64,000 nucleotides of DNA from an uncultured Pseudomonadota bacterium (GTDB lineage Bacteria; Myxococcota_A; Polyangia; Fen-1088). Below the pieces are notes generated by a model. That model did no database searches. It saw nothing but the letters and a program-made list of their open reading frames with translations, and had not been told where the DNA came from. The translations under genes were made by a program, and so were the position numbers. Where the stretch lies: NCBI GenBank assembly GCA_963847705.1, contig CAWKBC010000027.1, positions 352,001 to 416,000 of the forward strand. Reading direction: 5' to 3'. Shown here piece by piece: positions 1-64,000 of this stretch (positions within the stretch are counted from its first letter, which is position 1; each line of letters starts with the position of its first letter).

Positions 1-2
1 GC

Positions 3-449
3 GCCGCGGCCTACGAGGTCCATTCTCGGTGGGCCCCCGCGCCGGTGATGCGTCGGGCGGTCGTCTCGGCGCCCGCGGTCGCGAGCGCTCCCGCCGCTCC
101 GCCGCCCGTCGTGGCGGTTCCCGAGTTGCTTTCTGCGCCCGCTCCCGCCCTCGGAGCGCCGGGTTTGTCGTCCTCGGACGCGGCCCGGGCAGAGCTGCAT
201 CTGTTGAGGGAGGCGCGCGCCGCGGTCGCGCGGGGCGACTTCGCGGCCGCGCTGCCCCCGATCGCCGAGCACACCCGCCGATTCAGGAACGGCCGCCTCG
301 TCGAGGAACGCGAGGCGCTGCGCGTGAAGGCGCTGGGGGGCCTCGGCAGAACCGTCGAAGCGCGGCGGGCCGCCGCCGCGTTCCGGGCTCGTTTTCCACG
401 CAGCGTCCTCCTGCCGGCCGTCAGTCAGATGCCAGCCTCGGGACGCTGA
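3..449 (+). CDS. 5'-partial myxobacterial anti-sigma-like protein, C-terminal TPR-like helical domain
   Basis: Frame is open from the window edge. Pro/Ala linker, then ELHLLREARAA...FRNGRLVEEREALRVKAL...FRARFPRSVLL, resembling the C-terminus of 58429..59232. Confidence 0.65.
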   Translation, partial: AAAYEVHSRWAPAPVMRRAVVSAPAVASAPAAPPPVVAVPELLSAPAPALGAPGLSSSDAARAELHLLREARAAVARGDFAAALPPIAEHTRRFRNGRLVEEREALRVKALGGLGRTVEARRAAAAFRARFPRSVLLPAVSQMPASGR

Positions 450-490
450 GCGGGCGTCGGCCCGGTCCTGTGGGGGCGGGGGCCTGCCGA

Positions 491-1180
491 CTACTTGATC
501 GGCTTGATCGGCGGCGCCCCGGCCACCAAGTGTAGCGCGAACAGCAGGCCGGCGCTGGGGTCCGATGCGAGATAGACCGCTCCGCCGATCGCATCGGCGA
601 TGGCGCCGGCCAAGATGAGACCGGCCTCGCCGCGCAACTCGGGCAAGGAGCGGGCGAGCACCAGGTCGAGCCGCGCCTTGCCGACGGCGCCCAGCGCTCC
701 GGCCTCCGGTGCCCTGATCTCCACGATCACCGGCGAGCCGGCCTCCGATCGACGGACCGCCACCGTGACCGCGGCGGGCGTGGGACTCGCCGCCAGCGCA
801 TGCTCGAGCAGAGAGGCGATCGCCGTCGTCAGCGCCGCCGCCGCTCCGACGACGCAGAGATCGGCTGGAATCGACTGCGCGCGCAGCTGCTCGGGCGATC
901 GATCGACCTCGGCGAAGGCATCCGCGCAAGCATCAGCGAGTCGCGTGGAGGCTCCGGTGCCGGCGCTGGCCAGGGCGCGGAGCCGCCCGCCCATCCTGCG
1001 CAGCTCCTCGAGATCGTCTTCGAGGATGGCTTCCGTCTCGGCAGCATCGGCGCCGGTTGCGCCGGCCGTACCGGCCAGAGCGCGCACGCTCGACACGCCC
1101 TGCACGAAGTTGTTGATGTCGTGTGCGACCGCGCCGGCGAGAAGTCCCGTCCAGGCCGCGTTTCTGGTCGACGCGGTCAT
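491..1180 (-). CDS. Sensor-less, degenerate histidine kinase-like protein
   Basis: H-box GAVAHDINN near the N-terminus; HATPase-like C-terminus with eroded N and G boxes; directly downstream of a response regulator. Confidence 0.65.
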   Translation of the reverse strand: MTASTRNAAWTGLLAGAVAHDINNFVQGVSSVRALAGTAGATGADAAETEAILEDDLEELRRMGGRLRALASAGTGASTRLADACADAFAEVDRSPEQLRAQSIPADLCVVGAAAALTTAIASLLEHALAASPTPAAVTVAVRRSEAGSPVIVEIRAPEAGALGAVGKARLDLVLARSLPELRGEAGLILAGAIADAIGGAVYLASDPSAGLLFALHLVAGAPPIKPIK

Positions 1181-1192
1181 CGCCTGGGGCGC

Positions 1193-1879
1193 TCAAGCAC
1201 CGAGAGGTGCCTTGTCGTCGATGTCCATCAGGTTGTGGGCGAGCGCGTAGCGAACGAGGTCGGAGCGTCGGCTCAGGCCCAGCTTTTGGGACAACCGCGC
1301 CCGGTAGGTCTCGACGCTCTTCACGCTCACGGCGAGGCGCGCTGCGACCTCCTTGTTCGTGAAGCCCAGCGTGAGGTCGCGCAGCACCCGGGTCTCGCGC
1401 GGGCTCAGTCGGTCGAAGGCCGTTTCGGGGCCTGACGGCAGGGGTTGAGGTGGCCGCAGCACCTCGTTCAGGGCCGCGCCTGCCAGCGTCGGATCGACGT
1501 AGGTGCGTCCCTGGAGCACGGCACGGATCGCGGTGACCACCTCTCGACTGGCCGCTTGCTTCAAGATGAACCCCGAAGCGCCGGCGAGGAGCGCGACGCG
1601 AAGATACTCCGGGTCGTCGTGCATCGTGAGGATCAGGATCCGCGTGGCGAGTCCCGCCTTTCGAATTTCGCGCAGAGCCGCGATCCCGCCGCCGCCCGGC
1701 ATGGAGACATCGAGCAGCAGAAGGTCCGGTCGGGCGGTGGAGACCTGCTCGATCGTCGTTGCGACGTTCGCCGCTTCGCCCACGATCTCCAGGTCGGGCT
1801 CGCTTTCAATGGCACGCCGGAGCCCGTCACGCACCAGCGCGTGATCGTCAGCCAATACGATGCGTGCCTTTCTGTTCAC
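1193..1879 (-). CDS. NarL/LuxR-family response regulator
   Basis: REC domain (LADDH, LLLDVSMP, FILK) plus LuxR HTH (LSPRE...GFTNKEVA...VKSVETYRARL). Confidence 0.95.
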   Translation of the reverse strand: MNRKARIVLADDHALVRDGLRRAIESEPDLEIVGEAANVATTIEQVSTARPDLLLLDVSMPGGGGIAALREIRKAGLATRILILTMHDDPEYLRVALLAGASGFILKQAASREVVTAIRAVLQGRTYVDPTLAGAALNEVLRPPQPLPSGPETAFDRLSPRETRVLRDLTLGFTNKEVAARLAVSVKSVETYRARLSQKLGLSRRSDLVRYALAHNLMDIDDKAPLGA

Positions 1880-2015
1880 GTTCGTTGTCAGGAAAACCCC
1901 GACAGCGGCCCGGGGTCAAGGGGATATTCCCCGATAGGCGCGGCCGCCTCAACTGGGCAGAGTCACCCCGGAGGCTTTGATGAACCAGCAGCGGAGCGGG
2001 GGGAAGGCGATCAGC

Positions 2016-2201
2016 ATGTTCACCGGCGTGAAGGTCTTTTCCGCGACGATGGCGCATGACCGCGAGATCTTGGGAGACAAGGTCATGGCCTGGATCCAGA
2101 AAAACCCCAGCAGGCAGATCGTCCAGACGGTCGTCACCCAGTCTTCGGACCAGGCGTTTCACTGCCTCGCGATCACGGTCTTCTTCTCGGAGAAGGCCTA
2201 G
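2016..2201 (+). CDS. Small conserved myxobacterial-type hypothetical protein
   Basis: MFTGVKVFSATMAHDRE...VTQSSDQAFHCLAITVFF; coding-like codon use; start could be 1977. Confidence 0.75.
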   Translation: MFTGVKVFSATMAHDREILGDKVMAWIQKNPSRQIVQTVVTQSSDQAFHCLAITVFFSEKA

Positions 2202-2263
2202 CCCCTCCCGCTCCCGCTGGGGAGAACGCGCCGAACGCCTCCAGTCGGGGTATAGTTTGGGGG

Positions 2264-2494
2264 ATGAGCGAAACCGACAAGAGAAAACAGAGTCTCTACT
2301 TTCCGGAGGCGATGCTGAAGGAGATCAGCGCGGAGGCGACGCGGCAAGATCGCTCCCTCTCCTGGATCGTGCAGAAGGCCTGGAAAGCGGCGCGCAAAGA
2401 GTTCAAGAACATTCCGTCCGTCGATGACGCTCCGGGCGGCGACAACCTGGCGCAGGACAAGCAAGACAAGCAGGACAAGGAAGACAAGAAGTAG
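2264..2494 (+). CDS. TIGR04563-like (MXAN_4361/4362) ribbon-helix-helix small protein
   Basis: DKRKQSLYFPEAMLKEI...RQDRSLSWIVQKAWK matches the family pattern as recalled. Confidence 0.85.
   Translation: MSETDKRKQSLYFPEAMLKEISAEATRQDRSLSWIVQKAWKAARKEFKNIPSVDDAPGGDNLAQDKQDKQDKEDKK
2453..2488 (+). repeat. 9-nt coding tandem repeat x4 (QDK/EDK)
   Basis: caggacaag caagacaag caggacaag gaagacaag. Confidence 0.8.
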
Positions 2495-2524
2495 CGGGGG
2501 CTGGCGCCGGCGGCCGTCGCCGGA

Positions 2525-5500
2525 CTAGGAGGCCGCCGCTTCGTCCGGCCGACCGGCCTTCAGCTCGGCCAGGAGGCCGATGAGCTCGTCGACGTTAACC
2601 GGCTTCACCAGGTGCTCGTCGAAGCCGGCCTCTCGCCCGCGCGCCCGCTCGGAGGCCTGTCCATAGCCGGTCAGAGCGATGAGGAACAGGCCGGCGTGGC
2701 GCGGATCCGCCCGCAGCCGTCGCGCCATCTCGAACCCGTCCATGCCCGGGAGCCCGACGTCGAGGACGGCGACGTCGGGGAGGATCTCGTCGATCAGGGC
2801 AAGCCCTTCGGACCCATTCTCCGCCGTCCGACAGGCGAATCCCTCCTGGGAGAGCAGCTCGCACAGGGCTTCGCGGCTGTCAGCCTGATCTTCGACGATC
2901 ACGATCGTGGCTCCCTCGCGCAGCGACGCGCGGACGGGGCGGGCGGAGCTGGCGGGCGGCTCGGGCGCCGTGTCCCGTTTGTTCGAGAGCGGAAGCCGCA
3001 CCACGAACTCGCAGCCTTTGCCTTCCCCATCGCTGTGCACCTGCACGGTCCCCCCGTGCATGTTGACGAGCGAGCGCACCAGGGTGAGGCCCACGCCCAA
3101 CCCACCCCCCGAACGGTCGAGCGTCCGCTTCGATTGGACGAAGAGCTCGAACACCGACTCGGCCATCTCCGGGGGGAGGCCGACGCCGTCATCCTTGAGA
3201 CGAAACAGGGCCGCGCCGTCTTCTTCTCCGACCAGCAAGCTGACGTGACCACCCTTGGGGGTGTACTTGGCGGCATTGTTGAGGAGGTTGACCTGAATTT
3301 GCTGGAGGCGAGAGGGATCGGCCTCGATCCAGAGCGGCTCGCCGTCGAGATCGACGGTGAAGGTGAGTCCGCGAGACTCGAAGAGGCCACGCGCCGAGTC
3401 GGCGGCCTCGCGCGCGGCGGAGCGCAGATCGATCGCGCGCCGCTTGAGCGCGATCTTGTTCTGCGTGACCCGGCTGGCCTCCAGGAGGTCGTCGAGGAGC
3501 GCGGCCATCTGCGCGGACTGCCGCTCGAGGATGCCCAGAAATCGCGGGGTGTTGGCGGCCGCGCGCGGCGATTTCAAGAGGGCGGTGGCCGTCACGATGG
3601 CGCCCAGCGGGTTGCGCAGCTCGTGCGAGAGCATCGCCAGGAACTGGTCGCGTCGTCGGACGCTGTCCTGGATCTTCAGGTCGGCCAGCTTCTGCTCCGT
3701 GACATCGCGGAAGATCGCGGCCATGCCGACCAGAGCGCCGACCCGATCCCGCAGCGGGAGCCTGGTCACCAGGTCCCATCGCTCGGGCGCGCCGGGCCCC
3801 TGCGGAACGCTCCGCTCCAGCTTGTAGTGATGGGTCTCGCCCGTCCGGAGGACGACCTCGTCCTTCCGATGGAGCTCGAGGGCCAGCTCTTGATTGGGAA
3901 GCTCCAGCGCCGTCTTGCCGACGGCGGCGGCCGGATCCGCCAGGCCCAGCCGGGTGGCCATCGCGTCGTTGGCGCGGATGAACCGCCCGCGCTGATCCTT
4001 GAAGTAGATCGCGTCCGGAGTGGAGGCGAGGAGGCTGTTGAGCAGGTAGCGCTCGTGGAAGAGGGCGTCCTCGGCAGACTTGAGGCCGCTGACGTCGATG
4101 AGCGTGAGGACCACGCCGGCGATCGACCCCTTGGCCCGGTAGGGGAGGATTCGCGAGAAGAAGGCCTTTCCGTCGACCTCGCCCAGCTCGCGCTCGACCG
4201 GCTGGCCGGTCTTGAGGACACGATTGAGATCCTCGACCAGCTCGGGGTGCTCCATCCGGTGCGCGAAGGTCTCGATGGTCCGGCCCACGTCGTGCGGGAC
4301 CAGGCTGAAGGTCTTGGCGATCTGCGGCGTGAACTTGCGGATCTTGAGCTCCGCGTCGAGGAAGATGGTCCCGATCTCCGTGCTGGCCAGGAGGTTGTCC
4401 ATGTCGTTCGTCAGCTCGGTCAGCTCGCCGATCTTGCGCTGGTACTCGGCGTTGACGGTGTAGAGCTCCTCGTTGACGCTCTGGAGCTCTTCGTTCGTGC
4501 TCTGGAGCTCCTCGTTGGACGTCTGCAGCTCTTCGTTGCTGGCCTGGAGCTCCTCGTTGCTCGTCTCCAGCTCCTCGATCGCCGACTGGAGGCTCTCCTT
4601 GGTGTGCGCGAGCTCGGCCTCGAGGGCGCGCAGCCGATCGCGGGAGACCTGGTCGATCTCCACCTCGGTCTCGGACGGCGGCCTGGCCGCGGCCGTCGGC
4701 TCCGTCTGCTCGAACGAGACCAGCAGGTGGGGGGCTCCGCCCCCCCGGCTGCCGATGCGCTGAATGGTGACCTTGTAGGCCTGCTCGCTCTCTCGTTCGG
4801 AGACCCGAACGTCCCGGTAGACGATGGTCCCTGGCTCGACGATGGCCCGCTTGAGGCCGCCCACCAGGACCATCTTCAGCTCGGGCTCCACCAGCTCGAG
4901 GACGTCGAGCCCCTGGCGACCGTCACGCGTGGCGCAAGAAAGCGCTCGCCCCGCCGAAGGCGTGAACCAGCTCGCCGCGTTCGTTGACGAGGAGGCTCGG
5001 GCGGCATGGTACCGCTCGAGGAGGGCGTCGTAGGTGCCGAGGAGCTGGGAGAGCGAGTAGCGTCGCCGCCGCGGGTTGAAAGCGGGGGCAGGGCGGGGCG
5101 GGCCGTCGTCGATGACGGCTGCAATCGCGCGTCGACCTGGATGCGGGTGTCGCTGTATTTCGGTAGACGCGCCAGTGCTTGTCGAGCGTCTCGTAGCCCG
5201 CTGCCAGAGGGCCGACCGTTCTCGCTCGGCCCCAGGAAGAGGAATCCGTTCCGGTTGAGCGCGAAGTGAAACAGCGAGAGCACCTTCTGCTGCGCGGCCG
5301 GCTGCAGGTAGATGAGGAGGTTGCGGCAGGTGATGAGATCGACGCGGGTGAAGGGCGCGTCCTTGATGACGTTGTGCTGCGCGAAGACGATCCGCTGGCG
5401 CAGCTCGGGGACGACCTGGTAGCGCTCGCCGATCCGCGTGAAGTAACGCGCCAGGCGCTCCTGCGGAGACGCCGGCCAGAGCCTCCTGCGTCGTAGATGG

Positions 5501-6599
5501 CCCGGGTGGCGTGCTCGAGCGAGCCCCGGTGCACGTCGGTCGCGAAGATCTTGATCGGGCGCTCACCCCGCGTGGCCATCAGATCCTCGCAGCAGGATGG
5601 CCAGCGAGTAGGCCTCTTCGCCCGTCGCGCAGCCGGCGACCCAGAGACGCAGCGGGGCCTCGCGCGGCTGGCGCGCCAGCAGGTCGGGGAGGACCTGGTT
5701 CTCGAGGACCTGCGAAGGCCTGCTCGTCGCGGAAGAAGCGCGTCACCTCGATGAGCAGATCGCGATAGAGAACGTCGAGCTCGCCGCGATCGGATTTCAA
5801 CCGCCGGATGTATTCGTCGATGTCCGCCGAACGGGCCAGGGCCAGCCGCCGCTCGATGCGCCGGGTGACGGTGCTCGGCTTGTAGTGCGTGAAGTCGATC
5901 CCGTACTCCTCCTGCAACATCCGATAGACCTCGACCACCGTGGCATTGCCGGCCGGGGCCTCGGTCACCGGCACCCGCTTCGAGGCCGCGGAGCGGCCCG
6001 CCGTGTGCTCCAACAGAACCCGGGGCATGTCGGAGGGGGAGAGGACCCAGTCGGCCAGGCCCGAGTCGGCCGCCGTCCGCGGCATCCCGTCGAACTGGGC
6101 GCTCTCGACGTCCTGGACGATCACCATCCCGCCGGCCTCGTGCACGTCGCGGATCCCGCGCGACCCGTCGCTGCCGCCGCCCGAGAGAACGACCGCCACC
6201 GCCCGCGCGCCACAGTCCTGGGCCAGCGAGCGAAAGAAGATGTCGATCGGCAGCGTCCGTTCCTGATGCCGCTCCTGCTCACTCAGCAGGAGGCGGCCGC
6301 CGGAGATGATCATCTCGTTCTTCGGGCGGGATCAGATAGACGTGCTCCGCCTCGACCGGCATCCCGTTCTCCACGAGGTGAATCGGCAACTCGGTATGAC
6401 GGGCCAGGAGCTCGTCCATCATGCTCCTGAAGTCGGGCGAGAGGTGCTGAACGATGACGAACGCCAGGCCCGTCTCCCGGGGCAGGTTGTCGAAGAAGCG
6501 TTCGATGGCTTCGAGCCCGCCGGCGGAGGCGCCGATCCCCACGACGTGGGAGGGGGAGCGGGACAATCCGAAGGCCACGTTTGTCCTCGGGCTATCCAT
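2525..6599 (-). pseudogene. CheB-CheR-PAS hybrid histidine kinase with receiver; several frameshifts at ~4900-6330, probably assembly errors
   Basis: CheB motifs GIGASAGG, IVQHLSPD, VLSGGGSDG; CheR motifs DFTHYK and [15 protein letters not shown] lie in shifted frames; NEELQS coiled coil; PAS; MLSHELRNPL; GGLGVGL; C-terminal REC. Confidence 0.85.
4451..4576 (-). repeat. 21-nt heptad coding repeat x6 (EELQSxN coiled coil)
   Basis: EELETSNEELQASNEELQTSNEELQSTNEELQSVNEELYTVN, typical of CheBR fusions. Confidence 0.85.
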
Positions 6600-6810
6600 T
6601 TTCCCGGAGGTTAAGCATCGCTCATGCGGAGGGAATGGCCCTTCATGCTTGCTTGAGCGTTGAGGCTAGTTTGTGGCGGCAGGCCCAAAAAAGATGGGGC
6701 GAAACCGGGGCGGCGCTCCGCTCCCCCCCCTTGCGCGCTCATCCGCTCGAATTAGGTTTCGTCCGCCGTGCTCTGTCGAGCGTCGGCGGTCAGGGCGACC
6801 AATCCCCGCG

Positions 6811-7029
6811 ATGAAATCTCCACCGAAGAACCGACACGCCGTCGCCTTGGGGCGGCTCGGTGGGGAGAAGGGCGGCCCGGCGCGCGCCAAGGCGCTGAGC
6901 GCCCGGCGCCGGCGGGAGATCGCCACGCGGGCAGGGCTGGCGCGGGCGGGCTCGCTCACCGCCGAAGAGCGAAAGGCCCTCGCCCGGCGGGCGGCGCTGG
7001 CCCGCTGGGCGCAGCGCCCCCCCAGCTAG
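6811..7029 (+). CDS. Small basic Ala/Arg-rich protein (KNxxAVALGRxGGxKGG type)
   Basis: KNRHAVALGRLGGEKGGPARAKALS...ARW with an internal duplicated helix. Confidence 0.7.
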   Translation: MKSPPKNRHAVALGRLGGEKGGPARAKALSARRRREIATRAGLARAGSLTAEERKALARRAALARWAQRPPS

Positions 7030-7094
7030 GAAATGAGTCAGGAAGAGCGGGCGAGCACCCGCGCCGCCCAGGGGCGACGCGGGTGCGCCCAGTT

Positions 7095-7580
7095 TTACAG
7101 GTGCGGGGCGGTCTCCGTTTCGGAGGGGATTGCTTCGCGCGGATTCCCGTCCTCCAGGAGCTCGTCGCGGGTCTCTTCCATCGCCTCGGCGATGGCCTCC
7201 AGCGTCTCCTCGTCGAACAGCTTCTCCACCTTGGGGAAAAGCTCTTTCTCTTCCTCTCCCACGTGATGCTGCACGTCCTCCTCCAGCACCGTCACCTTGG
7301 CCTCGAACGTCGGGTCCTTTGCCTCCAGGGCCAGGAGGTCGGCGATCACCCGCTTGATCTCCAGGTGCTCCTCCAGTGATTCGAGCAGCAGATCCTCCGT
7401 GGCCTTCTTCTTCACCGAGGGATAGAAGTGTTTCTCCTCGATCGTCGCATGGACCGCCAGCGCGTCGGCGATCTGCTCGAAGATCTTTCGCTGCGGACCC
7501 GCTGATTTTGCCTTCTTGAACTGGGCAAACAGCGCCTCGACCTCACGGTGCTGCTGCTTCAACATCTCGATCGCGTTCAT
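7095..7580 (-). CDS. Hemerythrin/HHE cation-binding domain protein
   Basis: MNAIEMLKQQHREV...HATIEEKHFYP...EEH...HHVGEEEKELFP; purine-rich RBS upstream. Confidence 0.9.
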   Translation of the reverse strand: MNAIEMLKQQHREVEALFAQFKKAKSAGPQRKIFEQIADALAVHATIEEKHFYPSVKKKATEDLLLESLEEHLEIKRVIADLLALEAKDPTFEAKVTVLEEDVQHHVGEEEKELFPKVEKLFDEETLEAIAEAMEETRDELLEDGNPREAIPSETETAPHL

Positions 7581-7771
7581 TTGTTCCCCCCTCAGGATTC
7601 CCCTGAATCTGTCTGGATGGCTCCAACGTAGGTCCGGAGATTCCCGAGACGAGGAGAAAACGACGATGGCGGGCCAGAACGCTCCGGCCGCCTCGACGAT
7701 CTGGTCGAATTTACGCTCGAGTTGCACCGTTCGCGTGGACAACCGCCAGCTCGTGCACAGGTTCGGCGCTC

Positions 7772-8803
7772 ATGCCACGGAACGCGGGGCCAGCGAAGGG
7801 GAATCCTCTGTCAGCCCCTGCGCTGTTGCGGTCACTTCCACGGGCCTGGGACCAGCGGCCGATCTGGGCGCAGCTCAACATTACCTGGCGCTGCAACCTC
7901 GACTGCTCGTACTGCACCGAATACGACAACGACAAAGGGGACGTCCCGTACGAGGAGCTCATTCGCCGGATCGACAAGTGCCGGGAGCTCGGCGTTTTGC
8001 ACACCGATCTCATCGGCGGGGAGCCCCTCCTGCACCCCGATCTGGTTCGGCTCTTTCAGCAGATAAAAGCGCGCGGCATGACCAGCGGGATGACCACCAA
8101 CGGATTCCTGCTCACGGAGGACAAACTGGATCGGCTGTTGGAGGCCGGTCTCGGACGACTGCAGATCTCGGTCGACCGTCTCCGTCCGACCCGCGGGACA
8201 CCCAAATCGCTCAAGACCCTCAAGGGTAAGATCGACCTCTGCGCGGGCCGCCCGATCTGGTTTCGGGTGAACACCGTCCTTTGCGACGAGACCCTGGACG
8301 AGGTCGAGGAGGTGGCCGGCTTCTGTTTCGAGCGCGGCGTCGGCGTCAACTTCTCGGTCGTCCACGAGCGCGGCCGGCTGCGGCGGCGGCTCAACAACGG
8401 TCGATATCTGGAGAAGATTCGTTGGCTGCGCGCCGAGAAGCAGGCCGGGCGCCCGGTGGCGACCCCGTTCTTCCTGCTCGATTACTACGAACAGACGCTC
8501 TCCGGTGCCCCGCCAGACTGGACCTGCATGGCAGGGCAGAAGTGCTTCTACGTCGCGCCGGACGGCGGCTTCCACTACTGCGCGCACGTGCCGCCGGCGG
8601 GCGACTTTGCCACCGTCACCGCTGCCGACCTGGTGCTCGGGGGAGCAATGAAGGGGTGCGAGGCCAACTGTGGCGTCGACTGCGTGGTGCACACGTCGCT
8701 CCCCTACTCGAGCCTGGGCGCCGTGCTCACCTCGGAGATCGGCGCCCGCGTCGGCGCCGTCGTCGGTTCCGTCAAGGACGACCTGCTTCGGCGGCTCCCC
8801 TGA
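7772..8803 (+). CDS. Radical SAM protein with Cys-rich SPASM/twitch-like C-terminus
   Basis: CNLDCSYC, GGEPLLHPD, TTNGFLL; C-terminal CMAG..C..YC...CEANCGVDC. Confidence 0.9.
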   Translation: MPRNAGPAKGNPLSAPALLRSLPRAWDQRPIWAQLNITWRCNLDCSYCTEYDNDKGDVPYEELIRRIDKCRELGVLHTDLIGGEPLLHPDLVRLFQQIKARGMTSGMTTNGFLLTEDKLDRLLEAGLGRLQISVDRLRPTRGTPKSLKTLKGKIDLCAGRPIWFRVNTVLCDETLDEVEEVAGFCFERGVGVNFSVVHERGRLRRRLNNGRYLEKIRWLRAEKQAGRPVATPFFLLDYYEQTLSGAPPDWTCMAGQKCFYVAPDGGFHYCAHVPPAGDFATVTAADLVLGGAMKGCEANCGVDCVVHTSLPYSSLGAVLTSEIGARVGAVVGSVKDDLLRRLP

Positions 8804-9200
8804 AGACGAACCAACGATTGAGGGGATAGTTCCAGCCCAGATAAACTGCCGTCGCGATCACCAGCTTCGAGGCCGGGTAGGGCAGTCTTCCGAATCGGGT
8901 CAAGAGCCAGACCCCCAGCGTGTGTAAGGCCGAGGCCCCGGCCTGGACCACCACGAAACGTCCGAACGCGGGAATGGCCGGTGAGCCGCGCGCGCCGAAC
9001 GCCCATTGCTTGTTGATCGCGAAGTTGCTCAGCGAGCCGACGACAGTCCCGATCCAGGTCGACAGGACGTAACCGAGGCCGGCGAGCTCGGTCAGGCCGA
9101 TCAGCGTCCCGAAGTCGAGGGCGGTCGTCAGCAGTGACGTGAGGACGCTGCGCCCAAAGATGGCTCTCCCGTTGCCTCCGCGCGCGGGGTCGAGGTGCAC
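8772..9200 (-). CDS. GtrA-family membrane protein
   Basis: Four TM helices, TALDFG, NFAINKQWAF, NYPLNRWFVF; start uncertain. Confidence 0.85.
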   Translation of the reverse strand: MHLDPARGGNGRAIFGRSVLTSLLTTALDFGTLIGLTELAGLGYVLSTWIGTVVGSLSNFAINKQWAFGARGSPAIPAFGRFVVVQAGASALHTLGVWLLTRFGRLPYPASKLVIATAVYLGWNYPLNRWFVFRGAAEAGRP

Positions 9201-9356
9201 CTCTCCAGGGTAGCGTGGCGGAGCCGGTTGAACAGACCGCCGCCGCTGTTATTCCCGCCGACAGCTCTGGCCCTGGCCCACGCCGTGATCACGCAATGGC
9301 GAGCCGAGCGCGATTCGTGCGAGACTCAGCCACTTCCAAAGGAGAGCGACGCAAAA

Positions 9357-10064
9357 ATGCAGATCAAAGGTCCGGGGCTCGGGTGTGTGATGGCAATCGT
9401 GGCGCTGGTCGGCTGCGGCAGCAGCAGCGGGACTGGCGGCACGGGAGGGAGCACCGGCAGCGGTGGCGCCGGGAGCGGCAAAGGCGGCACCACGGGGGGA
9501 GGCGGCGCGTTCACCACCAGCGTTCCCGCCGGTACCAAGGTGACCGGCTTGACCACCGCGCAGGCCGCCCAGCTCTGCAACGACATCGAGAGCTACTTCG
9601 ACAACACCTTTCTGCCGTCCCTGTGCCAGGCCACGTCGTCGCTGCCTGGGCTGGAGGACGCCTATCTCGACCTGCTCCAGAATCCCACGGCGAGCAATGC
9701 CGAGTTGCAGACCGTCTGTGCCAGTGACGCGCAGGACGGCGGCTGTTCGGACTTCGTCGATGCCGGCACCGACAGCTGCGACATTTCGAGTGTGCCCTCG
9801 ACGTGCGAGGCGACCGTTGGTGACTACTCCAAGTGCATCAACGATATGACCACCACCGACGTGCAGTTTTACGCTTCGCTTCCGAGCTGCAGCACGCTGA
9901 CCGCTGCGAGCCTCCAGGCGTTTTTCGAGGCGGACGGCGGCTCCAGCTTCGACGCGCCGGAACCGGCGAGCTGCTCGAAGTTCGATTCGACCTGCGACGT
10001 CGACGGTGGCTCCGGGGCCATCTCGAACATGAGCCGTAGGATGATGCCCAAGCGAAGAAGGTAA
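9357..10064 (+). CDS. Cys-rich hypothetical lipoprotein with Gly/Thr linker
   Basis: Lipobox ALVGC, GTGG linker, multiple Cys; AAGGAG upstream. Confidence 0.75.
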
Positions 10065-10179
10065 ACCCCGCCAGATCGCCCCTGGCGAGAGGGCACGAAG
10101 ATTCCAATCCGCCGATGGTCTCGGCGGGGCGGAAGGGAAGATCGCGCGGCGGGCGGCGACAAATGGTATTAGGAATTCC

Positions 10180-11277
10180 ATGTCCCCCACCGTCCGTCGC
10201 CCCGCTGGGTCAGGTCTCCTGGCGCTCTCGTCGCTGCTCCTCGCGGCCTGCTCCAGCAACAGCCACCCGGGCGGCGTCTCGACCGGCAGCGGCGGCTCCG
10301 GGAGCGGCGGCGTGACCGGCACCGGCGGCGTGGGCGATGCGGAAACGACCTGTGCCTTGCCGACGACCTTCCACTGGACCTCGGGCGACCCGCTGGCGAC
10401 GCCGAAGGCGCCCGCAGGCAAGACCTGGGTCGCGTTGAAGGACTTCTCCGACGTCGTCTACAACGGCATGCACATCGTCTACATGTCGACCCACGACACG
10501 GCGACGAGCTATGGCTCGGCCATGTTCATGTTCAGCGACTGGCCCGGCGCGAGCTCGGCCACGCAGTTCGTCACGCCCCACGGCGTCGCGCCGACGCTCT
10601 TTTACTTCACGCCGAAGAACACCTGGGTGCTCGCCTACCAATGGGGCTCGACCGCCTTCAGCTACGTGACCTCCTCGGACCCCGCGAACCCCACCTCGTG
10701 GTCCTCCGAGAAATCGCTCTTCGCCGGAACGCTCTCCTCCGACGCCTCCAGCACCGGCCCCATCGATCAGACGGTGATCTGCAGCAGCACGACCTGCTAT
10801 CTGTTTTTCGCCGGGGACAACGGGAGCATCTACCGGTCGTCGATGCCGATCGGCAGCTTCCCCGGCACCTTCGGCGCGCAGACCACGGTCATGTCCGACA
10901 CCACCGCCAACCTGTTCGAGGCGGTGGAGGTCTACGCGATCAAGGGCGCCGGCCAGTACCTGATGATCGTCGAGGCGCAGGGCGCCAACGGGCGATACTT
11001 CCGCTCGTTCACCGCCACCGATCTGGAGGGGGACTGGGCTCCGCTGGCCGCCACCGAGAGCAACCCCTTCGCGGGCAAGGCCAACGTGACCTTCAGCGGC
11101 ACCGCCTGGACCAACGACATCAGCCACGGCGACATGGTCCGCAACAACCCCGACGAGACCATGACCATCGACCCCTGCAACCTGCAGTTCCTCTTCCAGG
11201 GGCGCAGCCCCAGCTCCGACGGAACGACTTACGATCTGCTCCCCTACCAGCCGGGCCTGCTCACGCTCACCCCATAG
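10180..11277 (+). CDS. GH62 alpha-L-arabinofuranosidase (lipoprotein)
   Basis: Lipobox LLAAC; [65 protein letters not shown]. Confidence 0.93.
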
Positions 11278-11298
11278 CCGGCGGAGGCGGCTGCTGGA

Positions 11299-11556
11299 CT
11301 ACCCGGCGTTGTAGACGAGCACCTCGACGGGGCCCATCTCGGCGGCGATCGAGGAGAAGGTCCGCTCGACCGCCGCTCCGTCCGTGACGTCACGAGGGTA
11401 CGCCTTCGCGCTGCCGAGCTCGCTCGCCAGGCCGGCAATCAGATCGGCCGAGCGCGCCAGCAAAGCGACCGAGTGCCCCTCGGCGTGGAACCTTCGGGCC
11501 AGCGCCGCGCCGTTCCCCGGGCCCACGCCGACGACCACACAGACGGGCTTGCTCAT
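11299..11556 (-). pseudogene. Truncated short-chain dehydrogenase (N-terminal Rossmann part only)
   Basis: VVVGVGPGNGAALARRF...LVYNAG then TAG; no YxxxK; the convergent GH62 gene ends 22 nt away. Confidence 0.75.
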
Positions 11557-11577
11557 GCGGCGAAGCCTGGCGCATCG

Positions 11578-12894
11578 TCAGGAGCCGAGCGCCAGCTCGT
11601 TGAGCACCGGGAGCGGTGGCAGCAGCGCGCTGCCGAGGCGTCGTTCGATGCGCTCGACCAGGTAGGTCGCGTCCGCGGCGACCCCGGAGAAGCGACCGGA
11701 GCCCCAGGTGTGCAGCCAGGGGAGGCCGATGAAATACAGGCCGTCGACCGGCGTGACGCCGCGCCGGTGGGTCGGATAGCCGCGCCCGTCGAAGATCGGC
11801 AGCGAGATCCAGCTGTAGTCGGTGCGGTATCCGGTCGACCAGACCACCGCCGCCAGCGGGGTCTGCGCCAGGTCGAGGCTGGACGTGATCCCTTCTGGTT
11901 CCCACACCGGCCGGTAACGGGCCTCCGTCGGTGCTTCGATTCCCCGGTCGGTGATGAACTTGTCGATGCTGGTCTTGATGCTCTCGGCGACGGCGTCGGC
12001 CTGGTCGAGGTTGGCCTTGAGATCGCCGGCGAGCTCGAGGCGTCCATTGCGCACGGCCGTGAGACGTCCGTAGAGCCGCATCCCTTCCCGGGCCCGCTGG
12101 CGCAGATCGATGTCGCGGCCGCCGTCGCGGCCGGTCACGTAGTGGTTGGCCTTGGCGCGCACGCGATCGTGCAGGGGATGGTCCTCGACCGCCAGGCGGT
12201 AGTACCCCATGTCTTCCAGCCAGTCGACGACGTCGCGGCCTCGATAGCGCCGCGCGGTGCGGGGCGCGCTGCCGACGCAGAGGTGCACGCGCCGCCCGGC
12301 CAGGTGCAGGTCCTCCGCGATCTGACAGCCCGATTGGCCGGTCCCGACGACCAGCACCTCTCCCCCCGGCAACGCCGCGGAGTTGCGGTAGGCCGACGAG
12401 TGGAGCTGCACGATCGATTCGGGGAGCCGCTCGGAGAGGCGGGGGAACGAGGGGGTGTGATAGCCGCCGGTGGCGATCACCACCTCGTCGGCGTGGTATT
12501 CGCCGGCGGTGGTGCCGAGGTCGAAGCCGCCGCCCGCCGCGCGCCGCAAGGAGGTGACCGCCACCCCTTCGCGCAGCGGCGGATCGAACGAACGTGCGTA
12601 GGCCTCGAGGTAGCCGACGATCGCGTCCTTCAGCATGAACCCGTGCGGGTCGGGGCCGTCGTAGGGAAAGCCGGGCAGGCGGCATTGCCAGTTGGGCGTC
12701 ACCAGACAGAAGGAATCCCAGCGCCGTTCGCGCCACTCGTGGCCGATGCGGTGCTTCTCGAACACCAGGTGGTCGATGGCCCGCTGCTTGAGGCAGTAGC
12801 TGACGGCCAGTCCCGCCTGGCCGCCTCCGATCACGATCACGCTGTGATGACGCGCGGGCGCGCCTTTCTCCGGGGACGGTTCGCTGGAGGTCAA
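11578..12894 (-). CDS. MSMEG_0569-family flavin-dependent oxidoreductase (NitH-like)
   Basis: GGGQAGL, RWDSFCLVTPNWQC, GTGQSGCQIAEDL, GLPWLHTWGSGRF; cluster context. Confidence 0.92.
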   Translation of the reverse strand: MTSSEPSPEKGAPARHHSVIVIGGGQAGLAVSYCLKQRAIDHLVFEKHRIGHEWRERRWDSFCLVTPNWQCRLPGFPYDGPDPHGFMLKDAIVGYLEAYARSFDPPLREGVAVTSLRRAAGGGFDLGTTAGEYHADEVVIATGGYHTPSFPRLSERLPESIVQLHSSAYRNSAALPGGEVLVVGTGQSGCQIAEDLHLAGRRVHLCVGSAPRTARRYRGRDVVDWLEDMGYYRLAVEDHPLHDRVRAKANHYVTGRDGGRDIDLRQRAREGMRLYGRLTAVRNGRLELAGDLKANLDQADAVAESIKTSIDKFITDRGIEAPTEARYRPVWEPEGITSSLDLAQTPLAAVVWSTGYRTDYSWISLPIFDGRGYPTHRRGVTPVDGLYFIGLPWLHTWGSGRFSGVAADATYLVERIERRLGSALLPPLPVLNELALGS

Positions 12895-13187
12895 GGCGTG
12901 GCTCCCGGCGGATCGAAGGCGACGATCGTCACCCGAGAGGTCTCGTCGAAGGCGGCGGCGCGCTCCTCGATCCTGGCCAGCTGATCGAGCGCGCCGGTGC
13001 AGACGTAGCCGTACTTGGCCCGCACCCGCTCCGAGCCGATGTTCAACATCGTGCGGCTGCGCGCCACGAAGTCGGGCAGCGGGTAGTCCTGTCCGACCTC
13101 CAGGTGCTCGCGCACCACCAGCGAGGGCGAATAACAGCGGGACTCGACGCCGTCAGGCCAGCGAACGACGAAGTGCATTTCCGGCAT
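12891..13187 (-). CDS. MSMEG_0570-family small protein (NitG-like)
   Basis: MPEMHFVVRWPDG...CYSPSLVV...SERVRAKYGYVC; 4-nt overlap with the downstream gene. Confidence 0.9.
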   Translation of the reverse strand: MPEMHFVVRWPDGVESRCYSPSLVVREHLEVGQDYPLPDFVARSRTMLNIGSERVRAKYGYVCTGALDQLARIEERAAAFDETSRVTIVAFDPPGATP

Positions 13188-14349
13188 GGCTGAGGATCCT
13201 TTCGTAACCTGCGAGATGGAGCGCCGCGACCCGCGGCCAGGAGTGGAGCTCGGCGCGCCGCCGCCCGGCCTCGAGCCGGGAGGGGGGCGTCGCCAGCGCC
13301 TCGGCGAGCCCGAGCGCGATCGCCTCCTCCGAGGTGGGATCGACCAGGGTCGCGCAGGAGGCGTCGAGGAACTCGGTGAACGGGGGGCGAGCGGAGGCCA
13401 CCAGCGGAAGCCCGGCACCCAGCGCCTCCAGCGCGACCAGCCCGAACCCCTCTTGCAGCGACGGTGAGGCCACCACCTGGGCGACCTGATAGAGCGCGAC
13501 CAGGTCGGCGTCCGGGACGACGCCCAGCTGGACCACCGCGTCCTGTATTTCGGGAGCCAGCGCCGCCAGCGCCCGCTGGAACTCGGCGCGGTAGGCACCG
13601 TGGTCGAGCGCCGTGGCGCCTCCGACGATCCAGAGCTGGGCCCCGGGATGGCTGGCCCGCAGCCGTCTGAACGCGCCCAGGATGCGCCGGCTGTTCTTGC
13701 GCGGCTCGATCCCGCCCACCGCCAGCACCAGCGGGCCGCGGCCGCCCAGGCGGGCGCGCCACCTGGCCACCCGGGTCGGATCGGCGACGCGGAGGCGACC
13801 GAGGTCGACGCCGTTGCCGACCAGCTCGCATCGAATGCCCAGCGCCTCGACGACGTCTCGCTGCGCGGTCTGGCTCACCGCGAAACAGAAGTCGACCTCG
13901 CGAATCGAGCGCTCCTGGCAGCGGGCCAGCGCCGGATCGGCGAAGGCCTCCAGGTGATGGACGGTGCGCACGAGCGGCGCCGACAGCGGTACGCCCCGCG
14001 CGCCCGCGGTCAGAAGACCGTTCGCGGTCAGGCAGTCTTGCGCGTGATGGAGGTCGTGACGCAATTGAGCGCGCGCCAGGAAGTCGGCCAGCTCGTTGGC
14101 GCGCTGGCGGACCAGCGCCGCGGTGGTGACGGGGGCGGGCGCCGCCGGCACCAGGCGGAGCGCGGCCCGCAGCGGGCGAAAGAAGCCGCGTCCGTCCTTG
14201 TCGAGCGCGTACAGGGTGGCGTCGCATCCGGCGTCGTGCAGCGCGTCGGCCAGCGCGGCGGCGTGAACGACGCTGCCGCGAGGGGCCGTCGAGTAGGTGA
14301 AGATCCCCACCGAGAGGCGCGGGCGCGACGAAACCGGCCCAGCGTTCAT
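13153..14349 (-). CDS. MSMEG_0565-family GT4 glycosyltransferase
   Basis: TYSTAPRGSVVHA, HHAQDC, GGIEPRKN, EGFGLVALEA. Confidence 0.9.
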   Translation of the reverse strand: MNAGPVSSRPRLSVGIFTYSTAPRGSVVHAAALADALHDAGCDATLYALDKDGRGFFRPLRAALRLVPAAPAPVTTAALVRQRANELADFLARAQLRHDLHHAQDCLTANGLLTAGARGVPLSAPLVRTVHHLEAFADPALARCQERSIREVDFCFAVSQTAQRDVVEALGIRCELVGNGVDLGRLRVADPTRVARWRARLGGRGPLVLAVGGIEPRKNSRRILGAFRRLRASHPGAQLWIVGGATALDHGAYRAEFQRALAALAPEIQDAVVQLGVVPDADLVALYQVAQVVASPSLQEGFGLVALEALGAGLPLVASARPPFTEFLDASCATLVDPTSEEAIALGLAEALATPPSRLEAGRRRAELHSWPRVAALHLAGYERILSHAGNALRRSLA

Positions 14350-15290
14350 CGCCGCTCCCGCACGAACCGGCGCTCGGTGATCAGATCGGCCATGGTCCGA
14401 CCGTCGCTGGGGCGCAGGAGGCGCAGGTGCGTCTTCACCCCGCGCGCCCCGAGGAGCTCGAAGCCGAGGAGGTCGACCACCAGCGGCTCGCCGAGCGGCA
14501 GGTTGGCGTAGAAGAAGACCGCGCGCCGCACGGTGGAGGTGCAGAGGGCCCAGTCGGTGCGCGGCCGCGGCGAGAGACCGAGCCGCTGCACGAGCCCGCG
14601 CTCCGCCGTGTCGGCGATCGTGACGTAAGAGGCGAAGTAGAGCAGTCCGGCGCCGTTGTAATCGCCGTAGGGCGAGGGCTGGTAATCGAACCGTCCCAGC
14701 GCCGGTCCGGTCGTCCGCAGCGACGGTCCGCAGAAATCATCGTCGAGCCTCTGCCCCGCGCGGGCCGCCCTGGCGAGCCGCACCAGCTCGGGCGGGGTGT
14801 CGCCAGCCTCCACCAGCCAGCGCGCCGCCAGCTCGGGCGCGGGGACGGCCATGCGCAAGCCGCCGTCCGGCGCGTGAACGGCGAAGGTGGTGAGCAGCTC
14901 GACCGACGAGCGACGGCCGGCGATGGTCAGATCGATCCGCCCGTCGGCGCAGGCGCGCCCGCAGGGTCTGACGGAGACCTTGATCGCCAGCAGATCGTTC
15001 TCGTTCACCGCGGCGAGCGGCGCCCCGTACCGCGCGCGCAACGCCACCACCGTCGGGTAGAGACGCTGACCCGCCTCGGCGCGAAATCCGTCCGAGGAGA
15101 CCCCCAGCTCGCGCCCGATCTCCTCCCAGTGAAGGTCGCCGCAGGTCCGGTAGAGCCACCCTTCCGATAGCCCGCCGGCGTCCAGCTGAGGCATGCCGAT
15201 CCGGATCCGGCGCGGCGCCGCGGGCAACCCGTCGGCCGGCGCGAGATCGGTCAGCCACGGTCCGGAGGCGCAAAGCGCGGGCGCGCTCAT
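14346..15290 (-). CDS. Pnap_2097/LnmK-like double hot-dog-fold biosynthetic protein
   Basis: RIGMPQLDAGGLSEGWL...GDLHW, DYNGAGLLYFASY; coupled to both neighbours. Confidence 0.75.
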   Translation of the reverse strand: MSAPALCASGPWLTDLAPADGLPAAPRRIRIGMPQLDAGGLSEGWLYRTCGDLHWEEIGRELGVSSDGFRAEAGQRLYPTVVALRARYGAPLAAVNENDLLAIKVSVRPCGRACADGRIDLTIAGRRSSVELLTTFAVHAPDGGLRMAVPAPELAARWLVEAGDTPPELVRLARAARAGQRLDDDFCGPSLRTTGPALGRFDYQPSPYGDYNGAGLLYFASYVTIADTAERGLVQRLGLSPRPRTDWALCTSTVRRAVFFYANLPLGEPLVVDLLGFELLGARGVKTHLRLLRPSDGRTMADLITERRFVRERR

Positions 15291-16267
15291 GGCGACTGGC
15301 TCCCCGGGCCGAAGCCAGTGAGCGGGGTCCGGGAGAGATCCCAGACCGTGGCCCGCTCGGCGCCGGCGACCAGGGTCAGCGTGTGGCTTTCGTCCACGCG
15401 CCCGACGATCGCCGCGTCGATCCCGCGCGCTGCGAACGCGGCCAGCGCGGCGGCGCTGCGAGAAGGGGCGACCGAGAGCAGGAAACCGTAGCTGGGGAAC
15501 GCCAGCAGCCAGCTCTCCCAGGGGATCCCCGGCGGACGCGGCATCGCCTCGAGCGACAGCGTCGCGCCGACCCCCGAGGCCTCCAGCAACATGACCGCGG
15601 TCCCGACAACGCCGCCCATGCTGATGTCCTTGCCGGCTTCCGCCACGCCGTCCTCGGCCAGCTGCGGCAGGATCTGATAGTCGGCTTGCAGCCGCTCCGG
15701 TGGCGCCTCGGTGCTGGCGTTCCAGAACGGGTAGCGCCCGTGCATCTGGCCGCGCAGATCGACCGCGGCGACGAGGTCGTCGCCGGGGCGCGCGTCGAAG
15801 CTGGTGAGGAGGCGCCGCGCGCGCCCGAGGATCGCCACCGAGAGCGCGGGATAGGGGCTGTGCAGGTTGGTGTGTCCCCCGACCACCGGGACGCCGAAGC
15901 GGGCGGCGGCGTCGGCCATCCCGGCCCAGAGCGGTTCGGCGGTCGGCGCGTCGGTGGCGAAGAGCGTGTCGACGACCGCCAGTGGGCGTCCGCCCATGGC
16001 GTAGATGTCGCTGATGTTGACCATCACCGCGCAGTAGCCGGCGAAGCGCGGCTCACGCGCCACCAGCTCGGGCCACATCCCCTCGGCCGCCAGCAGGAGG
16101 TAGCCCTCTCCGTCGGGGATGGCCGCCGCGTCGTCGCCGAGGCGCACCTCGGCGCTCCCCCAGGGTCCGCCGGGCGCCCGGGGCAGACGGCTCGCCGCCG
16201 CCTGGATCTCGCGCTTTTGCTGGACCCCCAGCGCCTGTCGCAGATGGGTCGCCAGGTCAGGCAGCAT
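15287..16267 (-). CDS. sll0787-family AIR synthase-related protein (NitF-like)
   Basis: LGDDAAAIP, VMVNISDIYAMGGRP, GGHTN, KDISMGG. Confidence 0.92.
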   Translation of the reverse strand: MLPDLATHLRQALGVQQKREIQAAASRLPRAPGGPWGSAEVRLGDDAAAIPDGEGYLLLAAEGMWPELVAREPRFAGYCAVMVNISDIYAMGGRPLAVVDTLFATDAPTAEPLWAGMADAAARFGVPVVGGHTNLHSPYPALSVAILGRARRLLTSFDARPGDDLVAAVDLRGQMHGRYPFWNASTEAPPERLQADYQILPQLAEDGVAEAGKDISMGGVVGTAVMLLEASGVGATLSLEAMPRPPGIPWESWLLAFPSYGFLLSVAPSRSAAALAAFAARGIDAAIVGRVDESHTLTLVAGAERATVWDLSRTPLTGFGPGSQSP

Positions 16268-16814
16268 GGTCCTCGGCGAATCGACGGAGAGTTCTGTCGG
16301 CCGGTGATGTCTCCGCGACCGGCGGATAGGCCGCCAGATCGGCCTCCATCAAATGGTGCGGCTGCTCGAACAGCGTCAGCTCCTCCAGCGAGCGCCAGCG
16401 CAGCCGCCGGAAGAACGGGACGTTGGCCTGCTGGACGGTGGCCCGAAACCGCCAGGCGCCCCAGGCGCGCGCGGTGCCGACCGCCGTTCGAATCAACCGG
16501 CGGCCGATGGCGCCCACGGTGCGGTGGGAGAGGTCGACGCCCAACCGACCCCCCCACCAATCGCCAGGGGCCTCCTCCCAGATGCGCACCACCCCGACGA
16601 CGCGGGGCGCCTCGTCGCCGAGCAGGCAGACGATTGGAAAGGCCTCCGCGTCGAGGGGATCGCGATCGTCTCCCCGGAACAGCCGCTGCTCGTCGCAGAA
16701 GATCGATCGCCGCAGGGCGAAGTAGCCTTCGCGTTCGCGGTCCCCACGCGCCAGCCGACAGGTCAGCGTCAGCTCCGATTCGCGCGTTCCGTCCGGAGCG
16801 CCGGCCTCGCTCAT
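16257..16814 (-). CDS. MSMEG_0567/Sll0786-family GNAT acetyltransferase (NitE-like)
   Basis: [39 protein letters not shown]; ATGA overlap with the radical SAM gene. Confidence 0.88.
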
Positions 16815-17968
16815 GACGACGCCTCGTAGGACGAGAGAGCGGAGCAAGCGCCGCACTTGGCGCACCCCGCCTTCCCTTCGCTCGACGACAGGCCCGCTCC
16901 CCTGAGCAACGCTGCGACCTGCCGGTAGAGATCGTCCATCATCGCGGCGGGAGGCGGGGCCGTGTCGGCCATCGGCGTGCCGGCGATCGGCACGAACGGG
17001 ACCAGGAACGGGTAGACGCCCATCGCCACCAGCCGGGCCGCGGCGGCGACCAGGCTGTCCGGGCGGTCGCCGAGCCCGGCGATGAGGTAGGTGCTGACCT
17101 GGCCGCGCCCGAACAGACCGACGGCGGCCGCGAACGCCTCGTCATAACGCTCGAGCGACAGCTCGGCCTTGCCGGGCATGACCGCGGCGCGCACGGCCGG
17201 CTCGACCGCCTCGAGGTGCATCGCGAGGGTGTCCGCGCCTGCCTCCTTCAAGCGGGCGAGCCAGCTCAGATCGTCGGGCGGCTCGCACTGGACCTGAACG
17301 GGGAGCGACGGGACGGCCTGCTTGATGGCCGCCACGCAGGCTGCCAGATGCGCGGCGCCGCGATCGGGTGTGGCCGGGGTCCCCGTGGTGAGCACCATCT
17401 GCTCGATCCCGTCGAGGCGCACGGCGGCCTCGGCCACCTCGGCCAGCTGGGCCGGTGTCTTGCGCGCCAGCGTACGCCCTTCTTTGAGCGATGTTCCAAT
17501 GGCGCAGAAGCGGCACGCCTGCGCGCTGTCGTTGTAGCGGACGCAGGACTGCATCACGGTCGAGGCCAGCACGCGCCGCGCGTGGAGCAGGGCGATCTTC
17601 CAGTACGGCACGCCGTCGGCGGTCGCGAGTCGGTAGAAGCTCGGCGCCGCCGGCAGCTCCACCTCCGCCACCGGAGCGCTCTCGCGCAGGAGCAGCGCCC
17701 GCGGTTGCCGCTCCCCGCCATCGCTCGGAAGCACACGGAGGCGGAAAGGCGAGCGCCCCGGCGCGCGCATCGGAACCATCACCGTGTCCGCCCCGAATGA
17801 GAGCGCGCGGTGGTCGGAGGGCCCGGCGCCGCCCCGACGACCGGGGGCCCCGGCGGGGACGTCTGCCTCGCTCACCCCCATCGCCTGCAGGTCGGCGTAG
17901 AGCCCGATCGTCGGCTGCGTCGTCGTCCCGAGCGCCGCCGCCTCGATGCTGCCGCTGTCTATCGCCAT
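16811..17968 (-). CDS. MSMEG_0568-family radical SAM protein (NitD-like)
   Basis: [22 protein letters not shown] (Cx9Cx2C), [13 protein letters not shown]-terminal GCAKCGACS. Confidence 0.92.
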
Positions 17969-17981
17969 CTCCCTGGTCCTT

Positions 17982-18959
17982 TCATCTGACGTTGTCGGTG
18001 GTGAGGGTCTCGCTCCGCCTGGTGGTGGCCCGGTCGGTGAGCGGTGAGGTCGCCGTCCGATCGATGAGCAGGCTCAAGAGCTCGGGCCGGCTGTAGTGAC
18101 CGACGCTGTCCATCATCCGTTTGCGCTTGGTGATGAGCGACAGGTCGAGATCGGCGTAGAGGATCCCTTCCCCCTCGGTGAGCGGCTTGCCGAGCAGCGT
18201 CCCCTCGGGCGACACGATGGCGGTGAAGCAACCGCCGCTCACGGCCCGCTCGAGGCCGGTCGTGCCCGCCACCTCCACCCGCTGCTCCGGCGTCAGCCAC
18301 CCGGTGGCGTTGACCACGAAGCAGCCTGATTCGAGCGCGTGGTGGCGGATGGTCACCTCGATCTGCTCGGCGAAGATCGGCCCCACCAGCGAGCCCGGGA
18401 ACATCGCCACGTGGATCTCCTCGTGGTCGGCCATGAGCGCGTAGCGGGCCAGCGGGTTGTAGTGCTCCCAGCAGGCCAGCGCGCCGATCCGGCCGACGCG
18501 GGTGTCGACCGCCCGCAGGCCGGCCCCGTCCCCTTGCCCCCAGACCATCCGCTCGTGGTAGGTCGGGGTGATCTTCCGCCGGTGGAGGACCAGCTGGCCG
18601 TCGGCGTCGAAGATCAGCTGGGCGTTGTAGAGCGTGCCGTGCGCGCGCTCGTTCACCCCCAGCACCACCACCGTCCCGGTGGTGCGCGCCGCCTCCGCCA
18701 CCGCCTCGGTCGTCGGTCCCGGCACGACGACCGACTCTTCGTAGAGGCGCAGGTGCTCCTTGCCCATCACCGCGGCCGGCTGGATGAACGAAAAGTACGG
18801 GTAGTACGGGACCACCGTCTCCGGGAACACCACCAGCGCCGCCCCCTCGGCGGCGGCGGCGCGGATGGCGGCGCAGACCTTCTCGGTGGTGCCGGCCCGG
18901 CTCCCGAGGACGGGCGCCAACTGCACGGCGGCCGCCCGGACCTTTCGATTCTCCGACAC
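17982..18959 (-). CDS. Nit6803-family nitrilase (NitC-like)
   Basis: Catalytic triad motifs [25 protein letters not shown]; GTG start inferred. Confidence 0.93.
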
Positions 18960-18967
18960 GCCGCCGC

Positions 18968-19450
18968 CTACAGCGTCCAGGTGTTCAAGATGAAGGCGCC
19001 GGCCTTGCGGTGGAGCAGCACGATGTCGAGCACGTCGAGCGGGCTGATGGGACGGATCCCGGGGATGAGCGCCGCCTCCGTCTGGCCGTAGAGCGCCGAG
19101 AGCGCGAACCGGCAGGCGTAGACCTTCCCGCCCTCGGCCATGAAGCCGCCGATCTTCTGGTTGACCACCAGATGTCCGGGAAACGCTTCGCTCCCCAGCT
19201 TGGGGAACCCGCGCTGCACGCCCAGCATGACGCCGGGGCCGTACAGAAGGACACTGGTCTCGAACCCCTTTCGCATCAGGCGCGTCGCCTGCAGCATGTT
19301 GACGAGGCCGATCGAGCCCTCGAACGGAACGGTGTGGAAGGTGACCAGGGCCTTTTCCCCGGGAGAGGCCTTCACGTCCTCGAAGACTTTCTCTTCGGGA
19401 TCGACCAGGAACTCTCCCTCCTTGTGCGGTGCGTGCGTCACGGCTGCCAT
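18968..19450 (-). CDS. MSMEG_0572/Sll0783-family DsrE-like protein (NitB-like)
   Basis: [33 protein letters not shown]; GGAGG RBS. Confidence 0.92.
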
Positions 19451-19499
19451 CTGAACCTCCTCGGCGCGTTGGTTGCGGTCGGTGTCGATCCCTACAATC

Positions 19500-19516
19500 A
19501 GCAAGGGCAGGGCCAA
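19500..19516 (-). promoter_or_regulatory. sigma54 -24/-12 promoter of the Nit1C operon
   Basis: Minus strand TTGGCCCTGCCCTTGCT = TGGC-N7-TTGCT, ~50 nt upstream of the first gene; divergent sigma54 activator adjacent. Confidence 0.8.
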
Positions 19517-19710
19517 TCACCGGGACACGGCAGGGTCTTCGATGAAACCGGGGTCGTGGAGCGCTGAACGACGCGCGCGGTGTCAGCTCAATCGATGCAC
19601 CGTTTCCGGCTGATTTCGTGACGGCGAAGATCACGGCAGACGCCACGGGATCTCGTGTTTTCCACCGCGAATTTGCGTTTTCGAAACGAACGTTCGCGTA
19701 GGCTGGTCGC

Positions 19711-21379
19711 GTGTTGTGGTCGCAGATCAGCGCGCCCGCCCCGGACGCCTTCAAAGAGCTGCTGCTGGAGCTCGCCCACGAGCGCTCGCTCGAACAGCTC
19801 TTGCCGCTGGTCACTCAGCGCCTGGCCGAGCACGAGGACGTCGCGCTGGCGCGCCTGTGGCTGATCGATCCGGGCGATCAATGTGGTGATGGCTGTCCCA
19901 ACGCCGCCACCTGCGGCGATCGCTCGCGCTGTCTGCACCTGGTGGCCAGCACCTCGCGCTCGCTCGACGGCGCGACCGTCGCGGCCAATCGATTGAACGG
20001 CGACTTTCGCCGCATCCCGATCGGGGCGTTCAAGGTGGGCGCGGTGGCGGCCGCCGGAGCCCCGGTCGTGGTGACCGATCCGGCGCACGATCCCAAGATC
20101 CGGCGGCCGGAGTGGGTGCGCGCCGAGCAGATCGCCGGCTTCGCTGGGTTGCCGCTCGACTGTCGGGGCGAACGCCTCGGCGTGCTGGGGGTGTTCGTGC
20201 GCGCGCCCATCACCGATGCGGCAGTGGACGTGCTGCGCATCGTGGCCAATCACACCGCCGCCGCCATCGCCACGGCGCGCGCCGTCGCCCAGGTCACCGA
20301 GATGCGCCAGCAGATCCTGCTCGAGGGCGGTCGACTGCTCCGTCAGGTCAACCAGAACGTGGGCGTCGAAGAGTTGATCGGCCAGAGCGCCCAGATGCGC
20401 GAGGTGCGGCGCCAGATCGCCGCCGTGGCCGCCACCGACGCCGGTGTCCTGATCCTGGGCGAGTCGGGCACCGGGAAGGAGCTGGCGGCGCGCGCCATCC
20501 ATCGTCTGAGCCCGCGCGCCGGAGGGCCCTTCGTCGAGCTCAACTGCGCGGCGATCCCGCGCGAGCTGGCAGAGACGGAGCTCTTCGGCCACGTGCGCGG
20601 CGCGTTCTCCGGCGCGACGCGCGATCGCATCGGTCGTTTCGAGGCGGCCGAGGGCGGCACGCTGTTTCTCGATGAGGTGGGCGAGCTGCCGCCGGAGCTG
20701 CAGGCCAAGCTGCTGCGGGTCTTGCAGGAGGGGACCTACGAGCGGGTGGGGGACGTGCGGACCCGCCGCACCGACGTCCGCATCGTCGCCGCCACCAACC
20801 GCAACTTGCTGGTCGAGGTCGACGCCGGGCGATTCCGACAAGATCTCTACTATCGGCTGGCGATCTTCCCCGTCTCGCTGCCGCCGCTGCGCGAGCGAAC
20901 GGAGGATCTGCCAGCGCTGGTCGAGCACCTGCTGTCGCGGATCTGCCGACGGCTCAATCGGCCGCCGCTCTCCCTGACGGGTGAGCAGCTGCGGGAGCTG
21001 GCGCGTCGCCGCTGGCCGGGCAACGTCCGCGAGCTGGTCAACCTGCTGGAGCGGGCGATCATCTCGGCGAGCTCCGACGAAGAGCTGAGCTTCGCACCCG
21101 TCCAGGAGCTGTGGGCGGCGCGCCCCTCGGCGCAGCCGGCGGGATCCTCGGTGGCCGTCCCGGCGCTCGAGGGTCCGCTCTATCCGGCGCGCTCACCGGA
21201 CGCCGCGGACGTCGTTCCCGATCTCGAGATGCGGCGGCTCGAGCGCGACAACTTGAGACGGGCGCTGGCCCGGACCGGCGGGAAGATTCTACGGCCCTGA
21301 CGGCGCCGCGGCGCTTCTGGGAGTCAAGCCGACCACGCTCGCTTCGCGCCTCAAGCGGCTGCACATCGAGACCCCGTAA
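19711..21379 (+). CDS. GAF-domain sigma54 enhancer-binding activator (NitA/FhlA-like); +1 frameshift near 21287
   Basis: [37 protein letters not shown]. Removing one T restores the [31 protein letters not shown], ending TAA at 21379. Confidence 0.9.
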
Positions 21380-21380
21380 T

Positions 21381-22538
21381 TCACGTTGACGTCGGGCCCG
21401 GAAAACCGACGGGCGGCGCCCGCAGCGCGGCCGCGGCGAAGAGCGCCAGCGCGGCGACGGCGAACAGGGTCGCGGTCGGGGTCACGTGGCGCGCGGCCAG
21501 CGCGAGCAGCAGCGGGGTGCTGAAGCCCGCGTAGGTCAGCACGTAGTAAAGGCCGGCCATCCCGGCGCGGGTTTCGGGACGCGAAAGCGCCTCGACCAGT
21601 CGCAGCCCCGAGGTCATGCAGACGCCATAGCCCACGCCGAGCAAGGCCGCGGCGGCCAGCAGCGGCAGCGTGGCGTGCCAGACGACCGCCTCCGCGCCGA
21701 GGAGGACGCCGGCCGCGCCGACGAGCAGGCCCACCCGGGCGGCGGTGGTGGGCGCGATGCGCCTGGTGAAGGGCTGCGCGGCCATCCCGGCCGCCAGCGT
21801 GAGCGCCGCCAGCGCCCCCACGTAGCTGGGCTGAATCTTGCCGCCCGCCAGCGCCGGCAGCGTCGCGAAGGCGATTCCGGGAAAGGCGAACACGAACGGC
21901 GCCATCCAGACGACGCCGCGCAGGAAAGGGCCGCGGTTCGTGCGGTCGAGGCCGATCCGCAGCAGGGGACCGGACCGTGCCGGCGCGCGCGGGGACGCCG
22001 GCGTGCCCAGCGCCAGAGCGAAAACGAAGACCGTGACGAGCAGGTGGGCGAGGTAGGGAAGAACGGTCGGGTGCGGTTCGTACTGGGCCAACAGGCCACT
22101 CAACAAGGGGCCGAAGCCGAATCCGGCGGAGAGCGCCAGCGTCGCCCGGCGCGCGCCCGCCCCGGGAGCGGCCCCGGCCGACAGCTCGAGCAGCCAGACC
22201 GCGCCCGGATTCATGGCCGCGCCAGCCCCGACGCCATAGAGGAGCCGTCCGACCAGGAGCGCCGTGAAGCTGCCGCCCCCCGCGCCGAGGAGGGCGCTCC
22301 CCAGCAGCGTGACCACGGTGGCCGGAAAGACGAGGGCGCGTCGGCCGTAACGATCCGACAGTGGCCCCGAGAGCAGCAGGCCCGGGACCAGCCCCAGCGC
22401 GTACATGCCGAGCAGCGCCGCGGGGGCCGCCGCGTCCAGCGCCAGCGTCCCCTTGTAGACCAGCAACAGCGCCACGAAGTGGTTCGCGCCCCAGCCGACG
22501 CAGAACAACAGCAGCGCGATCCGCGCCCACGGCTTCAA
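21381..22538 (-). CDS. MFS transporter
   Basis: About 12 hydrophobic segments, motif A GPLSDRYGRR; TTG start inferred. Confidence 0.85.
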   Translation of the reverse strand: MKPWARIALLLFCVGWGANHFVALLLVYKGTLALDAAAPAALLGMYALGLVPGLLLSGPLSDRYGRRALVFPATVVTLLGSALLGAGGGSFTALLVGRLLYGVGAGAAMNPGAVWLLELSAGAAPGAGARRATLALSAGFGFGPLLSGLLAQYEPHPTVLPYLAHLLVTVFVFALALGTPASPRAPARSGPLLRIGLDRTNRGPFLRGVVWMAPFVFAFPGIAFATLPALAGGKIQPSYVGALAALTLAAGMAAQPFTRRIAPTTAARVGLLVGAAGVLLGAEAVVWHATLPLLAAAALLGVGYGVCMTSGLRLVEALSRPETRAGMAGLYYVLTYAGFSTPLLLALAARHVTPTATLFAVAALALFAAAALRAPPVGFPGPTST

Positions 22539-22557
22539 CGTGGCCGACCGTTCCGCA

Positions 22558-22950
22558 TCAGCGAGGCGCGGGCGCGCTCTCGAGGAGCTGGCGGAGAAGA
22601 TCCGGATCGACGGGCTTGACGAGATGATGATCGAACCCGGCCGCCAGCGCGGCGCTGCGATCTTCCGGCTCGCCCGAGCCCGAGAGCGCGAGGAGCAGCA
22701 CCGCCGACGAGCCGGGGTCGGCGCGAATCCGGCGCGCCACTTCGAGACCATCCATCTCGGGCATTCTGATGTCCATCACGACGGCCGCATGACGCCCCTC
22801 GCGCGCGGCGGCCAGGGCGGCCGATCCGTCTTCCACCGCGGTGACCTCGAAACCCCACAGCTGCAGCACGATCTGGAGCGCCCGGCGCAGCATGGCGTTG
22901 TCGTCGGCCACCAGGATTCGGCGCTTGCCGATCTGCGTCGACGTTTCCAT
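22558..22950 (-). CDS. Single-domain response regulator
   Basis: ILVADDN, VMDIRMPEMDG, GFDHHLVKP. Confidence 0.9.
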   Translation of the reverse strand: METSTQIGKRRILVADDNAMLRRALQIVLQLWGFEVTAVEDGSAALAAAREGRHAAVVMDIRMPEMDGLEVARRIRADPGSSAVLLLALSGSGEPEDRSAALAAGFDHHLVKPVDPDLLRQLLESAPAPR

Positions 22951-23007
22951 GGAATGCGCAGCATGACATGCGCACCCGACAGAAGGGGAGATACACTCCT
23001 GCCGATC

Positions 23008-24277
23008 ATGCTCGGGGGTGCCAACGACAGTCGCGCTGGATACGAGAGCGCGCGGCTCGAGTTGGCCCGCCTCCGCCTGGGCGGCGGCGACGCGCGGGCG
23101 GCGGCCATGCGGCAGGTGGCCCAGACCACCGCGCGCGCGCTCGGCGTCGAGCGGGTGGGGATCTGGGCCTTCAAGGGGGCAGGGGGCGGCCTCATGGGCG
23201 TCTGTCAGTTCGACCTCCGTTCGGACACCTTTCCGCCCACGGGGCTTCCCGACGGGCTGCCGATGCCGCTCTTGCTGGCGGAGATCTCCAAACGGAGGGT
23301 GGTCGCGATCGCCGAAGCCCGCACGGACGTCCGCACCAGCGAGCTCCGTCAGGGCTATCTCGACGTCAACGGCATCGAATCGTTGCTGGCGGCCCCGGTG
23401 ATTCGCGACGGGAACGTGGTGGGCGTCATCTGCTGCGAGCAGGTCGGCACCGTCCGCCCCTGGTCGCTGGCGGACCGCGACTTCGGAGCCTGCGCGGCGG
23501 ACATGGCCGCGCTGTTTCTCGAGCAGGCCGACCGGCTGGAGATCGAGGCCTCGTTGCGGGCGCGGCGGGAGAGCGAGCTCGGCGATGAACGCATGGCCTC
23601 GCTCGGGCGGCTGGCCCGCTCGGTCGCGCACGACGTCAACAACGTGCTCGGGGCGCTCGACCTGATTGGCGTGGCGCTGGAGGCCGACGCCCGGAGCGAC
23701 GTCGCCGGGCACGGCGCGGAGGTCCGGCGAACGGTCGACTTCGGCTCGCGCCTCGTCGAGCAGCTCCTGCTGTTCGGGCGCGAGTCGGCCGCCACCGGCG
23801 AGAGCATCGATTCTGACGCCGCTGCTCCAGCAAATCCAGCCGGTCTTGCTCCGCCTCCTGCGCGGCGCGCGCCTCGAGCTCGACGTCTCGGTCGCCGAGG
23901 GTGCTTTCGTCCTCGTCGATCCGTCCGAGCTGAAGCAGGTGGTGCTCAACCTCTGCGTCAATGCCGCCGAGGCCGTCGCCGCGGGGGGCCTGGTCCGGCT
24001 CGAGCTGCGCGAGCCCCGCGCCGACGAGCCTATCAGCCCCACCTCGATCGTCCTGGCCGTCGTGGACGACGGGCGTGGGATGGACGCCAAGACGCAGGAG
24101 CACATCTTCGAGCCCTACTTCTCGACCAAGCCGGCCGGGCACGGGATTGGCCTGGCGACCGTGTACGGGATCGTCAAGCGGGCCGGCGGAGCCATCCTCG
24201 TGGACAGCAGCGTCGGCGCGGGAACGACGTTTCGGATCGTGCTCCCCCGCGTCGCCCGGCCGGCCTCGCTCCGGTGA
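23008..24277 (+). CDS. GAF-sensor histidine kinase; +1 frameshift near 23811
   Basis: GAF, then SVAHDVNN; HATPase (QVVLNLCVNA, DDGRGM, FEPYFSTK, GHGIGLA) continues in the shifted frame. Confidence 0.85.
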
Positions 24278-26292
24278 GCGGGGGCCGCTTGGCGCGCGAT
24301 CCGATCGACGTTTTTCCCGGGCGTCCGCTGGGGTTGCAGGGGCGCTCGACGACCAGCGAGCGGGCGCGACTGAGGACGGCGCTGGCCTGGGCCGCCGCGC
24401 TGCTGATGTTCGCCGCCAGCGGATTTTGGGCGCATCGCAGTCTTCAGGCGGAGGTCGAGCGGCGGGTCGGTGACGACATGAAGGCTGTCCTCGACACCGC
24501 CGTGAACGGCGTCGGCGCATTTCTGCAGGGCGCGGAGCGGCTGGCCGCGCTGGTGGCGGAGGCGCCCGAGGTCCGCGCCGCCGCGGCCGGTCAGGGCACG
24601 ATGGCCAGCGCCCTCGCCCCGTTCGAGCGGGCCGGCAAGCTGACCGGCTACGTGGTGGCCAGTGCGGGTGGCGTCGTTCTCGAGTCGAGCGACGGATTCG
24701 CGTCGGTGGGACAGACCCTCCCGGCCGAGGCCTTCCCCGGCCTCGTCACCGCGTCCAGCGGGGCGCCGCGCGCCGGATTGCCGTTCCGGGCGCTCGACGG
24801 GCGGGTGCGAATCATGGTCGTCGTGCCGCTGCCGGGCGGCGCGCGCGCCCTCGGCCTCGGCATCGATCAAAGCGAGCTTTCGGCGCCGCTTCTGGCGGCC
24901 CGGGCCGGGCGGACAGGGGAGACCTACGCCTTCGACCGTCAGGGCGAGATGATCTCCAGCAGCCGCTTTCCCCAGCATCTGCGCGGCGCCGGCCTCATCG
25001 GCCCCGACGAAGACGATTCGGCCCTGCGGGTCGCCATTCGCGATCCCGGCGGAGACATGACCGAAGGGTTTCGCCCCCAGACGCAGCGGCGCGCCCAGCC
25101 GCTGACGCGGGGGGCGGCGGACGCGGTCGCCGGGCACTCCGGCGTCTCCGTGACCCCCTACCGCGACTACCGCGGCGTGCCGGTGGTCGGCGCCTGGACC
25201 TGGGTCGACGCGCGCGGCTTCGGTGTCCTGTCCGAGGTCGACGCCGACGAGGCCTTCGAGCCGATGCGGGCGCTGGAGCGGATCTTCGGGGCGCTCTTCG
25301 GCCTGGTGGCGGTGACCGGCGCGGCGGCGGTGGCGGCGGGGCTGTGGGCCGGGCGGGCGCGACGTCGCGCGAACCGGGCCGAGGCCGAGGTGCGGCAGCT
25401 CGGCGAATACGTCCTCGAGCGGCGCCTGGGCGGCGGCGCGATGGGTGAGGTCTACCTGGCGCGGCACGCTCTGCTCCGTCGCCCCACCGCGCTCAAGTTG
25501 CTCCGCCCCAACCAGAGCGATCGCCTGGCGGTCGAGCGCTTCGAGCGCGAGGTCAAGGTGACGGCGCTTCTGACCCACCCGAACACCATCGCCATCTACG
25601 ACTACGGGAGTAGCCAGGGGGGATCCTTCTACTACGCGATGGAGTACCTGGAGGGGGTCGATCTCGAGCGCTTCGTGGCCCGCTTCGGTCCCTGCTCCGA
25701 CGCGCGGGTGGTCCACCTCCTGCGCCAGGTCTGCGGCTCGCTCGCCGAGGCGCACGATCGGGGCCTCGTTCACCGCGACATCAAACCGGCGAACATCTTT
25801 CTCTGTCGCCGCGGCGGCGTCCCCGATCTCATCAAGGTGCTCGACTTCGGGCTGGCCAAGGTGGCCGAGGATCACAGCATGACCCGCGCCAGCGTGGTGG
25901 TGGGGACGCCCGAGAACATGGCCCCGGAGCTGTTCGAATCGGCGGACAAGGCCTCCCCGCGCAGCAATCTCTACGCGGTCGGCTGCGTCGGCTACTACCT
26001 GGTCACCGGACATCACGTGTTCGCAGGGAGCTCGCTGGCCGAGCTTTGCAACGCGCACCTCTCGAAGACGCCGGTGCCGCCTTCGGAGTATCTGGGCCGC
26101 ACGGTCGACCCGATGCTCGAGCGCGTGCTGCTCTCCTGTCTGGCCAAGGATCCGACCCGCCGACCGTCGACCGCGCGGGGCATCCTGGAGCTGTTCGAAC
26201 GCTCCTCGGTGGCCCGGGACTGGACGTCGGGCGACGCCGCCGCGTTCTGGGCCCGCCACGGCGACCGGATCGTCGAGGAGGGACCGGCCTAG
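24274..26292 (+). CDS. Membrane Ser/Thr protein kinase with Cache-like extracytoplasmic domain
   Basis: TM-sensor-TM, LGGGAMGEVY, ALKLL, HRDIKPAN, DFGLAK, MAPE; GTGA overlap with the upstream kinase. Confidence 0.9.
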   Translation: MSGGRLARDPIDVFPGRPLGLQGRSTTSERARLRTALAWAAALLMFAASGFWAHRSLQAEVERRVGDDMKAVLDTAVNGVGAFLQGAERLAALVAEAPEVRAAAAGQGTMASALAPFERAGKLTGYVVASAGGVVLESSDGFASVGQTLPAEAFPGLVTASSGAPRAGLPFRALDGRVRIMVVVPLPGGARALGLGIDQSELSAPLLAARAGRTGETYAFDRQGEMISSSRFPQHLRGAGLIGPDEDDSALRVAIRDPGGDMTEGFRPQTQRRAQPLTRGAADAVAGHSGVSVTPYRDYRGVPVVGAWTWVDARGFGVLSEVDADEAFEPMRALERIFGALFGLVAVTGAAAVAAGLWAGRARRRANRAEAEVRQLGEYVLERRLGGGAMGEVYLARHALLRRPTALKLLRPNQSDRLAVERFEREVKVTALLTHPNTIAIYDYGSSQGGSFYYAMEYLEGVDLERFVARFGPCSDARVVHLLRQVCGSLAEAHDRGLVHRDIKPANIFLCRRGGVPDLIKVLDFGLAKVAEDHSMTRASVVVGTPENMAPELFESADKASPRSNLYAVGCVGYYLVTGHHVFAGSSLAELCNAHLSKTPVPPSEYLGRTVDPMLERVLLSCLAKDPTRRPSTARGILELFERSSVARDWTSGDAAAFWARHGDRIVEEGPA

Positions 26293-26293
26293 C

Positions 26294-28714
26294 TCAGGTG
26301 GTGGCTTCGCGCGCCCCGGCGCAGATGCGCTTGATCCGCTCGATGTTGGGCGGCTTGGCCAGGTGCTGATCGAACCCCGCCGCGCTGGCCCTGGCCAGGT
26401 CCTCTGACTGGGCGTACCCGCTGAGCGCGACGAGGAGCGTGGAACGAAATGCGCCGTCGGCCCGAAACGCGCGCGCCACCTCGTAGCCGTTCATCCCTGG
26501 CAGGCCGATGTCGCAGAACACGACATCGGGCTTGAACAGGCGCGCCGCGGCCAGCGCCTCGGGCCCGTTGTGCGCCACCGCGACCTGGTGTGTGTGGATC
26601 TCCAGCGCGGCGCGCAGCCCATCGGCGACGTCGCAATCGTCGTCGACGATGAGCACCCGCCGGCCGGGCTGCGGCGGGCTCTCGGCGCGCGCGCTCTCAG
26701 CCGCGGTGGCGCGCTCCGCCTGGAGCGGAAGTCGCACCGTGAGCTCCGCCCCCTGGTTGCGTCCGGCGCTGTAGGCGCTCACCTCTCCCCCATGCAACTC
26801 GACCAGCCCCTTGACGAGCGCCAGGCCGAGCCCGAGCCCGCCGCTGTTCCGATCGAGCGTGTCGTCGCCCTGCATGAACGGTTCGAACAGGTGCTCGATC
26901 AGGACGGCGTCGATTCCCGCGCCGTCGTCCGACACCTGCAGGATCGCCTGGGCGGAGCTCGGGTCGGCGGAGACCGAGACGCTGACCGCGCCTCCGGGTG
27001 GGCTGAACTTGATGGCGTTCGACAGCAGGTTGGTGATCACCTGGGAGATCCGCGCGCCGTCGGCGCTCACCATGACCGGAGCTTTCGGCACCCGAAGCTC
27101 CAGCCGCACGCCGCCAAGCTCCAGGTGGGAGCGGTTGTCCTGGATGGTCTCCCGAACGACCTGACTGAGATCGAGCGGGCGTCGCTGCAGCTCGATCTTG
27201 TTTCGCGAGATGCGCGTCACGTCGAGGAGATCGTCCACCATGCGGACGACGTGACCGACCTGGCGGTCGATGACCTCCCGCGCCTTGACGACCGCCGGGC
27301 TCCCCGGCGTGCCGTGCTCGAGCACGTAGAGGGTGGTCCGAATGGCGGCCAGCGGGTTGCGCAGCTCGTGGGAGAGAACCGCGATGAACTCGCTCTTGCG
27401 GCGATCCGCCTCGCGCAGCTCGTCGACCAGCCGCCGCTGTGCCGTGATGTCCTCGCTCATCACCAGGAGCTGGTCCACCAGGCCGTTCGAGCCGAACAGC
27501 GGGACGACGGTCCATTGCCGCACGAAGTGTGGCCGGCCCGGCAGGTCGTTGGCCAGCTCGTACGTCTGCGGTTCGCCCGTCTCGATCGCGCGCTCGCCGT
27601 GCCTGCGCAGGGGGGCCCAGATGGCGTCGGGCCACAGCTCCTCGCCAAACTTTCCCAGCAGCTGCTCCTTCGGGATCTTCAGCTTCACCGAGCACTGCAG
27701 GGAGAGCGCGGGGTTGAGATAGAGGAGGCGGAACTCCCGGTCGTAGAGGACCAGGTTGATCGGGATGTTCTCCACCGTGGTCCGAAAGCGCTCCTCGGAT
27801 TCGCGCAGCTTCTGGGCGTACGCCGCCCGCGCGTTCAGGGTGGCGGCCTCCTCGGCCCAGCGTGCCCGTTCGATGGCGTCGGCGCACTGCAGAGCGAGCA
27901 GCTCCAGCAGCTCGAGGCTGTGGCTGGGCAGCTGGTGCACCCTGCGGAAATAGGTGGAGAGCAGGCCGACCACCTTCCCCGAGCGGCTGCCGAGCGGCGT
28001 CGTCTGAATCGCCAGGACGCCCGCCGCGCGCATCGCCTCGCGATCGGAGGACTCCGCGTCAGGCCGGACACTCGCGAAATGATCGGCGACGGCCGGCGCG
28101 AACCCCCGCTGCGCGGTCAGCTTCAACTCGCCCGAGACCGGGTCCCTCAGCTGGATGCTGGCCATGTCGGCGCCGACGATGGAGACCGCCGCGTCGACCA
28201 CCTCTTCGAGCAGAGCCGGGAGATCGCCCTCCCGCACGAAACGGGTGGCGATGGCGTGCAGCCGGGTCATGGCGGCCAGCTCTGCCACCAGGCGCTCCTC
28301 GGCGACCTGCAGCTCGTCCTGCGCCCGCTTCCGCTCGGTGATATCGGAGATCACCGCGGTCACGGTCCCTCGGTTGGAGGGGAAGGCCGACACCTTCAAG
28401 TACTTCTTGAGGTGCTCGACGTACATCTCCGTGTGGGCCGCCTCGTCGCTGCGGGCGACGCTCCCGAGCAGCGCGAAGCAGGCGCTGTCGGGACCGTTGA
28501 GCTCCGACAGGCGATGCCCGATCCGGCTTGCTCTTTGAATGCCGAGGATCTCTTCGTAGGCTGGGTTGATGTCGAGGAACAGGTAATCGACCGGAGTTCC
28601 GGCGGCGTCGACGACGACCTCCAGCAGCGCCGCTCCGTCGCTCAGCGATTCGAACAGGCGCTGATATTTCTCCGCGCTGATCCGAAGCTCCGAATCGAGA
28701 GGATTCGCCGTCAT
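26294..28714 (-). CDS. PAS/GAF hybrid histidine kinase with receiver
   Basis: PAS, GAF, VLSHELRNPL, NLLSNAIKF, GGLGLGL, FCDIGLPGMNG. Confidence 0.92.
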   Translation of the reverse strand: MTANPLDSELRISAEKYQRLFESLSDGAALLEVVVDAAGTPVDYLFLDINPAYEEILGIQRASRIGHRLSELNGPDSACFALLGSVARSDEAAHTEMYVEHLKKYLKVSAFPSNRGTVTAVISDITERKRAQDELQVAEERLVAELAAMTRLHAIATRFVREGDLPALLEEVVDAAVSIVGADMASIQLRDPVSGELKLTAQRGFAPAVADHFASVRPDAESSDREAMRAAGVLAIQTTPLGSRSGKVVGLLSTYFRRVHQLPSHSLELLELLALQCADAIERARWAEEAATLNARAAYAQKLRESEERFRTTVENIPINLVLYDREFRLLYLNPALSLQCSVKLKIPKEQLLGKFGEELWPDAIWAPLRRHGERAIETGEPQTYELANDLPGRPHFVRQWTVVPLFGSNGLVDQLLVMSEDITAQRRLVDELREADRRKSEFIAVLSHELRNPLAAIRTTLYVLEHGTPGSPAVVKAREVIDRQVGHVVRMVDDLLDVTRISRNKIELQRRPLDLSQVVRETIQDNRSHLELGGVRLELRVPKAPVMVSADGARISQVITNLLSNAIKFSPPGGAVSVSVSADPSSAQAILQVSDDGAGIDAVLIEHLFEPFMQGDDTLDRNSGGLGLGLALVKGLVELHGGEVSAYSAGRNQGAELTVRLPLQAERATAAESARAESPPQPGRRVLIVDDDCDVADGLRAALEIHTHQVAVAHNGPEALAAARLFKPDVVFCDIGLPGMNGYEVARAFRADGAFRSTLLVALSGYAQSEDLARASAAGFDQHLAKPPNIERIKRICAGAREATT

Positions 28715-28742
28715 GGAGCGGAATAGTACCGCTCTCGCAGCG

Positions 28743-29726
28743 TCAAGGAAGCAGGACCGCGGCTCCCTCGATGCGACCGTGTCGAAGATCATCAAGCGCC
28801 TCGTTGGCGCGTGCCAGCGGATAGGCCGCGGTCTGGACCCTGACCGGAACGCGCGGCGCCAGCGCCAGGAACTCCTCGGCGTCGCGTCGGGTCAGGTTGG
28901 CCACCGATCGGACCGTCCGCTCGCCCCAGAGCTCTGCGTAGGGGAACGACGGAATGTCGCTCATGTGGATCCCCGCGCAGACGACCGTCCCCCCCTTGGC
29001 GACGACCCGCAGTGCGGCCGGGACGAGAGCCCCGACCGGCGCGAAGATCAGCGCGGCGTCGAGCGGCTCGGGAGGCGCGGCATCCGAGCCGCCGGTCCAG
29101 ATCGCGCCCAGTCCGCGCGCGAACGCCGCCGTCGCCGCGTCGCCGGGACGGGTGAAGGCGTAGATCGCGCGCCCCTCGTGGCGCGCCACCTGCGCGATGA
29201 TGTGAGCGGCGGCGCCGAACCCGTAGAGGCCGATCCGCCTGGCGTCGCCGGCCGCCCGCAAGGCGCGGTAGCCGATGAGGCCGGCGCAGAGGAGCGGCGC
29301 CGCCTCTTGGTCCGAGTACTCCACCGGCAGCGGGAAGCAGAAGCGGTGATCGGCCACCACCAATTCGGCGAAACCGCCGTCCAGGTGATAGCCGGTGAAG
29401 CGGGCCCGGTCGCAGAGGTTCTCGCGCCCCGACCGGCAGAACGGGCAGACGCCGCAGGTCCAGCCGAGCCAGGGGACGCCGACCCGATCGCCGACGGCGA
29501 ACCGGTCGACCCGATCTCCCTTCTGCACGACGACGCCGACGATCTCATGCCCGGGCACGAGGGCCTGCTTCGGATCGGCCAGCTCGCCGTCGACGATGTG
29601 GAGATCCGTCCGGCAGACCGCGCAGGCGCTGACGCGGATGAGGAGCTGATCCTCGCCCGGCCTGGGCGGTGCGATCTCGGTCGCGGCCAGCGGTCGCCCG
29701 GGACCCTCGAGGACCATCGCGCGCAT
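28743..29726 (-). CDS. Zinc-binding alcohol dehydrogenase family protein
   Basis: CRTDLH, GHEIVG, CGVCPFC...ENLC, YGFGAAA. Confidence 0.93.
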   Translation of the reverse strand: MRAMVLEGPGRPLAATEIAPPRPGEDQLLIRVSACAVCRTDLHIVDGELADPKQALVPGHEIVGVVVQKGDRVDRFAVGDRVGVPWLGWTCGVCPFCRSGRENLCDRARFTGYHLDGGFAELVVADHRFCFPLPVEYSDQEAAPLLCAGLIGYRALRAAGDARRIGLYGFGAAAHIIAQVARHEGRAIYAFTRPGDAATAAFARGLGAIWTGGSDAAPPEPLDAALIFAPVGALVPAALRVVAKGGTVVCAGIHMSDIPSFPYAELWGERTVRSVANLTRRDAEEFLALAPRVPVRVQTAAYPLARANEALDDLRHGRIEGAAVLLP

Positions 29727-29745
29727 GACCGTCGAGGTCACCACC

Positions 29746-30324
29746 TCACCCCTTGCGGGCGTTATAGACCGGGCGGCCGCTGGCGGCGAACCGGCGGAAG
29801 CCCTCGAGCGCCTCGGCGCGGAGGAGGCCGTCGCGGACGGCAATGCCGCGGCGGCGGAGCTCGTCGGGCCAGTGGGGATGGAGGGGGCCCTCGTCGAAGC
29901 CGGTCAACGCCTCCATCTCGGGCCCGCTGCCGGCGATGACCACGCTGCGGACGCCCGACCAGCAGATCGCGCCACAGCACATCGCGCAGGGGGCCCAGTT
30001 GACGACGATCTGGCAAGCGGGTTGGCCGGGACCGCCCAGATCGTGCCCGCCGATCGCCTGCTGCGCGAGCGACAGCGCCATCACCTCGGCGTGCGCCGAC
30101 GAGCAGCGCCCCGGGACGACGCGGTTGACGCCGATCGACACCACGCGACCGGTCGCCTCCTCGAACACCGCCGCCGCAAACGGCCCGCCGGTGTCGCGGT
30201 CGAAGTTCGTGCGCGCCAGCTCGATGACCCAGCGCATGCGCGCCTCGTCGTCGAGCTGCGCGGGCGCAGCAGCGAGTGACTCACTCGCCCAGTCGGGGAG
30301 GCTCAGCTCGAACCGTGTTGCCAC
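29746..30324 (-). CDS. Zn-dependent nucleoside/nucleobase deaminase (GuaD/TadA-like), probable guanine deaminase
   Basis: GGPFAA, HAEV, PCAMCCGAI; divergent from the purine ABC operon. Confidence 0.8.
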   Translation of the reverse strand: MATRFELSLPDWASESLAAAPAQLDDEARMRWVIELARTNFDRDTGGPFAAAVFEEATGRVVSIGVNRVVPGRCSSAHAEVMALSLAQQAIGGHDLGGPGQPACQIVVNWAPCAMCCGAICWSGVRSVVIAGSGPEMEALTGFDEGPLHPHWPDELRRRGIAVRDGLLRAEALEGFRRFAASGRPVYNARKG

Positions 30325-30431
30325 CGTGTTTCCTTGCTGCTTCTTTCTGTTGCCGTCGCCTCCGACTCTACCGAACTCCGCTTGTGTTCGTCGAGCGCCC
30401 GGTCTAGAAAAAATGAGAAAGCCCGAGGTGA

Positions 30432-32024
30432 ATGGGTAGAGCCGCAGCCGCCGACGATCACCTGGCGGGGATGTCCCCAGCACCGAGGCTCGCGCTGACA
30501 AATGTCAGCAAACGGTATCCAGGAGTTCAAGCCAACGATCGCATCAGCCTGACGGTCATGCCGGGCGAGATCCACGCCGTGCTCGGGGAGAACGGCGCCG
30601 GCAAGTCGACGCTGATGAAGATCATCTACGGCGCGGTGCGCCCCGACGCCGGCAGCCTGGCCTGGAACGGCGCGCCGGTGGCCATCCACAATCCGCGTCA
30701 GGCGCGCGCGCTGGGGATCGCCATGGTGTTCCAGCACTTCGCGCTGTTCGAGACGCTCACGGTCGCCGAGAACGTCTGGCTCGGCATCGACAAGAAGATG
30801 ACCCGCGCCGAGGTGGGGCGCGAGGTCGAGCGGGTGTCGGGCCTCTATGGCCTCGAGCTCGAGGCCGGGCGGATGGTGTCGAGCCTCTCGGTGGGGGAGC
30901 GCCAGCGGGTGGAGATCCTGCGCGCGCTCCTCACCAAACCGCAGCTGCTGATCCTCGACGAGCCGACCGCCGTGCTCACGCCGCAGATGGCGGAGCGGCT
31001 GTTCGTCACCTTGCGCCAGCTGGCCGGCGAAGGCTGTTCGATCGTCTACATCAGTCACAAGCTCGACGAGGTGCGCGCGCTCTGCACGCGCTGCACCGTC
31101 CTGCGCGCCGGGCGTGCCGTGGGCGCGGTCGATCCGCGCCTCGAGACCAACCGCAGCCTGTCGGAGCTGATGCTCGGCGCCGCACCGCCGGCGCCTCCGG
31201 TGCGCGCCGCGCGGATCGGCGAAGCCGCGCTGGAGGTGCGCGGCCTGTCATTGCCGTCGATCGACGAGCTGGGGGTGGCGCTCAAGGAGATCGGGCTTTC
31301 GGTCAGGAGCGGAGAGATCCTCGGCGTGGCTGGGGTCTCCGGCAACGGGCAGGCCGAGCTGCTCGCCGCTCTTTCGGGCGAGGACCGGCGCGCGCCCGCC
31401 GGCAGCGTCCGCCTGTTCGGTCGCGACGTGGCGTCCGCGGCGCCGCGGACGCGCCGCGCGCTGGGGCTCCACTTCATCCCCGAAGAACGGATCGGCCGCG
31501 GCTCGGTCCCGGGCCTGGCGCTGGCCGACAACACGCTCCTCACCCGGCGCGAGCCGGTGGGGAAGGGGGGGTGGTTGCACCGCGGCCGCGCCCGGCGGCT
31601 GGCCGCCAGCTTGATCGCGCGCTTCGGCGTCAGCGCGCGCGGGCCCGACGCGATCGCCGGGAGCCTCTCGGGCGGAAACCTGCAGAAGTTCATCGTCGGC
31701 CGCGAGGTGGGCGCCACGCCCAAGGTGCTGGTGGTGGGGCAGCCGACCTGGGGGCTCGATGTGGGCGCGGCGGCGCTGATTCGCCGCGAGATCGCCGCGC
31801 TCTGCGACGCGGGGGGCGCCGCGCTGATCGTCAGCGAGGATCTGGAAGAGCTGTTCGAGCTCTGCTCGGATCTGGTGGTGATCGCGCGTGGGCGATTGTC
31901 ACCGCGGATCGCGGTTCGCGACGCCAACCCCGCGCTCATCGGTCAGTGGATGAGCGGCCTGTTCGCCGAGACGGCGGGGCCGGAGGTGGCACCGATGGCG
32001 GCCGGCGTGGAGGCCCATGCTTAG
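30432..32024 (+). CDS. Purine/nucleoside ABC transporter ATP-binding protein (double NBD)
   Basis: GENGAGKST, ILDEPT, LSGGNLQK; start may be 30471. Confidence 0.92.
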   Translation: MGRAAAADDHLAGMSPAPRLALTNVSKRYPGVQANDRISLTVMPGEIHAVLGENGAGKSTLMKIIYGAVRPDAGSLAWNGAPVAIHNPRQARALGIAMVFQHFALFETLTVAENVWLGIDKKMTRAEVGREVERVSGLYGLELEAGRMVSSLSVGERQRVEILRALLTKPQLLILDEPTAVLTPQMAERLFVTLRQLAGEGCSIVYISHKLDEVRALCTRCTVLRAGRAVGAVDPRLETNRSLSELMLGAAPPAPPVRAARIGEAALEVRGLSLPSIDELGVALKEIGLSVRSGEILGVAGVSGNGQAELLAALSGEDRRAPAGSVRLFGRDVASAAPRTRRALGLHFIPEERIGRGSVPGLALADNTLLTRREPVGKGGWLHRGRARRLAASLIARFGVSARGPDAIAGSLSGGNLQKFIVGREVGATPKVLVVGQPTWGLDVGAAALIRREIAALCDAGGAALIVSEDLEELFELCSDLVVIARGRLSPRIAVRDANPALIGQWMSGLFAETAGPEVAPMAAGVEAHA

Positions 32025-33111
32025 GTTGGTGCTTCGCTCGCCACCGTCACGGGCGCTGACGCTGGCGGCGCCCTTCGTGGCGCTGGCCCTGACCGTGCTC
32101 TTCGGCGCGGTCCTCTTCCTGGCCCTCGGCCATCCGCCCGGGCAGGCGCTGGCGCTGTTCTTCCTCGAGCCGCTGCGCGGCGCTGATGCCTGGAGCGAGC
32201 TGGCGGTCAAGGCGACGCCGCTCGCGCTGGTGGCGCTGGGGCTGGCCATCTGTTTCCGGGCCAACGTCTGGAACATCGGCGCCGAAGGGCAATTCATCGT
32301 CGGGGCGTTGGGGGCGACGGCGGTGGCGATGCGGGCGCATGAAGGAACGCACGCCGCGGTCATCTTGCCCGCCATCGCGCTGGCCGGGATCGCGGCGGGC
32401 GCGGCCTGGGCGGCGGTGGTGGCGTTCCTGCGCGATCGCTGGAACGCCAACGAGATCCTGGTGAGCCTGATGCTGGTCTACGTGGCCGACATGCTCCTCG
32501 GGTATCTGACCTACGGCCCCTGGAAGGATCCCGACGGCTACAACTTTCCACAGACGATCAGCTTCCTGCCCGTCACGCAGGTCCCGCTGCTGGCCGAGGG
32601 GCACCGCGCCCACGTCGGTCTGTTCGTGGCGTTGTTGGTGGCGCTGGTGGCCTGGCTCTTCCTGTTTCGAACCTATGGCGGCTTCCAGCTGACGGTGGGC
32701 GGTCAGGCGCCGCGGGCGGCGCGGTACGCCGGCTTCTCGGCGCGCCGCTCGCTCTGGACCGCTCTCCTCTGTTCGGGCGGCCTGGCCGGGTTGGCCGGCG
32801 CGCTGGAGGTGACCGGCCCGCTCGGGCAGCTGACGCCGCACCTGCCGGTCGGCTACGGGTTCACGGGGATCATCGTGGCGTTCGTCGGGCGCCTGCACCC
32901 GCTCGGCATCCTGCTCTCGTCGATCCTGATGAGCATGCTCTACATCGGCGGCGAGCTGGCGCAGTCGCGCCTCGGCCTGCCGCAGGCGCTCTCGGGCGTG
33001 TTTCAGGGGCTCTTGCTGTTCACGCTGCTCGCCTGCGACGCCCTGGCGAGCTACCGGGTGCTGCGCGTGACGCCGCAATCTCGGGGCGAGAAAACGGTGG
33101 TGGCGGCCTAG
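32017..33111 (+). CDS. Purine/nucleoside ABC permease
   Basis: WNIGAEGQ, NEILVSLML, GYGFTGI. Confidence 0.92.
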   Translation: MLRLVLRSPPSRALTLAAPFVALALTVLFGAVLFLALGHPPGQALALFFLEPLRGADAWSELAVKATPLALVALGLAICFRANVWNIGAEGQFIVGALGATAVAMRAHEGTHAAVILPAIALAGIAAGAAWAAVVAFLRDRWNANEILVSLMLVYVADMLLGYLTYGPWKDPDGYNFPQTISFLPVTQVPLLAEGHRAHVGLFVALLVALVAWLFLFRTYGGFQLTVGGQAPRAARYAGFSARRSLWTALLCSGGLAGLAGALEVTGPLGQLTPHLPVGYGFTGIIVAFVGRLHPLGILLSSILMSMLYIGGELAQSRLGLPQALSGVFQGLLLFTLLACDALASYRVLRVTPQSRGEKTVVAA

Positions 33112-34037
33112 TGGGCGGTTTGGCGCTCATGCTGGCGGCCTCCGTCAACGCGGGGACGGTGCTGGCGCTGGCGGGCCTCGGCCTGCTGGTCAACGAACGG
33201 GCCGGCGTCCTGAACCTGGGCGCCGAGGGGATGATGCTGATGGGCGCGCTGGCCGGCTACGCGACGGCGCTGCACCTCTCGGGCGGGTGGATGTTCCTGG
33301 CCTATCTCGCCGCCGCGGGCGCGGGGGCGGCGATGGCGGCGCTGTTCGGCTGGCTGGCCATCGGGATCGGCACCAACCAGTACGCGACCGGGTTGGCGCT
33401 CAGCCTGTTCGGCGTCGGCTTCTCCGCCTTCGCCGGCGCGTCGTTCGTCGACAAGCAGCTCCCCGAGCGTGGCCGCGACGGGCTCCCCTGGCTGCGCGAT
33501 CTGCCGGTGGTGGGGCCGGCGCTGTTCGGCTACCACCCGCTCGTCTACGCGACCCTGCTCCTCGCCGCGGCGCTCGCCTGGTTCTTCTTCCGGTCGCGCG
33601 CGGGGCTCCTGCTTCGGGCCGTGGGCGAATCGCCCGAGTCGGCGCACGCGCTCGGGCACCGCGTGCGCGCGATCCGGTTGGCGGCGGTGATCTTCGGCGG
33701 GGCCATGTGCGGCCTGGCCGGGGCCTACGTCTCGCTCGCCTACACGCACCTGTGGGTCGAGAACCTGATCGCCGGTCGCGGGTGGATCGCGCTGGCGCTG
33801 ACCACCTTCGCGACCTGGCGGCCGGCGCGAATCATCCTCGGCGCCTACCTCTTCGGTGGGCTCACCATGTTGCAGTTCCACCTGCAGGAGCGGGGCGTCC
33901 AGATCGAGAGCCACCTCCTCGGCATGATCCCCTACCTCGCCACTGTCGTGGTGCTGGTGCTGATCTCGCGCCGCGCCGCCTGGATTCGCCACAACATGCC
34001 CGCCTCGCTGGGCCGCATCTTTCGACCGGGCACCTGA
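33111..34037 (+). CDS. Purine/nucleoside ABC permease
   Basis: ERAGVLNLGAEG, RAVGESP, GRGWIALAL. Confidence 0.92.
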   Translation: MGGLALMLAASVNAGTVLALAGLGLLVNERAGVLNLGAEGMMLMGALAGYATALHLSGGWMFLAYLAAAGAGAAMAALFGWLAIGIGTNQYATGLALSLFGVGFSAFAGASFVDKQLPERGRDGLPWLRDLPVVGPALFGYHPLVYATLLLAAALAWFFFRSRAGLLLRAVGESPESAHALGHRVRAIRLAAVIFGGAMCGLAGAYVSLAYTHLWVENLIAGRGWIALALTTFATWRPARIILGAYLFGGLTMLQFHLQERGVQIESHLLGMIPYLATVVVLVLISRRAAWIRHNMPASLGRIFRPGT

Positions 34038-34091
34038 CGGAGCCGACCAATCAACGCACGTACAACCGCCGCGCAACCAGGAGACAACCGA

Positions 34092-35195
34092 ATGCACAAG
34101 CGACGTTCCCGACCTTCACTGTTCTTTGGTCTGCTGACTCTGACGCTCGCGCTTGCCGTCGTCGGGTACGGCGGCGCCGAGGCGGCCGGGCCGCTCAAGA
34201 TCGGGTTCGCCTACGTCGGCCCGGTCGGCGACGCCGGTTGGACCTTCGCGCACGACAAGGCCCGCAAGGCGGTGGAGGCGGAGTTCGGCCCCAAGGTCAC
34301 CACGATCTTCGTGGAGAACGTCCCCGAGGCGGCCGACGCCGAGCGGGTGCTGCGCGACATGGTCAAGCAGGGCTGCGGCCTCATCTTCGGCACGACCTTC
34401 GGCTACATGGGGCCGATGTTGAAGGTGGCGGCGACGGCGCCGACCGTGAAGTTCGAGCACGCCACGGGATACAAGACCGCGCCCAACCTGAGCACCTATG
34501 ACTCGCGCACCTATGAGGGGGCCTACATGGCCGGCGTGATCGCGGGCGGGATGACCAAGACCAACACGCTCGGCGTGGTGGCGTCGATCCCCATCCCCGA
34601 GGTCATTCGCAACATCGACTCCTTCACCCTGGGCGCCCAGAGCGTCAACCCCAAGGTCACCACCCGGGTGGTCTGGGTCAACAAGTGGTTCGACCCGCCC
34701 AAGGAGAGCGAGGGGGCGCTGGCGCTCATGAACGACGGCGCCGACGTGCTGATGCAGAACACCGACTCGTCGGCGGTCCTGCAGGCGGCCGAGAAGGCCG
34801 GCAAGCACGCCTTCGGCTGGGACTCCGACATGGCCAAGTACGGCCCCAAGGCCCACCTGGGGTCGGCGGTGATCAACTGGGCGCCCTACTACAAGAAGTC
34901 GGTCAAGGACGTCCTCGACGGGACCTGGAAGTCCGGGCAGACCTGGTGGGGGGTCAAGGAAGGGGCGATCGATCTGGTCTCCGTCTCGCCGGCGGTGCCG
35001 GCGGCGCTCAAGAAGAAGCTCGAGACCGTCAAGGCCGGCCTCAAGAGCGGCACCTACGCGATCTGGAAGGGGCCGATCGTCGACCAGGACGGCAAGACCG
35101 TGCTCAAGGCGGGCGAGACGGCCGACGACAAGTTCCTGCACGGGATCAACTTCTACGTGACCGGCGTGCAGGGAAAGTTGCCCAGCTCCAAATAG
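34092..35195 (+). CDS. BMP-family ABC substrate-binding protein
   Basis: Signal peptide; YVGPVGDAGWTFAHD, GTTFGY, WFDPPKE, QNTDS. Confidence 0.93.
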   Translation: MHKRRSRPSLFFGLLTLTLALAVVGYGGAEAAGPLKIGFAYVGPVGDAGWTFAHDKARKAVEAEFGPKVTTIFVENVPEAADAERVLRDMVKQGCGLIFGTTFGYMGPMLKVAATAPTVKFEHATGYKTAPNLSTYDSRTYEGAYMAGVIAGGMTKTNTLGVVASIPIPEVIRNIDSFTLGAQSVNPKVTTRVVWVNKWFDPPKESEGALALMNDGADVLMQNTDSSAVLQAAEKAGKHAFGWDSDMAKYGPKAHLGSAVINWAPYYKKSVKDVLDGTWKSGQTWWGVKEGAIDLVSVSPAVPAALKKKLETVKAGLKSGTYAIWKGPIVDQDGKTVLKAGETADDKFLHGINFYVTGVQGKLPSSK

Positions 35196-35211
35196 CGGAC
35201 AGGATGACCTG

Positions 35212-36654
35212 GTGAACTCTGGCGACGCGCTCGACCGACACGCCGCGCGCGTGCGCCAGGAGCTGGAGCTCCTCGACTACCCGCGGCGGCCCTGGATGCC
35301 CAACCGGATGTCCAACCTGGGCGGCGCGGGCGGGGCGTCGGGTCAGGAGGTCGTCGACGTCCTGATCGTCGGCGCGGGGCAGGGCGGTCTGACGGCGGCG
35401 TTCGGCCTTTCGCGCGAGCGCGTCTCCAACCTGCTGGTCGTCGACGAGAACCCGCTCGACCGCGCCGGGCCCTGGCTCAACTTCGCGCGCATGCGCACGC
35501 TGCGCACGCCCAAGTACGTCACGGGGCCGGATCTTGGCGTCCCCAGCCTCACGCCACGCGCCTGGTACGAGGCGCAGCACGGCGCCGGCAGCTGGGAGGC
35601 GCTGGGGCTCATCCCCAAGGAGACCTGGGCGGCGTACCTGGCCTGGTACCGGCAGACGCTGGAGATTCCGGTGCGCCCAGATACGCGCGTGGGTGCGTTG
35701 CGCTGGAACGCGGCCGCGGCGGCCTGGGACGTGCCGGTCACCGACGCGCGCGGCGGCGGTGGCGGGGAGACGTTGCGCGCGCGGCGGGTCGTGCTGGCGA
35801 CGGGGATCGACGGGTCGGGGCAGTGGGAGATCCCCGCGATGATCCGCGACGGCCTGCCGCCGCGGCTCTACGCGCACACCCGCCAGGAGATCGACTTCGC
35901 GGCGCTGGCCGGCAAGCGCGTGGCGGTGCTGGGGGCGGGCGCCTCCGCCTTCGACAACGCCGCGACCGCGCTCGAGCGGGGCGCGGGCGAGGTGGTCCTC
36001 TGCTTTCGCCGCCCCAGCCTGGTCAACGTCAACGCCTACCGCTGGGCCGAGTTCGTGGGGTTCCTGCGCCACCTCGGCGATCTCCCCGACGTCGACAAGT
36101 GGCGCTTCATCCGGCAGATCGTGCGGATGGGACAGCTTCCTCCGGCAGACACGGTCAAGCGCGCCCGCGGGCACGCCGGCTTCCGGTTGCACGCGGGCTG
36201 CGCCTGGAGCGCCGTCGAGGCGCGCGGCGACACCGTCGTCATCCGCTCCGCCGGCGGCGAGACCCACGAGGTCGACTTCGTCATCGTCGGCACCGGCTTC
36301 GTCACCGATCTCGCCCGGCGGCCGGAGCTGCGCGAGGTGGAGCCGCACATCGCCCGCTGGTCGGATCGTTTTTCACCGCCTCCCGGAGAGGTCTCCGACG
36401 ATCTGCTGCGCCACCCGTACCTGGGCCCCGGGTTCGAGCACACCGAGAAGGTGCCGGGCGCGGCGCCCTACCTGAAGTACCTCTACAACTACACCTTCGG
36501 TGGCCTCTTGAGTCTGGGCTTCGGTGGCGCCAGCATCTCGGGGATGAAGTATTCAATCCCGCGCCTGGTGGGGGGCATCACCGGCTCGTTCTTCGTCGAG
36601 GATCGCGACACGCACTTCGACAGTCTGCGCACCTTCGCCGAGACGGAGTTCTAG
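35212..36654 (+). CDS. hpyO: FAD-dependent urate hydroxylase (HpyO-like)
   Basis: GAGQGG, GPWLNFARMRTLRTPK, ATGIDGSG, GAGASAFDNA, HPYLG; sits before allB-alc-uraD-uraH. Confidence 0.75.
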   Translation: MNSGDALDRHAARVRQELELLDYPRRPWMPNRMSNLGGAGGASGQEVVDVLIVGAGQGGLTAAFGLSRERVSNLLVVDENPLDRAGPWLNFARMRTLRTPKYVTGPDLGVPSLTPRAWYEAQHGAGSWEALGLIPKETWAAYLAWYRQTLEIPVRPDTRVGALRWNAAAAAWDVPVTDARGGGGGETLRARRVVLATGIDGSGQWEIPAMIRDGLPPRLYAHTRQEIDFAALAGKRVAVLGAGASAFDNAATALERGAGEVVLCFRRPSLVNVNAYRWAEFVGFLRHLGDLPDVDKWRFIRQIVRMGQLPPADTVKRARGHAGFRLHAGCAWSAVEARGDTVVIRSAGGETHEVDFVIVGTGFVTDLARRPELREVEPHIARWSDRFSPPPGEVSDDLLRHPYLGPGFEHTEKVPGAAPYLKYLYNYTFGGLLSLGFGGASISGMKYSIPRLVGGITGSFFVEDRDTHFDSLRTFAETEF

Positions 36655-38072
36655 TGGCCCGCACCATCGGCGCGCGCGCCCACCTGGCCAAGCTGACCGC
36701 CCACCCGGGCCTCTGGGGGCTCCGCAGCCGGCGCATCGTCGGACCGGACGGGCGCATCCGTCCCGGCACCGTGCTGATCGAGGAGGGGCGCATCCGCGCG
36801 CTCGTCTCCCGGCCGGCGACCGCCACGGTGCCGCCGGACATCCCGGTGGAGGACCTCGGCACGCGGGTGATCGCGCCGGGGCTGGTCGACTGCCACGTCC
36901 ACGTCAACGAGCCGGGACGCACCGACTGGGAGGGGTTCGCCACCGCGACCCGGGCGGCGGCCGCGGGCGGCGTCACCACGCTGGTCGACATGCCGCTCAA
37001 CTGCCTCCCGGTCACCACGACGCGCGCCGCCCTCGAGGAGAAGCGGCGCGCCGCCAGCGGGCAGCTTCACGTCGACGTCGGTTTTTGGGGGGGCGTGATC
37101 CCGGGGAACGCGGGCGAGCTGGCCGAGCTCGCCGCGGGCGGCGCGCTCGGCTGCAAGGCCTTCCTCGTTCACTCGGGCATCGAAGAGTTTCCCAACGCCA
37201 CCGAGGCCGATCTGCGCGCGGCCATGCCGGTGCTGCGCGACGCGGGGCTGCCGCTCCTGGTGCACGCCGAGCTCGATCTGGGCGATGTCCCCGCAACTGG
37301 CGGTGAGGACCCGCGCGCCTATGCGGGCTACCTGCGCTCGCGGCCGGCCGCCTGGGAGGACGCGGCGATCGCGCTCCTCATCAAGCTCGCCCGCGAGACC
37401 GGTTGCGCCGTCCACGTCGTCCACCTCTCCTCGGCGGCCTCGGTGAACCAGATCGCCCGCGCGAAGGCCGACGGGCTGCACTTCACCGCAGAGACCTGCC
37501 CGCACTACCTCTGTCTCGAGGCGGAGTCGGTGCCCGACGGCGCGACCGAGTACAAGTGCGCGCCGCCGATCCGCGACCACGAGAATCGTGAGGCGCTGTG
37601 GCGGGGGCTGAAGGACGGCGTCATCGATTTCGTGGTGACCGATCACAGCCCCTGCACGCCGGCCCTGAAAGGGCGGGAGCGGGGAGACTTCGCGAAGGCC
37701 TGGGGCGGGATCGCCTCGCTGCAGCTGGGGTTGCCGGCGGTCTGGACGGAAGCGACCCGGCGCGGCCACAGCCTGAGCGACATCTCCGCCTGGATGAGCG
37801 CGCGTCCCGCGGCGCTGGCGGGGCTCGGGCGGCGCAAAGGGCAGATCGCCCCCGGCTTCGACGCCGATCTGGTGGTCTGGGATCCCGAGGCAGAGATCGA
37901 GGTCGACGCCGAGCATCTGCAGTTTCGCCACAAGGTCTCGCCTTATCTGGGGCAGCACCTCAAGGGGCGCGTCGAGGCGACGTTTCTCCGGGGCCGACTG
38001 GCCTACGACGGCAGCGGTCATCCCGCAGGCCCGGTGGGCGCGCCGATCCTGGGCCGGGACACCCGCGCATGA
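36654..38072 (+). CDS. allB: Allantoinase
   Basis: DCHVHVNEPGRTDWEGF, DMPLN, HAE, HLSS, ETCPHYL, KCAPPIR, TDHSP. Confidence 0.93.
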   Translation: MARTIGARAHLAKLTAHPGLWGLRSRRIVGPDGRIRPGTVLIEEGRIRALVSRPATATVPPDIPVEDLGTRVIAPGLVDCHVHVNEPGRTDWEGFATATRAAAAGGVTTLVDMPLNCLPVTTTRAALEEKRRAASGQLHVDVGFWGGVIPGNAGELAELAAGGALGCKAFLVHSGIEEFPNATEADLRAAMPVLRDAGLPLLVHAELDLGDVPATGGEDPRAYAGYLRSRPAAWEDAAIALLIKLARETGCAVHVVHLSSAASVNQIARAKADGLHFTAETCPHYLCLEAESVPDGATEYKCAPPIRDHENREALWRGLKDGVIDFVVTDHSPCTPALKGRERGDFAKAWGGIASLQLGLPAVWTEATRRGHSLSDISAWMSARPAALAGLGRRKGQIAPGFDADLVVWDPEAEIEVDAEHLQFRHKVSPYLGQHLKGRVEATFLRGRLAYDGSGHPAGPVGAPILGRDTRA

Positions 38073-39148
38073 GCTCCTCGTCCAGCTCGCCCGCCGCCAC
38101 GTTCTCCGGCCTGGTCGATCTGGCCGCCGCTGGGCTGGGCGGGCGGGCGCTCGGCGCCAGCGACGATTTCTTCGCCGGCGCGGACAATCTGCTGCAACCG
38201 GAGCGCGCGATCTTCATCGCGGGGAAATTCACCGAACGCGGCAAATGGATGGACGGCTGGGAGAGCCGGCGCCGGCGCACGAGCGGGCGCGAACTCGGCC
38301 ACGACTGGTGTGTCCTGGCGCTGGGCGCCCCGGGCGAGGTCGTCGGCTTCGACATCGACACCCAGCACTTCGTGGGGAACCACCCGCCCTTCGCCTCGGT
38401 CGAAGGTCTGTGGGCGCCCGACGCCGCGGAGGGGGCCGCCGCGCTGCTGGCGCACCCAGGCTGGGTCGCGTTGCTCGAGCAGTCCCCCCTGCGCCCCGAC
38501 GCGCAGAACCTGTTCGCGGCGCTCGGGCGTGGGCCGGTGAGCCACCTGCGGCTGAACATCTTCCCCGACGGCGGCGTGGCCCGCTTTCGCGCGTTCGGAC
38601 GGGTTCACCCGCGCTGGGATGCGGCGCCCGCGCTCGACGAGGAGACGCGCGCTCAGGTGGCCCCCGAGCTGCGCGATCTGGCGGCGCTGGCCAACGGTGG
38701 GCTGACGCTGGCCTGCTCCGACGCGCACTTCGGCCCGATGAACAACCTGCTCCTGCCGGGGCGCCCCGCCGACATGGGCGGCGGCTGGGAGACGCGGCGC
38801 CGGCGCGGCCCCGGATACGACTGGATCCTCGTCAAGCTGGGCGCGCGCGGCGCGCCCGCCGTCGTCGAGGTCGACACCCGGCACTTCAAGGGGAACTTTC
38901 CCGATCGCTGCTCGCTGGAGGCGATCGACGCGCCCGCCGGCGCGCGCATCACCGACCTGGTCGGCTCGGACGCCTGGCGGCCGCTGGTGCCGGAGGCGAA
39001 GTTGCGGGCCGACGCGCGTCACTTCTTCACGGTGGCGGGCGCGCGCTCGGCCGGTGGGGCGGACCCCTCGGTGACCCACGTGCGCCTCAACATCTTTCCC
39101 GACGGCGGCGTGGCGCGGCTGCGTGTCTGGGGGCGACCGGATGTCTGA
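38069..39148 (+). CDS. alc: Allantoicase
   Basis: Duplicated domain: SDDFF, MDGWESRRRR / GWETRRRR, RLNIFPDGGVAR twice. Confidence 0.95.
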   Translation: MSSSSSSPAATFSGLVDLAAAGLGGRALGASDDFFAGADNLLQPERAIFIAGKFTERGKWMDGWESRRRRTSGRELGHDWCVLALGAPGEVVGFDIDTQHFVGNHPPFASVEGLWAPDAAEGAAALLAHPGWVALLEQSPLRPDAQNLFAALGRGPVSHLRLNIFPDGGVARFRAFGRVHPRWDAAPALDEETRAQVAPELRDLAALANGGLTLACSDAHFGPMNNLLLPGRPADMGGGWETRRRRGPGYDWILVKLGARGAPAVVEVDTRHFKGNFPDRCSLEAIDAPAGARITDLVGSDAWRPLVPEAKLRADARHFFTVAGARSAGGADPSVTHVRLNIFPDGGVARLRVWGRPDV

Positions 39149-39635
39149 CCCCCACACGGCGCTCAACGCGCTGCCGGCCGACGAGGCCCGCGCCGCGCTG
39201 GCCCGCTGCTGCGGCTCGGCGCGCTGGGTCGCCGGCATGATGGCGCGGCGCCCCTGGGCGACGGCGGCCGCGCTCTTCGCCGACGCGGAGGCCACCTGGG
39301 CCGGGCTCGCGCGCGACGATGTTCTGGAGGCGTTCGCCCACCACCCGCGCATCGGCGCGCGCGCCGAGCAAACGGACGATGCCTGGGCACGCCAGGAGCA
39401 GGCGCGGGTCGCCGACGCCGACGGTGAAACGCGGCGCGCGCTGCTCGAGGCCAACGAGCAGTACCTGCAGCGCTTCGGCTACATCTTCATCGTGTGCGCC
39501 ACGGGGAAGAGCGCCGGCGAGATGCTGGGCCTGCTCGGGGCACGCCTGGGCAACGCTCCGGAGCGCGAGCTGGCGATCGCCGCCGGCGAACAGGCGCGCA
39601 TCACCCGATTGCGTCTGGAGAAGCTCGCCGCATGA
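39141..39635 (+). CDS. uraD: OHCU decarboxylase
   Basis: CCGSARWV, AFAHHPRIG, QEQ, RFGYIFIVCATG, EQARIT. Confidence 0.93.
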   Translation: MSDPHTALNALPADEARAALARCCGSARWVAGMMARRPWATAAALFADAEATWAGLARDDVLEAFAHHPRIGARAEQTDDAWARQEQARVADADGETRRALLEANEQYLQRFGYIFIVCATGKSAGEMLGLLGARLGNAPERELAIAAGEQARITRLRLEKLAA

Positions 39636-39970
39636 ATTCACTCACCTCGCATGTCCTGGACGTCGCTCTCGGTCAGCCGGCGCGCGGCGTGACGCTGCGC
39701 CTGGAGGTGCTGGAAGGGACGAGCTGGCGATCCCTCGGCGCCGGCGTCACCGACGCCGACGGCCGCCCCGGCGACCTGCTGGCCGGCGCCCCGCTCCAGG
39801 CGCGCACCTACCGCCTGACGTTCGAGACCGGAGCCTACTTCGCCGCCACCGGGCGGCGCTCGTTCTACCCGCGGGTCGAGGTCACCTTCGACGTGGCGAC
39901 GCCGGCCGAGCATCATCACGTTCCGCTGCTCCTGTCGCCGTTCGGCTACTCGACCTACCGCGGGAGCTGA
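39632..39970 (+). CDS. uraH: 5-hydroxyisourate hydrolase (transthyretin-like)
   Basis: SHVLD, TDADGR, HHHVPLLLSPFGYSTYRGS C-terminus. Confidence 0.96.
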   Translation: MNSLTSHVLDVALGQPARGVTLRLEVLEGTSWRSLGAGVTDADGRPGDLLAGAPLQARTYRLTFETGAYFAATGRRSFYPRVEVTFDVATPAEHHHVPLLLSPFGYSTYRGS

Positions 39971-39983
39971 GGAGAGCCATCCG

Positions 39984-41429
39984 ATGACAGCCGACAGCCA
40001 GGACGATTTCGGACCGCACCTCGCGGCGCTGGGGCAGGCGAACCGGGACTGGGCGCGCTTGTACCCAGGCGATCCGCCCGCCCGACAGCCGATCCACACG
40101 GTCTACGGCGGTGCCCACCTCTACAAGGCCGAGACCACGCGGCGGCTGGGCGAGCTGGCGCTGCGCCAGATCTCCCGCTACGCCCCCGACGCCGTGGCGC
40201 TCGCCCGCGGCGTCGGCTTCGTGCCCGCGGCGACGTTCGAGGCGCCGGGCGCGCCCGACGCTGCCGCGTGGCGCGCTGCCTTCGAAAGCGACGGGGCGGC
40301 TCTGCGCAAAGAGAGCCCGCAGGCCTGGCTCGCCTTCACGGTGCACGACCGCGTGCTCGCCAAGCTGCGCCGCGAGGCCGTCGAGGACTTCCGCATCGAC
40401 TTCGAGGACGGCTACGGCGCGCGCCCCGACGCCGACGAGGACGCCACCGCGGTGGCCGCCGCGGGCGAGGTGGCGCGCGGGCTCGTCGAGGGACTGCTGC
40501 CGCCGTTCATCGGCATCCGGATCAAGTCGTTCGGCGCCGAGTGGCAGGCGCGCGGGGCGCGCACGCTGGAGATCTTCGTCGATGCGCTGCTCACCGCGAC
40601 GGGCGGACGACTCCCCGACAACTTCGTCATCACGCTGCCCAAGGTCACCATCGCGGAGCAGCCGCGCACGCTGGTCCGGCTCTGCGAGCGCCTCGAAGCC
40701 CGCCACGGTCTGCCCGCCGGGGCCCTGCGGATCGAGCTGATGATCGAGACGACGCAGGCGCTGCTCGGGCCCGACGGCCGCTCGCCGCTGCCGGCGTTCC
40801 TGGAAGCCTGCGAGGGGCGCTGCCGGGGGGCGCACTTCGGGACCTACGATTTCACCGCGTCCTGCAACATCACCGCCGCCTACCAGAGCATGGACCACCC
40901 CTGGTGCGACCTCGCCAAGGGGATGATGATGCTGGCCTACGCCGGGACCGGCCTCTTCCTCAGCGACGGCGCCACCAACGTCATGCCGGTGGGACCGCAC
41001 CGCGGCGAGACGCTCACCGCCGACCAGGAGCAGCAGAACCGCGCCGTCGTCCACGCTGCATGGAGGCTGGCCCACCGGCACATCCGCCATTCGCTGGAGG
41101 GCGGCTTCTATCAGGGGTGGGATCTGCACCCGGGGCAGCTGCCGGTCCGCTACGCCACCTGCTTTGGGTTTTTTCTGGAGGGCTTCGCCGCGGCCGCCGA
41201 GCGGCTCCGCAACTTCGTCGAGAAGGCGGCCCAGGCCACCCTGGTCGGCGACGTCTTCGACGACGCAGCGACGGGGCAGGGGCTGCTCAACTACTTCCTG
41301 CGCGCGCTCAACTCGGGGGCCATCGAGCCGGGCGACCTCGGTCAGACCGGCCTCGAGGCCGACGAGGTGGCGCTGCGCTCGTTCGCCAAGATCCTGGCCG
41401 CGCGCCGCGCCCGGCTGCGGACCGGATGA
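39984..41429 (+). CDS. HpcH/CitE aldolase-lyase-fold protein (DUF6986-like)
   Basis: RQPIHTVYGGAH, EDFRIDFEDGYG, TLPKV, ELMIET, HFGTYD, LSDGATN, YQGWDLHP; AGGAG RBS. Confidence 0.75.
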   Translation: MTADSQDDFGPHLAALGQANRDWARLYPGDPPARQPIHTVYGGAHLYKAETTRRLGELALRQISRYAPDAVALARGVGFVPAATFEAPGAPDAAAWRAAFESDGAALRKESPQAWLAFTVHDRVLAKLRREAVEDFRIDFEDGYGARPDADEDATAVAAAGEVARGLVEGLLPPFIGIRIKSFGAEWQARGARTLEIFVDALLTATGGRLPDNFVITLPKVTIAEQPRTLVRLCERLEARHGLPAGALRIELMIETTQALLGPDGRSPLPAFLEACEGRCRGAHFGTYDFTASCNITAAYQSMDHPWCDLAKGMMMLAYAGTGLFLSDGATNVMPVGPHRGETLTADQEQQNRAVVHAAWRLAHRHIRHSLEGGFYQGWDLHPGQLPVRYATCFGFFLEGFAAAAERLRNFVEKAAQATLVGDVFDDAATGQGLLNYFLRALNSGAIEPGDLGQTGLEADEVALRSFAKILAARRARLRTG

Positions 41430-41508
41430 GTCGTCGAAATTTACACGATGTTCACGAGCCAGAAACGGCGGCGTCGCCAGTGATGTGCTCAGATTATGTC
41501 GAGGGACA

Positions 41509-42630
41509 ATGTCAGCGTCGTTCGATGTTTCTCCGGCGCTTCGGTTGACGCCGCTCGAGGGTGGTGGCCGCGAAGTGGACTTCGGGGCCGACGCCGGCCA
41601 CCTCGATCTCGAGCGGCTCGACGAGGCCGGCTTCGCCGCGCTGGAACGGGCGGTCCTGACCCACTCGATCGTGGTGGTCCGCGGGCAGGAGCGGCTGTCG
41701 CCCCGGGCGCAGTTCGAGCTCACCCGCCGCTTCGACCCGCGGGTCACCAGCTACGGCCACGGGAACCGCCCCGACATCATGAAGCAGAGCGTGCTCGTGC
41801 AGGACCTGGTGTCGATCCCCGCTTGGCCCCAGGTCAAGCTGCTCGGTCACGGCCGCGTCACCGAGCACGAGGGGCTGCCGCCGGTCGACCTTCACCATCC
41901 CTCTCACCGCAGCTTCCACCACACCCCGCTGACCGACGAGCAGGAGGCGCGCGGCCTGACCCGCTTTTACCGCTGGCACATCGACGCCGCGCTCTACGAG
42001 CTGCACCCGCCCAAGGTCACCACGCTGCTGGCGATCAAGGTTCCGGAGGCGCGTCGCCAGACGGTGGTCTACGACGACGGCAGCGGCGACACGCTGGACG
42101 TCACGCTGGGGACGACCGCGTTCGTCTCGGGCGCGCGGGCCTTCGAGCTCCTGTCGCCCGCGCAGCGCGCCTGGGCGCTGAAAACGAAGGCCCGCTACGC
42201 GCCGCACCCCTACGTCTGGATCCGCAACGCGCGCGCCCGCTCGAACGGCCTCGGCCTCGTCTCCGAGGGGCGCGAGCTCTCGCGGGCGGAGCTGCCACCC
42301 TACGACGAGGCGAAGGTGATGACGCTGCCGCTCGTCTGGAAGAACCCGCTCACCGGCCGCCAGGCGCTGCAGCTGCACGCCTACTGCGTCGAGGATCTGC
42401 TGGTGGACGGCCAGCCGATCGGCGATCTCGAGACCTGCCGGGGCCTGCTCTACGAGCTGATGCGCCCGGCGATCGCGCCCGCCCGCGTCTACGCGCACGC
42501 CTGGCAGGACGGCGATCTGGTGATCTTTCACAACCGCGCCGTCTGGCACAGCGTCGTCGGATCGATGCGGCCGGACGATCTGCGCGTCTATCACCAGTGC
42601 AACCTGGCCGCCAGCGAGCCGGTCGATTAG
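41509..42630 (+). CDS. xanA: Fe(II)/alpha-ketoglutarate-dependent xanthine dioxygenase (fungal XanA-like, TauD fold)
   Basis: LSPRAQFELTRRFDP, TRFYRWHIDAALY, RQTVVYDDGSG, GTTAFVSG, YAPHPY, WKNP, FHNRAVWHSVVG, QCNLAA match fungal XanA blocks as recalled; GAGG RBS. Confidence 0.85.
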   Translation: MSASFDVSPALRLTPLEGGGREVDFGADAGHLDLERLDEAGFAALERAVLTHSIVVVRGQERLSPRAQFELTRRFDPRVTSYGHGNRPDIMKQSVLVQDLVSIPAWPQVKLLGHGRVTEHEGLPPVDLHHPSHRSFHHTPLTDEQEARGLTRFYRWHIDAALYELHPPKVTTLLAIKVPEARRQTVVYDDGSGDTLDVTLGTTAFVSGARAFELLSPAQRAWALKTKARYAPHPYVWIRNARARSNGLGLVSEGRELSRAELPPYDEAKVMTLPLVWKNPLTGRQALQLHAYCVEDLLVDGQPIGDLETCRGLLYELMRPAIAPARVYAHAWQDGDLVIFHNRAVWHSVVGSMRPDDLRVYHQCNLAASEPVD

Positions 42631-42855
42631 TTCGGGACCCTAAGCGGGTCGCGCGCCCCCGCGAAGAGGTCGCGCCGGCGAAGCCGCCTCTCCCTCAGGC
42701 GATCGATTCGAGCGAGTTGGATCCAAAAAGAAACTGTTCCGTTCCGAATGCTTGAGCCATCCGGAAGGGCGCGCGTTTTCACTTGTTCCAGCGTCCCCGC
42801 GGGGGTTACTCAGGAGAAGACGGGGACGACCGGGGCAGATGCGGAAAGGAGAGCC

Positions 42856-43269
42856 ATGGAGACGAGCGACAACGAGAGGGTGGTTCGTGAGATCTACGAA
42901 GCGATCGGGCGGGGGGACGTCGCCGAGGTGCTCGCGCGCATGAAGGAGGATGCGCGGTGGGACTTCAACGTCGGGCCGAGCGATGTTCCCTGGCACGCGC
43001 CGGCGACGGGGCCGGAGGAGATCCAAAAATTCCTGGGCGGATTCATCGAGAACGTGACGCTCACGGCCTTCGAGCCGCGCCGGTTCATCGCCTCGGGCGA
43101 CGACGTCGTCGTTGATGTCCACCTCGCCTACACCGTCAAGCGGACCGGGAAGCTCGTCGATCTCGACCAGCTCCACTGGTGGTCGCTGGCCGACTGGCGC
43201 GTGACGCGGCTCCGACACTTCGAGGACACCGCGCAAGTCATGTCGGCCTGGAGCGACGGCTCTGGCTGA
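42856..43269 (+). CDS. SnoaL/NTF2-like protein
   Basis: VVREIYEAIGRGD...DARW...GDDVVV...HFEDT; AGGAG RBS. Confidence 0.85.
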   Translation: METSDNERVVREIYEAIGRGDVAEVLARMKEDARWDFNVGPSDVPWHAPATGPEEIQKFLGGFIENVTLTAFEPRRFIASGDDVVVDVHLAYTVKRTGKLVDLDQLHWWSLADWRVTRLRHFEDTAQVMSAWSDGSG

Positions 43270-43288
43270 GCCGTTCCCGCACGCAGGC

Positions 43289-45313
43289 GTGGCAGCGGCG
43301 GTGGCGCTCGTCGCCGTGGCCGCGATCGTTTTCTTCTGCGTGCGTCTGCGCCAGGTGCTCGCCTCCCGCGCGGCGCTGGAGAAACGACACGCGGCGCTGC
43401 GGGAGAGCGAGCAGCAGCTGCGCCACGTCGCCGACGTCATGCCTGCCCTCATCTCTTATGTCGGCCGCGATCGCCGGTACCGCTTCGTCAACCGGCTCTA
43501 CGGGGCCTGGTTCCGATGTTCGACCGACGAGGTGGTCGGCAAGAAGATCGACGACGTGCTCGGACCGGAGACGATGAAGTTTGCCGGGGACTACATCGAT
43601 CGGGCCCTGCGCGGGGAAGAGGTCCACTTCCAGCCCGAGGTCCAGTATCCCGCGGGACCGCGCTGGGTGGATGCCCACTATGTCCCCGACTTCGACGCCT
43701 CGGGAGAGGTGGCCGGCTTCTGCGTCCTGGTCCTCGACGTCACGCAACGAAAGCTGGCCGAGGACGCGGTTCGCCAGAGCGAGGCGCGCCTGTGGGCCAT
43801 CCTCGACCACCTCTCCGTGGGCGTCGGGCTCGTCGACGGCGAGGGGCGGATGATCCTCAGCAACTCGACGATGCGCGACTACATCCCCGAGCGGATCCCC
43901 TCGCGTGATCCGGCGCGAATCCAGCGCTGGCGCAGCGACGGCGACGCCGTGCCGCCCCAGGGGTGGGCCGCCGAGCGGGCGCTGCGCGGCGAGACGATCC
44001 GCCCCGGGCAGGAGTTTTCTTACCAGGGCGACGACGGGCGCGACGTCTCGGTGCTCACGTCGGCGGTGCCGTTTCGCGGAGGGGAAGGCCAGGTGCTGGG
44101 CGCGATCGTCGTTCTTCAGGACATCACCGCGCACAAGGAGGCGAACCGGGCGCTGCAGGCGGCCGACCGGCGCAAGGACGAGTTCCTCGCCACGCTGGCG
44201 CACGAGCTGCGCAACCCGCTGGCGGCGATCCGCAACGCCGCCGCGATCTTGACGGCGATGGAGTCTTCCAACCCCGAGGCGCGGTGGGTGCCCGAGGTCA
44301 TCGATCGCCAGCTGGAGCAGATGTCGCGGCTGCTCGAGGATCTGCTCGACGTGTCGCGCATCGCCCACGACAAGCTGGCCCTCCGCCGGCAGCGCGTCGA
44401 GCTGTCGGCCGTCGTCCACGACGCCATCGAGACCTGTGGTCCCCATCTGGACGCCGGCAAGCACGCGCTGGCGGTCGCGCTTCCGGCCGAGCCGATCGTC
44501 CTGCACGCCGATCCGGTCCGGCTGGAGCAGATCTTCTCCAACCTCATCAGCAACGCCGCCAAGTACACCCCGCCGGGTGGTCACATCCGGGTCACCGGCG
44601 AGCGTCGGGGCGACGAGGTCGCCATCTGCGTGAAGGACGACGGGGTCGGCATCTCCCCCGAGATGTTGCCGCGGCTGTTCGAGATCTTTTCGCAGGGGGA
44701 GCGGGCCTTGGAGCGTTCGCAGGGCGGCCTCGGCGTGGGGCTCTCGCTGGTGCGGGGCCTGCTGGGGCTCCACGGCGGGCGCGTGGAGGCGAAGAGCGAG
44801 GGGCTCGGAAAGGGGAGCGAGTTCACCGTCCACCTGCCGCTCATCGCCCCGGGCGCGTCCGCGTCGCCGTCGCCCCGGGTCGCGGCCGAGAGGACGGCGG
44901 TCGCCGCCAAACGCCGGGTCTTGATCGCCGACGATGCGCGAGACAGCGCCGACAGCCTGGCGGTGATCCTGGCGATGAAGGGGCACGAGACGCACGCCGC
45001 GTACGACGGCGAAGAGGCGATGACGGCCGCGGCCCGCCTGCGGCCGGACGTGGTCATCCTCGACATCCGGATGCCCAGGCGCAACGGTTACGAGGCCTGC
45101 CGCTGGATCCGGGAGCAGCCCTGGGGAAAGGCGATGGTGCTGATCGCGCTCAGCGGCTGGGGGACCGAGGACGATCGCCGCCGGACCGAGGAGGCGGGAT
45201 TCGATCACCATCTGGTCAAGCCGGTCGCCCCCGACGTTCTCTTCGCGCTCATCGCCTCGCGCCCCGCCGCGATGCCCGGGCGTTCGCCGGGCCCGCAGCC
45301 GCGCGTCGGCTAG
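43289..45313 (+). CDS. PAS hybrid histidine kinase with receiver
   Basis: Two PAS domains, TLAHELRNPL, NLISNAAKY, GGLGVGL, ILDIRMP. Confidence 0.92.
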   Translation: MAAAVALVAVAAIVFFCVRLRQVLASRAALEKRHAALRESEQQLRHVADVMPALISYVGRDRRYRFVNRLYGAWFRCSTDEVVGKKIDDVLGPETMKFAGDYIDRALRGEEVHFQPEVQYPAGPRWVDAHYVPDFDASGEVAGFCVLVLDVTQRKLAEDAVRQSEARLWAILDHLSVGVGLVDGEGRMILSNSTMRDYIPERIPSRDPARIQRWRSDGDAVPPQGWAAERALRGETIRPGQEFSYQGDDGRDVSVLTSAVPFRGGEGQVLGAIVVLQDITAHKEANRALQAADRRKDEFLATLAHELRNPLAAIRNAAAILTAMESSNPEARWVPEVIDRQLEQMSRLLEDLLDVSRIAHDKLALRRQRVELSAVVHDAIETCGPHLDAGKHALAVALPAEPIVLHADPVRLEQIFSNLISNAAKYTPPGGHIRVTGERRGDEVAICVKDDGVGISPEMLPRLFEIFSQGERALERSQGGLGVGLSLVRGLLGLHGGRVEAKSEGLGKGSEFTVHLPLIAPGASASPSPRVAAERTAVAAKRRVLIADDARDSADSLAVILAMKGHETHAAYDGEEAMTAAARLRPDVVILDIRMPRRNGYEACRWIREQPWGKAMVLIALSGWGTEDDRRRTEEAGFDHHLVKPVAPDVLFALIASRPAAMPGRSPGPQPRVG

Positions 45314-45327
45314 AACCAGGCCCAGCG

Positions 45328-46254
45328 ATGGACGCCGCGATCCGCATCGAAGGGCTGGTGAAGAGATACGGCGAGGTCGTCGCGGTCGACGGGCTCGATC
45401 TCGAGGTCCGGCGCGGAGAGTGCTTCGGGCTCCTCGGCCCCAACGGCGCGGGGAAGACGACCACCATCGAGATCCTCGAAGGGCTGCTCTCGCCGAGCGC
45501 GGGCACGGTGGAGGTGCTGGGGCGACGGTGGGAGCGGGATCCCGACGCGCTGCGGGCGCGCATCGGCGTCGCCCTGCAGGAGACCAAGCTGTTCGACCGG
45601 CTGACCGTCGAGGAGACGCTCCGTTTGTTCCGCTCGTTTTATTCGCCGGGGACGGCGCTTTCGGTCGAGGCCCTCCTCGAGGAGATGCAGCTGGGGGAGA
45701 AGCGGGCCACCTGGGTGATGAAGCTCTCCGGCGGGCAGCGGCAACGGTTGGCCGTGGCGCTCGGGCTGGTCGGCGATCCGGAGGTGCTGTTCCTCGACGA
45801 GCCGACGACCGGGCTCGACCCGCAATCCCGGCGCGCCCTCTGGGACACGATCGCGGCGCTGCGCACGCGCGGCAAGACGGTCGTCCTCACCACCCACTAC
45901 ATGGACGAAGCAGAGCGTCTCTGCGATCGGGTGGCCATCGTCGATCACGGCAAGGCGATCGCGCTGGGGACGCCGGGGGAGCTCATCGATCAAAATGGCG
46001 GCCAACACCTGGTGGAGGTCAGCACCGAGCCCGCGCTGCCGCCCGAGGCGTTGACCGGTCTGCTGGGCCTGCGCTCTCTCCGCGCCAAGGGCGATGGGTT
46101 CGCGCTGTCGATCGACGCGCCGCACGTCACCTTGCCCGCGCTCGTCGCGCGGCTCGGCGAACGGGGCGTCGCGCCCACGCGCCTGGTCTCGCGCACCGCC
46201 ACGCTCGACGACGTGTTTCTGGCGCTGACCGGACGAACCTTGAGGGAGGACTAG
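45328..46254 (+). CDS. ABC-2-type exporter ATP-binding protein
   Basis: GPNGAGKTT, LSGGQRQR, FLDEPTTGLD, TTHYM. Confidence 0.93.
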   Translation: MDAAIRIEGLVKRYGEVVAVDGLDLEVRRGECFGLLGPNGAGKTTTIEILEGLLSPSAGTVEVLGRRWERDPDALRARIGVALQETKLFDRLTVEETLRLFRSFYSPGTALSVEALLEEMQLGEKRATWVMKLSGGQRQRLAVALGLVGDPEVLFLDEPTTGLDPQSRRALWDTIAALRTRGKTVVLTTHYMDEAERLCDRVAIVDHGKAIALGTPGELIDQNGGQHLVEVSTEPALPPEALTGLLGLRSLRAKGDGFALSIDAPHVTLPALVARLGERGVAPTRLVSRTATLDDVFLALTGRTLRED

Positions 46255-46256
46255 GG

Positions 46257-47318
46257 ATGCCTGGTGGACCGGTCGGTGGACCGCTGCTGGCGCTCAGCGG
46301 CGCACGCATCAAGCAGTTCCTGCGCGAGCCGGGCGCTCTCTTCTGGACCTTCGGGTTCCCTTTGCTGATCACGGTCGCGCTCGGCACCGCCTTCCGCAAC
46401 CAGGGCCCGACCAGGAGCCACGTCGCCGTCATGGCGGGCCAAGGGGACGCCAGCGCGCGCGCCGCCGCCGCCCTGGCGGGCGATCGCGGGCTCGAGGTGG
46501 CGATCCTCGACCCGGATCGCGCCGCGCGACGGCTCGGCACGGGAGAGGTCGTCCTCGTGGTGATTCCGCCTGCCTCTCCCGGGTTGCCGTTCGTGTACCG
46601 GTACGATCCCACCCGCCCGGATGCGCCGGCGGTCCGGCGGCTGGTCGACGAGCGCCTCCAGCGGCAGGCGGGGCGCCGCGATCCCTTGTCCACCCGCGAC
46701 GAGACCGCGGTGGCGCGCGGCGCCCGCTATGTCGACTGGTTGGTGCCGGGGCTGCTCGGCATGCAGCTGCTCAACGGCGCCATGTGGGGCGCCGCCTTCA
46801 ACATCGTGAACGCGCGCCAGCGCAAGCTGCTGAAGCGTCTGGCCGCCACCCCCATGCGGCGGAGCCACTACCTGCTGTCGTTCCGGGTCTCGGGGCTGTT
46901 GTTCGTGCCCATCCAGGTCATCGTCCTGTTTTTGTTCGCCCGCCTCACCTTCGGCGTCACGATCCACGGCTCGGCGCTCGCCACGCTGGGGCTGGCGCTG
47001 CTCGGCTCCTGGTCCTTCGCCGGCCTCGGGCTCCTCTGTGCGTCGCGGGCGCAGAACAGCGAGACGGCGAATGGGCTCATCAACCTGATCACGCTGCCGA
47101 TGATGGTGTTCTCGGGCGTCTTCTTCTCGTCGAGCCGCTTCCCGCGGGTGGTGCAGCCGGCCATTCGCCTGCTTCCCATGAGCGCCCTCAATGAAGCCCT
47201 GCGCAGCGTCGTCAACGACGGCGCCTCGATCTTCTCACAGGGATATCCGATCGCGGTGCTCTTGGGCTGGGCGCTGGTCACCTCATTCATCGCGGTCCGC
47301 ATCTTCCGCTGGACCTGA
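46257..47318 (+). CDS. ABC-2-type exporter permease
   Basis: REPGALFWTFGFP, RYVDWLVPG, LKRLAATP, FSGVFF. Confidence 0.9.
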   Translation: MPGGPVGGPLLALSGARIKQFLREPGALFWTFGFPLLITVALGTAFRNQGPTRSHVAVMAGQGDASARAAAALAGDRGLEVAILDPDRAARRLGTGEVVLVVIPPASPGLPFVYRYDPTRPDAPAVRRLVDERLQRQAGRRDPLSTRDETAVARGARYVDWLVPGLLGMQLLNGAMWGAAFNIVNARQRKLLKRLAATPMRRSHYLLSFRVSGLLFVPIQVIVLFLFARLTFGVTIHGSALATLGLALLGSWSFAGLGLLCASRAQNSETANGLINLITLPMMVFSGVFFSSSRFPRVVQPAIRLLPMSALNEALRSVVNDGASIFSQGYPIAVLLGWALVTSFIAVRIFRWT

Positions 47319-47322
47319 GGGC

Positions 47323-48240
47323 ATGCCGGGGGAGGGGACTGGCGCGGCGACGATTCGGGTGGGTCTCGCCGGGTGGGACTACCCGGACTGGCGCGGCATC
47401 GTCTATCCGAAGAAGAGGACCAAGAGCTTCGACGAGCTCGGGTACCTGGCCCGGTACTTCGACACCCTGGAGATCAACTCTACCTTCTACCGCCCGGCCG
47501 ATCCGAAGGCGGCGGCGGGCTGGGTGAAGCGCGTCGACCACAACCCGGCGTTCAAGTTCACCGCCAAGCTCTGGAAGCGGTTCACCCACGAGCGCGCGGC
47601 CGCCTGGACGGCGAGGGAGATCGGGCTCGCCAGCGCCGCGCTCGACGTCATTCAAGAGGCCGGCCGGCTGGGGGCGGTCCTGCTGCAGTTCCCCTGGTCG
47701 TTCAAGCGTGACGAGGCGTCGCAGGAGTGGCTGCGCGATCTGCTCGGCGCGTTCGCCCGGTTCCCGCTGGTCCTGGAGGTGCGGCACGCCAGCTGGGCCA
47801 GCGGTGACGTCCTGGCCGAGCTGACCGAGCGCGCGGTCGGCGTCGTCAACGTCGACCAGCCGCTCTTCTCGAACTCGATCGCGCCGGCCGCGCACGCCAC
47901 GTCGCCGGTCGGCTACGTCCGCCTGCACGGGCGCAACTACCAGGACTGGTTCCGGGCCCGCGCCAGCGGCAACCAGCGCTACAACTACCTTTACACCGCC
48001 GACGAGCTCCGCCCGTGGGTGGAGCGCATCCGGGAAATGGCCGCGCGGCCGACCATCCGCGAGCTCTACGCGGTGACCAACAACCACAACCTCGGCAAGG
48101 CCCCCGCCAACGCCGGGATGATCCTGTCGATGCTGGCGGGCGAGAAGGTCCGCCTTCCGGCGGGGCTGTTCGCCCTCTACCGGAAGGACCTCGACGAGTT
48201 CGCCGTCCCGGACGTCGTCGGTCAGAGGGAGCTGTTCTGA
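47323..48240 (+). CDS. DUF72 family protein
   Basis: GLAGWDYPDW, EINSTFY, LLQFP, EVRH, YVRLHGRN, YNYLY, TNNH. Confidence 0.92.
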   Translation: MPGEGTGAATIRVGLAGWDYPDWRGIVYPKKRTKSFDELGYLARYFDTLEINSTFYRPADPKAAAGWVKRVDHNPAFKFTAKLWKRFTHERAAAWTAREIGLASAALDVIQEAGRLGAVLLQFPWSFKRDEASQEWLRDLLGAFARFPLVLEVRHASWASGDVLAELTERAVGVVNVDQPLFSNSIAPAAHATSPVGYVRLHGRNYQDWFRARASGNQRYNYLYTADELRPWVERIREMAARPTIRELYAVTNNHNLGKAPANAGMILSMLAGEKVRLPAGLFALYRKDLDEFAVPDVVGQRELF

Positions 48241-48266
48241 CGATCTCCGGCGCCCAGGCTGGATAC

Positions 48267-48294
48267 TTGCGCGACCTGAACGGACGTATAGTAT
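48267..48294 (+). promoter_or_regulatory. sigma70-like promoter overlapping a Myxococcus-type LexA box (48275-48291)
   Basis: Reverse complement CTATACGTCCGTTCAGG fits CTRHAMRYBYGTTCAGS at all 17 positions; TTGCGC-N16-TAGTAT flanks it. Confidence 0.75.
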
Positions 48295-48300
48295 CAGTCC

Positions 48301-50364
48301 GTGGCGTCCTCGGCGAGCTCCCCTGATCCGATCCTCGATCCGCTGAACCCCGCGCAGCGCCGCGCCGCAACCGCCGATGACGGCCCGCTGTTGATCGTGG
48401 CCGGGGCGGGGACCGGGAAGACCCAGACGCTGGCGCACCGGGTGGCGGCGCTCATCGCCCGCGGCGCGGATCCGCGGCGCATCTTGCTGCTGACGTTCTC
48501 CCGCCGCGCGGCGCAGGAGATGACCCGGCGGGCGGTGCGCCTGCTGGCGCGGCGGCCCGGCGCGGACGCCGCCAGCTTGCCCTGGGCCGGGACCTTCCAC
48601 GCCATCGCCAACCGGCTCTTGCGGCATCACGCGGCGGAGGCGGGGCTCGATCCGGCGTTCACGCTCCTCGATCGCGAGGATGCCGCCGACCTCCTGGACC
48701 ACCTTCGCCACGAACAGGGGCTGTCGAAGAGCGACCGCCGCTTTCCGCGCAAGGGGACCTGCCTCGCCATCTATTCCAGCGTGGTGAACACGCAGGTCGA
48801 TCTGCGTGCCTGCCTGGAGACGCGCTTCCCCTGGTGCCTCGAATGGGAGGAGGCGCTGCGCGCGCTCTACGCCAGCTATGTCGAGGCCAAGGCGTCCCGG
48901 GCGGTCCTCGACTACGACGATCTGCTGCTCTACTGGTTTCACCTCATGAGCGACCCCTCGCTGGCGCGGCGGATCGGCGCGCTGTTCGATCACGCGCTGG
49001 TCGACGAGTACCAGGACACCAACACCCTGCAAGCCGAGATCTTGCGGCGGCTCAAGCCGGACGGGCGGGGCGTGACCGTGGTCGGCGACGACGCGCAGGC
49101 GATCTACAGCTTCCGGGCCGCCTGCGTGGGGAACATCCTGGCCTTCCCGCGCCAGTACGACCCGCCCGCCGCGGTGATCACCATCGAGCAGAACTACCGC
49201 TCGACGGCGCCCATCTTGGAGGCGGCCGACGCCGTGCTGTCGCTGGCGACCGAGCGCTACGAAAAGCGTCTCTTTTCGGCCCGGCTGGGCGGTGTGCGGC
49301 CGGTTCTGGCCACCGTCCCCGACGAGCTCGCCCAGGTCGAATATGTGGTCACGACCATCCTCGAACAGCGCGAGGCCGGCGTCCCCTTGCGCCAGCAGGC
49401 GGTCCTGTTCAGGGCGGCCCACCACAGCGACGCGCTGGAGGTCGAGCTCGGCCGTCGGAACATCCCCTTCGTGAAGTTCGGCGGGCTCCGTTTTCTGGAG
49501 GCCGCTCACGTGAAGGACGCGCTCGCCTGCCTGCGGTGGGCGGAGAATCCGCGCGACACGCTGGCGGCGTTTCGGCTGGCGCAGCTGCTTCCCGGAATGG
49601 GTCCGCGCCTGGCCGCCGCCCTGGTCCAGCACGTCTCCGCGGCCTCGTTTGCGCTTTCGCCCGCGCTGGCGAGCTTTGTCCCTCCGGCGGCGGCGCGGGA
49701 AGACTGGCCGGCCTTCATCGAGCTCTTCCACCAGCTCGGGGGCAGCGGCGCGGCCTGGGCCGCTCAGATGGGTCTCGTCCGGCGCTGGTACGAGCCGCAC
49801 CTTGCGCGTCTCTACGACGACGCCCGCAGCCGTCTCGCCGATCTGGAGCAGCTCGAACAGCTGGCGGCCGTGGCGCCGTCCCGCGAATCGTTCCTCTCCG
49901 ATCTCACCCTCGATCCGCCGTCCGCCACCGGCACCGAGGCGGGAGCGCCCCACCTCGACGAGGACTACCTGATCCTGTCGACGATCCACTCCGCCAAAGG
50001 GCAGGAGTGGGACACGGTGTTCGTTCTCAATGCCGCCGACGGTTGCATCCCCTCCGACCTCGCCACCGGAAATCCCGCCGAGATCGAGGAAGAGCGGCGG
50101 CTGCTCTACGTCGCCATGACCCGGGCCAAGAACGCGCTCTCCCTGGTCCATCCACTGCGCTTCTTCATCCGACAGCAGAGCCGCCTCGGCGATCGGCATG
50201 TCTTCACCCCGCGGACCCGGTTCATTCCTGACACCATCCTCGACAGATTCGAACGCCTCGTGCCGCCAACCCTGACCACCCCGGACGCGGGGCCGGCCGG
50301 GGCGGGGCCGCGGATTGACGTCGCCGCCCGCCTTCGCGCGACCTGGGCGACGCCGGCGCGTTGA
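48301..50364 (+). CDS. UvrD/Rep-family ATP-dependent DNA helicase
   Basis: AGAGTGKT, TFH, LVDEYQD, VGDDAQAIYSFR, NYRS, STIHSAKGQEW, EEERRLLYVAMTRA. Confidence 0.95.
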   Translation: MASSASSPDPILDPLNPAQRRAATADDGPLLIVAGAGTGKTQTLAHRVAALIARGADPRRILLLTFSRRAAQEMTRRAVRLLARRPGADAASLPWAGTFHAIANRLLRHHAAEAGLDPAFTLLDREDAADLLDHLRHEQGLSKSDRRFPRKGTCLAIYSSVVNTQVDLRACLETRFPWCLEWEEALRALYASYVEAKASRAVLDYDDLLLYWFHLMSDPSLARRIGALFDHALVDEYQDTNTLQAEILRRLKPDGRGVTVVGDDAQAIYSFRAACVGNILAFPRQYDPPAAVITIEQNYRSTAPILEAADAVLSLATERYEKRLFSARLGGVRPVLATVPDELAQVEYVVTTILEQREAGVPLRQQAVLFRAAHHSDALEVELGRRNIPFVKFGGLRFLEAAHVKDALACLRWAENPRDTLAAFRLAQLLPGMGPRLAAALVQHVSAASFALSPALASFVPPAAAREDWPAFIELFHQLGGSGAAWAAQMGLVRRWYEPHLARLYDDARSRLADLEQLEQLAAVAPSRESFLSDLTLDPPSATGTEAGAPHLDEDYLILSTIHSAKGQEWDTVFVLNAADGCIPSDLATGNPAEIEEERRLLYVAMTRAKNALSLVHPLRFFIRQQSRLGDRHVFTPRTRFIPDTILDRFERLVPPTLTTPDAGPAGAGPRIDVAARLRATWATPAR

Positions 50365-50388
50365 CCCGTCCCGCGGGGCGCGCGCCGG

Positions 50389-51150
50389 CTACCGAACGGC
50401 GACGATGAACAGACGGGGAAACGAGAACAGGCGCTTGCCGTCGACCCGCGCGGGATAGGCGAGCGCGATCGCGGCCTGGTAGGCGGCGAGGTACGACGTG
50501 CGCTCGCCCTCGGTCAGGTCCTCGAGATACGGCCGGAGGCCGGTCCCCTTGACCCATTCGACGATGGCGGCCGCGTCCAGCATCACGTGCTCGTAGGTGG
50601 TTCGCCAGATGTCGACGGCGGTGGCCTGCGGGGCCAGCAAATCGTAATAGAACGCTGCCCCCGCGACCGGCGTCGCCGACGTCACGGGGGTTCGGCCCGG
50701 CATCAACCGCGCGCGAACCTCGCGCATCAGCCGATGACTCGGCTCCTCGAAGCTGTGCGGCATTTGAACCGCCAGGACACCCCCTTTTCTCACCTGCTCG
50801 AGGAGCGACGGGAACAGCGTGGCGTGCTCGGGCAACCAGTGAAAGACCGCGTTCCCAAACAGCAGGTCCAGGGGCTCCGAGGCCCGGTAGCTGCCGGCAT
50901 CGCCCAGCGTCCATTCGATTGCCGGAAAATCCCGGCGGGCGCGTTCGAGCATCTCGGGCGAGTTGTCGAGGCCGCTCAGCCTGGCGTTCGGCCAGCGCTC
51001 GCGCAGCAAGGCCGTCGAGTTGCCGGGGCCGCAGCCGAGATCGACGACGCGCTCCGCGCGCTCGAGCGGCACCCGCGCCAGAAGCTCCCGCGCCGCGCGG
51101 GTTCGTTCGTCTCCGAACTTCAGGTACTGGGCATCGTTCCAGAGCGCCAC
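50389..51150 (-). CDS. tam: Trans-aconitate 2-methyltransferase
   Basis: QYLKFGDERTR, DLGCGPGNST, NAVFHW, LAVQMP, WVKGTGLRP, FPRLFIVA. Confidence 0.9.
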   Translation of the reverse strand: MALWNDAQYLKFGDERTRAARELLARVPLERAERVVDLGCGPGNSTALLRERWPNARLSGLDNSPEMLERARRDFPAIEWTLGDAGSYRASEPLDLLFGNAVFHWLPEHATLFPSLLEQVRKGGVLAVQMPHSFEEPSHRLMREVRARLMPGRTPVTSATPVAGAAFYYDLLAPQATAVDIWRTTYEHVMLDAAAIVEWVKGTGLRPYLEDLTEGERTSYLAAYQAAIALAYPARVDGKRLFSFPRLFIVAVR

Positions 51151-51223
51151 GGTCGTCGAGGATAGCCCAGCAAGCGGCGCCGTATCCTGCCGAATCCAGC
51201 GACCCCGAGCGTTCGCCACCTGA

Positions 51224-52154
51224 TCAGGGTGTTTCCGGATCGGACGCCTGTGGCACGGGCACGGGTGGGGCGGCGGGCGCCGGTGGCGGCGTGGCCAGGG
51301 CCGGAGGCGCCGATGGAGCGGCCAGAGGAGGCGTCGGCGTGGGGCCCGGTGCCGGCGGCGCCGTTGGAGCGGGTGAGGGGGGGGCCACAGGCGGAGGCGG
51401 GAGTCCCGCCACAAACAGCGGGGCCGACCGCAAGGGTTCCACGTGCCCCTCACCTTCGACCAGAACCGCGTTCTGAAGGCCGATCAGAATCCCCCGGGCC
51501 GAGCTGCGCCAGCGGAACCACGCGCCCGAGGCCGCCCCCGTAAAAGAGGTGCAACGGATGGTTGCCATCGACAGCAACCCATCCGTCGTAGCGGCGCGCC
51601 GCGTCCGCCTCCGCTGCTGTGATGGCGGCGTCCGCCAGGATCGCGACGAGCGCAACTGCGGCGACCGCTCCGGCGGCGGCACCGGCACCGCCGCCGCCGC
51701 CGCCGTGTCGGCCGCCACCCGACCGGCCGAACGACGTGGGGGTGGATCGGCTGGGTGCGGGCGCGGGTCTCCACCCGCCGGCCTTTCCCGGCGGTTTCCA
51801 CCCGCCGCCCACAGGTGGTGCAGCGCGTGGGCCTGCAGCGACGGTCGTCCCGACCTGGCGTGGGAAGACCACCGGCCGCGGCGCAACCACCAGCGGACGG
51901 GGCGCCACGACCACCGGAATCTCGACATCGACGTCGACGCCGACCTCGGGCGGAGGCGGCGCATCGGCGACCAACGCGGGCGGCGGCGGGAGCACGACGT
52001 TGGACGGGACCACGCGCACCTCGCTGCCACGCATCGCGGGCGGCAGCTGCGTGAGCCGTTGAACCTCCCAGGTCGGCACGCGGTACTCGACGGAGGCGCA
52101 GCCCCCGACGCCCACCATCGCGCCCAGAACCAAGCACCGCATCCAGCGCCCCAT
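51224..52154 (-). CDS. Pro/Gly-rich hypothetical lipoprotein; +1 frameshift near 51488
   Basis: Signal ending GVGGC; removing one base joins ...LGPGD to LIGLQNAVLVEGEG and a Pro-rich tail. Confidence 0.6.
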
Positions 52155-52185
52155 CCACCTCTCGTCAACCATGGGGGCGCACAAC

Positions 52186-52202
52186 TTCAATTCCGGGGCC
52201 AA
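52186..52202 (-). promoter_or_regulatory. Possible sigma54 promoter (variant -12)
   Basis: TTGGCCCCGGAATTGAA = TGGC-N7-TTGA; NtrC-like palindrome ~105 nt upstream. Confidence 0.4.
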
Positions 52203-52411
52203 CGGCGCCGGGGCACCCCCTGGCCACGATCAAGCGCGAGCTTGCGCCCGCGAACGCGCCCGCCTGGTGACCAAACGCACCGGCGGGGGCACGATGTGTG
52301 AACCGAATGCACAATGCTGGTGCACACACACCCGATCGACGGGAGAGGGCGCCTTGCGATTCCCCGCCGCGCTGAAGCCGAGGGCGCCACGCGCCCTCAT
52401 TCCAGGTTCCG

Positions 52412-53986
52412 CTACTTCGTGAAGAGCGACAGGTCGACCGAGTCGGCCATCTTCTGATAGCCCGCGGGGCTGGGGTGCAATCCATCCCCCGACCCATCCG
52501 CCGAGGTCCAGGTGGCGTACTGCGTTTGCAGCTTGGGGGGATTGCCACCGTCGGTGACCGCGGCGTCGAAATCGAGGACGCCGTCGAAGACCCCGCTCCT
52601 GATGTAGGTGTTCACCTGCTGGCGCACGGCCTCGTGCGCGGCGGTGTAGTACGCGTTGGCGCCGAAAGGCGTGATGGTCGCGCCGAAGATCTTCAGACCC
52701 GCGGCGTGCGCCTGGCTGATCATGCTGGCGTACACCGGCATCATGGAAGAGAACGACGCGCCACCGCCGATGTCGTTGACGCCGTCGAACACGATCACGT
52801 ACCGAACGCCGTCCTGCCCCAACACGTCCCGTTTGAAGCGGGCTTGAGCCGCCGTGCCGCTGCCGACGAGATTGGTCGCGCCAATCCCTTGATTCAGCAT
52901 CCCCACCCCCGACGTCGCGCTCATCCCCTGAAAGCGGGCGGACAGGTCATCCGTCCACCGATCGTTCTTGTCGATGTCGACGCCCCGGCCGTCGGTGATG
53001 GAGTCGCCAATCGCGACCGTGGCGTTGTACGAGGCAGGCGCCATGACGTCGATGCCCGAGATGATGTACCAGTGCTCGGTGGAGGTCGCGGAGCTCATGC
53101 TGGCCGCGTTCACGGTGCTGCTGCCGGCCTGGATGAAGGAATTGGTCCTCGAGCCCGAGTGTCCGGTCACCTCGCTCGGAACGGTTCCGAAGGCGGTGGT
53201 GATGGTGACGTTGCCGAGCGGCGGGACCGTGAAGGTCACCGGGTCGGACCAGACCTCCTTGCCCTGGGCGATGGTCACCGTCTCCGCGCCCGAGAAGGCC
53301 AGGGCGGTGTCGGTCGTCGTGTCGATGGTGCTGTTGACGAGGGGCGTGGCTTTGCAGAGCGCGATGTGCGCCGACTCGATGGTGACCGAGCCATTGCCGA
53401 ACAGATTGGAGAACTGCACCCGAAGCTGGCTACCGCCGATCGAGACGTGCGTGATCTGACGGATCACCGCGTTCGACAGCGAGACGGGAGGCTGGTTGCC
53501 CGAATCGTAATAGGGCGACGCGGCCCAGGTGCCGACCCAGTGTGCCGTGCCGCTGTCGCCGCCGGCACTGCCCCCGGTGCCGTTGGTGCCGCCCGTGGCA
53601 GGGCTGCCGGCGTTGCCGCCGGCGTTCGTTCCGCCCGTGCTGGTGCCGATGCCGCCCGTGCCGGTGCCGCCCGTGCCCGTGAGGCCGCCGGTCCCGTTGC
53701 CGGTGCCTCCGGTGCCGTTCGCTCCGCCCGTGGCCGTGGTCCCGCCCGTCCCCGTCCCGCCGGTCCCGGAGACGCCACCTGTGTGGACGCCTCCGGTTCC
53801 CGGGGTGCCTCCGGTGGACGATCCGCCGGTCCCCGGGCTGCCCCCGGTCGCGGAGGTTCCGCCTGAGCCGAAACCTCCGCTTCCGTTGCCGCCGGAGCCG
53901 GTCCCGTCACCCGTGCCCGAGCTCGCGCAGGCGCCGAGCAGGGCAATGCCACCAAGGAAGCAAGCGAGACGCGGAGTGTTCATCAT
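52412..53986 (-). CDS. SGNH/GDSL esterase lipoprotein with long Gly/Thr linker
   Basis: LLGAC lipobox; WVGTW, GDSITDG, NQGIG, GVNDI, DGLHP. Confidence 0.9.
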   Translation of the reverse strand: MMNTPRLACFLGGIALLGACASSGTGDGTGSGGNGSGGFGSGGTSATGGSPGTGGSSTGGTPGTGGVHTGGVSGTGGTGTGGTTATGGANGTGGTGNGTGGLTGTGGTGTGGIGTSTGGTNAGGNAGSPATGGTNGTGGSAGGDSGTAHWVGTWAASPYYDSGNQPPVSLSNAVIRQITHVSIGGSQLRVQFSNLFGNGSVTIESAHIALCKATPLVNSTIDTTTDTALAFSGAETVTIAQGKEVWSDPVTFTVPPLGNVTITTAFGTVPSEVTGHSGSRTNSFIQAGSSTVNAASMSSATSTEHWYIISGIDVMAPASYNATVAIGDSITDGRGVDIDKNDRWTDDLSARFQGMSATSGVGMLNQGIGATNLVGSGTAAQARFKRDVLGQDGVRYVIVFDGVNDIGGGASFSSMMPVYASMISQAHAAGLKIFGATITPFGANAYYTAAHEAVRQQVNTYIRSGVFDGVLDFDAAVTDGGNPPKLQTQYATWTSADGSGDGLHPSPAGYQKMADSVDLSLFTK

Positions 53987-54011
53987 GGTTCTTTGTTTTG
54001 TTTTGTTTCTG

Positions 54012-55556
54012 TCAGTTGAGCGTCGGGTTGGTCCAGGGGACGTCCGCCTGCCAATTCAAGTCGAAGGTGGTCGAGGGCGGCTTGATGGCGATGTTCGGAG
54101 GCGTGGTGCCTCCCTTGAGGAACCGGGTGACGAACGTGGCGATGCTGTTCTGCTGCGTCGTCGGGGCCGAACAGTGAGCGTGGTTGGAGGTGAAGTCGTA
54201 CCCGATGCTGTTGGGGACGCCCATGGCCGTGAAGACCTGAAGCGCGGCCATCGTCGATTTGTAGCCGGATTCGTCGCCCAGCCAGTCGTAGCCGTCATTC
54301 CCCAGGATGATGACCGCTCGGGGAGCAATCATGGCGATCAGCTCGTGGTGATCGTGCGGCAACTTGTAGGGGTCGAGGCTCTTCATGCTGCTCATGAACC
54401 AGGAGTAGTTGGTGTTGTCGATCTTCTCGACCTGGACGCCCGTGCGGTCCACGAACTCCTGCGACATTCTCCAGGAGTCGATTCCGCCGCCGCCCGACTC
54501 CTCCACGATGGTGAGCGCGACACGCTCGTCGAAGGCCCCGGCAAAGAGGGACATCTTCCCGGCGTAGGAGCAGCCCCAGGTGGAGATCTTGGTCATGTCG
54601 ATGCCCAGTTGGGTCTGGAGCTGCGCGAGACCGTCAATCAGACGGCTGACCCCCCAGGCCCAGGCGCTGTAGTTTCCGATGTGGCCGTAGAGCGAGGGAT
54701 AGAGCTTGTAGAAGGGGTCCGACTGGTTCTGCGTGTTGGTCTGCGAATACATGACCACCTGATCGGTCGAGAAAGGAACCTCGGTGCAGCCCGAGACCAG
54801 GCTGGTCGTTCCATTCATGCCGATGACCACGCAGCTGCCGCTCCCGGAGATGGCCGAGGTGAGCGTGATGGAGTTCGAACCGACCGTCACCTTGACGCTC
54901 ATCGTCTTGCCGGACAGCGTGGCCGCCACGGTCGGCGGCTCTTGCTTGGGGCCGATCTCGTACTTCTCGAGATCCGCCTTGACCTCGTTCCGTCGGCACT
55001 CCCACTGCGCCTTGGTCGAGATGATGGTGCCATCGTGCATGGCGAAGGGATTGGGCAGCAGCTTGTTGTCCGCGCTCAGCAAGGCGCCCGCGGTGGCGTT
55101 GCAGTTGGAGCCGCTGTTCTCGACGGTCCCAATCGGCGCCGCACCTCCTGTCGCGCCCGTCCCGGTGGTACCGCCGGTCGAGGCGGAGGCGCCGGCCGCG
55201 CCGCCCGTCGCGCTGTTGCCGCCGGTCCCGACGTTGCCGCCCGTCGCGCTGTTGCCGCCGGTCCCGACGGTGCCGCCCGTCGCGCTGTTGCCACCGGTGC
55301 CCACGCCGCCAGTCCCGATCGTCCCGCCCGTGCTCCTGTTGCCGCCGGTTCCAACCGTCCCGCCCGTGCTGGAGGAGCCGCCCGTGCTGGAGGCGCCGCC
55401 GGTGCTGGTCGTGCCGCCGGTGCTGGTGGAGCCGCCGGTGCCGGTGGTTCCGCCGGTGCTCGAGGAGCCTCCGGTGCCGGTGTCGCCACCGCCGCTTTGG
55501 GCGCAGGAGAGGCACACCGAGATGGTCGCGAGCGTCATCAATCGTTTGAGCAGCAT
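54012..55556 (-). CDS. CE15 glucuronoyl esterase-like lipoprotein
   Basis: CLSC lipobox, Gly/Thr linker; AWAWGVSRLID, GCSYAGK, GAFDERVALT, ESGGGG, LPHDHHEL. Confidence 0.85.
   Translation of the reverse strand: MLLKRLMTLATISVCLSCAQSGGGDTGTGGSSSTGGTTGTGGSTSTGGTTSTGGASSTGGSSSTGGTVGTGGNRSTGGTIGTGGVGTGGNSATGGTVGTGGNSATGGNVGTGGNSATGGAAGASASTGGTTGTGATGGAAPIGTVENSGSNCNATAGALLSADNKLLPNPFAMHDGTIISTKAQWECRRNEVKADLEKYEIGPKQEPPTVAATLSGKTMSVKVTVGSNSITLTSAISGSGSCVVIGMNGTTSLVSGCTEVPFSTDQVVMYSQTNTQNQSDPFYKLYPSLYGHIGNYSAWAWGVSRLIDGLAQLQTQLGIDMTKISTWGCSYAGKMSLFAGAFDERVALTIVEESGGGGIDSWRMSQEFVDRTGVQVEKIDNTNYSWFMSSMKSLDPYKLPHDHHELIAMIAPRAVIILGNDGYDWLGDESGYKSTMAALQVFTAMGVPNSIGYDFTSNHAHCSAPTTQQNSIATFVTRFLKGGTTPPNIAIKPPSTTFDLNWQADVPWTNPTLN
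55201..55305 (-). repeat. 36-nt coding tandem repeat x3 (GTGGNSATGGxV)
   Basis: ccgcccgtcgcgctgttgcc... starts at 55201, 55237 and 55273. Confidence 0.85.
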
Positions 55557-55766
55557 GTGAACTCCTTGGGCGGAACAGGCCGAAAGTGGCGGTCGCTTCG
55601 TCGGCAAGCGGCGAAGCAGACGGGGGTCACCGTGCAAGGGGAATGGGTGGGGCGGATGCAAACCTTCGTTTCTTGATTCCGCTATTTTCAAATTCGGCTC
55701 ACGAACGCCAAAAATGAGAACAACCAACCAAACATGAGAACTGCCGCCGGTCCATCGACGGTCGAA

Positions 55767-56735
55767 TTACCGTCGAGCTTCGAGCGCGACGCCGAGCGAG
55801 AGACCAATCTGCAGCGGCGCGGTCGTCCCTATATTCCCGAGCGGGGCGACAGCGATCTCGTAGGTGCGCGGAAAATAGTCGACGTGCAGACTCGCGAAGG
55901 GCGCGAGGCCGGGACGGGCGAGGCGCAGCTCCAGCGCCAGCCGGGCGCCGGCGTCGAAGCGCGTGACGGGGAGAGTCATGTCGAGCCCCTGTCCATGCAA
56001 CGTGAATGGGGTGAGGGCGACCCCGAGGTCTGCGCCCATCTCCAAATGCGCGCTGGCTCTCCGGCGAAAGGTGCCGGAGAGGCTGCACGGAAAGCGCTGC
56101 TGGGTGACCTGGACAGAGTCGATCGTGTTTTGGGTCGACGTCACCAGGCCGGCGGACGCTTCGATGCCGAACGAACCTCTTCCGATGGCCACGTCGAGCT
56201 CGCCCCCGACGGTGGCTCCGCTCGTCGCGTCGCTGCCGGCGCCCACGGCGCCATCGACGCGAGCCGCCACACCGACGGACAGCCAGCTGAGTTCGCGCTC
56301 CCACTCCGGCGGCGGCTGCGGTCGTTGAATGGCGGGCGGGACCGGTGGCGGCGGGCGCATCGCCTCGAGCGACGGTGGGTTCATGGCCAGCGCCACGAAC
56401 ACGGCCGCGACGCGGGCGCGTTCGGTGCAGTCGCGTGGCGCGTCGGCATAGCGCTGCACCTGTCCACCGACGGTGACCTCGAAGGCGTCGCCGAGATCCG
56501 CGAGTCGGAAGTCTGACGGCAACGGATCGAGGTTCGGCCGGAAGTGAGCCAGGGCGGGCGAAAGCGCGGCGGCCACCGCCTCGCGGGTGGGACAGCTGCT
56601 CACCTGCTCCCCGTCGCTCCTCGGCGCGCCGCTCGGAGCGACGGTCGGCGCGGGGATCGGCTCCGCATGTACGCCTCCGCTTGCCTCCGCGGGCGACGCA
56701 AGGACGGTCATGGTGAGGAACAGGGCGATGTTCAT
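55767..56735 (-). CDS. Secreted hypothetical protein with Cys pair, Pro linker and beta-strand-rich C-terminus (possible OM barrel)
   Basis: Signal-like N-terminus, SCPTREAV...DCTERARVAAVFVAL, alternating hydrophobic strands. Confidence 0.6.
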   Translation of the reverse strand: MNIALFLTMTVLASPAEASGGVHAEPIPAPTVAPSGAPRSDGEQVSSCPTREAVAAALSPALAHFRPNLDPLPSDFRLADLGDAFEVTVGGQVQRYADAPRDCTERARVAAVFVALAMNPPSLEAMRPPPPVPPAIQRPQPPPEWERELSWLSVGVAARVDGAVGAGSDATSGATVGGELDVAIGRGSFGIEASAGLVTSTQNTIDSVQVTQQRFPCSLSGTFRRRASAHLEMGADLGVALTPFTLHGQGLDMTLPVTRFDAGARLALELRLARPGLAPFASLHVDYFPRTYEIAVAPLGNIGTTAPLQIGLSLGVALEARR

Positions 56736-56859
56736 CTGGAGGCTGTGTCGCGCCGCTCGCGATCGGTTCGGTCGAGGGGTTCGACGGCCTTCGTGGCCTG
56801 CCGCGGCCCGGTATGGTATCCAGGATTCGATCGTGGCCGCCAAGGAGATTGTTGCGCGC

Positions 56860-57642
56860 GTGCGATTGGACGTCGTGGCGACGATGCTCCTGGCCTGCCT
56901 CCTCGGCGCTGCGGCGTGCGCCCGGCAGGCCGATTTGGGAAGCATCGGAGACGGCCCGGCCAGCGTCCTTTGGCGGGGGACCTTCGAGCCGGGCGATCTC
57001 TCCGAGTGGACCGGGGACGGGGAAGGCAAGGCCTACACGCAAAACACCGGCGGTGTCATGCCGGTGGCGACCCTGGCCATGGCGCACAGCGGTCACTATG
57101 GCGGGCAGTTCACCATCGCGCCCCAGGCGAGCATGCAGTCCACGAGCTACCTCTATCGCAACCAGCCGAGCCCGCCCGAGGGGTACTACAGCGCCTGGTT
57201 CTATGTCCCATCGACAATCATCGTCGGGTCCTGGCTGAGCCTCTCCCATTTCAGCGGCAGCGACACAGGTGATGGAAAGAACCTTTCCGCAATCTGGGAC
57301 GTCAATCTCTACCCCCTGCTGGGAGGGGGGCTGGCGGCGCAGCTCTACGACTACCTCGGCGTCGGGTTCAACCTGCGGCAGACCATCCCCGTTCCCTTCC
57401 CGCTCGACACCTGGGTGCAGCTCGAGGTCTACGTCTCGAAAGCCACCGGACCGACCGGTGAAGTCACCGTCTGGCAAGACGGCGTCCAGATCCTTCAGCG
57501 GCCGAATGTCCAGACCGTCTCCAACGACTGGATGCAGTGGGACGCCGGGGCGGCTGCGGACGCCACCACTCTTCCCTCGCCGTCCTACGTCTACATGGAC
57601 GACGCTGCGATCAGCCTGGTCCGCCTCGGGCCAGGTTCTTGA
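56860..57642 (+). CDS. Lipoprotein with polysaccharide lyase/concanavalin-like jelly-roll domain
   Basis: AAAC lipobox; FEPGDLSEW, YYSAWFYVP, WVQLEVY, GEVTVWQDG, YMDDAAIS; start uncertain. Confidence 0.6.
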   Translation: MRLDVVATMLLACLLGAAACARQADLGSIGDGPASVLWRGTFEPGDLSEWTGDGEGKAYTQNTGGVMPVATLAMAHSGHYGGQFTIAPQASMQSTSYLYRNQPSPPEGYYSAWFYVPSTIIVGSWLSLSHFSGSDTGDGKNLSAIWDVNLYPLLGGGLAAQLYDYLGVGFNLRQTIPVPFPLDTWVQLEVYVSKATGPTGEVTVWQDGVQILQRPNVQTVSNDWMQWDAGAAADATTLPSPSYVYMDDAAISLVRLGPGS

Positions 57643-57772
57643 CACGCAACCCCGAACGGCGCCGGGCGGCTACAGGCCGGAAGGGCGGGAGAACGAACGG
57701 CCTCGTGCGTCGCAGGCCCCCTACGAAGTGAAGGTTTTCTTCCCTCGTACCCATGTACTCTTTACAACCGTC

Positions 57773-58432
57773 ATGACTCCCGTGACCGTCCTCGCCCAGA
57801 CCCGCTCCGAGCCGCCGACCCTGCGGGTGGTGGCTGGTGGCGGCAGGGGGGCGGGGGGGGAGCGCGCCGGGCAATCGACCGCCGCTCCGAAGGGCGCCGA
57901 CTCGAGCCGTGACGTTCAGTTTCGCGAGATCTACGAGCGGTGGTTCGACGACGTGGTCGGGTGGCTCTACGCGCTCGGCGCGCCCGGTGCGGACACGGAA
58001 GATCTCGCCCAGGAAATCTTCATCGTGGTTCGCCGAAATTTGGGGCGTTTCGACGGAGGGAATCTGGCGGGCTGGCTGTATCGAATCGCGCAGCTCACGG
58101 TTCGCGATCACCGGCGGCGTTCCTGGTTCAGGAATCTCGTGCTGCGGAGGCAGGAGGTGGATCTCAGCAAGATGCCGCACGACGCCGACAGCCCGGCCCG
58201 TAATTTCGAGGACGCCGAGGCGCGCCGGCAGTTCCAGCTCATGGTCACCAAGATGCACGGGAAGCTGGTGACGACCTTCATCCTCTTCGAAATCGAAGGC
58301 TACTCCGGTGAGGAGATCGCTCGCATCCAGGACATCCCCATCGGCACCGTCTGGACCAGATTGCACAAGGCACGGAAAGAATTTTGGAAGCTGGTGAAAG
58401 ACCAGCGCGAAGCTGACGAAGGAATCCGATGA
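57773..58432 (+). CDS. ECF sigma factor
   Basis: EDLAQEIF, GWLYRIA, EIEGYSGEEIA...GTVWTRLHKAR. Confidence 0.9.
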   Translation: MTPVTVLAQTRSEPPTLRVVAGGGRGAGGERAGQSTAAPKGADSSRDVQFREIYERWFDDVVGWLYALGAPGADTEDLAQEIFIVVRRNLGRFDGGNLAGWLYRIAQLTVRDHRRRSWFRNLVLRRQEVDLSKMPHDADSPARNFEDAEARRQFQLMVTKMHGKLVTTFILFEIEGYSGEEIARIQDIPIGTVWTRLHKARKEFWKLVKDQREADEGIR

Positions 58433-59232
58433 ACCGCCTCCGCGAAGAATCCGGGCTCGATCCGATCTCCGAAAAGGGAATCGAGATGTTGCGTGCGGTG
58501 CGACCGACCGCGAGCTCGCCCTTGTTGAAGCGCAGAGTGTGGGCCGCTCTGCAAGCGTCGACAATCGCCTCGCCGGTCCGCCAGCGGTCGTCCATGCTGA
58601 GAGTCGTGGTGGTTGGTGTCGGGCTGGTGGCGTTCACTGCGACGGCCGCTGCCACGATCGGCGGCCGGCGAATCGCGACGCGGATCGAGCAGTTCTTGGG
58701 GCCCCTGGGCGGGGGTGGTGCGGGCGTTGCGCAGCCTCGGTCGGAGCGCACAAAGCCGGTTCGGGTCGTCGCGGAGGCTCCCAAGGCTCCGGAGGTGGAG
58801 ATGCTCCCGGAGAGCGCTGCCTCCCAGGAGCCGGCCCAGGCCGACAGCCGAGCGGCCGTCGCGGGATCTGCACCGGCGTCGTCCACGCACGTTGCGCTGC
58901 GACCGACGAGGACCGGTTCCCTCGCGGTGGAGACGACGCGAGAGCGCGCACAGGTCTGGGAGGCGCTGGTCGCGCTCCGGCGCGATCACGACCCGAATCA
59001 CGCCGCGGCGCTGCTCAACCACGAGCTCGAGGCCAACCCGCACGGCGTCCTCCGCCAGGAGGCTCTGGTGCTGGCAATCGAAGCCGCCGATGCCCGCGGC
59101 GATCGCCGGGGCGCCGAGGGCTTTGCGCGCGCCTACCAGCGAGAGTTTCCGACCGGCCGATTCATGCAGCTGGCGCAGCGCTATCTCGACGAGAAGAACG
59201 CGCGCGTGCGCGCTCTCCCCTCGAATCCGTAG
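58429..59232 (+). CDS. Putative anti-sigma factor (one TM, C-terminal TPR-like domain)
   Basis: ATGA-coupled to the sigma gene; TM VVVVGVGLVAFTATAAA; NPHGVLRQEAL...YQREFPTGRF. Confidence 0.65.
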   Translation: MNRLREESGLDPISEKGIEMLRAVRPTASSPLLKRRVWAALQASTIASPVRQRSSMLRVVVVGVGLVAFTATAAATIGGRRIATRIEQFLGPLGGGGAGVAQPRSERTKPVRVVAEAPKAPEVEMLPESAASQEPAQADSRAAVAGSAPASSTHVALRPTRTGSLAVETTRERAQVWEALVALRRDHDPNHAAALLNHELEANPHGVLRQEALVLAIEAADARGDRRGAEGFARAYQREFPTGRFMQLAQRYLDEKNARVRALPSNP

Positions 59233-59509
59233 CGCCAGTCGTCAACGCGCCCGAGGCGGCGGCGCCCGGCAGAGCTTCGGACTCTTGCGCGCGTGCGGGC
59301 CGCGGCCAGGGTCGCGCGTGCAATGGCCGCCGGAGCAAGGGCAATGCGTTGAAAGTGAGATTGCCGGTCGATTTGGTGAGCCGGTTTGACCGTTGTCGGA
59401 TTTTGTGTGGCGAGACACGCTTTGATTGAGCGGGGGGCGATTCCATCGGTATAAGCTCCCAATCAGGAGTGGAACCAGCAACAACAGGGGACCCCCGAGG
59501 TTGTCGACC

Positions 59510-60409
59510 ATGTCTTTGAGTCATTTGCAGCGTCTCGAAGCGGAGACCATCCAGATCCTCCGCGAGGTCGTGGCCGAGACCGAGAGGCCGGTCATGATGT
59601 ACTCGATCGGCAAGGACAGCGCCGTGATGCTGCACATCGCGCGCAAGGCCTTCTTTCCGGCGGGGCTTCCGTTTCCGTTGCTTCACGTCGACACGACCTG
59701 GAAATTTCGCGAGATGTACGCCCTGCGCGACAAGGTCGCTGCCACGCCGGGAACGGAGCTCATCGTCTACATCAATCCCGACGCGGTCGCGCGGGGGATC
59801 AATCCTTTCACCCACGGCTCGGCGGTCCACACCGACCTCTGGAAGACGCAGGGACTCAAGCAGGCGCTCGACAAGTATGGCTTCGACGCGGCCCTGGGCG
59901 GCGCCCGTCGGGACGAGGAGAAATCGCGCGCCAAGGAGCGGGTGTTCTCGTTTCGCACCGTGCAGCACCGCTGGGATCCCAAGAACCAGCGGCCGGAGCT
60001 CTGGCGCCTCTACAACACGCGCAAGCACAAGGGGGAGTCGATCCGCGTCTTCCCCCTCTCGAACTGGACCGAGCTCGACGTCTGGCGCTACATCGAGCTG
60101 GAGGGAATTCCGATCGTGCCGCTCTATTTGAGCCGCGAGCGGCCGGTGGTCGAGCGCGACGGCGTGCTGGTCATGGTCGACGACGAGCGGATGCCGCTCC
60201 GGCCTGGAGAAAAGCCCAAGCTGCGCAAGGTGCGGTTTCGGACGCTGGGTTGCTATCCGTTGACGGGCGCCGTCGAATCGACCGCCGCCACCATCCCCGA
60301 GATCATCGCGGAGATGGCCCGCGCCCGGACCTCGGAGCGGCAGGGACGGCTCATCGATCAGGACGCGCCCGGTTCGATGGAGATCAAGAAGCAGGAGGGT
60401 TACTTCTGA
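59510..60409 (+). CDS. cysD: Sulfate adenylyltransferase subunit 2
   Basis: [45 protein letters not shown]. Confidence 0.97.
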
Positions 60410-62286
60410 TGAGCGCCGCGCCCGTGCATCTCGCGGAGCCCGGCGCCGGCCTCCTGCGCTTCAACACCTGCGGAAGCGTCGACGACGGCAAGAGCACGCT
60501 CATCGGGCGCATGCTCTACGAGGCCAAGGCGCTGTTCGACGATCAGCTCGCCGCGCTGGCGGCCGACTCCAAGCGGGTGGGGACGCGCCCCGGTCAGCTC
60601 GACTACGCGCTGTTGCTCGACGGGCTCTCCGCCGAGCGCGAGCAAGGGATCACCATCGACGTGGCCTACCGCTACTTCTCGACCGCGCGGCGGCACTTCA
60701 TCGTCGCCGACACACCCGGCCACGAGCAGTACACCCGCAACATGGTGACCGGGGCGTCGACGGCCGATCTGAGCGTCATCCTGATCGACGCCCGCAAGGG
60801 GGTCCTCACCCAGACCCGCCGGCACAGCTTCATCGTCTCGCTGCTGGGAATCCGCCACGTGATCCTGGCGGTGAACAAGATGGATCTGGTCGGCTATTCG
60901 CGGGAGGTGTTCGCCCAGATCGAGGGGGAGTACCGGCGGCTGGCGGCCGATCTCAAGTTGCCGGAGATCACCTGCATCCCGGTCTCCGCCGTGGAGGGGG
61001 ACAACATCGTCGAGAAGTCGGTGGCCATGGGGTGGTACCGGGGACCGACGCTGATGGGCCTTCTGGAGAGCGTCGAGGTCGATGAATCGCGCGCGCGCGA
61101 GCAGCCGCTGCGGATGCCGGTCCAGTGGGTGAACCGCCCGCACTTGAACTTTCGCGGCTACGCCGGGACGATCGTGGCGGGTGGCGTGAAGACCGGCGAC
61201 GCCGTCCGCGTCCAGCCCTCCGGGCGGGTGAGCCACGTGTCGCGGATCGTCACCGCCGACGGCGATCTCCCCCAGGCGTCGGTCGGACAATCGATCACCC
61301 TGACGCTGGAAGACGAGATCGACATCTCGCGCGGCGATCTGATCGTGCAGGCGGACCAGCCCGCGGAGGTGGCCAATCAGTTCGAGGCGACGGTCGTCTG
61401 GATGCACGAGGCGCCGCTCCTGCCCGGGCGCACCTACTTCCTCAAGATCGGGACCCGCACGGCGACCGCCACCGTCACGTCGCTCAAGTACAAGATCAAC
61501 GTCAACAACCTGGAGCACATGGCGGGCGCCACCCTCGAGCTCAACGAGATCGGGATGTGCAATCTCGAGCTCGATCGCCCGATCGCCTTCGATCCCTACG
61601 ACGTGAACCGGGACACCGGGGGGTTCATCCTCATCGACCGCATCTCCAACGACACGGTCGGGGCCGGGATGCTCCGCTTCGCGCTGCGAAGAGCGAAGAA
61701 CGTGCAGTGGCAGGCGCTCGACGTCGACAAGACGGCCCGCTCGGCGATGAAGCGGCAGCGCGCCTGCGTGCTCTGGTACACGGGGCTCTCGGGGGCCGGC
61801 AAGTCGACCATCGCCAACCTGGTCGACAAGAAGCTCCACAGCAACGATCGGCACACCTACCTCCTCGACGGAGACAACGTCCGCCACGGCCTCAACAAGG
61901 ATCTCGGCTTCGCCGACGCCGACCGGGTGGAGAACGTCCGGCGGATCGCCGAGGTCGCCAAGCTGATGGTCGACGCCGGCCTCATCGTCGGCACGGCGTT
62001 CATCTCTCCGTTTCGCGCGGAGCGAGAGATGGCCCGGGCGCTGCTGGCCGAGGGGGAGTTCATCGAGATCTTCATCGAGACGCCGCTCGACGTGGCCGAG
62101 GGGCGGGATCCCAAGGGGCTCTACAAGAAGGCCCGGCGGGGCGACCTCAAGAACTTCACCGGCATCGACTCGCCCTACGAAGCGCCGGAGAACCCGGAGC
62201 TGCGGATCAACACCACCACGACCACCGCCGAGGAGGCCGCCGAGGCGATCGTGGCCTATCTGAACCGCCGCGGCGTGACCGACTGA
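60409..62286 (+). CDS. cysNC: Bifunctional sulfate adenylyltransferase subunit 1 / APS kinase
   Basis: [18 protein letters not shown]; [24 protein letters not shown]. Confidence 0.96.
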
Positions 62287-62362
62287 CCTTGTGACAGCTC
62301 TGCGAACAATCGCCGGCGCGCGCGCGGCCTGCTGACGCCTGCGGTACGCTCTCGCCGACCCG

Positions 62363-63721
62363 ATGGCAACGGTCCGCGAGAGCGCCCGGGACGTCCCTGT
62401 GATTGCGGACGTCGACGTCCTGGTGGTGGGCAGCGGGCCAGGTGGGTTGGGCGCGGCGCTCGGCGCCGCCCGCGCGGGCCTGGAGACGATGGTGGTGGAG
62501 CGCTTCGGCTGCCTGGGCGGCAACATCACCGTGGTCGGGGTGGAGAGCCTGGCCTGGTACCGCCGCGAGAAGACCGTCGACAGCGAGGGGATCGGGATCG
62601 AGCTCGAGCAGCGTGCCAAGGCGATGGGCGCCACCAGCCCGGAGCCGCAATCGAAGAGCGAGGCGATCAACGCCGACATGTTCAAGGTGGTGGCCGATCG
62701 GGTGGTCGCCGAGGCCGGGGTCCGGCCGCTCCTGCACGCCGTCGCCATCGACACGATCCAGGAAGGGGACGCGCTCCGGGGAATCATCGTTCACAGCAAG
62801 TCGGGGCGGGGCGCCATCCTGGCCAAACGGATCGTCGACGCCTCGGGCGACGCCGACATCGCGCATTACGCCGGCGCGCCCTACCACATGACGCCCAAGG
62901 AGCGAATGCTCCCGGTCACCGTGATGTTCTCGGTGAACGGCGTCGACAAGCGGCGCTTCCTCGACCACGTCGCCGCCAACCCGACCACCTACAAGGACTG
63001 GGGCCTCAACTGGGACGTCGCCAAAGGGGGGAAGGAGGACGATCTTTTCAGTCCCTACCTGGAGAAACCCTTCGCGCAGGCGCGCGCCGCCGGCCTGATC
63101 CCGCCGGGCCTGAAGAGCATCGGCGGCACCTGGAGCACCATCACCGACTCGGGCGAGGCGACCTACCTCAACATGATTCACCTCACCGGCTACGACGGCA
63201 CCGACGTCTGGGATCTCACCCGGGCCGAGATCGAGGGACGCGCCCAGTCGATGCTGGCGATCGGAGCCCTCAACCGCTTTGCGCCCGGGTTCGAGAAGGC
63301 CAGGCTGCGGACCTTCGGGATGACGGTGGGGATCCGCGACACCCGCAAGATCGAAGGGCGCTACAATCTGACCGAGCATGACGTCCGCAACCAGGCCCGC
63401 TTCGACGACTCGATCGGGATCTTCCCGGAGTTCATCGACGGCTACGGCGTGCTGGTGTTGCCCACCACCGGGCGCTACTTCGAGATCCCCTACGGTGTGC
63501 TCCTGCCCCACAAGGTGGAGAACCTGCTGGTCGCCGGGCGCTGCATCGCGGGCGACGAGATCTCCCACGCCAGCGTGCGCAGCATGATGTGCTGCACGGT
63601 GACGGGGCAGGGGGCGGGGGTGGCGGCGGCGGTGTCGATCAAAGATGACGTCAGCCTTCGCGCCCTGGACATCGGGCGGCTGCAGGCGGAGCTCGTGCGG
63701 CAAGGAGTGCGGATCCATTGA
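62363..63721 (+). CDS. FAD-dependent oxidoreductase (FAD_oxidored type)
   Basis: [46 protein letters not shown]. Confidence 0.88.
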
Positions 63722-64000
63722 CCACCAAGGCCCCCCTCGGTCTTCCCGTCATCCTGGGCGACGCGCCCCTCCAGCGGATTCTGCTCGGCCCCGGGCCGAG
63801 CGAGGTCCCGGCGCGGGTGCTGGCGGCGCTGGCGGCGCCGACGCTGGGGCACCTCGATCCGGAGTACCTGCGCATCATGGACGAGACGCGCGGCCTCCTG
63901 CAGCGGGTGTTCCGGACCGCGAACCAGCTCACGCTGGCGGTCTCCGGCACCGGCAGCGCCGGGATGGAGGCCTGTGTCGCCAACCTCCTCGAGCCGGGCG
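63718..64000 (+). CDS. 3'-partial class V aminotransferase (alanine-glyoxylate/PucG-like)
   Basis: Absent from the ORF track; own translation from TTG gives RILLGPGPS...LGHLDP...[19 protein letters not shown]; TTGA overlap. Confidence 0.88.

Follow-up and report, generated by a model that had tools for sequence, protein, structure and literature searches.

A XanA-type dioxygenase most likely takes the place of molybdenum xanthine dehydrogenase in a purine catabolic cluster of Polyangia

The window analysed here, 64,000 nucleotides of a metagenome-derived assembly from an uncultured, myxobacterium-like soil bacterium (GenBank accession GCA_963847705.1), carries a purine catabolic cluster of the Polyangia type in which a predicted Fe(II)/2-oxoglutarate xanthine dioxygenase, XanA, most likely replaces the molybdenum-dependent xanthine dehydrogenase (Mo-XDH). 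The strongest point in favor of this reading, absent from the first-pass annotation of the same DNA, is the repeated exchange of xdh genes for xanA within one conserved cluster.

Results

The packed run of purine genes described in the first-pass annotation was confirmed together with its limits: the cluster (29746..42630) comprises 12 genes, all with intact open reading frames. Between the ABC ATPase gene and xanA, six of the ten junctions overlap or abut, the remaining gaps measure 13, 16, 54 and 79 bp, and the cluster is presumably co-transcribed. The 79-bp gap lies 5' of xanA and contains a conserved element, which suggests that xanA might possess its own promoter. No sigma-70 promoter, excess of terminators or Rfam match was found. 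In one soil metatranscriptome 5% of the words were present, and since its contigs belong mostly to relatives at 85–95% it says nothing on the source organism.

The guanine deaminase gene (29746..30324, minus strand; PF00383; phmmer to PDB 2g84/4hrq, E 7e-50) is divergent from the ABC ATPase gene, with 146 bp between them, and encodes a 192 aa protein of the CDA superfamily, NE0047 type, whose GTG start was placed by comparison with relatives. When it is aligned to 2g84, the zinc motif and the residues matching NE0047 F48, N66, E79, F141 and E143, whose roles have been described (PMC9081823), are all identical. Orthologues at 79–94% occupy the same location in relatives, and no amidohydrolase-type guanine deaminase scored over the cut-off in the five genomes searched. 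The remaining genes lie on the plus strand. An importer is encoded by an ATPase gene with two ABC domains (30471..32024; PF00005 twice) that is conserved in the clusters of relatives, two permease genes (32017..33111 and 33111..34037; both PF02653) and a gene for a BMP/PnrA-type substrate-binding protein (34092..35195; PF02608). The latter is predicted to bind purines and matches PDB 3s99 and 6pi5 (E ~1e-111), both of which we take to bind purine ligands.

The next gene (35212..36654; PF13454/PF13738) encodes an HpyO-like FAD/NAD(P)H flavoprotein, a predicted urate hydroxylase, found here with uraH and uraD in the place of uricase, HpxO or PuuD. Profile searches detected no uricase in the whole source assembly, and the HpxO model reached at best 67.5 bits in the source genome against a cut-off of 500. 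PuuD was considered as urate oxidase and rejected, the single PF06181 match being a short form of 209 aa, without cytochrome c and outside any purine context. Of 27 hpyO genomes none was found to contain uricase, which does occur in the single xanA genome that lacks hpyO. Close homologues of the flavoprotein are labelled by JGI either as 'FAD-dependent urate hydroxylase' or as 'CzcO', four of them are fusions with XdhC, and a 49% homologue in Niveispirillum abuts uraH. The four following genes were judged by curated NCBIfam cut-offs, given here after each score: allantoinase AllB (36654..38072; TIGR03178, 544.8 bits, 357.85), allantoicase Alc (38069..39148; TIGR02961, 378.8 bits, 277.9), OHCU decarboxylase UraD (39141..39635; TIGR03180, 175.2 bits, 139.4) and HIU hydrolase UraH (39632..39970; TIGR02962, 129.3 bits, 87.45). 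Urease and urea carboxylase scored over their cut-offs elsewhere in the source genome.

The last gene, xanA (41509..42630; PF02668), encodes a protein of 373 aa predicted to convert xanthine to urate. It combines the Fe(II) triad HxD...H and the 2-oxoglutarate Arg with a TauD-type fold (structure model, pLDDT 93.1; Foldseek match to TauD 1gy9, E 1e-17), although its best PDB match is a distant one (E 1e-6). It matches a Colletotrichum protein that bears the name xan-1 with 50% identity across 349 aa, and 120 fungal XanA orthologues, named or near-named as such, with 47–55%. H157, D159, H347 and R359 do not vary across the alignment (121 bacterial and 120 fungal rows), nor do Q363, C364 and N365 among the 121 bacterial homologues. 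The segments YRWHID, HPY and QCN are common to bacterial and fungal orthologues, and most of 12 fungal paralogues differ from them. We take the mutagenesis-defined pocket of Aspergillus nidulans XanA to consist of Q101, K122, E137/D138, Q356, C357 and N358, Lys122 presumably contacting 2-oxoglutarate; these numbers all fit protein P0245 at a constant offset of +7. The cluster XanA keeps Q108, E144, Q363, C364 and N365, and has Q145/E146 near the D138 site. At the Lys122 site it carries His129, where the 121 bacterial sequences have mostly R (48), H (43) or Q (11), and fungi have R or K.

Bacterial-type homologues of this protein number 120, at 69–95%, and some are already labelled 'xanthine dioxygenase' by automatic pipelines. 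The gene is rare, being found in 0 of 400 sampled genomes of the phylum. Thirty metagenome matches at 49–55%, with lower GC, were considered as a second bacterial lineage and dismissed, the 12 inspected looking eukaryotic; a plasmid match was not found either. In three quick trees, in which orthologues were identified by their source names, A. nidulans XanA was left out and unnamed metagenome proteins served as outgroup, the bacterial clade was sister to the Dikarya XanA orthologues and not to the paralogues (support 99, 91 and 94). Fungal monophyly was not rejected (p-AU 0.32), which does not fix the direction of transfer between fungi and bacteria. That sister position and this p-AU value are compatible with a scenario in which XanA would be an old Polyangia enzyme that replaced Mo-XDH several times and was the non-fungal source of fungal XanA which a 2014 review (PMC5611559) sought in vain, with the DUF6986 protein described below closing the pathway; this scenario appears to us improbable.

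The nearest non-myxobacterial relatives of XanA being fungal, and the source assembly being 6% contaminated, xanA could also be a fungal contaminant or a passenger that does not work with the cluster, and its possible own promoter would fit the latter. The composition of xanA is nevertheless host-like, its GC3 of 0.925 falling within the 0.89–0.95 of the cluster genes, and the bacterial-type homologues, the joining of xanA to the cluster in different positions in many assemblies and its presence on the closed chromosome of Sorangium sp. So ce726 already largely refute this explanation, which we regard as very improbable. So ce726, a cultured strain, has uricase and a divergent XDH-family locus in addition to xanA.

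In order to place xanA relative to its neighbors, 89 genomes of the order were surveyed, 16 with hpyO and 73 without. The first-pass annotation had made its reading depend on the co-conservation of xanA with the cluster, and this was observed: xanA occurred in 9/16 hpyO genomes against 0/73 of the others. Moreover, hpyO and its neighbors lie within 10 kb of xanA at 13 of 21 GTDB xanA loci, so that the arrangement is not due to chance. A set of 27 genomes with the hpyO cluster was then made up of the 16 from the order and 11 reached through xanA loci, these 11 being therefore chosen for having xanA and kin not being independent. Most of these genomes are metagenome-assembled and 67–96% complete, which makes gene absences soft. 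Fourteen of the 27 carry xanA inside the cluster, with a best XdhB score of at most 232 bits against a cut-off of 849.5; ten carry xdh genes directly upstream of hpyO, none of them with xanA in the cluster; and three have neither inside the cluster. Locus L023, labelled beta proteobacterium, was excluded from the counts because it is frameshifted and its genome lacks hpyO. Among 50 bacterial-type metagenome xanA loci, a cluster gene was found on the contig in 27 and an xdh match in none.

Traces of the exchange could be mapped in individual loci. In L025, a locus of the XDH type, the space from bmp to hpyO is occupied by xdhB-xdhA-xdhC, whereas in the window it measures 16 bp. L044/L021, which carries xanA together with a leftover xdhC fragment (aa 94–175, 57%), is sister (support 100) to the XDH-type L041. 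On a five-gene cluster tree the XanA/XDH state changes five times, three to four of these changes being forced by starred branches, and a single origin was rejected (p-AU 6.5e-8). Given the four different positions at which xanA sits relative to the cluster, and the at least 3–5 recurrences of the swap on the tree of the cluster, XanA is most likely a replacement for Mo-XDH, and it probably performs the oxidation of xanthine to urate that Mo-XDH genes encode at the cluster of relatives.

Alternatively, XanA may act on a substrate other than xanthine, for instance a methylated or oxidised purine or an aza-purine arising from nucleic-acid turnover, in a cluster that mainly scavenges urate and allantoin, the loss of XDH being unrelated. 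Fungal XanA paralogues are described as having other substrates (PMC5611559), and the Lys122-equivalent residue is not conserved. Furthermore, 7 of the 21 GTDB xanA loci lie outside any purine cluster, XDH being also present in 4 of those 7 genomes, and one genome (G002) retains the cluster but lacks both xanA and canonical XdhB. However, xanA is present in 16 of the 17 cluster genomes without canonical XdhB, and the guanine deaminase, whose product would then be left without an outlet, is retained in each of the order's 8 xanA-cluster genomes. The bacterial clade groups with the XanA orthologues and not with the paralogues, and XanA occurs alone or beside XDH in fungi too. We consider this alternative unlikely, and retain the replacement of Mo-XDH by XanA as the preferred reading.

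The first-pass annotation had noted no xdh, Rieske HpxDE or uricase gene in the window, and this was borne out, no Rieske gene being found in the cluster and the XDH and uricase profiles being negative genome-wide. PF02738 and TIGR02965 gave zero matches in the whole assembly, which is 84.7% complete, and a tblastn search of it with XdhA, XdhB and XdhC of a relative gave no match; the canonical set xdhA, xdhB and xdhC was thus not found in this genome. A single VanA_C Rieske oxygenase gene lies on another contig, with no recognisable purine gene among the ORF starts around it. The cell itself is another matter: MoeA and molybdopterin-oxidoreductase matches in the source genome, where the two PF00994 matches are one CinA-like and one MoeA, and MoaC in 25/25 genus relatives rule out a Moco-free organism. 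The earlier description 'molybdenum-free' therefore stands for the pathway and not for the cell.

These Moco genes would also suit XanA being a back-up only, for instance under molybdenum shortage, the main enzyme being an XDH or a Rieske hydroxylase that is unassembled or of a divergent family. The assembly is incomplete and lacks the MoaC of its relatives, several xanA genomes have distant xanthine-oxidase-family matches (130–300 bits), and the VanA_C Rieske gene occurs in 5 of 18 genomes tested. On the other hand, canonical XdhB is missing in 14/14 genomes with xanA in the cluster, and the window covers, in closed-up form, the assembled site beside hpyO where 10 XDH-type genomes carry xdhB. 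We judge a back-up role to be quite unlikely, and a replacement of Mo-XDH by XanA remains our preferred explanation.

In the route that we propose, the BMP/ABC system would import purine bases, the NE0047-type deaminase would convert guanine to xanthine and NH3, XanA would convert xanthine, O2 and 2-oxoglutarate to urate, succinate and CO2, and the HpyO-like flavoprotein would convert urate, with O2 and NAD(P)H, to HIU. UraH, UraD, AllB and Alc would then lead from HIU through OHCU, allantoin and allantoate to ureidoglycolate and urea, with nitrogen release by the urease and urea carboxylase encoded elsewhere. We infer every enzyme activity in this route; gene content, synteny, the exclusion within the cluster, the swaps and the active-site residues are direct observations. 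Homology and the swap patterns in relatives lend good support to the steps from guanine to ureidoglycolate and to the pairing of XanA with HpyO, both proposed in the first-pass annotation. That all steps depend on O2 proved incorrect, since it is required by XanA and HpyO alone: the deaminase, UraH, UraD, AllB and Alc steps are hydrolyses and one decarboxylation, with no need for O2. Likewise, the pathway appears complete from guanine to ureidoglycolate and no further, a ureidoglycolate lyase having been looked for and not found; fungal XanA moreover accepts xanthine and not hypoxanthine (PMC5746545), and guanine and xanthine would be the sole entry substrates. With xanA in the place of the xdh genes of relatives, the bacterium would likely obtain usable nitrogen from guanine without a molybdenum enzyme.

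Between uraH and xanA lies a gene (39984..41429; PF22484, E 4e-173) for a DUF6986 protein, an enzyme of malyl-CoA lyase/malate synthase fold with a predicted role in glyoxylate assimilation. In its AlphaFold model (pLDDT 77.5, the lid region below 50), the best VIA-align match is the malyl-CoA lyase of Rhodobacter sphaeroides (4l9y; Z 21.9, rmsd 3.8, 288 aligned residues), followed among others by CLYBL (Z 20.7) and the Haloferax malate synthase (Z 18.1), the top rows being tied between lyases and synthases. In this model it has a TIM barrel and a C-terminal lid region in common with the malyl-CoA lyase/CLYBL/malate synthase H superfamily (Z 18–22) but differs in sequence, with only 14–19% identity. 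R179, E255, D289 and D426 are invariant, and we take them to be a candidate Mg/oxo-acid site and a lid Asp; in L021 the C-terminal motif is degraded. DUF6986 is present in 16/16 hpyO genomes of the order and in one other. The malate synthase A/G profile PF01274 has no match in the source genome, DUF6986 sharing only the wider fold with it. A role as strict malate synthase substitute was rejected in the absence of a clean anti-correlation: DUF6986 occurs alongside a canonical malate synthase in 10 of the 27 cluster genomes, and PF01274 is found in 11/28 genomes, but in 1/14 xanA-cluster genomes. On balance, DUF6986 probably condenses glyoxylate with acetyl-CoA. That one active site would both release urea from ureidoglycolate and convert the glyoxylate to malate, and so close the pathway, seems doubtful.

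Discussion

We found no report of a bacterial XanA, of an XDH-type Polyangia cluster or of the term DUF6986 in the literature searched, and a 2014 review (PMC5611559) termed XanA uniquely fungal apart from Phytophthora, without bacterial homologue. If the sequence-based reading is correct, the bacterial XanA clade would add to XDH and Rieske HpxDE a third bacterial solution for the oxidation of xanthine. It makes testable the origin of XanA and the question of what, in cells still making Moco, favors an iron/2-oxoglutarate enzyme rather than a molybdoenzyme. The compact bacterial proteins are candidates for a first XanA structure, and the cluster offers a functional lead for DUF6986.

The cluster is a variant of a known purine pathway, in which each chemical step was already known. 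The XDH-type Polyangia clusters (L024, L025, L031, L033, L041 and L042) have the order hpyO-allB-alc-uraD-uraH-DUF6986 in common with it, with importer and deaminase nearby (in L042, allB is not reported and DUF6986 lies beyond the contig end), and differ by xdhA, xdhB and xdhC upstream of hpyO and by the absence of xanA from the cluster. Xanthomonas HpyO is likewise an FAD/NAD(P)H flavoprotein found with uraH and uraD and alternating with uricase; the HpyO-like flavoprotein described here is paired with XanA. Klebsiella HpxDE is Moco-independent. The hpx system of that organism (Rieske HpxDE, with HpxO described in PMC4562309) shares with our cluster the bacterial oxidation of the purine ring, a flavoprotein urate hydroxylase and the lack of uricase, so that the earlier view of an undescribed enzyme combination is valid for the XanA/HpyO variant and not for a Moco-free, uricase-free bacterial route as such. 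It differs in that the cluster described here has neither Rieske HpxD nor HpxO, and would use a 2-oxoglutarate dioxygenase for xanthine, degrade allantoate via allantoicase and leave hypoxanthine unused. Finally, fungal XanA/Xan1 of A. nidulans and Schizosaccharomyces pombe shares with the bacterial enzyme the TauD fold, the HxD...H triad, the Arg and the QCN segment, and its occurrence alone or beside Mo-XDH, whereas bacterial XanA belongs to an operon-like purine cluster, has HpyO as partner instead of uricase and is variable at the position equivalent to Lys122.

An intact purine degradation cluster ending in a xanA-like gene

The purine cluster proposed by the first-pass annotation is a real and conserved variant of oxidative purine catabolism, new as a variant. 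Its twelve genes, none of them broken, occupy positions 29746–42630 in the order divergent deaminase, ABC ATPase, two permeases, BMP, flavoprotein, allB, alc, uraD, uraH, DUF6986 and a TauD-family gene (xanA). Curated cut-offs were passed by allB, alc, uraD and uraH, and the deaminase matched NE0047 (E 7e-50) and carries the residues named for guanine deamination in PMC9081823. The relatives that carry names are Polyangia/Myxococcota. In the closest relatives only, a zinc alcohol dehydrogenase gene (28743–29726, minus strand) precedes the deaminase and a SnoaL-like gene (42856–43269, plus strand) follows xanA; both probably lie outside the cluster proper. The gap between the deaminase and ABC genes (30325–30470) contains TGTTCGTCGAG-like and GAGGTGAATGGGTAGA blocks kept in four relatives; no Rfam match was found, and the cluster contains no regulator gene.

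The xanA product (gene 41509–42630) was searched against representatives clustered at 50% identity, where its top match was a Colletotrichum protein, a 98% relative of which bears the name xanthine dioxygenase xan-1 and is 50% identical to the window protein over 349 aa. The predicted structure is a confident TauD fold. When 121 bacterial-type and 120 fungal orthologues were aligned and compared with 12 fungal paralogues, H157, D159, H347 and R359 were invariant among the orthologues, and Q363, C364 and N365 were kept in all 121 bacterial and at least 119 of the 120 fungal rows; Y154-R155 and C364-N365 were not matched in most of the paralogues. Counting against a XanA identity, the window protein has a His at the site aligned to Lys122 of A. 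nidulans XanA, a site that varies among bacteria. In three quick trees all bacterial rows were monophyletic, with the Dikarya orthologues as their sister group (support 99, 91 and 94) and the fungal paralogues and Gonapodya outside. A constraint holding all fungal rows together was not rejected (p-AU 0.318), so that the tree is compatible with either direction of transfer. A metagenomic clade (P0289, P0309, P0319, P0330, P0277, P0383, P0364 and P0373), about 30–38% identical to XanA, falls outside every fungal and myxobacterial row; knowing which organisms it belongs to could show where the family arose.

Association of xanA with the cluster and its probable exchange with xanthine dehydrogenase

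Synteny, which the first-pass annotation proposed to check for xanA, hpyO and allB, holds at most loci: 13 of 21 GTDB xanA loci have hpyO and its neighbours within 10 kb, one (L023) has only DUF6986 and seven have none, and in a survey of 89 genomes of the order xanA was present in 9/16 with hpyO versus 0/73 without it. The gene lies after DUF6986, divergent from hpyO (often with a deaminase next), after bmp, or convergent after DUF6986. Among 50 metagenomic bacterial-type xanA loci, many of them short, the contig bears a cluster gene in 27 and an xdh match in none. Beyond the order xanA is rare (0/400 sampled genomes of the phylum). An element at 41430–41508, just before xanA (TTACACGA ... 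GAAAC), is kept in genus-level relatives and might possibly be the gene's own promoter or operator; GAAAC/GTTTC occurs within 150 nt upstream of 16/20 GTDB xanA loci versus 129/619 background regions, the rows being related.

We classed 27 hpyO-cluster genomes, a set partly selected for xanA since 16 came from the order and 11 via xanA loci. In fourteen, xanA is inside the cluster and canonical XdhB is lacking (the highest score is 232 bits against a cut-off of 849.5). In ten others, xdh genes lie immediately upstream of hpyO; xanA is never in the cluster of these genomes and is found elsewhere in four of them. The xdh genes exceed the cut-off in three of the ten, to which G497 is added, and in the remainder they are split by frameshifts or contig ends. 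Three have neither inside the cluster: G492 and G501, with xanA elsewhere, and G002, without it. At L025 bmp and hpyO flank xdhB-xdhA-xdhC, and the bmp–hpyO gap in the window is 16 bp. At L044/L021 an xdhC fragment remains upstream of hpyO, with xanA at the far end. On a five-gene tree of 18 XanA-type rows (five of them metagenome contigs), six of the ten XDH-type and three with neither (omitting G072, G007–G009, G499 and L023), the state changed five times. Starred branches force three to four of these changes, and the constraint to only one origin was rejected (p-AU 6.5e-8). This is the pattern that non-orthologous replacement predicts, read from absences in MAGs and from kin that are not independent. 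The G002 cluster (L027, contig C10) runs from hpyO to DUF6986 in a genome where xanA, canonical XdhB and a close deaminase were not found; it is perhaps a urate-only version.

Xanthine dehydrogenase, whose genes the first-pass annotation had proposed to search for, was absent by three tests from the genome containing contig C27 (84.7% complete, 6% contaminated), where uricase and HpxO were not found either. A DUF989 match considered as PuuD is a short, non-PuuD form only. The same annotation's description of the system as molybdenum-free holds for the pathway, which is Moco-independent, and fails for the cell: the genome encodes MoeA and three PF00384 matches, and MoaC, absent from this assembly, is yet present in 25/25 genus relatives and in 6/7 other xanA-cluster genomes of the order.

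Predicted urate hydroxylation, glyoxylate and the proposed route

Close homologues of the flavoprotein (35212–36654, plus strand) are labelled FAD-dependent urate hydroxylase or CzcO; it is predicted to be an HpyO-like urate hydroxylase. It is fused to XdhC in 4/120 close homologues (P0215, P0237, P0240 and P0244, 739–802 aa), which ties it to XDH-type purine clusters. Uricase occurs in 0/27 genomes carrying hpyO, whereas Sorangium sp. So ce726, the single xanA genome lacking hpyO, has it; this agrees with PMC4562309, in which urate oxidases are reported to alternate. A metagenome contig (L108:2055–14573) carries a fungal-looking purine cluster. Its genes encode a PuuE-like deacetylase, an allantoicase that is split and bears a ureidoglycolate lyase domain, a racemase and UraH, followed in the list by a flavoprotein of HpyO type (34% to that of the window), a pair of NCS1 permeases, XanA and an amidohydrolase. 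This XanA was placed in the fungal clade, and XanA and an HpyO-like gene have come together there independently.

Urease and urea carboxylase are both encoded in the genome, and neither ureidoglycolate lyase nor canonical malate synthase was found in it. DUF6986 (39984–41429, plus strand) is present in 16/16 hpyO genomes of the order and in one other. At L136 (G012:C56:5351–6700) it stands alone, with no hpyO or other cluster gene in a 15-kb stretch. Its model best matched malyl-CoA lyase (Z 21.9), followed by CLYBL and Haloferax malate synthase; a profile search matched these two families only weakly (E 0.98 and 1.4). Condensation of glyoxylate with acetyl-CoA is the likeliest predicted function; DUF6986 and malate synthase occur together in 10/27 cluster genomes. 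A second BMP/ABC set (G000:C10:73458–102775), 34–38% identical to that of the window, lies near the urease and urea carboxylase genes, in what appears to be a separate nitrogen-scavenging region.

We consider it likely, all activities being predicted, that purines would be imported, guanine deaminated, xanthine hydroxylated by XanA (O2, 2-oxoglutarate) and urate by HpyO (O2, NAD(P)H), after which UraH, UraD, AllB and Alc would act in turn; functions encoded elsewhere would process the urea, and DUF6986 would probably assimilate the glyoxylate. Since fungal XanA does not accept hypoxanthine according to PMC5746545, adenine-derived purines would need another route.

Comparison with known systems

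PMC5611559 calls XanA uniquely fungal, Phytophthora excepted; its authors found no homologue among bacteria in NCBI and allow for the gene having been acquired from outside the fungi. No description of a bacterial XanA enzyme was found in the literature searched, largely papers outside subscription journals; some homologues are automatically labelled xanthine dioxygenase by JGI. The interest of the cluster lies in a bacterial XanA repeatedly exchanging with Mo-XDH; it also offers a clue to what DUF6986 does. HpxDE belongs to the Moco-free route of Klebsiella. That bacterial route also dispenses with uricase, and its HpxO is described in PMC4562309.

Follow-up and report, generated by a model that had tools for sequence, protein, structure and literature searches.

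Can a bacterium oxidise xanthine with an enzyme of the XanA type, an Fe(II)/2-oxoglutarate dioxygenase? In fungi, both the chemistry and the family are already known, and the accessible part of one report describes activity on xanthine but not on hypoxanthine (PMC5746545). The part of a 2014 review that was available to us describes XanA as uniquely fungal apart from Phytophthora, states that no possible bacterial homologue was present in NCBI, and leaves the origin of the enzyme open between duplication and transfer from a non-fungal source (PMC5611559). A term search of a 2026 review of urate catabolism returned neither XanA nor the word dioxygenase (PMC13751858). The question was raised by a window of 64,000 nucleotides of DNA from an uncultured bacterium of the Polyangia, in which a sequence-only reading had proposed a functional bacterial XanA. 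In our literature search, in which subscription journals were largely outside the scope, no report of a bacterial XanA was found.

The gene and its surroundings

The gene for the candidate protein, P0001, lies in a run of purine genes, with the following features in and around it.

29746..30324, minus strand: NE0047 (CDA)-type guanine deaminase, predicted guanine to xanthine (E 7e-50 to the PDB 2G84/4HRQ sequence)
30432..32024, plus strand: ABC transporter ATPase (PF00005)
32017..33111, plus strand: ABC permease 1 (PF02653)
33111..34037, plus strand: ABC permease 2 (PF02653)
34092..35195, plus strand: BMP/PnrA-type substrate-binding protein, putatively for purine/nucleoside uptake (PF02608)
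35212..36654, plus strand: FAD/NAD(P)H monooxygenase, putative HpyO-type urate hydroxylase, urate to HIU (Pyr_redox_2/3, NAD_binding_9)
36654..38072, plus strand: allantoinase AllB (TIGR03178 over cut-off)
38069..39148, plus strand: allantoicase (TIGR02961 over cut-off)
39141..39635, plus strand: OHCU decarboxylase UraD (TIGR03180 over cut-off)
39632..39970, plus strand: HIU hydrolase UraH (TIGR02962 over cut-off)
39984..41429, plus strand: DUF6986 protein, near-constant cluster member (PF22484)
41501..41506, plus strand: Shine-Dalgarno-like GAGGGA (from the sequence)
41509..42630, plus strand: XanA-type Fe(II)/2-oxoglutarate dioxygenase P0001, predicted xanthine to urate (PF02668, 54% identity to P0474, residues, model)
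42629..42705, no strand: dispersed intergenic REP-like repeat (62 blastn matches in its own genome, self included)

The P0001 reading frame was found to run from the ATG at 41509 to the TAG at 42630 (373 aa), free of internal stops. A GAGG (41501-41504) precedes the ATG by only 4 nt, which is a short spacing, and the start is supported by the alignments of close relatives, which begin at residue 1. Codon use resembled that of the host, with a CAI of 0.80 (83rd percentile among 2362 long ORFs of the genome) and a GC3 of 0.925, and dN/dS, by an approximate count, was 0.09-0.24 against all six relatives tested. The gene follows the DUF6986 gene after a gap of 79 nt and is the last plus-strand gene of the purine run. 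Thus, the features from which the sequence-only reading had started, namely a 373-aa TauD-fold frame with host-like codons and a ribosome-binding site, an HxD...H triad (H157-x-D159 ... H347) and a position at the end of the purine run, were all recovered, the fold by both a PF02668 match and a structural model. A promoter scan returned no sites; terminator-like sites were at chance level, with none in 41429-42700, and a repeat scan of 41300-43000 returned short families only, also at chance level. In a search for expression, the one matching RNA data set shared 0.05 of the sequence words and consisted of contigs only. The 42629-42705 repeat starts right after the P0001 stop codon, and contig depth spikes there.

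The gene lies in the middle of a 943-kb contig, within a draft genome of 6.1 Mb that has a uniform GC near 0.70, is 84.7% complete and has an estimated contamination of 6%. Of 21 other GTDB genomes, 8 share the junction of the DUF6986 and P0001 genes, which is also spanned by relatives' contigs in two independent public runs (X1, 41313-41736; X3, 41255-41766). This recurrence, together with the bridging contigs, indicates that the assembly is sound; the chimera against which the sequence-only reading had cautioned is not present. An assembly artefact or fungal contamination could be argued from the draft state of the genome and its contamination estimate, yet we give this explanation next to no credence: the gene has the GC and the codons of its host far from any contig end, 8 other genomes share its junction, and it is also present in Sorangium sp. 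So ce726, whose chromosome is complete, so that independent genomes already refute this explanation.

Relationship of P0001 to fungal XanA

Fungal XanA was represented by the proteins of Aspergillus desertorum (P0474, 370 aa) and A. mulundensis (P0479) instead of that of A. nidulans. P0001 and P0474 were identical at 198 of 366 positions (54%; pairwise E 2e-142), and identity to Dikarya XanA ranged from 45 to 56%. Among representatives of 50%-identity clusters, the best full-length match was a Colletotrichum protein (50% identical), the neighbours of which bear names such as 'alpha-ketoglutarate-dependent xanthine dioxygenase xan-1' and 'C576.01c-like'. By contrast, solved TauD-family chains matched P0001 weakly (4 matches, best E 1e-6), P. 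putida TauD gave an E of 1.6e-5, and a plasmid search returned only 7 records, all of them TauDs at 24-29% identity. P0001 is thus kin to XanA and not an ordinary bacterial TauD, as had been proposed. Carriage of a P0001-type gene on plasmids, considered separately, was rejected on the same 7 records. All six sequence blocks that had been quoted as XanA-like occur in both P0001 and P0474; the motif WHSVVG, quoted alongside them, is absent from P0474, which reads LHSVVG.

PF02668 (TauD) was the only Pfam family to match P0001 (E 1e-29; 104 bits versus a cut-off of 27), and no NCBIfam profile reached its cut-off. The AlphaFold model (pLDDT 90.4) has a TauD fold and was matched to TauD by Foldseek with a probability of 1.00 (1OS7, E 3e-17; E. 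coli TauD, 19% identity); a sequence search of the PDB returned no structure of the XanA family. The fold and the facial triad are common to P0001 and the TauD/TfdA/AtsK/ScoE proteins of PF02668, which differ by their 15-20% identity in fold matches and by being about 90 residues shorter (254-296 versus 373). Taurine dioxygenase proper does not describe P0001, given an identity of 19-20%, a purine context and no orthologue-level similarity. Automatic JGI names among the 120 best protein matches were mixed, with many 'taurine dioxygenase' entries and 24 'xanthine dioxygenase' entries, and such automatic labels do not amount to characterisation. The latter label was rejected as evidence, as it is also borne by an outgroup protein (P0166) without the Gln-Cys-Asn motif described below. 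In the ESM Atlas the clusters nearest P0001 were mostly of Ascomycota, which we regard as a lead only.

The residues that we take to have been studied in XanA are Q101, K122, E137, D138, H149, D151, H340, R352, Q356, C357 and N358. Of these, His149, Asp151 and His340 are presumably the Fe ligands and Arg352 the 2-oxoglutarate-binding residue, with Gln101, Gln356, Cys357 and Asn358 presumably forming the substrate pocket and Lys122, Glu137 and Asp138 also studied. All 11 were found at their positions in P0474, and their equivalents in P0001 are Q108, H129, E144, Q145, H157, D159, H347, R359, Q363, C364 and N365. The Fe triad and the 2-oxoglutarate arginine (H157, D159, H347 and R359) were kept in 178 of 178 bacterial sequences. 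So was the Gln-Cys-Asn motif, which was found in only 2 of 13 fungal-type paralogues and in none of 13 outgroup proteins; the Q101 equivalent was present in 174 of the 178, and all four pocket residues in a single one of the 13 paralogues. Retention of this motif matters because XanA paralogues are described, in the accessible part of the 2014 review, as keeping the iron site and losing the substrate residues (PMC5611559). The K122 position holds H129 in P0001 and arginine in 84 of the 178 bacterial sequences, and the D138 position holds Q145; both positions vary among fungal orthologues too, and of 120 Sordariomycete-type proteins, for instance, 108 have arginine at position 122.

Across 151 fungal orthologues, 158 alignment columns were near-invariant. 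P0001 kept 119 of these, compared to 122 for a basidiomycete protein (P0124), 64-94 for the 13 fungal paralogues and 47-69 for the 13 outgroup proteins. Nearly all bacterial members had changes at 27 of the 158 columns, including a loop at 90-99 and F354-R355 adjoining the Gln-Cys-Asn motif, and some of these columns lie beside the predicted substrate pocket, which would count against full equivalence to fungal XanA. Thus, P0001 resembles XanA of A. nidulans, Xan1 of S. pombe and Xan-1 of N. crassa in its similarity to the Aspergillus orthologue, its similar length and the matching positions of triad, arginine and Gln-Cys-Asn. It differs in its Polyangia host, its operon-like cluster with a candidate flavin urate hydroxylase, its membership of a separate bacterial clade, and its histidine at the K122 position and changed columns.

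A distinct TauD-class clade related to XanA (P0154, P0166, P0186, P0196, P0207, P0213 and relatives), at about 30-35% identity to P0001, was also noted. Its proteins have a W-R-D motif and are without Gln-Cys-Asn, and in some members a further domain of roughly 300 aa follows at the C-terminus.

Ureide linkage and the xanthine step

The window cluster appears, from its gene content, to encode a route from guanine to glyoxylate save for the step from xanthine to urate. The guanine deaminase gene, with a predicted start codon, is divergent from the purine run; 4HRQ, one of its PDB matches, is the N. europaea guanine deaminase NE0047, according to the accessible part of its description (PMC9081823). 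An amidohydrolase-type guanine deaminase was considered as another source of xanthine and rejected, with none over cut-off. The window's own genome had no match to XdhB, and P0001 is its single TauD-family gene. The putative HpyO-type assignment of the monooxygenase rests on domain type and context; a FAD-dependent HpyO of the kind characterised in Xanthomonas is described in the part of PMC4562309 that was available. The enzyme adjoins allB or uraH in most loci, and since uricase was not found in its own genome, where the PuuD domain is matched only in part, it is likely the urate hydroxylase. The DUF6986 protein had no PDB sequence match at E 1. It accompanies the ureide genes whether or not xdh or XanA-like genes are present, and is a candidate for a step missing at ureidoglycolate or glyoxylate.

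When 185,579 prokaryote species were scanned with a pattern of exact P0001 peptides, by which divergent members can be missed, 21 loci (GTDB genomes) were returned. The titles of 14 of these name Polyangia, Polyangiales, Polyangiaceae, Myxococcales or Sorangium and the other 7 bear vague proteobacterial labels; the carriers include the complete Sorangium sp. So ce726 chromosome (protein P0050). The 120 best protein matches were 70-95% identical, and the 4 that name an organism name Polyangia, Polyangiaceae or Sorangium. A XanA-like gene was detected in 2 of 300 other genomes sampled from the class and in none of 400 sampled from elsewhere in the phylum, and the bacterial clade is shallow, with members at least 62% identical to P0001. 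Since the carriers are kin, their counts are not independent, and since the window's genome is incomplete and carriers are mostly MAGs, gene absences are soft. At one locus (L021:1-2489), in a bin of 2.7 Mb with the title beta proteobacterium, a DUF6986-XanA stretch is frameshifted and matches 2.5 kb of the window at 80% identity, which either misbinning or a recent transfer would explain.

In 14 of the 21 GTDB loci the XanA-like gene adjoins the ureide cluster, and four arrangements were seen. It follows DUF6986 in 8 loci, stands head-to-head with the monooxygenase in 4, and in one locus each follows the BMP gene or lies tail-to-tail with DUF6986. The monooxygenase is present in 19 of 21 carriers compared to 22 of 301 class genomes, and the 7 unclustered carriers all have allantoinase and, in 6 cases, the monooxygenase. 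Among 80 metagenome loci, 25 were bacterial-type; cluster genes were seen in 13 of these and xdhB in none, many of the loci being short.

Orthologue-level XdhB was not detected in any of the 14 clustered genomes (best 232 bits versus a cut-off of 849.5). It was detected in 4 of the 21 carriers (two over cut-off, two in pieces), all among the 7 unclustered; in these, xdhB and the flavin monooxygenase are 1.5-2.5 kb apart, and the site of the XanA-like gene is a different one. Six sampled genomes of the window's family, its own included, have the monooxygenase. In three of them (G130, G205 and G240, the last frameshifted) a XanA-like gene was not found and the monooxygenase has xdh genes head-to-head with it, and in the other three (G000, G178 and G059) a XanA-like gene is present and xdhB is not, so that clusters of the family hold one or the other, three each, and none holds both. 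Pfam confirmed xdhC and xdhA in two loci (L057 and L059). The head-to-head slot of the xdh genes is the slot of the XanA-like gene in L009, L011, L012 and L016. These displacement counts carry no p-value, the genomes being mostly incomplete and related. The exchange is not a strict replacement, as 7 of 21 carriers are unclustered and 4 of these have XdhB; nor does an empty xanthine step need a filler, as both xdhB and a XanA-like gene went undetected in 12 of the 22 class genomes that carry the monooxygenase. These twelve (G011, G034, G067, G104, G118, G122, G180, G197, G212, G222, G262 and G271; loci L060-L062, L065, L067, L069-L073, L075 and L076), in most of which ureide genes lie close by, may draw on urate alone or have a different xanthine oxidase.

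The bacterial XdhABC enzyme (TIGR02965) catalyses the reaction predicted for P0001 and occupies the same slot beside monooxygenase-allB-alc-uraD-uraH in sister genomes; its fold is unrelated and it takes three genes compared to one. XdhABC needs Moco, FAD and Fe-S and oxidises hypoxanthine too. Loss of Moco as the reason for the swap was rejected, with MoaC in 19 of 21 carriers. The window's own genome has MoeA, no MoaA over cut-off and no MoaC, the latter two probably missing through incompleteness. As a further Moco-independent bacterial route to urate we take the two-component hypoxanthine/xanthine oxygenase HpxDE of Klebsiella, presumably clustered with a flavin urate hydroxylase, as P0001 may be; its Rieske/reductase chemistry would differ from that of a 2-oxoglutarate dioxygenase, and we assume the two not to be homologous.

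By sequence and tree P0001 belongs to the XanA family, and its metal and substrate residues are conserved, its ureide linkage recurs and its clusters are of the either-or kind. On these grounds we consider it highly probable that P0001 is a bacterial XanA-family enzyme that hydroxylates xanthine to urate, standing in for the Mo-dependent xanthine dehydrogenase in Polyangia. The bacterial XanA of the sequence-only reading is thus upheld, as a predicted function, by family placement, gene context and the swap with xdh. An enzyme derived from XanA that acts mainly on another purine-type substrate feeding the same cluster, such as methylxanthines or an oxidised purine, is unlikely in our judgement. 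The retention of the gene in 4 genomes that also have XdhB would fit it, as would the consistent bacterial substitutions near the predicted pocket and the fungal XanA paralogues with changed specificity described in the accessible part of PMC5611559. Against it, Gln-Cys-Asn and Q108 are kept when most paralogues have lost them, the gene fills the xdh slot and shares no cluster with xdhB in the loci examined, and a deaminase predicted to make xanthine sits beside it. We hold it very improbable that P0001 is an unrelated TauD-class enzyme of sulfonate, xenobiotic or secondary metabolism with an incidental purine neighbourhood. The lack of linkage in 7 of 21 carriers and the mixed automatic names point that way, but the similarity to solved TauD/TfdA chains is slight, as is the identity in fold matches, linkage survives four rearrangements, and every unlinked carrier has allantoinase.

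A fungal, Malassezia-like contig (L107:97-15710) carries a XanA 74% identical to that of Malassezia pachydermatis (P0457) within a purine cluster, on which a literature search found no report. The cluster includes a polysaccharide-deacetylase-fold protein (a putative PuuE-like allantoinase), an allantoicase with a ureidoglycolate lyase domain, an Asp/Glu/hydantoin racemase, HIUase, two nucleobase permeases, an amidohydrolase and a catalase-like ORF, as well as a flavin monooxygenase 34% identical to that of the window (35212-36654), which may represent a fungal case of a urate hydroxylase of bacterial type. The clustering of this XanA with a kindred monooxygenase and HIUase was counted in favour of P0001 as XanA.

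In the route that we propose, purines would enter by the ABC transporter and the NE0047-type deaminase would make xanthine. P0001 would hold Fe by H157, D159 and H347 and 2-oxoglutarate by R359, would pass through an Fe(IV)-oxo species, as TauD-class enzymes typically do, and would oxidise C8 of a xanthine positioned near Q363-C364-N365, with use of Fe(II), O2 and 2-oxoglutarate. The flavin monooxygenase, UraH, UraD, AllB and allantoicase would then carry urate on to ureidoglycolate and urea. If this is true, bacteria have another way to oxidise xanthine, and the 'taurine dioxygenase' annotations of the clade would be corrected. For assay and crystallography, a XanA-type protein from bacteria is available in Sorangium sp. 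So ce726, a cultured host.

Origin of the bacterial clade

The Polyangia clade represents the missing bacterial homologue and makes the question of the origin of XanA testable. A tree was built from 39 rows (9 bacterial, 3 sister sequences, 22 fungal-type or other eukaryotic and 5 of the 13 outgroup proteins), with L021 and most fragments left out and proteins of Mucoromycota, S. pombe and oomycetes missing; its groups were set after quick trees had been seen, and its root is a long, taxonomically unplaced branch. In the careful IQ-TREE run, the bacteria formed one clade (100/100), sister to P0130, P0450 and P0460 (98/97). Bacteria and sisters joined Dikarya XanA at an unstarred 89/85, inside yeast-like, Gonapodya and paralogue rows, and P0001 fell in a 27-row group (90/85), to which one divergent Phialemonium protein also belongs and a six-paralogue clade does not. 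The bacteria again paired with the sister sequences in a quicker tree that took in 35 fragments. By AU test, trees with the bacteria outside all eukaryotic rows were rejected (p 0.0104), and fungal monophyly without the bacteria and their sister rows was rejected more weakly (p 0.0325).

In four of the sister sequences the similarity breaks off into unrelated sequence past a shared motif, and in one of them it picks up again some 50 residues on, as would be expected if they were, as is probable, intron-bearing eukaryotic genes. An N-terminal and a C-terminal fragment also come from contigs of equal length. A metagenome scan with an alignment of the sister sequences returned Polyangia-type and fungal loci and none of the sister contigs. 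Eight metagenomic and apparently intron-split sequences (P0130, P0450, P0451, P0460, P0191, P0176, P0177 and P0160) group with the bacterial clade and not with Dikarya; an unrecognised eukaryotic XanA lineage is possible.

The sequence-only reading had left the choice between gene transfer involving fungi and a family that began in bacteria. The evidence here favours transfer into bacteria, the present trees pointing to bacteria as recipient and not donor, and a bacterial origin is disfavoured by the first of the AU tests. A eukaryotic donor is likewise favoured, but a fungal one is not established, as the nearest sister consists of probable intron-bearing eukaryotic genes outside Dikarya XanA. 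Transfer from a eukaryote to Polyangia is the best reading of the origin and, on the trees, a reasonably probable one. That the Polyangia clade was instead the ancient source of the fungal family, with transfer from bacterium to eukaryote, seems improbable to us. The bacterial clade does lie beside Dikarya XanA and not inside it, with an unstarred joining node, and the outgroup is distant and unplaced and several eukaryotic groups are missing from the tree; against this stand the AU results, the weaker one included, the shallowness of the clade and its rarity among the species and genomes scanned. On the favoured transfer from a eukaryote, Polyangia would have gained the gene a single time, from a microbial eukaryote, with patchy spread and loss thereafter. 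The full scenario, to which we give an even chance, is that Polyangia took the xanthine dioxygenase once from a microbial eukaryote, of a non-Dikarya lineage in which XanA is not yet known, and that it swaps with the three-gene Mo enzyme in one cluster slot, giving a Mo-free route from guanine to ureidoglycolate. If true, this would be a clear eukaryote-to-bacterium transfer of a catabolic enzyme with non-orthologous displacement.

XanA of Phytophthora, for which a fungus-to-oomycete transfer is proposed in the accessible part of PMC5611559, is like P0001 a XanA-family gene outside fungi that is explained by horizontal transfer. As that part describes it, the Phytophthora protein is about 70% identical and nests in Pezizomycotina; by contrast, P0001 crosses domains, has the lower identity to Dikarya noted above (45-56%) and nests outside Dikarya XanA. 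P0134, a member of the XanA family listed as belonging to the alga Polytomella parva, grouped with yeast-like sequences (100/97), a placement that suggests contamination or transfer.
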